Source: the human T2T-CHM13v2.0 reference genome, Homo sapiens
Reading direction: 5' to 3' (one strand)
NCBI RefSeq assembly: GCF_009914755.1
Contig: NC_060936.1
DNA length: 64,000 bases
In this document: positions 1-64,000 of the stretch, piece by piece
Layout of the letters: every line of letters begins with the position of its first letter
Position numbering within the stretch: position 1 is the first letter of the stretch
Program-made: the position numbers and the translations under genes
Notes under the pieces: generated by a model
What the model saw: the letters and a program-made list of their open reading frames with translations, nothing else
Databases searched by the model: none
Told to the model about the DNA's origin: nothing

Positions 1-316
1 AGAGTGGGTATCCTTGTCTTGTTCCAGATTTTCGAGGAAAAGCTTTCAGCTTTTCACATTGAGTATGATGTTAGCTGTGAGATTGTCATATATGGACTTT
101 ATTTATGTTGAGGTACATTCTTTCTATACATATTTTATTGAGATATTTATTATGAAATGTTAATTTTGTCAAATGCTTTTACTGCATCTGTTTAGATGAT
201 CATCTAATTTTATCCTTTATTTTGTTAATGTGCTGTACCGTGTTATTGATTTGCATGTGTTGAATCATCCTGGCATCCCAGGGATAAAACTTATTTTATA
301 ATGGGGTATGATACTA

Positions 317-467
317 TTATTTTTATTTGTTTGTTTATTTAATTATTGTTTTAGAGATGGAAATTTGCTATGTTGCCAAGGCTTGACTTGGACTCCTGGG
401 CTCAATTGATCCTCCTGCTCAGCCTCCCTGAGTAGCTGGGATATAGGCACGTACCACTACGCCTAGT
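317..467 (-). mobile_element. Alu monomer (FLAM-like) inserted in the old L1
   Basis: Reverse-complement Alu left-arm motifs (ctcctgggctcaa, cctcctgctcagcctcc...gtagctggg) preceded by a T-rich tail. Confidence 0.8.
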
Positions 468-1988
468 TCTGATCCTTTTAGTATGCTGTTGAATTCAGTT
501 TGCTAATTTTGTTGAGGATTGTCGCATCTGTGTTCATCAGGGATATTGGCTTATACATTTCTCTTCTTGTGGAGTGTTTGTCTGTCTTTGGATCAGACAT
601 AATCCTTATCAGGATAATGCTGAACTTGTAAAATGAATTCTGAAGTGTTGCCTTCTTTTCAATTTTTCAAGAGTTTGAAAAGGATTGGCATTAATGTTTC
701 TTTAAATATCTGGTAGAATTCACCAGTGAAGGCTTCATGTTCTGAGCTTTTTTTTTGTTGGAAGGTTTTGGCTATTGATTCAGCCTCCTGATTTATCGGT
801 TCAGATTTTCTATTTCTTCATGATTCAATCTTAGTAGGCTGTACATTTTTAGGAATTTCTGTACTTCTTTTAAGTTATCCATTTTTTGTTGGCTTATAAT
901 TGTCCACTTAGTCTCTTATCTTTTATATTTCTGTGCTATCAGCTGTGATTTCTCCTTTTTTATTTAAAATTCTTTTATTTGAGTCTTCTCTCTTTTTTCT
1001 TAGTCTAGCTAAAGGTTTGTCAATATTGTTTATCTTTTAAATAAAGCAATTTTTGGTTATTAATTTTTTTCTATTGTTTTTCCAGTCTCTGTTTCATTTA
1101 CTTCTGCTGTGCTCATTGTCATTTTCTTCCTTTTGCTGACCATGAGCTTGATACATTCTGCTTTTTTCTAGTTCCTTGAGGTATAGAGTTTGTTCATTTG
1201 AGATCTTTCTTTCTTAATGTAGGCATTTATCATTGTAAACTGCCCTCTTATAACTGTTTCTGCTGCATCTCATAACTTTTTATATGCTGTCTTTCCATCT
1301 CTATTTGTCTCAAAATATTTTTTATTTCCCTTTTGATTTCTTATTTGACCAACTGGTTGTTCAAGAGTATGTTGTTTAATTTCCACACGTGTGTAAATTT
1401 TCTGAAATTTCTTCTGTTGTTTATTTCTAGTTTTATACTACTGTGATTTGAGAATATACTTACTATGATTTCAGTCTTCTTAAATTTGTTAAGATTTGTT
1501 TTGTGGTCTAACACATGGTCTATTCTGAAGAATGTTCCATGTGCACTTGAAACAAAAATGTGTGTTCTGCTGATTTTGGGTGGAATGTTCTGCATATGTC
1601 TATTACATCCATTTGGTCTACACTGTTGTTTAATTCTACTGTTTCCTTATTGATTTTCTGTCAGGATGATATTGCCATTAATGAAAGTAGGACATTAAAG
1701 TCCCCTGCTATTATTCTACTGCTATCTATTTCTCTCTTCCGTTATCTTATGTATTTTTCCTTTATATATTTAGGTGTTCTAATGTTGGGTGCATATATAT
1801 TTTTATTGTTATATTCTCTTAATGTATTCACTCCTCTATTATTATATAATAAGTTTCTTTGTCTCTTGTGATAGTTTTTTACTTAAATTCTATTTTATCT
1901 GATAAGTGTAATCACTCTTGCTGTATTTTGGTTACCATTTGCATGGAATAGCTGTTTTCATTCCTTCACTTTCAGCCTGTATGTATTC

Positions 1989-2101
1989 TTTTCCTTCCTT
2001 CCTTCCTTCCTTCCTTCCTTCCTTCCTTCCTTTTTCTTTCTTTCTTTCCTTTCTCTCCCTCTCTTTCCCTTTTTCTGTATTTCCTTTTTTCTTTCTTTTT
2101 T
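1989..2101. repeat. (TTCC)n / CT-rich simple repeat at an Alu tail
   Basis: ttccttccttcc run followed by a pyrimidine tract. Confidence 0.95.
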
Positions 2102-2391
2102 TGACAGAGTCTCCCTCTGTCATCCAGGCTGGAGGGCAATGATGCAGTCACGACTCACTGCACCCTCAACCTCCTGGACTCAAGTGATCCTCCCACCTCA
2201 GCCTCCTGAGTAGTTGGGACTACAGACATGCAGCACCACACCCAGCTAATTTTGTATTCTTGTTTGTTTTTGTTTTGTTGAGACAGGGTATTGTCATGTT
2301 GCCCAGCCTGGACTTGAACTCCTGGGCTCAAGCAATCCACACCCCTTGGTCTCCCAAAGTCCTGGGATTACAGGCATGAGCCACCATGCCC
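2102..2391 (-). mobile_element. AluJ
   Basis: Dimeric Alu with J-type features (ctcaagtgatcctcccacctcagcctcc, ctgggctcaagcaatcc), heavily CpG-decayed. Confidence 0.88.
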
Positions 2392-2856
2392 ATGTGTGTA
2401 TTCTTAAAGTGAAAGTAAGTCTCCTTAAGTAGTATATAGTGTTTTCATTTGTCTGATTTTATCTATTCTTCTGCTATATGGCTTTTGATTAGAGAATTTA
2501 GCCCATTTACTTTAAAGTAATTATAAGTAGGAAAGGACTACTCTCATTTAAATTAATTTTTTGTTTTGTGGTTTTTCTATTTCTTTATTACACTTTTACT
2601 GTCTTTTGTGATTTGATGATTTTCTGTAAAGCTATTCTTTTATTTTTTTATTATTATACTTGAAGTTCTAGAGTACATGTGAACAACCTGCAAGTTTGTT
2701 ACATATGTATACATGTGCCATGTTGATTTGCTGCACCCATTAACTCATCATTTACTTTAGGTATCTATCCTAATGCTATCCCTCCCCCATCCCCCCACCC
2801 CATGACAGGCTCCACTGTGTGATGTTCCCCTTCCTGTGTCCAGGTGTTCTCATTGT

Positions 2857-6681
<3,825 letters not shown>

Positions 6682-6744
6682 TATGATGTTAGCTGGTTAT
6701 TTTGCTCATTAGTTGATGCAGTTTCTTCCTAGCATCAATGGTCT

Positions 6745-7770
6745 TTACAATTTGGCATGTTTTTGCAGTGGCTGGTACTGGTTGTTTCTTTCTATGTTTG
6801 GTGCTTTCTTCAGGAGCTCTTGTATGGCAGGCCTGGTAGTGACAAAATCTCTCAGCATTTGCTTGTCTGCAAAGAATTTTATTTCTCCTTCACTTATGAA
6901 GCTTAGTTTGGCTGGGTATGAAATTCTGGGTTGAAAATTCTTTTCTTTAAGAATGTTGAATATTAGCCCCCACTGTCTTCTGGCTTGTAGAGTTTCTGCT
7001 GACAGATCTGCTATTAGTCTGATGGGCTTCCCTTTGTGGGTAACCCAACCTTTCAGTCTGGCTGCCCTTAACATTTTTTCCTTCATTTCAACTTTGGTGA
7101 ATCTGACAATTATGTGTCTTGGGGTTGCTATTCTCAAGGAGTATCTTTGTGGCATTCTCTGTATTTCCTGAATTTGAATGTTGGCCTGCCTTGCTAGGTT
7201 GGGGAAGTTCTCCTGGATAATATTCTGAAGAGTGTTTTCCTGCTTGGTTTCATTCTCCCCGTGACTTTCAGGTACACCAATCCAATGTAGATTTGGTCTT
7301 TTCACACAGTTCTATATTTCTTGGAGGCTTTGTTTGTTTCTTTTTACTCTTTTTTCCCTAAACTTCTCTTTTCACTTCATTTCATTAATTTGATCTTCAA
7401 TCACTTATACCCTTTCTTCCAGTTGATCGAATTGGCTACTGAAGCTTGTGCATGCATCACGTAGTTCTTGTGCCATGATTTCCAGCTCCATCAGGTCATT
7501 TATGGTCTTCTCTACACTGTGTATTCTAGTTAACCATTCATCTAATCTTTTTTCAAGGTTTTTAGCTTCCTTGTGATGGGTTCGAACATCCTCCTTTAGC
7601 TCGGAGAAGTTTGTTATTACTGACCTTCTGAAGCCTACTTCTGTCAACTCTTCAAAGTCATTTTCCATCCAGTTTTGTTCTGTTGCTGGGGCAGAGCTGT
7701 GATCCTTTGGAGGAGAATAGGTGCTCTGATTTTTAGAATTTTCAGCTCTTCTGCTCTAGTTTCTCCCCAC
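6745..7770 (-). pseudogene. L1 ORF1, start codon mutated to GTG and frameshifted
   Basis: MENDFEEL... and KRPNLHWIGVPE...QPLQKHAKL fragments; gtttctccccac at 7760-7770 where cat (ATG) is expected. Confidence 0.9.
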
Positions 7771-8370
7771 CTTTGTGGTATCATCTACCTTTGGTCTTTG
7801 ATGATGGTGACCTACAGATGGGATTTTGGTGTGGATGTCCTTTTTGTTGACGTTGATGCTATTCCTTTCTGTTTGTTAGTTTTCCTTCTAACTGTCAGGT
7901 CCCTCAGCTGCAAATCTGTTGGAGTTTGCTGGAGGTCCACTCTAGACCCTGTTTTCCTGGGTACCACCAGCAGAGGCTGCAGAACAACAAATATTGCAGA
8001 ACAGCAAATATTGCTGCCTGTTCCTTCCTCTGGATGCTTCGTCTCAGAGGGGCACACAGCTATATGAGGTTTCAGTTGGCCCCTACTGGGAGGTGTCTCC
8101 CAGTTAGGCTACACAGGTGTCAGGGACCCACTTGAGGAGGCAGTCTGTCCGTTCTCAGAGCTCAAACACTGTGCTGGGAGAACCACTGCTCTCTTCAAAG
8201 CTGTCAGACAGGGATGTTTAAGTCTGCAGAAGTTTCTGCTGCCTTTTGTTCAGCTATGCCCTACCCCCAGAGGTGGAGTCTACAGAGGCAGGCAGGCCTC
8301 CTTGAGCTGCAGTGGGCTCCACCCAGTTCGAGCTTCCTGGCTGCTTTGTTTACCTACTCAAGCCTCAGCA

Positions 8371-8886
8371 ATGGCGGATGCCCCTCCCCCAGCCACGCTG
8401 CCAAATGGCAGCTCAATCTCAGACTGCTGCACTAGCAGTGAGCCAGACTCTGAGGACGTGGGACCCACTGAGCCAGGCACGAGATATAATCTCCTGGTGT
8501 GCCATTTGCTAAGACCATTGGAAAAGCACAGTATTTGGGTGGCAGTGTCCCTATTGTCCAGTTACAGTCTGTCACAGCTTCCCTTGGCTAGGAAAGGGAA
8601 ATCCCCCACCCTTTTGTGCTTCCTGGATGAGGCAATGCCCCACTTTGCTTCAGCTCACCCTCCGTGGGCTGCACCCACTGTCCAACCAGTCCCAGTGAGA
8701 TTAACCAGGTACCTTAGTTGGAAATGCAGAAATCACCCATCTTCTGTGTCGATCATGCTGGGAGCTGCAGACTGGAGATGTTCCTATTCGGCCATCTTGG
8801 AACTGGTCCTCTCTTTTATTTCTTTTTATCTTTGTGTATTTACTACTGGTTTTTGCTTTGGGGTTACCATGAAATTTACAAAATAA
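8371..8886 (+). CDS. Putative L1 ORF0 (antisense 5'UTR ORF), open and C-terminally extended to 171 aa; translation unproven
   Basis: ATG at 8371 in gcaATGG context; MADAPPPATLPNGSSISDCC...VGPTEPG resembles L1HS ORF0 (MAGAPPPASLPPCSLISDCC...VGPSEPG); no stop until 8884-8886. Confidence 0.45.
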   Translation: MADAPPPATLPNGSSISDCCTSSEPDSEDVGPTEPGTRYNLLVCHLLRPLEKHSIWVAVSLLSSYSLSQLPLARKGKSPTLLCFLDEAMPHFASAHPPWAAPTVQPVPVRLTRYLSWKCRNHPSSVSIMLGAADWRCSYSAILELVLSFISFYLCVFTTGFCFGVTMKFTK

Positions 8887-11659
8887 AATTCTTATAGCAG
8901 TATATTTTAGCCTGATAAAACTTAATTTTAATAGCATACAAAAACACTACATTTTAACTTCTTCTTTCCCCATACTTTATATTATTGATATCACAGTTTC
9001 TGTTTTTTACATATCATGCATCCATTAATAAATTATTTTAGCTATATTCATTTGTAACACTTTTGTGTTTTGACCTTTATACTAGAGTTAAAAGTGATTT
9101 ATGCACAGCCATTATGGTATTTGAGTATTCAGAATTTGGCTGTATTCTCATCATTACAGCATATTTTCACATGTTTTTAAGCTATTAGTTAGTGTTCTTT
9201 CATTTCAACTTGTAGAATTCTCTTTTTTAAGGCAGGTCTAGTGGTAATGAACTCCTTCAGCTTTTATTTGCCTGGAAAAGCCCTTATCTCTCTATTATCT
9301 TTGAAAGACAGACTTACCATGTATGGTATTCTTAGTTGGCAGACTTTTCTTTCAACATTTAAAATATATTATCCCACTCTCATCTTGCCTGCAAAGTTTC
9401 TAATGAGAAATCCACTGGTAGACTTACAAACATGGCTTTATATGTGGCAAGTTGCTTTTTTTCTTGCTGTTTTCAAAACTCTCTGTTTTTGACTTTTGAT
9501 AATATGATTATAATATGTCTTGGTGTATATCTTCTTATTTTTAATCCATTTGACAGTGTTCGGGCTTTGTCGATGTGGATGTTCATTTCCCTTTCTGATT
9601 TAGGGAGTTTTCTGTTATTATTGTTGTTGTTCTTCTTATTATTTGGTCAGAAAAGCTGCCAAGATGTCATAATTTCTTTAAATAAACTCTATGCCAATAA
9701 TCCACGTATTGGCTTGCTCCCATAATACGTATATTAGTTCACTTAATGGTGTCTTGTAATTCCTGTAGACTTTCGTTACTCTTTTTCCTTCTGTTTTCTT
9801 TTTGTTCCTCTGACCAGGTAACTTCAAATGATCTGTCTTCAAGCTCATCAATTCTTTCTTCTGCTTGATTGAGTTTGCTACTTAAGCTTTCTATGAAATT
9901 TCTCAGTATAGTCATTATGTTATTTAGCTTCAGAATTTCTGTGTAGTTCTTTTGTATGGTTTCTGTATTTATTGAGCTTCTAATTTTGTTTGTATATTGT
10001 TTTCATGATTTTGTTTAGTTGCTGATCAGTATCTCTTGTAGCTCACTGGGCATTTTTATGATTATTGTTTTTAATTTTTGTCCAGCAGTTTGTAAATCTC
10101 TGTTTCTTTAGGATCAGTTACTACTGCTTTATTTTATTCCTTTGGTGGTGTCACATTTCCTTCCCATGGGATCATGTGGCCCTGCATTGGTATGTGTGCA
10201 TTTGAAGAAGTAAGCACCATTTCCAGTCTTTATAGACTGGCTTTGGTAGAGAAAGTTCTTTACCAGTCAGCCAGTCCATATTCTGGGCAGGTCATCTGCC
10301 TGGGTTCATGGAAAGGCTTGACACTGGAGTTCACGGACAATCTGGGTGGGTGCTTAGATCAGCAGGTGGGCAGACTTGATACTTGGGTCCAATGTGCCTG
10401 GCCAGGAGCCTGGATTCATGGGGCCTGGCATAGAGACTAGGTCCACTGGAATGAGCCTGGATTTTAGGGTCTACTAGGGTGGGCCAGGATCCTGGGTTTA
10501 TGGGGGCCAGCCTGGTTTTGGAGTTCACTGGGGTGGACCTGTTGACTGGGTCCATGGGGCTGGGCTTGAGGCCTGGGTCCCTGGGGATGGGTCTGGAGCT
10601 TGTGTTTGTGGTAACTGAACTGGACTCTGGGTCCATGGGTACCAGCCTGGTGCTGAGGTGGATCTTTAGCCTGAGAACATGGGAGCTAGCCCAGTAATGG
10701 GGTGGGCCTGTTGCCTCACTCCATGAGGGCATGCCTGGCTCCTGAGTCTGCAGAAGCTGTCCTTGAGCCTGGATACTCAGGGCAGTTCTGGAGCCTAGGT
10801 CAACAGGGGCCAGCCCAGTGCTGAGATAAACTGGGGAAGGCATGAAATCTGTTCTACTGCAGTAGATCTGTACCTTGGGTATCCTAGAGCCTAGTTTCAT
10901 GGGGACTGGCTTGAAGCTTGGGTCTGGTACTAAGGCATGCCTAGAGCCAGGGTCCATAAAGGCTGGTCTGCAGTTTGAGTTCATGGGTGCTAACCTGATG
11001 CCTGGTGTCACAGAGGCTTTCCTGGAGGCTTGCTCTTCAGGTTCTAGCCTGGAGACTGATTCTGCAGATTCTAGCCTGGAGACTAGGTCCCTGGGGGCTG
11101 ATCTGGACCCTGGGGCCTCAGGTATTGGTCTGGCATTGGGGTGGCCCTGAAGCCTAGGGCTGCAGGTGCCAGACCAGAGTCTGGACTGTGGGGGCGGGAG
11201 CTGGGACAGGCCTGAAGCCTGGGGCTATGGAGCTGGCGTAGCCCTAGGGCAGGCCTGAACCCTGGAGCTGCAGGGCCAACCTGGAGCCAATAGCTATAGG
11301 TGCTGACCTCATGCTGGGTTCCACTGGAAGGGGTGTCTCATGCTGGGTTCCACTAGTGCTGGTGTCCATTGCAAAGTCAGGTGCTCACTTCCCTTTGCTT
11401 ACTCCAAGCAGAGTCTCTCTTTGTCCTGTGCTGCCTGGGCTTTGGGATAGGGTGAAGCAAGTAATGTGACACTGTCCTTCCTACCGTCTTCAAGGTATCT
11501 TTTCTTATTTCTGTGCCATACTCACATGCTATAATCTCTCACCTGGATTCCTTAGCTCTTATGTAGTATTGTCACTTGTAGATAGTTTTCAAATTGATGG
11601 TTCTGCAAGGGAATAAGTGCTGGAAAATCCTATTCTGCCATCTTGCTGACATCACTCCT
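8822..11659 (-). mobile_element. 5' part (ORF1 region and 5'UTR) of the ancient host L1M, including its 5' terminus
   Basis: Degenerate ORF1-type sequence at about 9.2-10.1 kb; terminus reads GGAGTGATGTCAGCAAGATGGCAGAATAGG (YY1 motif) on - at about 11630-11659. Confidence 0.8.
10330..11360. repeat. Degenerate 27-bp G-rich tandem array in the L1M 5' region
   Basis: Consecutive 27-bp units, e.g. 10548-10574 gggtccatggggctgggcttgaggcct and 10575-10601 gggtccctggggatgggtctggagctt. Confidence 0.85.
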
Positions 11660-13862
11660 TTGTATTTCCAGCATAAAGATTTTTTAAAGCACTTTGTATT
11701 CAGAGCTCCCATATCACTTAATATCTTTTTTGTCCCAGTATGCTTACCCAGTTTACCACTTCCATATATCTTTAATGCATCTGTTCAAAACTCGCTAACA
11801 CTCATCATACCACTTTAGCTCTTTACACTCCTTGTAAATGTAACGCCTGCCTTGAAATGTAAGGAAAAGATTTCTTCTTTGACTTCCCTCATCAGCTCTT
11901 CTCTAGGAAGCCTTCCAAATAGATCAGTGTGATTTTCAAGTTTTTAGTTCACATATTCTTTGCTTTTTTGAAAAATTAATGCTCTTTATTTCTCTAAGTT
12001 TATTTGAGGTCCTTATCTTCTAAAAGACAGTCTCCTTAACTAAAATTACCTTTGTGACTTCCTTAATAAAAATAAAATCAGAATTCCCAAATCTCCCAAC
12101 TGACAAACAGTTTCTACGTGCAAAAGGGGTTACTGGACCATAGGCTGACCCTGTGACTCAGCTTCCTCTTGAATGCCACAAGAGATCATTTTGCTGCTAC
12201 TGTAATGACCTCAGAAGCTGCTGCTTTAACTTTGTTACATTATTCTCATTTTCACTTATTTTTTCTCAGTCAGAGACACAGGAAATGGTGCTACAGGTTG
12301 TGTTATGAACAAGGGATCTGGATAAAGTGAGTTACAAGGCGTGTTGGTGGAAATGCAGCTCATGTTCCCCTGGCCAAGCACTGCCTGCACAGAGCAGAGC
12401 CTTTTTCTAATTTGCAAAAAGACAACAAGGTCACCTGGCCTGAAATATTTGCGTAACACCTAACTAAAGGGATAATCAAAATAAAACGCTAGAGAAAGTA
12501 ACATATCATACAGAATATCCTAGCACAGCAATACATCTCCTACTGGCACTCTCCTCATAAATATCCCCCTATTTCTTCCTGGGCCAGGATCCCTATGACC
12601 ACCTGCCCCTACAACAAGAGAACATTTCAAACCCTGCAGAGGCCTTGGACAAGTAAAATGAGAATAAAAAGGATGTGTTGTGAAGACTCCATGAAAAAAA
12701 TATATATATATGTATATATATATATATGAAAATATATACATGTGAGAAATGTATATAGAGTTTTCAAAACCATGTCTGGCACATAGCAATTACTCACTAT
12801 TGGTAGCTCCTATCATGATTCAGTAAACGCTGATATCTCTTTTCCTCCTTTGTCATTCCCAACTCCATATTCAAAGTCACCAATGAAAAGATTAGATTTT
12901 GAACACTAAACAGATTTTATGGGTCATTAACTTGAATATCAACACAAGTAAATAAATACATACCTTTCTTCTAAGAAAATAATATATGAATGACATTTAT
13001 GAAATATTTATAGAATGTTTATTAAAGCACATGTTCACATTTAATGTTAGAGGTGTATATGTTAAAAGTGCCTACTAGATCTACATACTATTCAAATGCC
13101 TATATCATAGCACAACAAACTTTTGAGTTTCATAGATTTTTATTTTAAAAAGGAACACTCTGATTTGTATAATGCTACTCCTTATAGCTACCAGTTGTAT
13201 TCTACTAGAAGTCAGGGTGCCTGGTCACTTACAAGGACAAAATTCAGACTCCTTTGGAAAATATCCATGTTCCCTTTGACTTAGAAAGGAGAAACAATCC
13301 TTCCTGACACATCACTGGCCTTGGACTGATTTCATTCTCTTACGTGGAGGAGCTGATAACATCTTACAGTCACATATGCTTGTTAGTGCAATCTTTTACA
13401 AAGAACTAAAGTGTGCCACTGAGTGTCATTTAGACTTAGTCAAGCTGGATTTATATAAAGTAGAATGTGCTAAAGGTAAGAACTGATCTAAGTGATATTT
13501 TTAGATCTTTTTTAATTTAAAAATGTTTATGTCACCATTAGCACATTCATTCAAGTAGCATTCAATTATGAGATTGGGCTTTTGCAAATATAATTTACCA
13601 AATTAAGCGGAAGAAAATAACTTTAAGCCTTATTTTAACTGCCTTTGTAGTTCAGTTTTTGAAAAAGTAATTCTTATTTTTCCAAAAATGTTTAAATACT
13701 CCCTGTTGGAATGGCAATTCACTAAATACTTTGATAAAGATAAATAGAGATTAGTATAAAGTAATAAAGATACCCTCTAGGAATCATCATTCTGTCATTC
13801 CTCAGTGAAATAAGCCTAGACACTCTCTTCTTCTCCATCCCCATTATCTACCAGGTTGGACA

Positions 13863-14195
13863 TCAGAGATCACACACTCGAAACTCAGGAATACCAGACA
13901 GGAAAGCAAAGGACATGTGCCTAGTATAAGGCCATAGAGGTATAGGGACTGTGGAAAACTGGAGCCACTATGACTCATCTTCATATAGTCATGGCTATTT
14001 AGCTCTAGCTAATTATTGCAACTCTAGGCCCATTGCTAAAAAAAACTACATATTTTTGGAACTTCTTTTCAATTTTTAAATGTTGAAAACTAATTCAATT
14101 TATATAAATTCTGTAAGTCTATTCTGGTGTGGAAAAAAAGACAGTAGCTACAAGGCAGAATCAACCCGTATACTACTCAGTTACATCTGACTCAG
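13863..14195. mobile_element. MER102-like hAT-Charlie DNA transposon relic
   Basis: gggactgtggaaaactggag, ctatttagctctagctaattattgc and tttttaaatgttgaaaactaattcaa motifs. Confidence 0.65.
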
Positions 14196-14254
14196 AGTAA
14201 AATGAAATTAGAAGATAGAACTGTTGGAAATAGCAAGGATAACAGAAAAAAAAG

Positions 14255-14810
14255 CATCAGGAATTCTTTGGTTGCAAGTGACAGAAAATTCAACTCCAAT
14301 TGGCTTTTCAAGAGGGGAGAAATTTACTCTTTCATGTAAGTGAAAAATCCAGATGTAGGTCTAAATTCAGGCAGGACTAGATCTGGCAATTCAGTCAGCA
14401 TCATTTATCTTTATTCCTACCCTTGACCTTCCAAGGTGTCTGCATGCTTGCTTTATCCTCAGGCTCTCTTTGGTGGCGCTCAGAAGATTTCGGCTGATCC
14501 ATTAGAGTTGAAAAGTAGCTGCCATGTTGCAGACTCCACATCTTCACACTATACCTACTAAGAAAAGAAAGAAGTGTTTTAGTTCCTGCAGAAGAGAGAG
14601 TAAATTTCTCTTTTCAATAGGGCAAAAAATTTTCTCATTGTATGTAACTACCTTCAGTGAGGTTTAAGTCCTTCCCTGGAAGGACCAGGAGATGGTATCA
14701 TATTTAATGTAAGCCATTCAGAGTTTCAGGGGTTCCCTCGGAACAACCCCACCCAATAATACACCACTGAGAATGAGAGAAGGTGGGTTCATGATATTTC
14801 CTTTAGGAAT
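14255..14810 (-). mobile_element. Old MaLR LTR (MLT1K/L-like)
   Basis: atcaggaattctttggttgcaagtgacagaaaattcaactc is the typical antisense end of old MLT1 LTRs. Confidence 0.6.
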
Positions 14811-14845
14811 TACTGCATTAGAGAAGGGGAAATAGACTCAGCCAC

Positions 14846-14849
<4 letters not shown>

Positions 14850-14903
<54 letters not shown>
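14850..14903. repeat. (CA)n microsatellite
   Basis: Direct reading. Confidence 0.97.
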
Positions 14904-14904
<1 letters not shown>

Positions 14905-15224
14905 CAGATTGGGGGAAATTGTGAAACTGAAAATACAAAATTAGGGAAAAATGTTTTTTGTAAAGTACCAATAAATATAAAAATTTCAATAATTAGGGTG
15001 TGGGGATCAAAGAGATTATTGCAGATTATAAAGTACAAGAGCAGAAAATATCCACTGTAAAAAAAAAAAGTACTAGAAGAAAACATGGGATAATTTTTAT
15101 TCTTATTATTTTAAAGGGAGTAAAACTTTTTAGTTAAAATGTAAAACTCAGAAGCCATAGAGGATAAGCTAGATAAATTTGATGGCATAAAACTTAAAAG
15201 TTTTACATGTTTACCATAACACAA

Positions 15225-16836
<1,612 letters not shown>

Positions 16837-17164
16837 AGACATAATTTTTTTAAAAATAAGGTAACAAAGGGCAATACATTGGTAACAGTTTTGATGCACA
16901 AAGACATATCTTAATGTTTAAAGAGCTCTTACACATCAAAAGGAAAGATAATCTCAATTTAAGCCAAAAATGGCTTTAAAATATGAAAACTATGTTTAAC
17001 TTTGGTAATAATGAAAGAAATGTAAATCAATAGATGCAGACATTGTTGGACTCCACCCAACCTGCAATAGAGAAATAGCATGAAAACATTATTGTTTTTT
17101 GCGATTGTTTATTGCGATTACAAGATTGTTAGCAACCAGGGTGTAACTTACTCTATCCTGACTA

Positions 17165-17810
17165 ATAAAGAATTAGTACCAGAACTGTGTGATATAATAA
17201 CAAGGAATATGTGCCATGGAGTTAGAGGTTGGGTTTGTTCAGGGAGAAAACTTTCACCTGAGGCTGTAAAGATGGGGACACATTTCATTCAGTAGAAAAA
17301 CATAGCAAAATTATCACCAGAAAAAAAAATCAGAGATCAGTTTACGTATCTGTTAGAACCGAAGCCTTTAGGGGAAGATATTAAAAGACAAAATGTTAAT
17401 AGCAAGTGTTAGTTTCTATTGACTGCATTTGGGAAGGTGCACACTGGCTTTACAGTGATGCCAGAGCAAATCACATTCAGTAGAAACTGTGCTTTGAGAA
17501 CGTATTCTGCTTTTCACTTTCAGTATAGTATTCAATAAATAAATAAAGTGAACTATTCAATACTTCATAATAAAAATAAGCTTTGTGTTAGATGATTTTG
17601 CTCAACCGTACATTAATGTAAGTGTTCTTAGCACATTTAAGGTAAACTAAGCTGTTATGATGTTTGGTAGGTTGGGTGTATTAAATACGTGTTTGACTTA
17701 TGATATTTTCCATTTATGTCGGGTTTATTGGGACATAACCCCATTGTAAGTCAAGGAAGCACCTGTATTACAAGAAATAAATTCAGAAGAGAATTAGCTG
17801 TCTCATCAGC
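17165..17810 (+). mobile_element. MaLR internal (MLT1-int-like) fragment interrupted by MER47
   Basis: Starts gaattagtaccaga; ctattgactgcatttgggaaggt...attacaagaaa resumes after the DNA transposon. Confidence 0.45.
17447..17765 (-). mobile_element. MER47A-like TcMar-Tigger element
   Basis: Terminal gggtttattgggacataaccccattgtaagtcaaggaagcacctg followed by TA. Confidence 0.8.
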
Positions 17811-17819
17811 AGGAATACA

Positions 17820-19246
17820 GTATGCCCTTTCAACACATGGTTTAAGCCATCTTTTTTTCAGAGAAGTTCTCTTGATTTATACTTTCTAGTATTTGTTCTC
17901 TTTCATTGCTTTAGTTTTTGTGCTCAGGATGTCCCTTTATGTGTATGCTGAGTCTTCTTTTCCTGTCATCTATAATTGTCACTGTCTCTCAAATACTTTT
18001 AACACTTTCTTTTTAATTTTTTTTTTTACTTTTTATGTTCTATTTCTCTAAAGGCATTCATTATCTATTTGTTTATTCACTGTTTTGTTCTTCCTGGTTT
18101 ATTTTCAAACTCTGAAGTAACATTTTGTTTTAGTAATGATTTTCTACATTCTATGAGCTCAAATTTCAAATCTTCCTATACTCTTTTTCTCTCTTCTCCA
18201 ATTACCTTATTTTTGAATTTTAAAAATTATGATTTATGTTGTTTCATAGCTATTAACATTTTCTTAAATCCTTTTGTCTCAGTTTAAGAAATTTGGTTAC
18301 AGTTATGATGTATCTTCCTATGGAGATTGTCCTGGCATGCTTTCATTGTCTGAAAGGATAATATTTTGCTCCTAGTATTTTTTTATTATTATAAAGACAT
18401 TGGTGGGATTTGATAAAAATTCTTTTCTGTTGTGATTTTCATGGTATTTATTTTTCTGTATTAGAAAAAGGTAAATCAGGATATCTTTCCTAGCTTACTG
18501 GTTCTAGATTTCTCCCTTCTGTTCTTTTAAAAATGTGTTCAAGCCAGACACAGTGGTTCATACCTGTAGTCCCAGCTGTTCAAGAAACAGGCAGGAAGAT
18601 CCCTTGAGCCCAGGAGTTCAAAGCTGTAGTGAGCCACGATCAAAATGTGTTCAAAAACAAAAGCTGGCATTTTCCTGAGGTTTGTTAACTTTGGCTCCTT
18701 CTCCCCAGTGTTTCTATAAACCATTTCTTTTCTTTGTTCATATTGAGATTCTACTCAGTATTTTCTATGCAGTACATGATTTAATATTGGAAGAAAATTT
18801 TCACTGGTTGCTAGTAAGAGATTATAAATCCCAGATTTTTCCAGCATCATTGTGCTTCCATCACCCATTAGCTCTTAACTGCGAATAATCTACAAAGTGA
18901 CTAACTCAGTTACTCCCAGGTCCACCTGCTAACTTCAAAATGCCCTGATGAGTTTACCAGTGACTACCTGCTAGTGATTTAGGTACTTTTCAGCTCTTGT
19001 AGACATTAGAATCCTTATGTCTTTCCTCTGCTTTCTCTCACATTATTGCTGACACCACATGGTGCTTCTTGGTGGTACTGGTTGGTCCCTACCTGTTCAT
19101 ATTTTGATGTTTAAAGTTAACCTAGTGTTAGCTTAATGGTAGATGTTGTCTATGTGTTTTAGGTTTGGCTATCCTAGTTCCTTTCCCTGTTTATATGGAA
19201 TTTGGAGAAATTTAATAACTCTGATGCCATCTTCCCAGAGTCCCCC
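17820..19246 (-). mobile_element. HAL1/L1M5-type ancient LINE including its 5' end
   Basis: T-rich antisense ORF1-like sequence; end reads GGGGACTCTGGGAAGATGGC on -. Confidence 0.55.
18543..18641 (+). mobile_element. Tailless Alu monomer (FAM/FRAM-like) with a 13-bp TSD
   Basis: AAAATGTGTTCAA at 18530-18542 and 18642-18654; element stops at gagccacgatc with no poly(A). Confidence 0.85.
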
Positions 19247-19475
19247 ATATTTGAATGTTTAAAAATCAAGTTTTCCAGGTTTATACTTTTACATATTTTG
19301 TTCTTTCTTATGTATATGCTTTATCATATATAGTTGTGTGTGTGTGTGTTGGTGCAGCCATATGACATGTTGAGTGGAAAAAACTGTAAATTTATAACAT
19401 GCATTCCAACTTTATAACTATTATATGTAAGCCAAATCTCATTATAATCCTCTTGTATGCATATTTTGGTCTCTA

Positions 19476-19478
<3 letters not shown>

Positions 19479-19515
<37 letters not shown>
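19479..19515. repeat. (CA)n microsatellite
   Basis: Direct reading. Confidence 0.97.
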
Positions 19516-19518
<3 letters not shown>

Positions 19519-20858
19519 GGACTCCTTGAAAGGTAAATGAGTCCAAACTTTAGGGTAGAAAAAAATCACTATGGATATGAAACATCTATTGTTGCTTCTT
19601 ATTTTATAGATGAGAACATTGAACTCTAAAAGCAGTTGTTACTAAATGTAAGAATGTTTCTTTAATAGTCAGAAAAAAATGCTGAAATAAAGAGAGACAA
19701 ATTTCAGGGCCCTCACTGGCCAAATTTATATAGTTTGGGCATTAAAATAAGATTCATGATAATTATTATGACCATTATAGTAGTTACTTAAACAGACTAA
19801 ATCTAAGAAAGTCTATATGTTTCTAATAATACTCAAATAGGAAAAGTTTATATAAGATTACCAATAGGTATTATAATACACAAAAATTGTGATTATAATA
19901 GAATATATTTAATAGTTTATTGATTTGAATATATAAGGGATTGTTAATATATAAAAGTATTCATTAAATATTTATCTGTAAAGTTTAGGTATTTACTTTC
20001 TTTGATGAACACAGAGTACATAAGGAAACCATGTTATCCCAGCAAAAGTGGATTCACTAGCAAGAAAAAGAAGGTCTGATTAGCACATATAATGAATCAG
20101 ATTCAAAGGGTATCTACAGCTAATCAGCTTCAATGGTCACACACAATAACCAAGTTTTAAAGAATGGTTCAACCACATGTCTTAAAATGAAAAATTAACC
20201 AAATGTACAAAAGAGTAGAGCTGACTACAACACAATCTCTCATCTCCTAGGAGTTGACAATTCTTGATGGTCCAACTAATCATAATAAAATACTAATAAG
20301 ATACTACATAAGTTTTTAATTGCACTAACAAACCAAACTAGCACATCAAATCGACAGGGCAATGGATAGGTAAAAATTAAGAGAATCCTTCATTTCTTAG
20401 AAAGCTATTGAATCTCAAAAAATCAAAACCTTTTTAAAGAAAAAAAAACAATAAAAGTCCCATGATGTAATGATTACAATTTTACTATTAAAAGGTATTT
20501 ACTAACCATTAGTAGCCTAGAAAACACCTTGGATGACTCGACTAGGGCCATGACCCAACAAAGACTTGAACTCTAAATAAATCATACCCCAAATCTGGTT
20601 AGTCTGAAATGATACCCTTTTCTTTAAGATGAAAGATTATTAAAACCCCAGGCAGAGTTTTAATAAAAATTTAGGAAGACAAACTGAGAAATAAGGAAAA
20701 ATTTGGATAAGAATAACCTAAAACACTTTCATTCTTGACTTTAGAGTATATATATTCATTAATTTTGTAACTTTTTAACAGTGTCTTGTCTTTCTAAAAG
20801 GCGTTTCAAACATTGAAAATAACCTAAAATGTAAAGTGTTTTTAAAATGTTTTTGATA

Positions 20859-21144
<286 letters not shown>

Positions 21145-21329
21145 GTTTTTATTAAATAATAATATTTAAATATTTGGGGGAATTTACTTTGCTAGGGTCA
21201 TAAATTTTCTCTTGTTAATTTGTGCAATTGATTATTTAAAGGAATTTTTAAAGCTTATTGTTTAATAAAATTATAACATTAATAAACTGGACAATAATAA
21301 GTCAGATATTAGTATTACTCATCACACAA

Positions 21330-21900
21330 AAGCTCATCATACATTAAAAACTATTAATAAATTTCTAGTCATGAGAAGGCAGGAATTTATAAAGAAAACA
21401 AGTAAATAAGCAAGGAAAATTTCAGGTAGTTTGAGAGAAGCAAAGTAGAGGAGTGCAAAAGAGCCTTGGAGATACATTAATTTAGATTAGGTTCATGGAA
21501 GTCTTCACTGAAGCTATAATATTTAGAGTGAAACTTACATGACAAGAAAGCACTAGTTATGTAAAGATTTGGGAAAGAAGATTCTGGAACAACAACAACA
21601 AACAGCCAGAAAAGACAAGTGTCCAACAGCAAATGTCCTTTGCTGTATTTGAGACGTAGCAAAAAGGCCATCATGGCTGGAAAATAATAATTGAATGTGA
21701 AAATGGTGGGAGGAAAAACCAGGTCATGCAGGGCCTTGTAAGCCACAGTAAAGGGTAGATATTTTATTTCAAATTCAGTGGGATGTTATTGGAGGATTGG
21801 ACACAAATAAGTCAGGAACCAAATATTTGTTAGTCACTGTTTCTATTTGGTAAATAGATTGTTGGGGAGCAAAAGTAGGTGATGGTAGACCAGTTCTCTT
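21330..21900 (-). mobile_element. L2 LINE fragment
   Basis: aggtcatgcagggccttgtaagccacagtaaag...ttggaggatt is a typical antisense L2 motif. Confidence 0.7.
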
Positions 21901-22156
21901 TATCTACTTCCAACCTAGTTCAAATACTGCTTTGTCCCATGAAACCTTCTCTGTTTACATGAATGGAGATAAATGTCTCTTTTTTTATACTTGATAACAA
22001 TGTGTTGCTACTCTTTTGTGATATTCATTATATTCAGTCTGTATTTGGGGAAGCTGATATGTTTTCTCTCCCTTCAAAAATTTTGTGTAAGATCCTACAG
22101 GGTAGGGATTAGACTTTATATATCTGTACATTTGTAACAGAGCCTAACTCTGTGAC

Positions 22157-22345
22157 TGTATTACTTCATTCTTACACTGCTATAAAGAGCTACCTGAGAC
22201 TGGGTAATTTATAAAGAAAAGAGGTTCATTTGACTCACAATTCTGCATAGCTGGGGAGGCCTCAGGAAACTTACAAACATGGTGGAAGGCTACCGGGAAG
22301 TAGGCATTGTCTTACATCGTGGAGCGCGCGCGTGCGAGAGAGAGA

Positions 22346-22376
<31 letters not shown>

Positions 22377-22558
22377 TGAAGAAAGCGACACACTTTTAAA
22401 CCCTCAGATCACATGAGAACTCACTCACTATCATAAGAACAGCAAGGGGGAAATCAGCCCCCATGATTCAATCACCTCCCACCAGGCCCCTCCCCTGACA
22501 TGTGGGGATTACAATTTGACATGAGATTTGGGTGGGGACACAGAGCCAAGCCATATCA
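22157..22558 (-). mobile_element. MaLR solo LTR (THE1D/MSTA-like) with internal (GA)n
   Basis: TG...CA termini; gagatttgggtggggacacagagccaagccatatca end; TSD GTGAC/GTGGC. Confidence 0.92.
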
Positions 22559-23269
22559 GTGGCTAATACAAAATGAATATTATACGGGGATGCAGGAATA
22601 AGAATTTATTTTTCTCAGCGACAATACATAGAATCATCCCATGTAAGTGTCACATGAATTAAAGGATAAATGACTGTTGGTATCAATATGAATGAAATGT
22701 GAAGAAAATGGAAAAGGGGGTGTCTGGACATTTTATTTAGGACCAATTTAATGCTTGTTTTGCATGGAATTAAGAAAATAAAACTGTTTTTAAATTTTTA
22801 AGGACTTAATTAATGTAGGTGGGAAAAATAGGGTTGAAATGCTGCTGTCAATTTGACTAAGTTCCATAGAGGGAAAAAGTGAAAGAAGTAAATAGCTTCT
22901 GTATTGTTTGTTCCGAAAAAGAAATTAAGAACACACCTCCTGAGCAGTATTAAAGAGACCAAATATCATATTTCAGGAGGAAATGAACTGAGCAAAGGAA
23001 AGCCAGGACTAGGAGATGTACTGGGGTCAGCACACAATGGTGGGCAGGAATGAGAATGAAGAACATTGTAAGTGTGTATGATACAAGACTTGTTAATCCA
23101 TGAAAGAGACTTCCAAATAGAAGCAGGAGAAATGATTAAGGTCTATAAACAATGAAGGTATTCACTTATCGGCATGGACTTACTTACCTGGGAGAACCTC
23201 CTGAAGTTAGAAAAATACCATTTCAGAGCAAACAAAAACAAGACAAGAATTAGCTATCTTCTACTCCAT

Positions 23270-23400
23270 GCTTTTTATTCTGTAGATGAGGAAGTTGAAC
23301 TATAGAAATATGAAATAGCATGCTGAGATCACACAGCTAAATAACAGAAGCACTGAAATTTGAATCCAGGTTTCCTAACTTCCATTCATTGCTCTTGCCA
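23270..23400 (-). mobile_element. MIR
   Basis: Core gtagatgaggaagttgaa...gagatcacacagctaa...tttgaatccagg. Confidence 0.75.
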
Positions 23401-23479
23401 ATATACTCTTCAAATTGGATAATTATAACTCATTTCTTTTTATTTTTGACATAGCACTCTAAACACTTTTGGGAAAATT

Positions 23480-23870
23480 TATTCTTGCCAACTGCTCACA
23501 GTCTTGTGGGACTGTTGGTCAAGGTCTTACCCAGCTAGGGCTTGACTACAGTTTTATGCAACCAAATGCTAGAAAAATCAGACTCACTCTCTGAGACTTT
23601 GGATCCTGAACACATTGACTCTAGCACAGGAAAACTGAGGAAGCTGAATCATTGCAGCAGCAACATGCTGACAAGCCTATCAGTTAAATTCAACTTCTTG
23701 GATCCCTGGAGCTGTCTCATGCTTGCTCCTGGTAAGCCTGGTTCTTTCATTTCTCCTTTCATTCTGAAATTACCCTCACATTATTCACATTTATTTATTT
23801 TGTTAAATATTTTTTTTGCTTAGCAACGATCATTTCTTTTGCTTACAACCAAAAAATCCCTAATTGCCAC
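23480..23870 (+). mobile_element. Ancient ERVL/MaLR-type LTR fragment
   Basis: LTR-like 3' end tttcttttgcttacaaccaaaaaatccctaa. Confidence 0.45.
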
Positions 23871-25199
23871 TATGCTCTTAAGAATACAAATACATCAGGG
23901 CATGAGATAAAAAATTTAAAAAACAGTTAAAGAGAAAAGGAAATGACAGAACTGACCTTTTAGACTAAAGCAGAATTCCAGATTAGAGACACATATCTAG
24001 GCATTCATGGTCTGATTTAATACATTTTCACAAAGTAGCTACTCTGTTTGGCAGAGGTGAGATAGCAATTGTTGAGCATACAAATGAAAGGGAATAAAGA
24101 GATCTCACAATATATGTCAGAGACCCAATAGGTGGGTCTAATCAGCTAGCAGCAGAGAAAGTAGAACCCAAGAGTTAGGACTAGTAGATTGGGGTAGAAA
24201 GCTGTCAGAACAATATCTGCAAGAGGACTGAGCTACTTGGACCCCTGGAGCCACCACCTCACTCTTGCTCCTGAGCCTGGTTCTTTCACTCTTAGATTCC
24301 AGAAATTCTGAAATTGATCTCTTAATGGAGATCAAGCTGAATCCATAAGTAGATCTAAGAACAGAAGGCACAGTGAGATCACTATACACTACTATTTTTC
24401 TATCTCTTACCTAGGTTTTGTAGCTTTATTAAAATGTTACTGGAAAAAAAATGGCCAGGAAATGTGACTAGGATTCCTACCCTGATTTTGTATTTAGTAA
24501 CCCTGAGCCTGAAAGTTAATCTCTTTGGGTTTCAATTTCCTCTTATGCACAATGAAGAAAAAACACGCGCTCTGTTTACCTCCTGAGTCGCAAGAAACAA
24601 ATGAGAAAATGATTGCAATGGCTTAGTAAATTGAGAAAAAAGATCAAAAGAAAAATATTACTTTCCCTTTGGCATTGTTTCCAGCCTTCGTTATGAACAG
24701 CCATTTCTCAACCATGGCAGACAAAGAAGTTTTTAAAAACCACTTAGCTAAAGAAAAGGAGATTGTAACTCTGCTGCCAGCTTTGAAGGCCAGCCTTCAG
24801 GTTTTGTATCTCCTGGATATAAGAGCAGAACAGAGGTTCTGGGAAGAGTTTTACAAAAATTAAAGTGAAAGAAAGGTACATCATGAATGAGAAGTTATCC
24901 CCATATTCATAAATGTGTTTTGCCAGTAGAAATAATCTATTTGGAAATTAGAATATATCTCTTACTTGAGAATCACATACATCTAATATAAGTGTATCAC
25001 AAATATTTCTTGAATAAATGAATGAATGAAAATTATTCTTGCCTTGATCCAAATGCGTATACTTGTTTTCATTCTTGCCCGGTGTGATACACTCATGTCT
25101 TCTAAAATTGTGATATCAATTTTATCCTGAAAATTGGTAAAGGATCCTGAAAATTGGTAAAGGAAATAATCAAGCTTTTAATTTTTTCTTTTTTATGCA

Positions 25200-25640
25200 A
25201 ACTGTATGTCAGTATAACAAATAGTTAATGTGAAAAAAAATCTTTGTAGTAGAACTACAAAGTAGTTAATAAGTAGATAATTTAAAAGACATAGTAAAAT
25301 TAGGAAAGTCATTATTTTGCAATCCTTAGTGATCTGATCAAAGATCATCAGTGGCTTCTAAAACCACTGAGTAAAATGTTGATGGGGAACTTTATAATAG
25401 ATAGATTGGGCTGACATTCCTTGAACCTACTACTTAAGCTTCTCCTGAGTAAAAGTGGAACAACTGGACCTGATGCCTCTTCTGATGTGATGCAATAGGA
25501 ATTACATAGTACCTACATGAAATATTATTGCAAAAAAAAGTTTTTAAAATGTGAATTTAATTAAACCTAGTGATCTAACTACCAGTTTTATAGCAAGTAT
25601 TTAGAGAACCACACATTAAACAACAATACAAAATGAAACA
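25200..25640 (+). mobile_element. L1MC-type 3' end fragment
   Basis: gatggggaactttataatagatagattgggctgaca...ctgatgtgatgcaatagga motifs. Confidence 0.65.
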
Positions 25641-27312
25641 CCACACTGAACTATTCCAAATTTGTTTTCTCTTACTTCATGTAAAAAAAATTTAGTTTGA
25701 ACTACCATGTGAACAGTTATTCTCAAAGATTACAAACACAGTGTCACTAAAGTTCAAAATGATCTCCGGAAGGGTATCTGATGTTCATTCATTCACTTAT
25801 TCCACAAAGATTTATTGGCCATCTACTGTAAGTCCAGCACTGCATTTAGTGCTATAGATTCAGAAATGCACATTAGAGTCTCTGTTCTGGATTTTGTCAT
25901 AGTTCCCTCAAAAACTGGGGCTTCATTCTTTTAGATGAAGTAACTATGCAGAAATATTTGGAATGGAATAGGGAGAAAGAGCTCTGGCCTGTTAGCTGAA
26001 CATCTAATAGCTGATAAAGTAGGTATTAGATATGATCCTGGGCCATATTAAAATGTAAGTATTTGATTGCCTGATATGGTTTATTCTCAATTTACTCATG
26101 GTTTCTTCAATTTGAAAAGCAAGTATATACTTATTGTGTGTGTGTGTATGTGTATATATATATAAGTATATATATATACTTATTATATATATTTATATAT
26201 ATAAAATTGTTGAAATCAGAAAAACCTTCACTTTTTGCTTTTTTATGATTTGGTTAGCAGATATTTATGTTACAAATCTGTTTTCTTAAAAAAAACACTG
26301 TTGCAGAAAATTAACTTTAGGATGAAAGTCAGCCAGAAGAGCAATACGTATTTTGTTTAATCAGTCACCAATGAGTTTTTAGGTGAGTCAGTTGATTCTT
26401 AAAATTTTAAAAAGAAGAATGAAAGCTCTGCAATGTTATTCTCATATGACAAAATCTAACTGGGAATCCCTGCAGTGGTTACCTTTTCCATATCAAGCAC
26501 AGAGAATATATCCAGGTTTGCAATGTAATTAGAATCATGCATCACTTTTGTGGAGGAATTTTAGTTGCATCCTCTGGACAGTAAGCATTTTTCTGTCATC
26601 TTAGCTGGGAAAAAAAGCTCAGGAGAGTTGCTAGCCTTTGAAATAACCTGAAAAAGAACTCTTCATGTTTTAAAGAATACATTTTACAACCAATAAATGG
26701 GAGTCGTGAGAGTTTGGGAAAATAATTCCTTCGAACTTCCTGGGGTTAGTGAGAGTTTAATTTGCTTTAAAAGGAATATTTCTGTTTTACTGGCTTTCTA
26801 TGAGCAGCCTGAAAGACTACTTATGCCCTTAAACTTGTATCAAAGTCCTGCTTTCAGAGGGAGAGACCGAGCTAGCCATTTGTGTTTGGCATAAAAAGAC
26901 TTTGAATTGCTTTGAGGACAGTGGTAAGAAACTAGAAACAGAGAGGATAATTAGGACACCAAGAGAGGAACTGACAAGGTACTCTGGGCATTTTCATGGA
27001 CGATCTTTCATGAGAAAACTCTAAAAACAGAATGTGAGGGTGATAATATAGTGGATAATTTTGAGACTGTCTACACAGCATCCCTGTTCTGGGAATTTCT
27101 TCTCATCTCAGTCCATTTTGGCTAGCACAGGAGCTATTATGATTGTATTGTCTTTGAGTGCCTTAACTTTAAATTGTGAATCTTAAAACTTCTCAGTGCT
27201 CATGTTTCTAGCTACATGTGTGAAAACACAGACATAGCCAAATGATTGAGAGAGAAGGGCAAAGGCATAAAAATGTGAAAGGAAAGACATAGAAAATAGA
27301 GAGAGTCCTGAG

Positions 27313-27787
27313 CAACGGTGCTCTGGAAAATATTTAACAAGCAGTTCTCCAGTTAAAAAAAAAAAAAAAAAAAAAAAAAGATCTGATTGTTGCATTTGCC
27401 AATTTCTTTGGTGGAAGTTTTACCACCATGGCTAATTTGAAACTACTATCGTGATGTCACTGAACATAATTTGGGAAGAGATTCCCATTAGCACATCATT
27501 ATATGGCATTGCCAACACACAAATGCAATAAATGTAAATAAATGGGAAGAGCACAGAACACAGATAATAGTAAATATAAAATAGATAAGATTAACGTTAG
27601 TAATAGGAAGATAATTAGGAAACAGTGAGCCTTGATTATTTAGTACCTAAATAATATTATTTACTTAACTGTAAGTTTGTATGATTTAATTTTTAATAAT
27701 GGCTGTGTCTTACAACCAGCTCACAAAGTTTATTAATTTAACAAGTGACTCTGGTGAGCTGGTAGGGCTGGTTCTTGCATAACTATA
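27313..27787 (-). mobile_element. MER63B-like hAT-Blackjack element inserted in an old LTR
   Basis: Terminal ctggaaaatatttaacaag; internal gtgatgtcactgaac...ttgggaagagat; 8-bp TSD GTCCTGAG/GTCCTGAT. Confidence 0.8.
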
Positions 27788-28615
27788 GTCCTGATGGAAT
27801 ATCCATGCTTGGTTTTAGTTGCCTCTGAAGCCCAGCAACCCTATTTTTGTCCTTGGAATATTTGAATAGCTGAGTGTCTTTATAATAAATCCCTTTTTTC
27901 CTCTCTATCTCTCTCTATATATTTTTCTCCCACTCTCTCTTTCTCATTAAGTATGTAGTTTTTGTTAGATTTTGGTTATTAGTTACAGTTTTCTAGTAGG
28001 AGTTAATTCTCATTACAATTTTAGACATAGTAGGTGAAGAAAAATATACAGAAGAAATCATTAATAGAACTTTCCTTTAACCAATTCTTTGAGTAGAGTA
28101 TTGTGGTTAATATTTTGATATAAACCAACTTCAGTTTCTTCATTTTTTGCTTATATGGATTATTCATCTCACACCATCCAGGCAACCACAACAGTTCTGC
28201 TTATAAATGCCCTCAGGGCCAGAGAGAATACAACAGAGAAGAAGTCATTGCTTATCTTTGAGGTTCAAATTAGACTTTGACCAAGTCCATGGTATAAGCA
28301 ATAGTCTTGAAAGCAAGGCTTCCTAATATATCAATAGAAGCCAGGTTTTTTTGAATGATAAAAGGTTTTAATGATCTTCAAAGTCTGAGATTCTTAAAGT
28401 TATCAGAGCACAGTATTTATTCATTAATCAGAAAACGAAGAAAATATATGATGATGTAAGAGCAATTTCCCATCTCAAAAAGATAGGAAAGTTTGACAAT
28501 TATTAGTAAGGGAGAATCACTTTAAAGACATGGCTAGAGGCTTGACGAAGGCTGAAGGGTCCCATATTTCAGGAATGGGATGGTGGAGTGAGAAGCAGCA
28601 CGATGTAAGCTGTCA

Positions 28616-28929
<314 letters not shown>

Positions 28930-29221
28930 TCCTGTAATAGAAACCCAACAAATATTTGGGAGTCTCTTAGAATAGAAAAGACCACAAGCTTCTTCAAGGT
29001 ACTACTGGAGGCTTTGAACATAATCCCTGAGCAGTAAGGTGGAATGATTGAGGAAACCATGCCAGTGCCTGGATCTAAGGACATCCTCATAGATTGTTGA
29101 GCCTCAAGAAGACAGGAAGTGTCAAAGCCTGCAGACCAGAAGAAGCCTAGTAGTAGGGAAAAAAGATTCAAGATTCATATTCTTATCAAACAGAGGCTAC
29201 TGCAGTGCTGAGAATCTGTTA

Positions 29222-29578
<357 letters not shown>

Positions 29579-30164
29579 GAAGAAGAAGATGAGACGTGGA
29601 TCAGGGATGCTAACTTGCTAGTACTGTCATTGCTACTATAAATAAGCTGTCAGGAAATTAAGTACCTCTACAGAGACCAGGAGAAGAGAATAGAGGTGAG
29701 AAACAAAGTCTGAATTGACTGTTTCCTTCTCACACCTGAATTTTTTCCAAAATATTTTTTATAAGCACTTCTCACTGGGAATTCTTGTTCCAGTTTCAGG
29801 TTAGAAACAGGGGTATAATAGAGTTTGAGATTTGTAGCCTAACTATTCCTTGCTCCATTTTCTAGCCTGAAGTCTAAGATAAAAAGTAAAGTCGGAACAT
29901 GACCAAAGTACATTGATTAGTTTGTCTATGGGGTTTACCAGTTCCTGTGGGGCTATATTCTTTTCATGTAAATATATAAGACCCATAAATAGTTGTCATG
30001 ACAACAGTTTTTTATCTCCAATTCTGATATATTCAGCAGCACTTTAAGATTAAGTTTAAAGTGAATTTTAGATTTTGTACACTCTAAACATTGTAATCTG
30101 AATCAACAGATGTTGTTTAATAAAAGATGCATCAATTATTGACATTTTTAAAGGAAATAAATAA

Positions 30165-30290
30165 AGGAGAAAAGAATCACCTATGGAGCTTATGAAAATG
30201 AAGGTTTCCGGACTTGATCCTCAAAGATTTAGAATCAGTGAGTCTAGGATGACCTCAGGAATGTTTATATTAAAAAGTTGCTATCTCCGG
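30165..30290. mobile_element. MER5-like hAT fragment
   Basis: agaatcacctatggagctt...atcagtgagtctaggatgacctcaggaatgtttatatt. Confidence 0.55.
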
Positions 30291-30766
30291 TAGTATTTTT
30301 ACAAAGAAAGGAACCAACTCTACCAATCTAAGCACAAAAAGAGTTTTAGACAGATTGGAAATAGTTCATAGAATTTTTAAATAAACTGAAGGACTCGATT
30401 GTATAAAGGACAAGCACTAATAAATTCAGGTGATCTAAGTATCAGGAATTAGTTAAAAAAATTAAATTACACTTCTATTCAGTCTCATCTCAGTTTCTGA
30501 AGATTCATGCTCCAGGAAGATAGGATCTGATAGGCCAAATTTGGGTCATATGCAGGAAGAAGCCAAGACAACAGACTTGACTGGCAACCCCATCCAAGGG
30601 GAAAGGTAGCTCCCCAAACTAAAAGTAAGAGCTATTACCAGATAAATGAAGATTTGATGATAGGGAAGAAAAACCACTGTTGTTCATCATAGTATCTGGG
30701 TAACTCAGATTCGGTAATGATAATAACATGATCAGAAATTGCCATGAGAGATTTAACGATGATGTC

Positions 30767-31214
30767 TGTACTGGCTTCTGAGGGCTGCCATAACAAGTGA
30801 CTGCAAAGTAGACGCTTAGAACAACAGAAATTACTCTCTCATGGTTCTGGAAGCCAGGAGTCTGAAATCAAGATATAGGCAGGGCTGTGCTTCCTCCAAA
30901 GCCTCTAGAGAAGAATACCTCCTTACCTCTTCCAGCTCCTAGGGGCTAGAGGCCTTCTTTCATGTAGGACCGCATAACTCCAATCTCTGGCTCCATCACA
31001 CATGACCTTCTCCCCTGCTTCCCTGTGTCTCTACTTTTCTCTTATAAGAGCAGTTGTCATTGGATTGAGGGTGAACCCTAAATCCAGGGTGATCTCATCT
31101 TGAGATCCTTAATTATATCAGAAAGATTATTTTTTCAAACTAAGGCGACATTCACAGTTTCCAGAGATTAGGACAAGGATTTATTTTTCTGGGTCCACCA
31201 TTCAACCCACTATC
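30767..31214 (-). mobile_element. MLT1C/D-like solo LTR
   Basis: gggctgccataacaa...aacaacagaaatt...ttcaacccacta; flanked by ATGTC on both sides. Confidence 0.85.
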
Positions 31215-31340
31215 ATGTCCTTAAAGACTTTCAAATTTATATAATAGATTTCAAGGGTGATATAATACATAACACATTAAATATGAAATCAAGGTAAAGT
31301 GTGATAAGTGCTAAGTAACATTTTTAAAGGATTTTTTAAA

Positions 31341-31341
<1 letters not shown>

Positions 31342-31378
<37 letters not shown>
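31342..31378. repeat. (TG)n microsatellite, with an inverted (CA)n partner at about 31477-31496
   Basis: Direct reading. Confidence 0.95.
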
Positions 31379-31380
<2 letters not shown>

Positions 31381-31760
31381 ATATATATTTATAAGTACTT
31401 CCCACTGGAAATTCTTGTTCCAGTTTCAGGTTAGAAACAGGGGTTTCTAACTAATGTGATTTCATACACATTAGAAACACACACACACACACACACAAAA
31501 CTTTGGAAGCTGGAAAGTGGCAAATACGATCAATCAATTAGGTTGGTGTAAATATTTTAGCTGAAAGAAACACAAACACTGGATAATCTGATCAGAAAAT
31601 TAATTATTAAAGGATATTGAGTAGTTTATACAGTCTCCAGAAAGATGGAGAGTGAGACTCAGAAACCAGCATCAGCAACATGCCATGGAACTGATCTCAT
31701 GAGCAAACCATGTCCCCACCCACCTCTATTCCACAATTGGGCACAGGTGGCCATACCTTA

Positions 31761-32048
31761 TTGGGCATTGTCCCCACAACTTTTTATGAAGCATCAATGA
31801 TTTCGCCATTTTTCCACCCAAGCTTCACCACAAATTTGTTGTTTGTTCTTGCTTCAACTTTAGCAGAATAGAATAGAGGCTATTTTCAAACTGATGTTTC
31901 ATCCTTCTTAGTACCTCAAACTAGACATTGCTCAGACATCTTATAACATGTTTGTACAAGTTTATTTTAGTATGAAACAATTTTGAAATCCATGTGTAGT
32001 TGTTTTCAAAATAATATATATTTTCCATGAACTTTTTGAAGGCCCCTC
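31761..32048 (-). mobile_element. HSMAR2 mariner 5' fragment (terminal repeat and transposase start)
   Basis: On -: GAGGGGCCTTCAAAAAGTTCATGGAAAAT terminal repeat and SAKVEARTNNKFVVKLGWKNGEIIDA-like coding remnant. Confidence 0.88.
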
Positions 32049-32185
32049 AAATGGATATCAATAGCCTCTAAGTTTGTTTTATTGTTATAGCAGCAATGAA
32101 AAATGTATACAGCCAGCTTCAAGAACATTTCATGAGATCATGGAACTGAGCTCAGAATCTCTCAGCATCCTATTTTGTTGGAGTC

Positions 32186-32527
32186 TGTATTAATCCGTTT
32201 TCATGCTGCTGATAAAGACATATCTGACACTGGACAATTTACAAAAGAAAGAGGTTTAATGGACTTACAGTTCCACGTGGTTGAGGAGGCCTCACAGTAT
32301 GGTAGGAGGCAAGGAGGGCAAGTCACGTTTTACACGAATGGTAGGAGGCAAAGAGCTTGTGCAGGGGAACTTCTTTTTATAAAACCATCAGATCTTGTGA
32401 TACTTACTATCATAAGAACAGCCTGGGAAAGACCTGGCCCCATAACTCAATTACTTCTCACTGGGTTCTGCCCACAACATGGGAATTCAAGATGAAATTT
32501 GGATGGGGACACAGCCAAACCATATCA
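32186..32527 (-). mobile_element. THE1B-like solo LTR
   Basis: TG...CA termini with perfect 5-bp TSD GAGTC at 32181-32185 and 32528-32532. Confidence 0.93.
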
Positions 32528-32792
32528 GAGTCTGTCTCTTCTTACAGATAGATTATGCAATGAGGTTCCACTTGCTGCAATCAAGCCAGGTCCCTTCTCT
32601 GTTCCCACTCTGGATTTCTTGCTTCACTCCCTCTGACTCTCTTTCCCATGTACCTAACAAAAAAATGAGTGGAAAGGTAGTTTATTCTATCCTACGAAGT
32701 CATGAGATGGACTGGCCAGAATTTTGAGGCTCTGGCTGGAAAGTGAAAAGATGTGACTGCTCACTTTCTCAACCAAAGTCTTGAACCTCTTA

Positions 32793-33114
<322 letters not shown>

Positions 33115-33299
33115 AAATAAACAATTGGCAGATAAAGAAAATAGATGTCTCCTTTATTCAGGAGTGAGATTCAAAATATTTAATAATCTCTATCATGATA
33201 TAAATTTATAAGTCGATGTTTAAAATAGCACTTCTTATATTTTCTAAATAAACAGTATGTTGAAAAATGCTAAATAATGATAACCTGTAATGCAAATCA

Positions 33300-36250
33300 T
33301 TAATCAACTAATTCTAATAATTTCCAAATTATAGTTTGTTTTTTATAAATTGTTGATGTAATCTTTTGTTTAACAGAGTTATAAAAAGCTAAGTATTTAA
33401 GCTTAGCATCTAAGCTGTAATCTTGGAGTGGCATCAACCTCTTTGATTTCTCTATTAAAGTTACATTCAATAGGTGAAATGTAATTTAATAAGTAGAAAG
33501 TATCTCTTAATATCTATTATATTTTTCATGGTACTGCTCTGTCAGATTCTCTTTTGTTGAAATAATTGCCATTAATTTTTTACAAAATTTTGGTCTCTGG
33601 ATGCTGTGAAAAGCTTTAAATAATCTGTATGGAAATATAAATTAATACGTAAATCAATATGAAAATATATTCCCTTTATTATGTAAATTTATCTGAAAGT
33701 TTTATATATACAATATCTCTATTATTGGCTGAGTCACAAAATAATTTATTACAATATTTATTTAGTAGGCTTAATATTATTGTTTTTTTCCATATCAATC
33801 CAAAGAGTTTTGCAAAATTTATGTGGATAATTTTTAGGATTCAATAAATTCAAAGTCTTGTTTTTCTTTAGTTATAAAAATAACAGTTGTATTTTCATAT
33901 TATTTATGGACATTACTAATCTCTATTAAGATGATACTTTCTATTTCAAGTAGTATAATTTTTTATATTTTTATGATATCATTGGCTTCACTTTCAAAGT
34001 TTTCTCTATTTAATTTTATATTTTCAAACATTTTTATTTATCAGTCAGCTTTTATAACTATAATATATTCTTTCTTGTAAAGCAACAGATCACACTGGAT
34101 TTCTGTTAGACTATCATTTATTAAAGCCAAATCCTTATAAACATTTTGTTTTACAAATTTTCAAGCAGTCCCATTTCACAATTTCCAACAAATAAATAAA
34201 AATAAGATTTTTGCAGCCTCAGCACCACACATTGCCTATTTAAGTCGAAATATTCTTCCAATTTTCATGATTTTAACTCCAGGAATTTTTCTCCAAAGTT
34301 TATTTTATATATGGGAGCAAATAAAAGTTTATCAAGAAAATATTCAGTGATTTGCATCATCCAGTGATAATTGAATACAGTGACTGACACAGTGCTAAAT
34401 TAAAACATCTGGGAATGTTTCTAAAATTTTGCCTGAAACACTCAAATTTCTCTGTAGTATTCTTCTAACATTATCTGCACAAAATCCAGTGAGATTTTTC
34501 TGTAATTTTTCTAATTGAAACTATTTTTCTCAAACAATAGCAATAAAATCAGATGTGTTATTTTAGTGGTTGTTCTTTATAGCTCTATAAGATCAACAAA
34601 TGCAGAATGATCTAATTCATAAAGCTTAAACTTTAATTAAACTAGTAAAAGTTTTATTTAAAATAGTTTAAGCTTCCTTACTAATTTCAGAATTTTATAA
34701 CTTTATTGCCTTAATATATGTTTTTTGAAAAGTATTAACTCATTTCTGTAGATGAATGTTTTGTACCCAGAGAGACCATAAACCTAGATTGCAATCTTAA
34801 GCTCTGTTTGAAATTTTTCTTTTCACAAATTTCTATTAAATAGTTTATATATTTTTTATTTCAATAGTTTGGGGAACAGGTGGTGTTTGGTTACATGGAT
34901 AAGTTCTTCAGTGGTGATTTCTGAGATTTTGGTACACTCGTCACCCAAGCATTGTACACTGTACCCAATGTATAGTCTTTTATCCCTCACACTCCTCCTA
35001 CCCTTCCCCCAAGTCCCCAGAGTCCATTGTATCATTCTTATGCTTTCGTGTCCTCATAGCTTAGCTCTCACTTAGAAGTGAGAACATACGATGTTTGGTT
35101 TTCCATTCCTGAGTTACTTTACTTAGAATAATTGTCTCCAACTACATCCAGTTGCTGCAAATGCCATTATTTCATTCTTTTTTATGGCTGAGTAGTATTC
35201 CATGGTATGTATGTATGTATTTATATATCACATTTTCTTTATCCACCCATTGATTGATGGGCATTTGGGTTGGTTCCATATTTTTGCAGTTACGAATCGT
35301 GAATCGTGCTGCTCTAAACATGCATGTGCAAGTGTCTTTTTCATATAATGACTTGTTTTCCTCTGGGTAGATACCCAGTAGTGGGATTGCTGGATCAAAT
35401 GGTAGTTCTTCTTTTAGTTCTTTAAGGAGTCTCCATACTGTTTTCCATAGGGGTTGTACTAGTTTACATTCCCACTAGCAGTGTAAAAGTATTCCCTTTC
35501 CACCACATGCATGGCAACATCATCAGTAGTTTATATTTGAAAATATTTGACCTTTTAAACTATATAGTAGATGGTGTTAAAAATTCTTATGACACTTTCT
35601 AAGATTTTTCATTTTCTTTTTTGATACTATTTGACAAAGTTTCTGCGTTTGTTTTTCAGTGTTTCAAATGTTTTATTGTGTGAAACTGATGTGCATTTCA
35701 ATGTTATCTTTATAGATAATTGCAAGTTTAAGTTTCTTTATTTGAATCAGAAGCTTTAACCAAATATGAATGTGGTTTTTGAGAAATGTAGTATTGAACA
35801 CTTTTAACTGAAATAACACAATCTTGACCACAATTTGCCTCAAAATTTACATCACTAACAATAATTTAAAAGCAAATTGGTTTTTTCCATTGGGTATGTA
35901 TATTATTTGCTTAATTTTATATTACTTCTTACATAGTATTAAAGATATTCCTGAGTGTTCTAATTTTTGTAGTTTCAGGTTGTGATTCAATATTAATGTC
36001 ATTTCTTCTTGATTATCCTACAGATTCAGAGAATGTCGGTTTATAAAAAGTAACATTTGCATTAAGAAGTTTAAACTTCGGGATCTCTTAAATTTTGGTG
36101 TTCACTTAAATTACTTTATTGCAAATTCTTGAATTTCAGTATCTCAAAATGCTACACACTTTCTACTTACATTAGAATTGCACCACAATAACAATAAACC
36201 AAAGTACAAATTAGACTATTTGGAAGCAGTTGCAATTAATGTAAAGACAA
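33300..36250 (-). pseudogene. Fossil hAT transposase (KIAA1586-like), split by an L1PB insertion; outer boundaries approximate
   Basis: Hand translation on -: NLTGFCADNVRRILQRNLSVSGKILETFPDVLI*HCVSHCIQLSLDDA (~34496-34353), MKIGRIFRLK*AMCGAEAA (~34270-34212), RIFNTIYYIV (~35590-35560). Confidence 0.8.
34851..35526 (-). mobile_element. L1PB1-like 3' end, 5'-truncated
   Basis: caatagtttggggaacaggtggtgtttggttacatgg end; TSD TAGTTTATAT at 34841-34850 and 35527-35536. Confidence 0.9.
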
Positions 36251-37201
36251 TGAAAACTGATACAGAATACCTTGTGAAGATTTTGCAATACAGCTGCAAT
36301 GCCTACTCTCACTTGGGCTGAACTCGCTGCAAAGAATTTTCAGATATCGCTATGAAAGAAACATGACTCATCAGGTTGAATTATTGAGTTCATCATTTTA
36401 TTTATATTATTAATATCTCAACTTATTGTAGTTACCACTATACTGTTTACAAAACATATACACAAGTATTTTGTTATTTTAATAACTGTTATAGTCATAT
36501 CAGTGTGTTTCTGCTGAATACCCACCCAGTGTTTCTTACTGATAAAGGTGACATTGGAGAATATGGCATAGGTTTGTTGCAACAAACCTTACATGGAACA
36601 CCACACTTAGACAAACTTAGTCAACCAGACACTGCCAGTATGTGAACACTGCAAGCCACCCATAGAGGGTTTGTGGGGATTTCTGAAGTTAACTTTAAGA
36701 AACTCAACGTGTGTAGGAGCCAGCATAAGAGCACCCAGCTCCTAGGAAAAAGACAGAAAGAGGATGAGATACAGATCCTAATCCCAAGTTATCAATTTAC
36801 CTGGTCACTTCACCTCCACTGTGGAAGAATGAACAACATGGAAAGTTGTCACACATGTTACACTAATGGATGTCCCTCCTCTTAGAGGGATACAAGAGGG
36901 AAGGGGCAAGAAGTATTTCCCTTGCAATAGTGCTCAGAATTCTGTGCTCTCCTCCATTTGCGTGGAGCTTATGACCAAGTAGGAGTGCCTGTATTTCCCA
37001 CAGGGGAGGAATTTATCCAGAAAGTCCTGTTCTCGATTTCAAGTGACCACTGTCTCAATAGCACCACTGCTCCTTAGAGTGACCACTAGGAATGCTGGTA
37101 GCCAAAGTATATTTGGTCCTTTGATGTTCTGAAATTTGTCAGAACAATATATTAATTCAATAACTCCAAGGACATTCTCCCCCAAGGGTGGAAATGTATT
37201 T

Positions 37202-37498
37202 TCTTTTTTTTTAATTATTATTATACTTTAAGTTCTAGGGTACATGCGCACAACGTGCAGGTTTGTTACATATATATACATGTGCCATGTTGATGTGCTG
37301 CACCCATTAACTCGTCATTTACATTAGGTATATCTCCTAATGCTATCCTTCCCCCCACCCCCCACCCCACGACAGGCCTCAGTGTGTGATGTTCCCCTTC
37401 CTGTGTCCAAGTGTTCTCATTGTTCAATTCCCACCTATGAGTGAGAACATGCAATGTTTTTCTGTCCTTGCGATAGTTTGCTCAGAATGATGGTTTCC
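37202..37498 (-). mobile_element. Short young L1PA 3' end (L1PA3-5-like)
   Basis: ttattatactttaagttctagggtacatg...cattaggtatatctcctaatgc. Confidence 0.92.
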
Positions 37499-40400
37499 CA
37501 AATTTGGGGAAGAGGATAGACATCCAGATTCAAGACGTGAAAGAGGTCCCAAATAGGTTGAACATAAAGAGGTCTACACTGAGACACATTATAATTAAAT
37601 TATCAAAAATTAAAGGCAAAGAAAGAATTTTGAAGGGAACAAGAGAAAAGCAATGCATCACATCTAAGGGGAAACCCATAAGACTATCAACAGATTTCTC
37701 AGCAGAAATCTCACAGGCAAAGAGAAGGTAAGATGATATATTCAAAGTACTAAAAGCAAAAATTACCAAACAAGCACACTATACTCAGCAAAACTATCTT
37801 TTAAAAATTAAGGAGAAATAAATTTTTTTCCATACAAACAAACCCTGAACAAATTAATCACCACTAAACGTGCCTTACAAAAAATGCTTTAAAAAGTTTT
37901 TCAGGTTGAAATGAAAATACACTGAACAGCAATATAAAAGCATAAATCTCCTGGTAAAGGTAAATATATGGACAAATTAAGCATAATGTAACAATGTAAT
38001 GGTAGTGTGTAATTTATTTTGAATCCTAATATAGACAAAAGTTTGGTACTGGATAAACAATATAAAAAGATGCAAACTCAGACTACAAGAACACAAAGCA
38101 AGGGAGTAAAAGTAGAGAGATTTTGTTTAAGATTAAAGGAAGCTGTTACCAACTTAAAATAGATGGCAATAACTTTAACATATTTTATGCCATCCTCAAG
38201 GCACCTACAAAGAAAAAGTTATAATAGATAAAATATAATGAAAAAAGCAGCAGAACAAATCACTACAAAAATTTCAGATAGCAAAGGAAGACAGTAAGAG
38301 AGGAAGAGAGAGGAAGAAAACCACAAAGCCAACAGAAAATCATTAAGATGGCAATAGTAAATCCTCGTCTATCAATAATTACTTTAAATGTAAATATATT
38401 AAACTCCCCAATCAAAAGACATAAAATGGCTGAATGGATTTTAAAAGAACAAGATTCAGCAATGTACTATTTATAAGAGAATTACCTTAGGTTTAAGAAC
38501 TCCCATAGTCTGAAAATGAAAGGATGGGAAACATATTCCATGCAAATGGCAACCAAAGAAAGCAGAGGCAGCTACACTTATATTAGACAATGTAGACATT
38601 AAGTTAAAAACTGTCTCTAGGGACAAAGAAGATATAACAATTACAAATATATTTATGTACCCAACATGAGAGCACCTAAAAATATGAAGCAAATATTTAC
38701 AGATCTGAAGGAAAAATTGACAGCCATAAAGTAATAGTAAGAGACTTTAATACATCATCTTTAATAATTGATAGAATGTTCAGAAAAAAAATAGCAGACT
38801 TGAATAATTCTGTAGACCAAATGGGCCTAACAAACATACACAGAACTTCCCACCCAATAGCAGAAGAATACACATTATTCTGAAGTGAACATGGAACATT
38901 CTGTAGGCTAGAGCACACGTTAGGTCACAAAATAAGTTGTATAACAAATTTAAGAAGATCAAAATCATTCCAAGTATCTTTTCTGACCACAATGGAATGA
39001 AACTAGCAAACAATCACAGGAAGAAAATCAGAAAATTCACAAGTAACTGGAAACTAAACAACATATTCTTTAACAACCATTGGGTCAAGAAGATCAAAAA
39101 GAAAATCAAAAGGGAATTTTTAAAATTTCTCAACAGAAATGAAAATAAAAACACAATAAACCAAAACTTATGGGATACAGAAAAAGCAATACTAAGAGGA
39201 AAGTTTATAGCAATAAATGCCTAGAGTAAAAAAGACAAAGTATTACCAGAAAAAAAAAAAATAACCTTACACCTCAAGAAACTAGGAAAAGAAGAACAAA
39301 CTATGCCCAAAGTTAGAACAAAAGAAGGAAATAATAAAGATAGGAGCAGAAATAAATGACACAGAGAACAGAATAAAAAGAGAAAAGGATTTTGCAGAGA
39401 TGAAATTGACAAATCTTTAGCTAGGCCAACTAAGAAAAATAGAGGGAAGACTCAAATTAAATCAGGAATTGAAAAGGAGATAATGTAACAAATGTGGCAG
39501 AAAGGATCATAACAGACTCTTATGAAAAAATTATATGCCAACAAATTGGATAATATAGAAGAAATGGAGACATTCTTAGAAACATACAACCTATCAACAC
39601 TGAATCAAGAAAAAATAGAAAGCCCTTCAGACCAATGTCAAATAAGGAGATTGGATCAGTAATTAAAAACCTGCAAACAAAGAAAAGCCTAGGAAAAGAT
39701 GACTTAACAGGTGAATTCTACCCGATAGTCAAAGAAGAAATAATGTCAATCCTCCTTAAACTCTTCCAAAAAATAAAAACAGAAATACTTTCAATCTCCT
39801 TTCATGTGGCCAACATCACCCTAATACCAAAGCCAGACAAAGGCAAACAAGAAAATAAAATTGCAAGCCAATATCCCTGATGAACATGGGTCTTCATGTT
39901 GAACATGGGCTTCATGATGAACATCGGTTTGTATTTTATTGAACAAAAATCTTCAACAAAATACAAGCAAACAATTAAATAGGACGTTAAAATGATCACA
40001 TACTATGACCAAGTTAGATTCATCCCTTGGATGCAAGGCTTGTTCGACAAATGCAAATCATGATATACTACATTTAAAAGAATGAATTGAAAAAAGAATA
40101 GATAGATAAATAGATAGATAGATAGAATCATCTCAGTGAATTCAGAGAACACATGTGACACAATTTAATGTCCATATAAACTCTCAGAATATCCATAGAT
40201 GGAACTTACCTCATCACATTAAAGTCCATATATAAAAACCCACAGCTAATCTCATAAATGAGGGGAGAAAACTGAAAGCTTTTCCTCTAAAATCAGAAAG
40301 AAGTCAAGGAGGCCCACTCTCACCACTGTATTCAACACAGTAGTGGAAGTTCTACTTGCAGCAAATAGAAAAGTAAAAGATATAAAAGGCATTCAAATTG

Positions 40401-40908
40401 GAAAGAAAGAAGTAAGATTATGGGGTTTTCTTGCAGATGAAATGAACATATTTGTAGAAAATTCTAAAGATTTCAGAAGAAAAAAACCTGTTAGAACCAA
40501 TAAACAAACTCAAAAAAGTTGCAGAAAACAAAATCTCATACAAAAAGCAGCTGTGTTTCTATATACTAAGAATAAATAATGAAATTTAAAAAATATATAA
40601 TTCACAATAGTAACCAAAAGATAAAATACTTAGGAATAACCTTAAGCAAAGAGGTGAATGACTTGCACACTGATAATTATAAAACACTGAGGAAGGAAAT
40701 TAAAGACACAGATAAATGGAAAGACATCCCATATTCATGGATTAGAAGAATTAATATTGTTAAAATGCCCATACTACCCAAAGTGATATACAGATTCAAA
40801 GTAATCCCTGTCAAAATCCTGATAGCATTTTTTACAGAAATAGAAAAATCAATCCTAAAATTTATATGGAACCACAAAAGACACTGAATAGCCAAAGCAT
40901 ATTTGAGC
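37499..40908 (+). mobile_element. Old L1 (L1MA/MB class) ORF1-ORF2 fragment lacking both ends
   Basis: ORF1-like GKRIDIQIQ...RHIIIKLSK and ORF2-like [39 protein letters not shown]. Confidence 0.88.
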
Positions 40909-43900
40909 TTCCACTGAGGCCTGTTCCTACAAAACTGGCTGCATGGAGGAACGGAGCAGAGTCTATGCTTCCTGCAAGTAGCTGGTTCCCAAAAGGAAGA
41001 GTGGGAGGTAGGAGTTGTTTGAGATGTCCGTGCTCAGTTCTTTCTCCCAAAGCCCCATGGGAAAGAGGGAGTTAGGAAGTTGAGTCAGGCAGGAGGTTTC
41101 TAAGAATAGAACTTCCTTCAGGAGGGGGAAAGACGGATTTCCTTCCAGCAGGATATTATCCGTGTTTAGCACTTTCTCCATCATTTGATTAGTGCCAAAA
41201 GGAAGGCAAGATTTATATAAGGGTAGGAGAAAAGAAGCAACAAAGGCACTAACCCTGGAATATGATTAGAAGTCACCCATGTGGTTCAGTGTAGCTACCA
41301 TCAGGGTACTGCACTGTGGTTTAGGGTTAAAGCCTCAGAGTGATAAGAGGTGTGAATTAGTATGGTCTTGTCACCTCGGTGACCTCTAGAAGGTTGATTT
41401 GTGAAAGGATAGAATGGGGTGTTCAGGGTCTCAGGTTCTTTCCATCTCTTTCTCTATCACCAGCTTTAAATTACAGATACTTGGTAGTCAATGAATGGTC
41501 AGAATTTCTGGATTAAGGGAATAAACTCAGAATTATCATTTAGAAAGAAGGGAGAAAAAAAGCATAAATATTTTTTGGCCTAATATGTTTCAGGAATAAT
41601 ATTGTTTCACAAGTTTTCTTCTTTAATCCTTACAAAAAAAACCTGTGAAGTGAGCATTATTAATTTGGGAAAACTTATACTCAGAAATATTGAGAAATAA
41701 TAAGAGATCGAACCAAGAATTGAACTGAAATTAATATTGTTTGACTTCAAATCCTCCATCTCCAAAACTTCTTTTATACCTCAAATAGGAAGATTAAGCA
41801 GGTATGACCTTTACCCTATAAAATTTCTTTCTAAAATGGATTAATTATAGAGAAAAATATCTTTTCCTTTCTCTATCATCAAATTTCAATACCAAATAAG
41901 TTCTTAGCAAAGCTGAGACTCCCATTGCATGGGGTAGTTTCCATAAGCAAGAAGAATATGGGCTTAACATACTATGTCGTTATATTCAGATTCTAAAAGT
42001 AAAAATCCTATGCCAGTGAGTCACATAGAAGTTTTTGGTCTTTAGCATGAGCAAGGAGCCTAAGCACACAAATGACATCTCTAAAATTCTTAATATTTCT
42101 AGATAACCAAAATTCTAGTTTATATAGCTCATTTTTAGCTGTCCAAATTTCACATTACTATTAAGGAAAAGCAATAAATACAAGATACTCTTCTGAAAAA
42201 CTTTTTCATGTGCTAAAAATCATTCAAAATTCCATATTGCAGTATCATCTTATGCTTTTCCTGCCTTATAAAGAAAATAAAATTAAGCTTTTATGGTAAA
42301 GGTAGCTATCTCTATTTGCATTATAGCTGTTTTACCCTGAAATACTTTTATTCCACAAGAAATTCTCCAATTTATTTTACTAAATTGTTTACATAAAAGC
42401 AAGAATATTTTAGATTAAAAAGTTTAGGAAAATTAAGTTTATTTTTAAAAAGAAGAAAAATATTAATATAATAATTATTAATATTTTATTTTTATTCTAC
42501 TAATAATTTATTACTATAACTTACATTCTCAGAAAACACCCAATAAGACAAATTAATGAGGCAAAGTCCTAAGGATTTTTTTAACGGCCCAGGAAAATGT
42601 TTTTTTGAAAAAACAAACAAAAATGTAAGTCAGGCATAGGTCCAAACACATGATGGGAAGTCAATCTATTCCCATTACAAAATTAGAAAAGCAATGGTTC
42701 ATCCAGTGCCCTATCCCTGATTTTATTTCTCTGACCTGGAAATGAGAAATCATAGAAGTATCAAAAGAGCAGATTGTAGCAAATTAGGAATCAGCTCAAG
42801 CTTCTCTTTACCTGTGACCCGTCTAAACAGAAATCATATTTCAGCTTCCTTCTACCCAACACACACACATCAATCATTGCCAAGAAACATTTTAAGACCA
42901 TCAAGGCCCCAGACACTCCTACTTTTGTTGGTCCCAGCCTACATTATATCAACCATTGAAACACATCCACATTTTGCAAAATTGACATAATTTAATAATA
43001 GTTAACTTTTGGAGAGCTTACTTATTAGCAGTATTGTTCATAATAGTTTATACCTATTTAGTTGTTACAACCATCTTATAAGTGTTAAGTTAATCTACAT
43101 TTCACCCATTGTGAAAAATGACTAAGTAACTTCCCCAGGGTCACATAGCTGGTAAGTAACAACCAGAATTGAAATCCAGTGCGTATTATTCAAAACACCA
43201 TGAACTTACAACTAAGCCCTAGTAATATAATGGTAGATCTATAGGTATTTAAGTAATATTTATGTAATTTTGCAGCTTATTTTCATATTTTGGAGCTGAT
43301 GCATTTTTTCAAGTATTAAAATGTTTCATAGTCCCTTCCATGACAGCATATAGTTCATTTGTTCTGTTCCCAGAGACCCTAGTAAGTAAAACAATAAATA
43401 CATCGTGTTATTTTTACTTACCTGTTTCCCTTTCTAGACTGTCAGTTTTATGTCTCCCAAAGTAGTCAAATGCTTTACACAGAGAAGCACTCATAAGTGT
43501 TTAACAAGGTCAATCTGAAGAGCAGTGATAGACAGGAGAAGAACTTCAACTGAATCAGTTGTTAAAGACAATGATGCAATGATGATACAGCCTGATATTT
43601 GGAAGAGGGAAGTGTAGTAAAGAAATGGCCAATTAATTAATCATGCAGTGATAGGAAAGGAGTGTGGTTATAAAACCAATGGCAGGGAACTCATGCTCCA
43701 AAATCAGACCTAAACATTCAATGGCAGGGCTATATTTAATATTTTCCTAGAGAAATTCAGAAAAAGAACAGATGACTTCAAAGGATTACCAACAGGCAGA
43801 TGATCATAATTAACATCTCTCAAAAGGTTATATATCCCTAACATTTTATTGTCACATCACATGCTTTAAAATTTATATTATTTTAAAAATTTACTGAAAT

Positions 43901-44021
43901 TTTAGTTCATAATTGTATCATGTTATTTATAAGTGTTTCATTGACCCCACGAAATGTTATAAATTAGACTATGGTCTTTTCATGTATTTGAAGCCACATC
44001 TTATATCTTTTTTTAAATTTT

Positions 44022-47000
44022 TTCTCCAGAAGTATCTTTGTGGTGTTCTCTGTATTTCCTGAATTTCAATGTTGGCCTGACTTGCTAGGTTGGGGAAGTT
44101 CTCCTGGATAATATCCTGAAGAATATTTTCCAGCTTGGTTTCATTCTCCCCATCACTTTCAGGTACACCAATCAAGCATAGAGAATACCACAAAGATACT
44201 CCTCAAGAAGAGCAACCCCAAAACACGTAATTGTCAGATTCAACAAGGTTGAAATGAAGGAAAAATTGTTAAGGGCAGCCAGAGAGAAAGATCGGGTTAC
44301 CCACAAAGGGAAGCACATCAGACTAACAGCAGATATCTCAGATGAAACCCTACAAGCTAGAAGAAAGTGGGGGTCAATATTCAACATTTTTAAAGAAAAG
44401 AATTTTCAACCCAGAATTGTATATCCAGCCAAGCTAAGCTTCATAAGCAAAGGATAAATAAAATCTTTTACAGACAAGCAAATGCTGAGAGATTTTCCCA
44501 CCACCAGGCCTGCCTTACAAGAGCTCCTGAAGGAAGCACTAAACATGGAAAGGAACAACCAATACCAGCCACTGCAAAAACATACCAAATTGCAAAGATC
44601 ATCGACACAATGAAGAAACTGCATTAACTAATGGGCAAAATGACCAGCTAACATCATAATGGCAGGATCAAATTCACACATAACAATACTAACCTTAAAT
44701 GTAAATGGACTAAATGCCCCCAATTAAAAGACACAGACTGGCAAACTGGATAAAGAGTCAAGACCTATCAGTGTGATGTATTCAGGAGAACGATTTCACG
44801 TGCAAAGAAACACATAAGCTCAAAATAAAGGGAAGGAGGAATATTTGCCAAACAAATGGAAAGCAAAAAGAAAAAGCAGGGGTCAGAATCCTACTCTCTG
44901 ATAAAACAGACTTTAAGCCAACAAAGATCAAAAGAGACAAAGTAGGGCATTACATAATGGTAAAGGGATCAATGCAAAAAGAAGAGCTAACTATCTTAAA
45001 TATATATGCACCCAATAGAGGAGCACCACATTCATAAAGAAAGTTCTTAGAGACCTACAAAGAGACTTAAACTCCCACACAATAATAGTTGGAGACTTTC
45101 ACACCCCACTGTCAATATTAGACAGATAAATGAGACAGAAAATTAAAAAGGATACCCAAGACTTGAATTCAGCTCTGGACGAAGCAGACCTAACAGACAT
45201 CTACAGAATTCTCCATCTCAAATCAACAGAATATACGTTCTTCTCAGCACCACATTGCACTTATTCTAAAATTGACCACATAATTGGAAGTAAAATACTC
45301 CTCAGCAAATGCAAAAGAATGGATATCATAACAGTCTCTCAGACCACAGTGCAATCAAATTAGAACTCAGGATTAAGAAACTCACTCAAAACCACACAAC
45401 TGCATGGAAACAGAACAACCTGCTCCTGAATGACTACTGGGTAAATAACAAAATGAAGGCAGAAATAAAGATGTTCTTTGAAACCAATGAGAACAAAGAC
45501 TGAATGTACCAGAATCTCTGCGACATATTTAAAGCAGTGTGTAGAGGGAAATGTATAGCACTAAATGTCCACAAGAGAAAGCAGGAAAGATCTGAAATCG
45601 ACACCCTAACATCATAATTAAAAGAACTAGAGAAGCAAGAGCAAACAAATTCAAGAGCTAGCAGAAGACAAGAAATAATTAAGATTAGGGCAAAGCTGAA
45701 GGAGATAGAAACACGCAAAACCCTTCAAAAAAATCAATGATCCAGGAGCTGGCTTTTTGAAAAGATCAACAAAATAGATAGACCTCTAGCCAGACTAATA
45801 AAGAATAAAAGAGAGAAGAATCAAATAGACACAATAAAAAATGATAAAGGGGATATCACCACTAATCCCACAGAAATACAAACTACCAACAGAGAATACT
45901 ATATGCAATACCTCTGTGCAAATAAACTAGAATACCTCTATGCAAATACACTAGCAAATCTAGAAGAAATGAATAAGTTCCTGGACACATATGCCCTCCC
46001 AAGACTAAACTAGGAAGAAGTCGAATCCCTGAATAGACCAATCACAAATTCTGAAATTGAGGCAGCAATGAATAGCCTACCAACCAAAAACAGTCCAGAA
46101 CCAGACAGATTCACATCCGAATTCTACCAGAAGTACAAAGAGGAGCTGGTACCATTCCTTCTGAAACTATTCCAAACAATAGAAAAAGAGGGAATCCTCC
46201 CTGACTCATTTTATGAGGCCAGCATCATCCTGATACTAAAACCTAGCAGAGAAACAGTAAAAAAAGAAAATTTTAGGCTAACGTCCCTGATGAACATCGA
46301 TGCAAAAATCCTCAATAAAATACTGGCAAACCAAATCCAGCAGCATATCAAAAATCTTAATCACCATGATTAAATCTGCTTCATCCCTGGGATGCAAGGC
46401 TGCTTCAACATATGCAAATCAAAAAACATAATCCATCACATAAACAGAAACAATGACAAAAACCACATGTTTCTCTCAATAGCTGCAGAAAAGGCCTTGG
46501 ACAAAATTCAACACCCCTTCATGCTAAAACCTCTCAATAAACTATGTATTGATGGAACCTACTTCAAAACAATAACTGCTATTTATGACAAACCCACAGC
46601 AAATGTCATACTGAATGAGCAAAAACTGGAAACATTCGCTTTGAAAAATGGCAGTAGACAAGGATGCCCTCTTTCAACACTCCTTTTCAACATAGCATTG
46701 GAAGTTCTGGCGAGGGCAATCCAGCAAGAGAAAGAAATAAAGGGGATTCAATTAGGAAAAGAGGAAGTCAAATTGTCTCTGTTTGAAGATGACATGATTG
46801 TACTTTTACAAAACCCCATCATCTCAGCCCAAAATCTCCTTAAACTGATAAGAAACTTCAGCATAGTGTCAGGATACACAATCAATGTGCAAATATCACA
46901 AGCATTCCTGTGGACCAATAACAGATAGCCAAATCATGAGTGAACTCCCATTCACAATTGCTACAAAGAGAATAAAATACCTAGGAATACAACTTACAAG

Positions 47001-48713
47001 GGATGTGAAGGACCTCTTCAAGGAGAACTACAAACCACTGCTGAAGAAAATAAGAGAGGACACAAACAAATGGAAAAACATTCTGTGCTCATGGATAGGA
47101 AGAATCAATATCATGACAATGGCCATACTGCCCAAAGTAATTTATAGATTCAATGCTATCCTTATGAGGCTACCATTGACTTTCTTCACAGAATCAGAAA
47201 AAGGTACTTTACCTTTCATATGGAACCAAAAAAGAGCCCACGTAGCCAAGACAATCCTAAGCCAAAAGAACAAAGCTGGAGGCATCATGCTACCTGACTT
47301 CAAACTATACTACAAGGCAACAGTAACCAGAACAGCATGGTACTGGTACCAAAACAGATGTATAGACCCATGGAACAGAACAGAGGCCTCAGAAATAACA
47401 CCACACATCTATAACCATCCTACCTTTGACAAACCTGACAAAAACAAGCAACAGGGAAAGGATTCCCTATTTAATAAATCGTGTTGAGAAAACTGGCTAA
47501 CCATATTCAGAAAGCTGAAACTATATCCCTTCCTTACACCTTATACAAAAATTAACTCAAGATGGATTAAAGACTTAAATGTTAGACCTAAAACCATAAA
47601 AACCCTAGAAGAAAACCTACACAATACCATTCAGGACATAGGCATGGGCAAGGACTTCACGACTAAAACACCAAAAGCAATGGCAACAAAAGCCAAAATT
47701 GACAAATGGGATCTAATTAAACTAAAGAGCTTCTGCACAGCAAAAGAAACTATCATCAAAGTAAACAGGAAACCTACAGAATGGGAGAAAATGTTTGCAA
47801 TCTATCCATCTGACAAAGGGCTAGTATCCAGAATCTACAAAGAACTTAAACAAATTTACAAGAAAAAAAACAACCACATCAAAAAGTTGGCAAAGGATAA
47901 TAACAGACACATCTCAAAAGAAGACATTTATGCAGCCAACAAACGTATGAAAAAATCTCATCATCACTGGTCATCAGAGAAATGCAAATCAAAACCACAA
48001 TGAGATACCATCTCATGCCAGTTAGAATGGTGATCGTTAAAAAGTCAGGAAACAACAGATGCTGGAGAGGATGTGGAGAAATAGGAACGTTTTTACACTG
48101 TTTGCAGGCGTGTAAATTAGTTCAACCACTGTGGAAGACAGTATGGCATTTCCTCAAGGATTTAGAATTAGAAATACCATTTGACCCAGCAATCCCATTA
48201 CTGGGTATAGACTGAAAGGATTATAAATCATTCTATAAAGACACATGCACATGTATGTTTATTGTGGCACTGTTCACAGTAGCAAAGACTTGGAACCAAT
48301 CCAAATGCCCATCAATGATAAACTGGATAAAGAAAATGTGGCACATATATACCCTGGAATACTATGCAGCCATAGAAAAGGATGAGTTCATGTCCTTTGC
48401 AGGGACATGGATGAAGCTGGAAACCATCATTCTCAGCAAACTAACACAAGAACAGAAAACTAAACACCACATATTTTCTCATAAGTGGGAGTTAAACAAT
48501 AAGAACACATGGACACAGGGAGCGGAACATCACACACTGGGGCCTGTTGGGGGTGGAGGGCTACAGGAGGGATAGCTTTAGGAGAAATACCTAATCTAAA
48601 TGACGGGTTGATGGGTGCAGCAAACCAAACCACCATGGCACGTGTATACCTATGTAACAAACCTGCACGTTCTGCATGTGTACCCCAGAACTTAAAGTAT
48701 AATAGTAAAAAAA
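44022..48713 (+). mobile_element. L1PA7-like element, 5'-truncated with a 5' inversion (44022-44179 on -)
   Basis: ORF1 segment LIGVPESDGENETKLENILQDIIQENFPNL on -, followed by + strand ORF1/ORF2 fragments and a 3'UTR ending ccagaacttaaagtataat. Confidence 0.93.
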
Positions 48714-49170
<457 letters not shown>

Positions 49171-49247
49171 CTAGTTAATTAATTTATTTAAAACATTGAG
49201 CCTGAAAACTTTAATTTTATATTATGCAGTCATTAAAATCATTTTTT

Positions 49248-49587
49248 AAAAGTTGATCTTATAGAAGTAGAGAGAACAGTGGCCACCAAAGCTGGGAAAG
49301 TAGAGTGGAGTGGGAAAGAGAAGAGGTTGGTCAATGGGCATAAAGCTGTATCTAGGTAGGAGGAACAAGCTCTGGAGCTCTGCTGCACAGCGTGGAGAAC
49401 ATAGTCAAAGACAGTGCACCATACCCTTCAGAGTAGCCAGAAAAGAGGACCCTGAGTGGTCTTAGCACAAAGAAAGGATAAGGTAATGGACATGAGGCAA
49501 TGGACATGCCAGTCACCCCAATCTGGTCACCATACAATGTATACATGGATTGAAATGCCACATGGCACTCCATGAGCATGCACAATT
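49248..49587 (+). mobile_element. L1MA-type 3' end, left arm of an inverted pair, hypermutated
   Basis: aaagttgatcttatagaagtagagag...ggaggaacaagctct...cacaaagaaa...catgcacaatt. Confidence 0.8.
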
Positions 49588-49594
49588 TTTTGCT

Positions 49595-50105
49595 TGTATT
49601 TTTAATTGATAGATAATAATTGTACATATTTATGGAGCACAGCCTGATAATACATACAACATGCAATGACCAACTCTAGGCAACCAGCACATTCATCACC
49701 CTAAACCCCTATCACCTCCCCATGTTGGGAATACCCAAAATCTGTTCCCCCATCCTCTGGAAAATACATGGTAAAATGTCATTAAGTATAGTCAACCCAC
49801 AGTGCCATAGAACACAAGAACCCATTCCTCCCATCCAGCTGCAACACTGCATCTACCAGCCACCCTCTGACCACCTCTCTTTCCCCTTTACCACCTCTCC
49901 TTCCTACCTACCCATCCCATCCTCTAGTAACCACTATTCTACTCTCTACTTCTATGAGATGAACCCCTTTAGCTTTCATATATGAGTGAGAACATGTGGT
50001 ATTTGTCTTTCTATGCCTGGCGTATTTCACCTCCAAGCTCATCCATGTTGCCTCAAATGACAGAATTTCATTCTTTTTTGTGGCTGAATACTATTCCATT
50101 ACCTA
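49595..50105 (-). mobile_element. L1MA-type 3' end, right arm of the inverted pair
   Basis: tttttaattgatagataataattgtacatatttatgg...ctctctacttctatgagat...atgagtgagaacatg...ggctgaatactattccatt. Confidence 0.88.
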
Positions 50106-50419
50106 TATCTTTTGAATTTAGAAGGTAATGTTAGAAATATTTTGGTTACTTTGTTAGAGGAGTCAGTGAAATTCAATAACTAAATCAATTCAAAAAATAT
50201 TTACTAAGCTATAACTATGTGCTTATCATTAGCACAGAAGTAGGGAAATATACTTCTTACTATTTCAATGAGTGAAAATAAATGTATATTCCATTTAGTA
50301 AAATAGCAATGTTGAGCAACATACCATTACTATTCATATGAGTGATATAGAAAATAAGGACCATAAAGGAATGATTATCAGTCTGGAGTGAAATCATTAG
50401 GAAAGATTCCCCTCGACAG

Positions 50420-50670
50420 AGCAACATTTAAGTATTTTTAAGCATGTGAATTTTAAAGTCCTAAAGACCTGGGTCCATACCAATACCCACCATCTGTTTT
50501 CTTTGTGACTTTGTGACAGTTACCTCGTATCTCAAACCTCAGTTTCCTCACCCATCAAAGAAAAATGATAGTCACTTTTTGAGTAATGGTGAAGATTCAA
50601 ATGAGACAATTATTGCAGAGCACCCAATACAGGGTCAGTCTCATTCTAACTTATCTAACTCATTAATGAT
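50420..50670 (+). mobile_element. MIR
   Basis: Core agacctgggt...ctttgtgactttg...cctcagtttcctcaccc. Confidence 0.7.
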
Positions 50671-51736
50671 GTTGTCATAAGAGTCAAAGTAGTAATCGTT
50701 GGTGTAGTCACAATCTTAGTTGTAGTACGAGTCATGATACTCATAACAGTAATTGCCTGAGTTGTGGTACAGTATCAACAAAGAGTAGAGGAGAGAATAC
50801 TCTAATGGTGGCAACAGGATGAACAGAGATTAGGAAACAATTACAAGTGTTTTATTTTTAGATCAATGAGATTACCTAGTTAAAGTGTTTAAATGATTGG
50901 AGAGTAGTGGGAAATAAAACTGTATAAGTAATTAAGGATAAATTGCAAATTATTAAGGCCCATAATTTTTTTCTTTGTTGGGATGAGAGTGAGTGAGTAA
51001 TCACCCATTACCCTTAACAATTTTTGGTTGACATTGTGATGCACATACCTGGCTGGATACGATAGAGAGTCGGATATTATCTTGAACTGAATAAAAAGAA
51101 TAGAGTATTGTGGTGTATTTTTTGTTCTCTATCATTAAGTAGTCAAAAGAATAAGAAATAACCCAAAGTAATTTAGGCTTAGTATGCAGGGATACTCTCA
51201 ACCCTTTGGAAGGGCCTTGGCAAGTATTTCCTATTATTATTCATGATATCTCCAAATCTCCTTTGGTTCAAAAAGGTTTCTGAGGGGGAAAATAATCTGT
51301 AAAAAAGCAAGGTTCACAGGGAGCTGAAAGTGTCTAGCCTAGTTAACAAGTAACTTTATGCAAAATAACTTTCACAGTAATAAGGAGCTTTCAAATGCAG
51401 CCAGCAGTGGTTTGGTTGCCATGCTACCAAAAGTAAGCTCCAGTGTGTTTTCAGTTATTTTTGCTTTGGAAGTATTTTGTGCCATGTGTGCTCCAAGGAA
51501 GAACCAGGCAGTCAAGCCTGGGCTGGGTTGTTTAGTCCTCTGGGAAAAGAAGAAATGAGCAGATCACTGCCCAGGGGAACAGGGCTCATTAGCAGACAAA
51601 GTTGACAGGTGTTTGCTCTCTGAAAAGAGCAGTAGCTGTAGAAAAACTCAGCCGTGGTGGTTTTCTATAACATAAAAGCTGTTAGTGCAAGGAAGAGTGG
51701 GGGGAGACAGAGCAGGCTGAGAAGGCAGCATACAAA

Positions 51737-51847
51737 TAGGATATCCAAATATGCCTATTTGTGTGGGACTAAATGTTTCTAGGCACGTGGGACTTTCAGT
51801 TTTAAAACAGGGACAGTCCTGGACAAATTGGGATAGTGGTCATCCTA
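51737..51847. mobile_element. MER81-like hAT-Blackjack miniature element
   Basis: TAGG...CCTA termini; gggactttcagttttaaaacagggacagtcctggacaaa core. Confidence 0.8.
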
Positions 51848-53076
51848 AGAACAAACTCAGCCTATTTTCTGTGCAGACTAAAAGGCCATATACAACTCTT
51901 TACTAGACACAAAAGTACCAGCAGAGTACAGACACAATGCACCAACCTTGTGCTTAAACCACAAGCCATCAATGTGTAAAATCATAAATGGTCCATCCAA
52001 AGTCCCCAGTTGCTTCCTGCAAGTGAATAGAAAGATATTTATTATTTAACAAATATAAATACTGATGAGTAGTAATGAAGGTGAGACAATATTCAAGAAC
52101 ATAACAATGTTTGGTCTTAGAACGTTCTTGATCTTAACAAAATTGCCCTCAATCACTGCTTCCCAAGTTACTGAGAGTGACTCAGTTTTCCTTTTTTCCT
52201 TTCTCAACAGGAAAGCTACCCCTCCTTCAGCAGGACTATGAAAGCAGTACTTTATTTGCTAAACTAGGAAGCTGCCCTACAGCTGTCACCTTCAGAACCA
52301 GCCACTTCTGCCATGTTCTATACCTTCAAAGTGGCTATTTCCAAATTGCTTCTCTTTTCATAGAACAAATTCCTGACTCAAAGTTTTGCTTGAGATCATC
52401 TAGTTGGTGAAACTTCAGTCATATATGAAACCCTAACTGCAAGGTAGTCTAAGAAATGTGTGAGCTTCTGCATGCTCTTTGGTGTTGGAAGGCATTTCAG
52501 TTGAGCCAATCCGCAGCTTGCACCAATGCCTTTACTTCGGTTTTCCATAGTTACACAAATAGTCAAAAACATGCATTGTAATTTGAGTAGATCCATTTTG
52601 AGATAATGGAATCCTCAGGTCATTTTATTTAAATAAGAGAGGTTCTTATCCTAAGCATATTCTAAAATAATTCTTTTGCTTGGTGCTAGTGTGTTTTCAT
52701 GAGTTGCGAGGGGCAGAAGCAGCTAAAATTCTCCATGATATATTACGTTTTTGGTGACTTCAGTGATCATCTTCCCCCTCTCTATTTGGTTGAACTTTGA
52801 ATACGTCAAATCCAAATTTAGGTAGAGGTCAGGCCTTCTGGAAAACAATAACACATTCCTAGTAACCATAGACATTTGCTACTGGTAAGCAAAAACTCAA
52901 GAAAAGAAAACACAATTGTCTGTGGTTAAGTGGAAAGTTTTCACATTGTCCAAAGAGCTTTTCAATTCTTTGACTAGGCAATTGCCTTGTTAGAGACATC
53001 GCTCTAAAGAAAGAACAGAATGATTTCTTTTTTTTTCTGAGAAAATGAAGACCATCATGGTGATGGAGAAAAGTGA

Positions 53077-53077
53077 A

Positions 53078-53124
<47 letters not shown>
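53077..53124. repeat. (TA)n microsatellite
   Basis: Direct reading. Confidence 0.95.
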
Positions 53125-54939
53125 AATAAATGTATATATTTAAGTTGATTGACAGTTTTCATTTTGAGCAGGAACATGCATTTGAATGACATCCTAAATC
53201 ATCGTTAAACTTGACAATGAATAGGATTAATTAAGGATCTCCACTCAAAAAACACAGGAACTCAAAAAAAATTTTTTTAAGTTATGCATATCTTCCAGGT
53301 AATGAATTTCGATGTAATGTATTATCAATTTAATTATGTACTCATGCATTTTTTTCTTTAAATTCAAAGGAGTTCAGCATTTAGGAATAATGATTCTACA
53401 ATGCATTGGCTCTTGACTGCATGTAAATGATATATGATTGTTCCATAAGACCCTCATACCAGGTGCAAATGACAGACACAACAGGCATGATGACAGACAG
53501 AGGGTTCTTATAAATAGCAACACAAGGGTTAATGTATTAAGGGTTTCAGCATCCACAGCTGTTTCCCTTCAGCTGATATGACTGAGCTGCTTTGTTAATA
53601 GACCTTATAATACCATCTCTGATTATGTTACTTTGTTTCTCTACTGCATTTTTTAGAATCAGGTTGATCTAGCTAGCAAGGAAAAAGGGCTGTAAAAGAC
53701 TCTGATGAAACCTAGAAAGATGTCAGATTCAATGGCGTTTGCTAGGTGTTGTGCTTTTCACTTATGGTTGCTTTAATCTAAATGATTCTGCCAGATGAAT
53801 ACAAAGTTCCCCAAGTGTTACTTTTACTGTGGAGTGAATGAATTTTTATTTCAGACCTGCAAAACATATGCTTCAATTGAATTTTTCAGTGGCACAGTCT
53901 TTGTTCAGGGATTTGAGCCAGATCATTTTCATCAGACTGATTGTACTTATGACAGATTATTTGACTCTATTCATGTTCCACTATTTGATACCATGCATGC
54001 TGATGTGATCTCTAGGTGGGCAATTCTATGGCCATAGAAACCTGGGTCAACAGTCTAACAATAGCATACTTCTCTCTGGGTGCCCAGCTGAAGTGTGTTG
54101 ATTCACCACCACCAGCTGGTAGAAGCTCTTTACATACCTAGGAAAGCACTCTTGTATTCACAATGGCATAAAATACAGAATCAGCTTCAAAATTTAAACG
54201 CTGCATTTATTGTCAGCTAGTTAATAGAAAAAAAGCCTAATATATCACAAGTTGACTAAAGTAAATTATAATACGACCTACTAGATGCTGATGATTCAAT
54301 GACATTTCCCATTAACTGGTGATGAGCTCTTTCTTACTAGTTTTATCAAGGTAATATAATGAGGAGGATGAATTCCTCTGAGATAAGGCTTTGTGAAGCT
54401 AAGCAAAAAAAAAAAAAACTACCTTCTGAAATCTTATGAGCACATTTATTATTCTTTCCTCAATCAATTATATGTTTCAATTAATGAAAACACCCAAAAA
54501 TATTGTGCTAGAGTTTATGATGTAGGATTCATTTCAATAATCTGAATTCCAATAAAAATTAAAATTTGAGCTCAGGAATTTTGAAATATTAAGAAACTAT
54601 ATGTTCAGTGGTACCTGTGGGATGGCTGATGAATTGAAGATCTGTGAGGATATCTGTTTCCAATTATAGAATCTTAGTGGCTGGAATTATGCCAATTGAA
54701 ACTAAGTTTAAATAGTTACTTTGCATCACATCAAAATATGCATTTAGTATTTTTAGGAGTTATGAGGAAATTTGAACTTCTGCTTTACACTAAACTCAAA
54801 AAGAATTAATCTAAGATAATAATTTCAGTTTTACAAAACCATTTGACACACTGTAGTCAGTTCATTTCTAATAGTTAGCTTCTTTATCTGCAAATCTCTT
54901 CATGATCAGTAGAGTCCCAACCTACACTAAGATTTTTTT

Positions 54940-55800
54940 TACTAACTTCAACCTGTCAAAACCAGAACTCATTATCTTCCTCTCTAAAGAGCATTCATAC
55001 CCTGAATTCCCTAGCCTAGTGAAAGCTGTCCAAGTCAGAAACCAGAATGTTATCTCTGATATCTCCCTTGGATTCCTCTGCCACCTACAATCTATCACAA
55101 AGTCCTATCCATTCTACTTCTTAAAGTTACCTTTTTAGTCTACACATTTCTCTTGAAACCAATGCCTCCACTCTAGTTCACCATTATGTGCTGCTGAATT
55201 TGGGTCACAGCCACTTCATGTATTTCCTTGCTTCTATTATTTATTTTATCCACTTGATTTTCCATACAGCAACCAAAGGAACTTTTGCAAAATTCAGATC
55301 TGCTACTGTTCTATTTAAATCCCTTCACCAATTTCCTATTTTTATCAGGACAGGGTCTGAAGTCATTGTAAAACGAAAGACCTCCACCCTAAGCTTCTAT
55401 CTTTCCTTTTCTGACATGTACTGTGAATGTAAACTTTGGCCTCCAGATTTTTGTCTAAACAATTCCATCTACACAGAACAGTCTTCTCCTCCCCTAGCAT
55501 AACTTCCACTGGTTCTTCAGGGCTTTCAGGTATTTGGTTTATTATTTTTCTAAGAATTCATTTGTAACTCTTCCTCAAGCCCCAAGTCTAGGTCATAATG
55601 TGTCCTTCAATTGTATATCCACAGTTCTCTGTACACTTATCACTCTGTATAGTAATTACCTGTTTATCTGTCTCTCTTTGTCTATTTGATATAATCTCTC
55701 CAAGGAGAAAAACTTTATCTCCTTCTCTGTATAGCTCCAGGGCCTAAACGTATCTCATACATAATAGATGTTTAATCAACATTTTTGCAATGAATGAATG
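54940..55800 (+). mobile_element. L2 3' portion
   Basis: aaaccagaactcattatcttcc, caatctatcacaaagtcctatccattctac, and an (atga)n 3' terminus. Confidence 0.78.
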
Positions 55801-56104
55801 GTGTGAAAATTGAATTGAAGCAATTTGCAGTATCTGATAATCTAAACTTCTTTAAAAGGCACTGTTTACACATAAAACAGCAGAGCAATATAGATCCTTT
55901 GTACGAAGGATCTAGGAATAAATGGTGTCTACCTCTAAAAGTTTCCAATCTAAAGTGAGATTGATTGCTAGGCATCCAAAATTTCATATGTGATGACAAT
56001 GACATCTATGAAAGAAAGATATATAAAATGAAGTTAAATATATCTAACCAACAGGTAGCATGAAGCTCAGAAGGAGACCAATAAGAACGTTATTAGATAA
56101 TAAC

Positions 56105-56290
56105 ATCAGGGCAATCTGAGTTCATTTCTGGGGCTCTGTAATTTACTAGGCATGTGACCTTAAGCAAATTATTTAATCTCTCTTCTCGTAAAACTATAAT
56201 GGTTCCTACTTCATGGGTTATAGTTAGAATTAGCATCAATAATATGTATGCAGTATTCTCAATGTCTATCAAAATTCTCAATAAGTGGTA
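56105..56290 (+). mobile_element. MIR
   Basis: catgtgaccttaagcaaattatttaatctctc core. Confidence 0.7.
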
Positions 56291-56388
56291 TTTACATTAT
56301 ATCACTCTAATTCTAGCACCTAGCACATAATAGGTGTCCATTAAACCTTTGAATAAATGTTTAAGAAGAATGATTAAGACAAAGTGTT

Positions 56389-56665
56389 GGCCAGGTGTGG
56401 TGGCTCACGCCTGTAATCCCAGCTCTTTGGGAGGCTGAGGCTGGTGGATGACCTGAGGTCAGGAGTTAGAGACCAGCCTGACCAACATGGAGAAACCCCA
56501 TCTCCACTAAAAATACAAAATTAGCCAGGCATGGTGGTGTATGCTTGTAATCCCAGCTACTCAGGAGGCTGAGGCAGGAGAATCGCTTGAACCTAGGAGG
56601 CAAAGGTTGTGGTGAGCTGAGATTGCGTGCTCCACCCTGGGCAACAAGAGCAAAATTCCATCTCA
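56389..56665 (+). mobile_element. AluSp-like, tail replaced by a (TA/TG)n array at 56668-56778
   Basis: gaccaacatggagaaacccc; no A-tail. Confidence 0.9.
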
Positions 56666-57345
56666 GAATATATGTGTATATATATATGTATGTGTATATA
56701 TATATGTGTATATATATATATGTGTGTGTATATATATATGTGTGTGTATATATATATGTGTATATATATATATATATAGCCTTGCACAGAATGATAAAGT
56801 TGGTGTAACATGACAAGATGGCGAGCAATCACTTAATAATGTCCTTTACAGAGAGACGAGCCTCTATTCTGGGCAATGTCTTCTGACGACTGAGAGTAAA
56901 GCATTTTTTCAGATATCCACATAAAATTACAAAAGTTATAAATATGTTTACCATTAATATCAATTAGCATATTTGAAATTCTCATTTTAAAACATTTTCC
57001 AACAATTTTTCATAATTCAAAAGTGTGAAAATCAGAGGAAATTTTAAACACAATAGACTGGCTAAATAATTCTGGAGTTGAAGGAAAGGAATACACCCGA
57101 AAGTCTAACCATGTAATACAGAAACTTCTCATAAAAGAAATATACTCCTTTCTTAAAATATACTCAGCAAACTCTCTGTACTTCCATTCAGTCCCAGACA
57201 TTGCATGGGTATTAAGAACATAAAAAGGTACACTAAACTTTCTTCTTTGCAGCAACTAACAATTACTTGTCAGAGATGGACAGATATGCTGAGAAGCAAT
57301 GTAATGGTAATGAATTCCATGATGTAATTTTATACAGGTGAGCTG

Positions 57346-57706
57346 TGCTATAATTGAAGTTTGTGTCCCTTGAAAATTCATATGTTGAAACATAATCCTC
57401 AATCTGTTGGTATTAAAAGGTGGAGCCATTAGCAGGTGATAAATTATGAGGGCTCTCATTAATAGGATTAGTGCCCTTATAAAAGAGGCTTAAGAGAGCT
57501 TGTTCATCCCTTCAGTCATGTGGGGACACATAGAGGGTACCATCTTTGAGGAATGGGGTGTCACCAGATGTCAAATCCACACAGTTGCATTGAGGCATTG
57601 ATCTTGAACTTCCTAACCACTAAAACTGTAAGAAATAAATTTCTGTTATTTGTAAGCCACCCAACTTACGGCATTTTCGTTATAGCAGCCCAAACAGATG
57701 AAGACA
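57346..57706 (+). mobile_element. MaLR solo LTR (MLT1A/MST-like) inside an L2 relic
   Basis: TG...CA termini, perfect TSD AGCTG, aataaatttctgtt poly(A) region. Confidence 0.9.
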
Positions 57707-59981
57707 AGCTGAGACAACCATAGGGAAGAGTTAGGAAAGACTTCCCTTAGCAGATTACTCCTTAGTGGAGTCATAATGTTGTACAATGTTGTGAATACAT
57801 CTGAAGTAAAGATACTGTAGGCAGAATAAAGATGAAAATAGTATAGTGTGTATGAGTGCTACAAACTGTATAAAGTTGATGGAGTGGCAAGAGATGAGGC
57901 TAGAGAACAGGCAGAGGCTAAAGCCTGGAAACCCTCAAATGGCATGCTAGGAATCCTGGACTTTTATTGGGTGAAAACACATATTATTGGGTGAAATGGG
58001 AAGCCTGAGTATTTGCATTTCTAACAAGTTCTAGGCTGATGCTAATGATATTTGTCCTTGACCACCTTATGAGAACAACTGCTTTAGACTATGATTTTGT
58101 CTTTTTTATCTTTGTTTCCCAAACATCTAGTTTAATGTCTGGTATTTAATAGGTACTCATTAACTATTTTCAAACAAAAAAATAAAGGAATAAGAAAATT
58201 CCAAGTACAGGGGAAATAAATACATTAATCCAAATGATTCTTTCTCCTCTTAAACAGACATTACCCAAGATGATAAAAGTGTATATGTTAGTAAAATTGG
58301 GGAAGAAAAAATAAAGAGGAATAATAATCGTGGTAGAGAGCTCAGTGAGGATACTTAAGACTTCCATTTTCTTTCCATTGCTTATGTAAATAGAATAGCT
58401 TTGCACACACCATTTTACTTCCCATAGTGCTTTATCTGTGCCTTAGTTGGATGATTAAGTGACCATTAGCAATACTTCATTGAACAGACCCTTTGAAAAA
58501 TGTCTTAGAAATAACTTCTTTGTATAAAGCCTATTAAATTTAACTTTAATATAAATTGAATACTGCAAATGGAATAAAAGTTACAAATGCACTACAGCAA
58601 GAATTCACTGGCATCATGCCTATAAATTCTTTTCTATTTGATAAATTATCTTACAAAGAAACTCTACATTCATTGTGCACTGACAATGCTATGCTTCATA
58701 TATAAATGCTTCACAGATTGCACTTCACATGGATGGATTCTCTTCTGTTTCAAAGGGTGAAGGACCCATGCTTGGAGTTTCTTCTTCCAGGAGGGGTCAT
58801 GTTTATGTCAAGCTATGTACCTTTACTTTCTCACATTATACACAGTGTCTGAAGTTTCAAGAAGACATGACTGCTTCTTTGTTGCTATATGTAGTTGGAG
58901 TTTGTGACTTGGTTAAGGATAAAATCTGATTACCCTCTAGTATATTATAACTACCTAAAATCAATGCAGAGATACAATGTCATCTCTAAATTAAAATATT
59001 TCTTAGCAAAAATTTAAATATCCTACTAGTTATTGGTATACATTTGCCTATAACATTAGAATTCAGGGGAAGAAATTGCCTGAAATTTGATCTGCTCAAT
59101 ATGTACCCATCCTAATAACAGAAAGTCCAACTCAGTTTTTTTCCAAAAGATGCTTCCTGTTTCCTCAAGATTATTAAAGAACACAGGAGCTTGTAAAATA
59201 CAGAAAAAAGGAAGACTTTCAGTCTTTAGTCCATCCTATGGTTTGAATGATTATGTCTCCCTCCAAAATTCATATTGAAACTTTATTTCCAATGCAATAA
59301 TATTAAGAGGCAGGGCTGTTAGGAGGTGGTTAGACCATGAGGGCTTTTTGCTTGTGAATAGGATTGAGGCCTTTATAAAAGAGGCCTCACATTCCACTTA
59401 AGAACTGGGACAAGACAAGGATATCCACTCTTACCATTCCTATTCAGTATAGTACTGAAAGTGCTAGCCAGAGGAATTAGGCAAGAAAAAGAAATAAAAG
59501 GCATTCAAACAGGAGAAGGAGAAGTCAAACTATCTCTCTTCACTGACTGTATGATTCTATACTGAGAAAACCCTAAACACTCCGACAAAAGACTATTAGA
59601 ACTGAAATAATTTTAGCAAGATTTCAGCATAAAAAATAAATTTACAAAAATCACTATCATTTCTATACATCAATAACATTCATGTTGAGAGCCAAATCAA
59701 GAATGGAATCCCATTTACAAATAGCTACAAAAAAAAAAACCCTATGAATATGTCTAACCAAGGAGCTGAATGATCTCTACAAGCAGAACTACAAAACACT
59801 GCTAAAAGAAATCACAGATAACACAAACAAATGGAAAAAACATTCTATGCTCATGCATTGGAAGAATCAATATTGTTAAAATGGACAAACTGCCCAAAGC
59901 AATCTATAGATTCAATGCTACTCCTATTAAACTACCAATGTCATTTTTCGCAGAATTGTAAAAAAATTATTCTAAAATTCA

Positions 59982-60262
59982 GCCAGGTGCGGTGGCTCAT
60001 GCCTATAATCCCAGCACTTTGGGAGGCAAAGGCAGGTGGATCATGAGGTCTGGAGATGGAGACCATCCTGGCCAACATGGTGAAATCCTGTTTCTACAGA
60101 AAATACAAAAATTAGCTGGGTGTGGTGGCATGCGCCTGTAGTCCTAGCTACTCAGGAGGCTGAGGCAGGAGAATCGCTTGAACCTGGGAGGTGGAGGTTA
60201 CAGTGAACCAAGATCATGCACTGCACTCCAGCATTGTGACAGAGCAAGACTCCATCTCAAAA
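59982..60262 (+). mobile_element. AluSc-like inside the L1PB
   Basis: Alu dimer; AAATTATTCTAAAATTCA duplicated on both sides. Confidence 0.9.
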
Positions 60263-61001
60263 AAAAATTATTCTAAAATTCATATGGAGCCAAAAAAGAG
60301 CCAAACCGCAAAGGAATCCTAAGTGAAAAGAACAAAGCCAGAAGAATCACATTACTTGGCTTCAAACTCAAAGGTTACAGTAACCAAAACACAGCATGGT
60401 ACTAGTACAAAAACAGACACGCACACCAGTGGAACAGAATAGAGAACACAGAAATAAAGCCACACACTCACAAGCATCTGATCTTCAACAAAGTCAACAA
60501 AAATAATTCAGTAAATGGTGCTGGGACAGCTGGCAAGCCATATACAGAAGAATGAAACTGTACTCCTACCTTTCACCATATACAAAATAAACTCAAGATG
60601 GATTAAAGATTTAAATGTAAGACCTCAAACTATAAGAAACTGACAAGAAAACCTAGGAGACACCATTCTAGACATTGGCCTTGGGAAATAAACAGCTTAC
60701 AGAATGGCAGAAATAAACAGCCTACAGAATAACAGAAAATATTCACAAAATATGCATCCAACAGAGGTCTAATACCTAGAATCTATGAGGAACTTAAACA
60801 ATTGAACAGGCAAAAAATAAACCCCATTTAAAAAATTGGCAAAAGACATGAACAGACACTTCTCAAAAGAAGACATGCAAGTGGCCAACAAACATATGAA
60901 AAAGTGTTTCACATCACAAATCACCAGAGAAATGCAAATCAAAACCACAATGAGATACCATCTCACACTCATCAAAATGACTATTATTAAAAAGAAAAAA
61001 C

Positions 61002-61377
<376 letters not shown>

Positions 61378-62783
61378 TTATACTCTGTTGGTGGGAATGT
61401 AAATTAGTTCAGCTGCTGTGGAAGGTGGTTTGGAGATATCTCAAATAATTTAAAACAGAAATACCATTCAACCAAGCAATCCCATTACTGGGTATATACC
61501 CAAAAGAAAACAAACCATTCTACCAAAAAGATATATGCACTCACATGTTCATCCCAACACTATTCACAATAGCAAGGACATGGAATCAACCTAGGTGCCC
61601 ATCCATGGTGGACTGAATAAAGAAAATGTGGCATATATACACTGCAGAATTCCATTCTGCTATTTTTAAAAAGAGAAATAATGTCCTTTGCTGCAATATG
61701 GATGCAGCTGGATGCCATTATCCTAATCAAATTAACACACAAACAGAAAACCAAATACTGTACGTTCTTACTTATAAGTGGAGGCTAAACATTGGGTACT
61801 CATGGCCATAAAGTTGGCAACAATAGACATCAGGAACTACTAGAGGAGGCAGGAAGGGAGGGAGTAAAGAGTTGAAAAACTAACTCTGGGTACTATGCTC
61901 AGTGCCTGGGTGACAGAATCATTCATACCCCAAACCTCAGCATCATGCAATATACCCAGGCAACAAAACTGCACATGTACTCCCTGAATCTAAAACAAAA
62001 GTTGAAAATAATGAGTAAAATAAAATAAAAGAGGCTTCACACAGCCTTTGGCACTTTTGCCCTTTTACCTTCCGCCACATGAGGACACGGCATTCAAGGT
62101 GCCATCTTGGAAGCAGAGACCTGGCTGTCAGGCACCAGACTGGCTGGTACCTTGATCTTGGGCTTCCCAACCTCCAGAACTGTGAGAAATAAATTTCCAT
62201 TATTTATAAATTACCCAATCTCAAGTATTTGTTATAGCAGCACAAACAAAACTAAGACAGTCCATAATGTGTATCACTGAAATGCTTATTTTCCAAGTAA
62301 CTCAAGAGAAGTGAAAAACCATCTCCCCCAAAAGCATCCAAATATGCCAAGCACAATCACAGACCCTGAGCATCTGTGGCACTGTCCCTCCATTTCCATT
62401 CTGAGGTTCTAGTACTGCCATCACTGAACTGACCCCCAACTACATCCCTCAAGTCCAAGGGTATACATTCTACCTCCATGGGTTGTATTACTCACTTCTT
62501 CCCCTGCTTGAATCACCAGCTTTAATCCAACTCTCTACCTAATCACTCCAGGTTATTTCTTTGATGCGCCTAACTCTCTATAACAAAGTTTAATTTGTCA
62601 TCTAGTTAGTTTTCCTTTCTCAACCAAGACTTTCAACACATCTACATCAAACTTACTTCAACCTGGATTAGTGCAATGGTCTAATGGAAAGCAATAGCTT
62701 TCCTTACTGCCTCTTTCCTTTCAATGATTCTTTCACATTTTCTAGGTAATCTTCTGGAAACATGTAACTGATTATTTTAGAAC

Positions 62784-63113
62784 AGAGTAAGCAAACTATG
62801 ACAAGGTGCACAGGCCAAATCTGACCCATTTCCTCTTTTTTTAAACCACTCTGAGACCCAGAATTGTTTTTACCTTTTCAATGATTGCAAAAGTCCTAAA
62901 AGAATATTTCCTGAGATGTGAAAAATATGAAATTAAAATTTCAGCATCTATAAATACAGTTTTATTGGAATACAGCCATACTCATTTATTTATATATCAC
63001 CTGTGGCAGTTTTTGTACTACAATGGCAGAGTTGAGTAGTAGAGACCATATGGCCAGCAAAACCTAATATATTTACTATCTGGCCTTCTACGAAAAAAGT
63101 GTGCCAACTCTTG
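62784..63113. mobile_element. MER58B-like hAT-Charlie element
   Basis: gcaaactatg...ggccaaatctg start; ttttattggaatacagccat; tttactatctggcc...tgccaactcttg end. Confidence 0.85.
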
Positions 63114-63844
63114 TCTTAGAGCACTGTTGGAAAAACATCAATGAACCATAATAGGTAGTTTGAAGTTGGGATCTTCCCCATGAAGTGACTTTATTATTAC
63201 TATATATTTTAAAATCTACTGAACTATTATGAAGCTACTTTAATAGTAGTGTTTAACAATCCTATCAGATTAAATAATCTTATTATTAACATTTATTTAT
63301 TCATCCCTACCTTTACCTTTCCTCTGTCTTTCACACATCCTCAATACCCAATTCTCTGGTCACTAGTCCTTACCATTTCCAAAAATTATCTACTTTGTTT
63401 TTCTTTTTCGACATTTATTTTAGAATCAGCTCCAGTTTTTAAATTTTTACCACTGCTGTTTATTTTTATTCTCCCACTTGTCTGTCCTATTTTCATTTGG
63501 CTTTTAGATGCAATATTTGTTTTCATCACCTAGGGTCCATTCCTTCCTCATTTGACATTAGGATCCCAATTTTGGTTTGTCCATTTACACTTATTTGGCA
63601 TGGGTGCTAACTCCACGACCTGTAGGCTCCAAGACTAGAGCACCTGCTTTAGGCTAATTCAATCTGTGCATTGTATCCCCTTAGTCACAGTGATTGCTTC
63701 ATGGATGATTACACTCAAGCCAGGCAAATCAGAACCAATAAGGTTCAATTCCAGAACTTTTGTCCTTATTTAACATTAGTTTCTCTCAACCTCTCACCCA
63801 GAGGATAAAGTAGAACCAAATGTAAACATGAAATCGCTAAGAGA

Positions 63845-64000
63845 GGCCAGGCGCGGTGGCTCATGCCTATAATCCAAGCAGTTTGGGAGGCCAAGGCAGG
63901 TGGATTGCTTGAGGTCAGGAATTCAAGACCAGCCTGACCATCATGGTGAAACCCTGTCTCTACTAAAAATATAAAAATTAGCCAGGCATGATGGCATGTG
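63845..64000 (+). mobile_element. AluS, cut by the window edge
   Basis: Alu left arm and linker. Confidence 0.92.

What the first reader, a model, noticed from the sequence alone, without database searches (positions are those of the whole stretch)
49248..49972. Tail-to-tail L1 hairpin whose stem carries an ADAR-like A>G hypermutation imprint in genomic DNA
Seen: two L1MA-type 3' ends form an inverted repeat (arms about 49248-49587 and 49618-49970, loop about 30 nt), and their differences are strongly directional. Left GGAGGAACAAGCTCT (49359-49373) versus the reverse complement of 49817-49831, GGAGGAATGGGTTCT, differs at 4 sites, all C/T or A/G in the same sense. Left 49497-49533 versus reverse-complemented 49663-49699 differs at 18 sites: 14 in that sense, 2 opposite, 2 transversions. 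Against the recalled L1MA consensus, both arms gained many T>C on + (A>G on -), often at TA and TT. The loop and the unpaired continuation (about 49975-50105) look consensus-like. A minus-strand RNA would keep pairing through G-U wobbles, while a plus-strand RNA would have A-C mismatches. Established: ADAR deaminates A in long dsRNA, prefers a 5' U or A neighbour, and reads as A>G. Inference: this could be edited RNA copied back into the locus, adenosine deamination of a DNA hairpin or RNA:DNA hybrid, or selection on the duplex. Caveat: the left arm also has some A>G on + (e.g. 49574, 49576), so bidirectional action or GC-biased conversion may contribute. No flanking TSD or poly(A) of a retro-copy was seen.
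Basis: partly seen in the sequence, partly recalled or inferred. Interest (0 to 1): 0.88.

Follow-up and report, generated by a model that had tools for sequence, protein, structure and literature searches.

The report
RNA-editing fossil in a LINE-1 insertion
Two old LINE-1 fragments that face each other in human DNA have more than a third of one strand's A bases changed to G, only where they pair, likely because the enzyme ADAR edited this hairpin as RNA before it was copied into the germline genome, which would make it a rare fossil of RNA editing turned heritable.

Summary
Against a profile built from paralogous human L1MA-type copies, the right arm has A>G at 39 of 107 A sites and the left arm T>C at 33 of 88 T sites (both are A>G on the minus strand; 56 paralogs 4.5% and 5.8%). 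The unpaired part of the same right element has 0 of 50. Edits favour a 5' U/A neighbour (59/113 against 13/69). CpG decay and GC-biased conversion are refuted. The arms follow two different subfamilies.

One 10-mer lies at 44002 and 50104 and nowhere else in the window. A T-rich tract abuts the first copy. A younger L1PA, an Alu and a chr1-derived transduction (44022-49188) split the tail from the hairpin. The 10-mer match has a 1-4% chance level.

Best reading (0.75): an L1MA read-through RNA folded on a neighbouring antisense L1MA, was hyper-edited by ADAR and was retrotransposed here long ago. No source, sibling or orthologue could be shown. A smaller plus-strand A>G excess in the left arm is unexplained. 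Ten literature searches showed no such germline case for L1.

The parts
44002..44011 (.). Candidate left target-site duplication (TATATCTTTT)
   Evidence: The 10-mer occurs at 44002 and 50104 only in the 64-kb window; longest match among 9 junction pairs
44012..44021 (-). T-rich tract on +, likely the decayed poly(A) tail of a minus-strand insertion
   Evidence: Sequence; role inferred
44022..44182 (-). 5'-inverted piece of the later L1PA-type insertion
   Evidence: 90% identical to the other long L1 of the window, in inverted orientation
44180..48713 (+). Body of the later L1PA-type element; no A>G or T>C skew
   Evidence: 86.4% identical over 4582 columns to the L1 at 2643-7160; transitions balanced in all ten 500-column bins; family name recalled
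48714..49045 (+). Alu (AluY-like, recalled) inserted in the L1PA tail, with an (AAT)n tail
   Evidence: Sequence; matches to other Alus
49046..49188 (+). Piece copied from chr1, likely the 3' transduction of the L1PA; its last ~9 nt are low-complexity and may be tail or TSD
   Evidence: 93% over 143 nt to G000:C1:232113032-232113174, the only other hit of 2 candidates
49189..49247 (-). 59 nt of non-L1 sequence, likely the 3' end of the retrotransposed RNA; ATTAAA at 49215-49210 on the minus strand, about 21 nt before the T-rich tract ending at 49188
   Evidence: Motif position; none of 21 other genome hits covers it; role inferred, region is AT-rich
49248..49590 (+). Left arm: L1MA-type 3' end, subfamily B, lacking its last ~15 nt and any tail; T>C at 33 of 88 strict sites (49277-49581)
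   Evidence: follows subfamily B at 16 of 20 diagnostic sites
49586..49614 (-). Loop: 3' terminus and A-rich tail of the right element
   Evidence: Paralog matches reach 49585-49586; similar tails in paralogs
49615..49968 (-). Right arm: paired part of an L1MA-type 3' end, subfamily A; A>G at 39 of 107 strict sites (49638-49967)
   Evidence: follows subfamily A at 16 of 20 diagnostic sites
49969..50100 (-). Unpaired 5' continuation of the right element, unedited; clear L1 homology ends at 50100
   Evidence: A>G 0 of 50; boundary
50104..50113 (.). Candidate right target-site duplication, followed by GA (TTTT/GA, an L1 endonuclease-type site by recalled consensus)
   Evidence: 5 of its 10 nt are also in register with the L1 profile

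Best explanation
The hairpin carries a one-strand, stem-restricted A-to-G excess, and is likely a retrotransposed copy of an RNA that ADAR hyper-edited before L1 machinery inserted it here. Steps. (1, shown) Two L1MA-type 3' ends of different subfamilies lie tail to tail; their subfamily majorities are 94% identical over 342 nt. (2, inferred) At a source locus an active subfamily-A element sat antisense in the tail of a truncated subfamily-B relic; its transcript read through the relic and 59 nt more and was polyadenylated after an ATTAAA. (3, inferred from the signature) The 3' end folded into a ~340-bp duplex and ADAR deaminated roughly 40% of the adenosines on both arms. (4, inferred) Target-primed reverse transcription read inosine as G, stopped about 510 nt into the L1 and left a 10-nt TSD. 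(5, partly shown) A younger L1PA with a chr1 transduction, then an Alu, landed in the tail and separated it from the hairpin. The product is probably a neutral fossil.
For: Strand and stem restriction: 39/107 and 33/88 against 0/50 outside the stem and 3/87 for the opposite change in the right arm (repeated). The edited strand is the sense strand of the longer element, the one that extends beyond the stem. 5' neighbours: U 31/66, A 28/47, C 7/35, G 6/34; U/A against C/G p=9e-6, ratio about 2.8 where paralogs show about 1.4, in line with ADAR1's 5' U>A>C>G and with 40-50% conversion of long duplexes (PMC11019741, passages). One 10-mer at both predicted ends, abutting a T-rich tract on the left and 3 nt from the end of L1 homology on the right; background 0.12-0.39% per 30-nt window (68 and 21 of 17504), 9 junction pairs tried. 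No duplication of the left arm's end follows the right element (longest match 5 nt) and the left arm lacks its own 3' end and tail, as expected of a copy and not of two insertions made here. Old event: at strict sites where an edit would create CpG, 0 of 31 are CpG now and 4 of 31 show the edit-then-decay double change, against 39 of 1633 in paralogs (p=0.006). The intervening L1PA shows no skew. Among 62 inverted-pair alignments in about 324 kb this pair is the most directional.
Against: No source locus, sibling copy or match to the 59-nt piece was found (these scored 40 of 6643, 40 of 255, 40 of 194, 38 of 38 and 22 of 22 candidates). The TSD is AT-rich, was found after the fact, has a 1-4% chance level after 9 tries, and half of its right copy may be L1 sequence. 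Tail remnants and ATTAAA lie in AT-rich DNA and prove little alone; no clear TSD of the L1PA could be fixed (best match 6 nt). The 3' G preference of ADAR is not seen (G 14/35, C 17/33, A 21/49, U 20/65; p=0.23) and 5' A slightly exceeds 5' U. The left arm keeps a plus-strand A>G excess (14/110, p=5e-4) and the arms share a short derived patch near 49410-49421 / 49769-49780; one round of editing explains neither. Editing is patchy: 1 of 21 A sites over profile positions 171-250 of the right arm. In cell assays L1 RNA was not found edited by ADAR1 or ADAR2 and new Alu inserts showed no editing (PMC5224506, PMC8677026, PMC3415434; passages), though those RNAs were not described as carrying such a hairpin.
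Confidence: 0.75

Rival explanations
1. Edits were written in at this locus: an edited minus-strand transcript templated repair of its own gene region, or ADAR deaminated the DNA strand of a hairpin or RNA:DNA hybrid, once or repeatedly.
For: ADARs deaminate dA in DNA/RNA hybrids in vitro with their usual sequence preferences (PMC5389660, abstract); a reverse-transcription route for ADAR mutations in cancer genomes has been argued (PMC11817618, abstract). Repeated or two-way action could account for the left arm's plus-strand A>G. No source locus was found.
Against: Does not explain the 10-mer pair with its T-tract, the missing TSD of the right element beside the hairpin, or the left arm's missing tail. 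Ongoing write-back should leave fresh CpGs; 0 of 31. An R-loop would not stop at the stem boundary (0/50). Other inverted pairs in fetched loci, L1M pairs among them, show no comparable one-way skew. No minus-strand gene is annotated here (hub table).
Confidence: 0.09
2. Same editing and retrotransposition, but the RNA was a piece of a host transcript that held both relics and was mobilised in trans, or the insertion's ends are other than the TSD proposed.
For: The signature and a TSD would look the same; no source element is on hand. L1 mobilises cellular RNAs in trans (PMC9148063, passages).
Against: The 5' end falls inside the L1 as in ordinary truncation, and the same paper notes a strong cis preference. 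The right arm is no more diverged at non-A sites (30/214) than its paralogs (mean 17%), while the left arm at non-T sites (44/240) is at the top of its set (mean 13.7%, maximum 18.6%), as expected if the right element was young and the left already a relic; this is modest evidence.
Confidence: 0.11
3. GC-biased gene conversion, mismatch repair between arms in a DNA hairpin, or transcription-associated mutation bias.
For: Left arm shows both T>C and some A>G; a short patch is shared between arms.
Against: A>C and T>G are at background in both arms (1/110, 4/88, 2/107, 3/87); the right arm is strand-asymmetric (39/107 against 3/87, p=5e-9); A>G sites of the two arms coincide no more than chance (odds ratio 1.0), so conversion or compensation does not drive them.
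Confidence: 0.03
4. CpG decay, an unrecognised subfamily, alignment bias or an assembly error.
For: CpG decay does make an inverted Alu pair in locus L028 look directional arm against arm (36 against 14). About 7 of the left arm's A>G calls were subfamily differences.
Against: Only 4 of 39 right and 3 of 33 left edits lie in CA or TG context; the derived base averages 5-7% (at most 15%) among paralogs; a second alignment method gives the same result. None of 11 further copies shows the skew. Edit-then-decay doubles point to old genomic changes, not read errors.
Confidence: 0.02

Closest known systems
APOBEC-edited retroelements fixed in vertebrate genomes (Knisbacher and Levanon 2015, PMC4866542, passages; Carmi et al. 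2011, not held, recalled)
   Same: A deaminase-hypermutated intermediate integrates and is inherited; seen as a strand-biased cluster of one change with an enzyme motif.
   Different: Those are G>A on cDNA of LTR elements; the screen focused on LTRs and G>A and reports other mismatch types as very rare. Here A>G, in a non-LTR element, limited to a duplex.
ADAR-hypermutated avian retroviruses (Rous-associated virus, avian leukosis virus; Felder 1994, Hajjar and Linial 1995, as summarised in PMC12925331, passage)
   Same: Nearly 50% of A to G in an inverted-repeat region, passed through reverse transcription into DNA.
   Different: Retroviruses in infected cells, not an L1 product fixed in the germline; the originals were not read.
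Hyper-edited (ultra-edited) human RNAs (PMC3197674, PMC4365171; passages)
   Same: Dense A>G in inverted repeats with 5' G depletion.
   Different: There the change is in RNA only, against an unedited genome; here it is in the reference DNA. Their 3' G enrichment is not seen here.
L1 3' transduction (established knowledge, recalled)
   Same: Sense L1 3' end, then flanking sequence, poly(A) and TSD; 5' truncation.
   Different: The transduced flank is an antisense L1 relic that pairs with the element's own 3' UTR and carries an editing imprint; source not found.

Membership tests
ADAR hyper-editing signature | A>G excess on one strand with other changes at background | tested here: met
   39/107 and 33/88; transversions, G>A and C>T not raised. 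Exception: left arm plus-strand A>G 14/110.
ADAR hyper-editing signature | Confined to a long duplex | tested here: met
   0/50 in the unpaired part of the same element, p=2e-8; subfamily majorities 322/342 identical
ADAR hyper-editing signature | 5' neighbour U/A favoured, G disfavoured | tested here: met
   U 47%, A 60%, C 20%, G 18%; G against the rest p=0.0035; 5' C may be undercounted through CpG decay
ADAR hyper-editing signature | 3' neighbour G favoured | tested here: inconclusive
   G 40%, C 52%, A 43%, U 31%; p=0.23
ADAR hyper-editing signature | Dependence on ADAR activity | not testable with these tools
   Ancient event; needs a reconstruction in cells
L1-mediated insertion (TPRT) | Target-site duplication | tested here: met
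   10-mer at 44002 and 50104 only; 1-4% chance level after 9 junction pairs; supportive, not proof
L1-mediated insertion (TPRT) | Poly(A) tail and signal at the 3' end | tested here: inconclusive
   Two 10-nt A-rich remnants on the minus strand (7 of 10 A each) either side of the later L1PA; ATTAAA about 21 nt upstream; AT-rich context
L1-mediated insertion (TPRT) | Endonuclease-type target site | tested here: met
   TTTT/GA at 50110-50115; consensus recalled, motif common in AT-rich DNA
L1-mediated insertion (TPRT) | Empty site in an outgroup genome | not testable with these tools
   No relatives of this genome are held
L1 3' transduction | Source element carrying the same flank elsewhere | tested here: inconclusive
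   None found in five limited searches; old sources may be lost or unscored
APOBEC-edited retroelement | G>A excess on the sense strand | tested here: not met
   G>A 4/58 and 2/56, C>T 4/26 and 3/26, at or below background
GC-biased gene conversion tract | Strand-symmetric weak-to-strong changes including A>C and T>G | tested here: not met
Known structured RNA family | Rfam match | tested here: not met
   0 matches at gathering score in 43000-52000

The most novel reading that the evidence does not exclude
The edits were written back at this very locus: ADAR-edited RNA templated changes in its own germline DNA, or ADAR acted on the DNA strand, so RNA editing rewrote a chromosome in place without a new insertion. 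The TSD would then be a chance match and the left arm's plus-strand A>G a trace of action in the other direction.
Probability: 0.09. Interest if true: 0.93.

Novelty: new variant of a known kind. Interest (0 to 1): 0.74.

Why it matters
If the best reading holds, an inosine-rich RNA survived, stayed with L1 proteins and was reverse transcribed into the germline. That is a direct route from A-to-I editing to heritable DNA. It qualifies the cell-culture reports that L1 RNA is bound but not edited by ADARs: read-through L1 RNAs that fold back can be edited heavily and still insert. It preserves one ancient ADAR reaction on a single molecule, with its neighbour preference. It also gives a simple genome-wide test: look in any assembly for inverted repeat pairs inside one TSD with stem-restricted one-strand A>G. 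Such copies would be misdated or left unmasked by repeat annotation (the hub's list of longest masked stretches stops at 49053) and could pass for accelerated or GC-converted regions. The locus itself is probably without function.

Tried and rejected
Source or sibling search: whole element (best other hit 71% over 500 nt), left arm (best 69% full length), loop junction (no hit spans both arms beyond 12 nt), edited right arm (two best hits show no skew), left junction, right flank 50110-53000 (only short repeat hits). A degenerate pattern for other tail-to-tail L1MA ends returned 378 sites; the listed ones were mostly AT-rich simple repeats, so it was uninformative. No genome-wide screen was possible. 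Local fold-back duplication rejected: the arms follow different subfamilies. Inter-arm conversion as main cause rejected. Editing of the intervening L1PA rejected. L028 looked like a second case arm against arm but is CpG decay in Alus. Folding: minus strand -326.7 kcal/mol (z -9.5), plus strand -234.7 (z -2.4), 20 shuffles each; this follows from G-U pairing and is not independent evidence. Rows dropped: the first profile used 20 of 29 copies (9 interrupted or truncated left out); spectra kept copies with enough aligned stem sites (27 or 26 of 29; 54 or 56 of 58; 49 of 58). Set B paralogs were found with the edited left arm as query, which can only raise the control's T>C rate. No Dfam library was on hand; the names L1MA, L1PA and AluY are recalled. 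Carmi et al. 2011 (Nat Commun) is not held. No supplementary files were read.

Full report
Observation. Aligning 49150-49602 with the reverse complement of 49603-50150 shows the inverted pair. To set the direction of the differences I fetched human paralogs: 29 loci hit by the whole element (set A) and 29 hit by the left arm (set B), and built majority profiles in scripts. The arms cover profile positions 166-507, that is 49248-49590 on + and about 49615-49968 on -, and the right element runs on unpaired to about 50100. Family names (L1MA, L1PA, AluY) are recalled; no repeat library was on hand.

Spectrum. At strict sites (both majorities agree, at least 75% of copies) the right arm has A>G at 39 of 107 and T>C at 3 of 87; the left arm has T>C at 33 of 88 and A>G at 14 of 110; 56 paralogs pool to 4.5% A>G and 5.8% T>C. 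The unpaired part of the right element has 0 of 50. A>C, T>G, G>A and C>T are not raised in either arm. A MAFFT alignment with leave-one-out majorities (49 paralogs) gives 38/110 and 31/84, with paralog maxima of 11% and 16%. Both excesses are A>G on the minus strand, the sense strand of the right element. Only 4 of 39 and 3 of 33 edits lie in CA or TG context, and the derived base averages 5-7% in paralogs, so CpG decay is out. The asymmetry in the right arm (p=5e-9) and the lack of weak-to-strong transversions rule out GC-biased conversion as the main cause.

Enzyme signature. Read on the minus strand, edits by 5' neighbour are U 31/66, A 28/47, C 7/35, G 6/34 (U/A against C/G p=9e-6; paralogs 6.3, 5.3, 3.9 and 4.6%). 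By 3' neighbour there is no significant pattern (p=0.23). Bass's review gives ADAR1 5' U>A>C>G, 3' G>C~A>U, and 40-50% conversion for perfect duplexes above about 50 bp (PMC11019741, passages). The 5' rule and the level fit; the 3' G preference is not seen. The two subfamily majorities are 322 of 342 identical over the stem, so the ancestral duplex was long and nearly perfect. Today the minus strand folds better than the plus strand (-326.7 against -234.7 kcal/mol), a consequence of G-U pairs.

Two elements, not a fold-back. Of 20 sites that separate the subfamily majorities, the left arm follows B at 16 and the right arm follows A at 16. The loop is the right element's own terminus and A-rich tail. 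The left arm stops about 15 nt short of its 3' end and has no tail. Had the right element inserted here into the left one, the left arm's end should be repeated beyond 50100; the longest match is 5 nt.

The displaced ends. Left of the hairpin lie 59 nt without a match among 21 other genome hits, then 143 nt that are 93% identical to a single chr1 locus. On chr1 that piece begins at a TT/AAGA step with no L1 before it; in the window it follows the tail of an L1PA (44022-48713, 5'-inverted at 44022-44182) into which an Alu has inserted. I read it as a 3' transduction from a source L1 that CHM13 does not hold at that site (inference). Just left of this L1PA is a T-rich tract preceded by TATATCTTTT at 44002; the same 10-mer recurs at 50104, 3 nt past the end of L1 homology, and nowhere else in the window. 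In other fetched loci a 30-nt window shares a 10-mer with these junctions in 68 and 21 of 17504 cases; with 9 junction pairs tried the chance level is about 1-4%. Five of the ten bases of the right copy are in register with the L1 profile, which weakens it as a free match but resembles the 5' microhomology known from truncated L1s (recalled). The right copy is followed by GA, giving TTTT/GA. On the minus strand an ATTAAA lies at 49215-49210, about 21 nt before a second T-rich tract ending at 49188. Removing the L1PA block in thought leaves the layout of a minus-strand insertion: TSD, truncated L1, antisense relic, short flank with signal, tail, TSD. The tail remnants and the signal are weak evidence in AT-rich DNA, and the L1PA's own TSD could not be fixed.

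Age. At strict sites where an edit makes a CpG, none of 31 is CpG now and 4 show the double change expected from editing followed by decay (paralogs 39 of 1633; p=0.006). The arms hold 1 and 0 CpGs in all, the Alu 13. The L1PA shows no skew in any bin. This fits one old event, before the L1PA; it is not a date.

Controls. Among 62 inverted-pair alignments in about 324 kb (window and loci, CpG-type mismatches left out) this pair ranks first (37 against 14, p=0.002); the next is a small repeat in L056 (0 against 8). Eleven further L1MA copies show no skew. An inverted Alu pair in L028 looks directional through CpG decay alone, so arm-against-arm asymmetry is not diagnostic without a profile.

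Against the reading. No source or sibling was found in five searches that scored only part of the candidates in three cases. The left arm's plus-strand A>G (14/110, p=5e-4; 9 of the 14 precede a T) has no counterpart in the right arm; A>G sites of the two arms coincide at chance level (odds ratio 1.0). The left arm is also among the most diverged of its set at non-T sites (44/240; mean 13.7%, maximum 18.6%), which fits a relic older than the event but does not explain the bias. A short derived patch is shared by both arms around 49410-49421 and 49769-49780 while a subfamily site inside it still differs. Editing is patchy along the stem. No orthologues could be examined.

Mechanism. Shown: strand- and stem-restricted A>G with ADAR's 5' rule, two subfamilies, the 10-mer pair, the unedited L1PA block with its chr1 piece. 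Inferred: editing at the RNA stage, read-through from an active L1MA, insertion by target-primed reverse transcription, the order of later insertions. I give 0.75 to this, 0.11 to the same process with a host RNA mobilised in trans or with other ends, 0.09 to write-back in place (ADAR can edit DNA in hybrids, PMC5389660, abstract; PMC11817618, abstract), and 0.05 to conversion or artefact.

Comparison with print. Genomic deaminase fossils are described for APOBEC in LTR elements; that screen looked at G>A in LTRs and found other types very rare (PMC4866542, passages; PMC2873906, passages). ADAR hypermutation that reached DNA is reported for avian retroviruses (PMC12925331, passage). An A>G excess in a mouse provirus was judged to lack the ADAR context (PMC12548423, passages). 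ADAR1 and ADAR2 bind L1 RNPs, but no editing was found in the half of L1 RNA sequenced (PMC5224506, PMC8677026; passages), and 52,039 bp of new Alu inserts showed none (PMC3415434, passages). Hyper-edited RNAs are well mapped (PMC3197674, PMC4365171; passages). Ten searches (nine aimed at prior cases, one at ADAR preferences; for most hits I saw only the listing and the start of the abstract) showed no report of a germline-fixed ADAR-hyperedited L1 insertion. The library lacks most subscription papers, and Carmi et al. 2011 was not held, so this is not proof of novelty. Rfam gives no match.

Verdict. A real and strong signal, best read as a fossil of ADAR hyper-editing carried into the germline by L1. 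New variant of a known kind; interest 0.74, limited by being one locus without orthologues.

Noticed in passing
window 49046-49188 and L067 (G000:C1:232113032-232113174): A 143-nt piece of chr1 (93% identical) follows the L1PA tail; the chr1 site starts at an endonuclease-like step and holds no L1 there, so the source element seems absent from CHM13. On chr1 an Alu with a clear TSD sits at the end of the same piece.
   Followed up: partly
window 44022-44215: The L1PA is 5'-inverted, and about 30 nt of L1 sequence appear in both the inverted and the forward part, making a small hairpin around the junction (3 against 11 directional mismatches, p=0.06).
   Followed up: partly
L056:1498-1845 (G000:C8, near 19631173-19631401): An L1MA copy with T>C 15/93 against A>G 5/111 at strict sites, clustered in its middle, with an Alu inserted in it; the highest of the paralogs, but found with the edited left arm as query, so possibly ascertainment.
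   Followed up: partly
L056:396-606: A small inverted repeat whose non-CpG transitions all run one way (0 against 8, p=0.008 before correction for 62 tests).
   Followed up: no
L028:2065-2894: An inverted Alu pair with directional differences that are CpG decay; a useful negative control for this kind of finding.
   Followed up: yes
window 2643-7160 and 44180-48713: Two long L1PA-type elements in opposite orientation, 86% identical, 37 kb apart; no skew between them.
   Followed up: yes
L051:871-1404: A long self-complementary low-complexity stretch giving many overlapping inverted hits.
   Followed up: no
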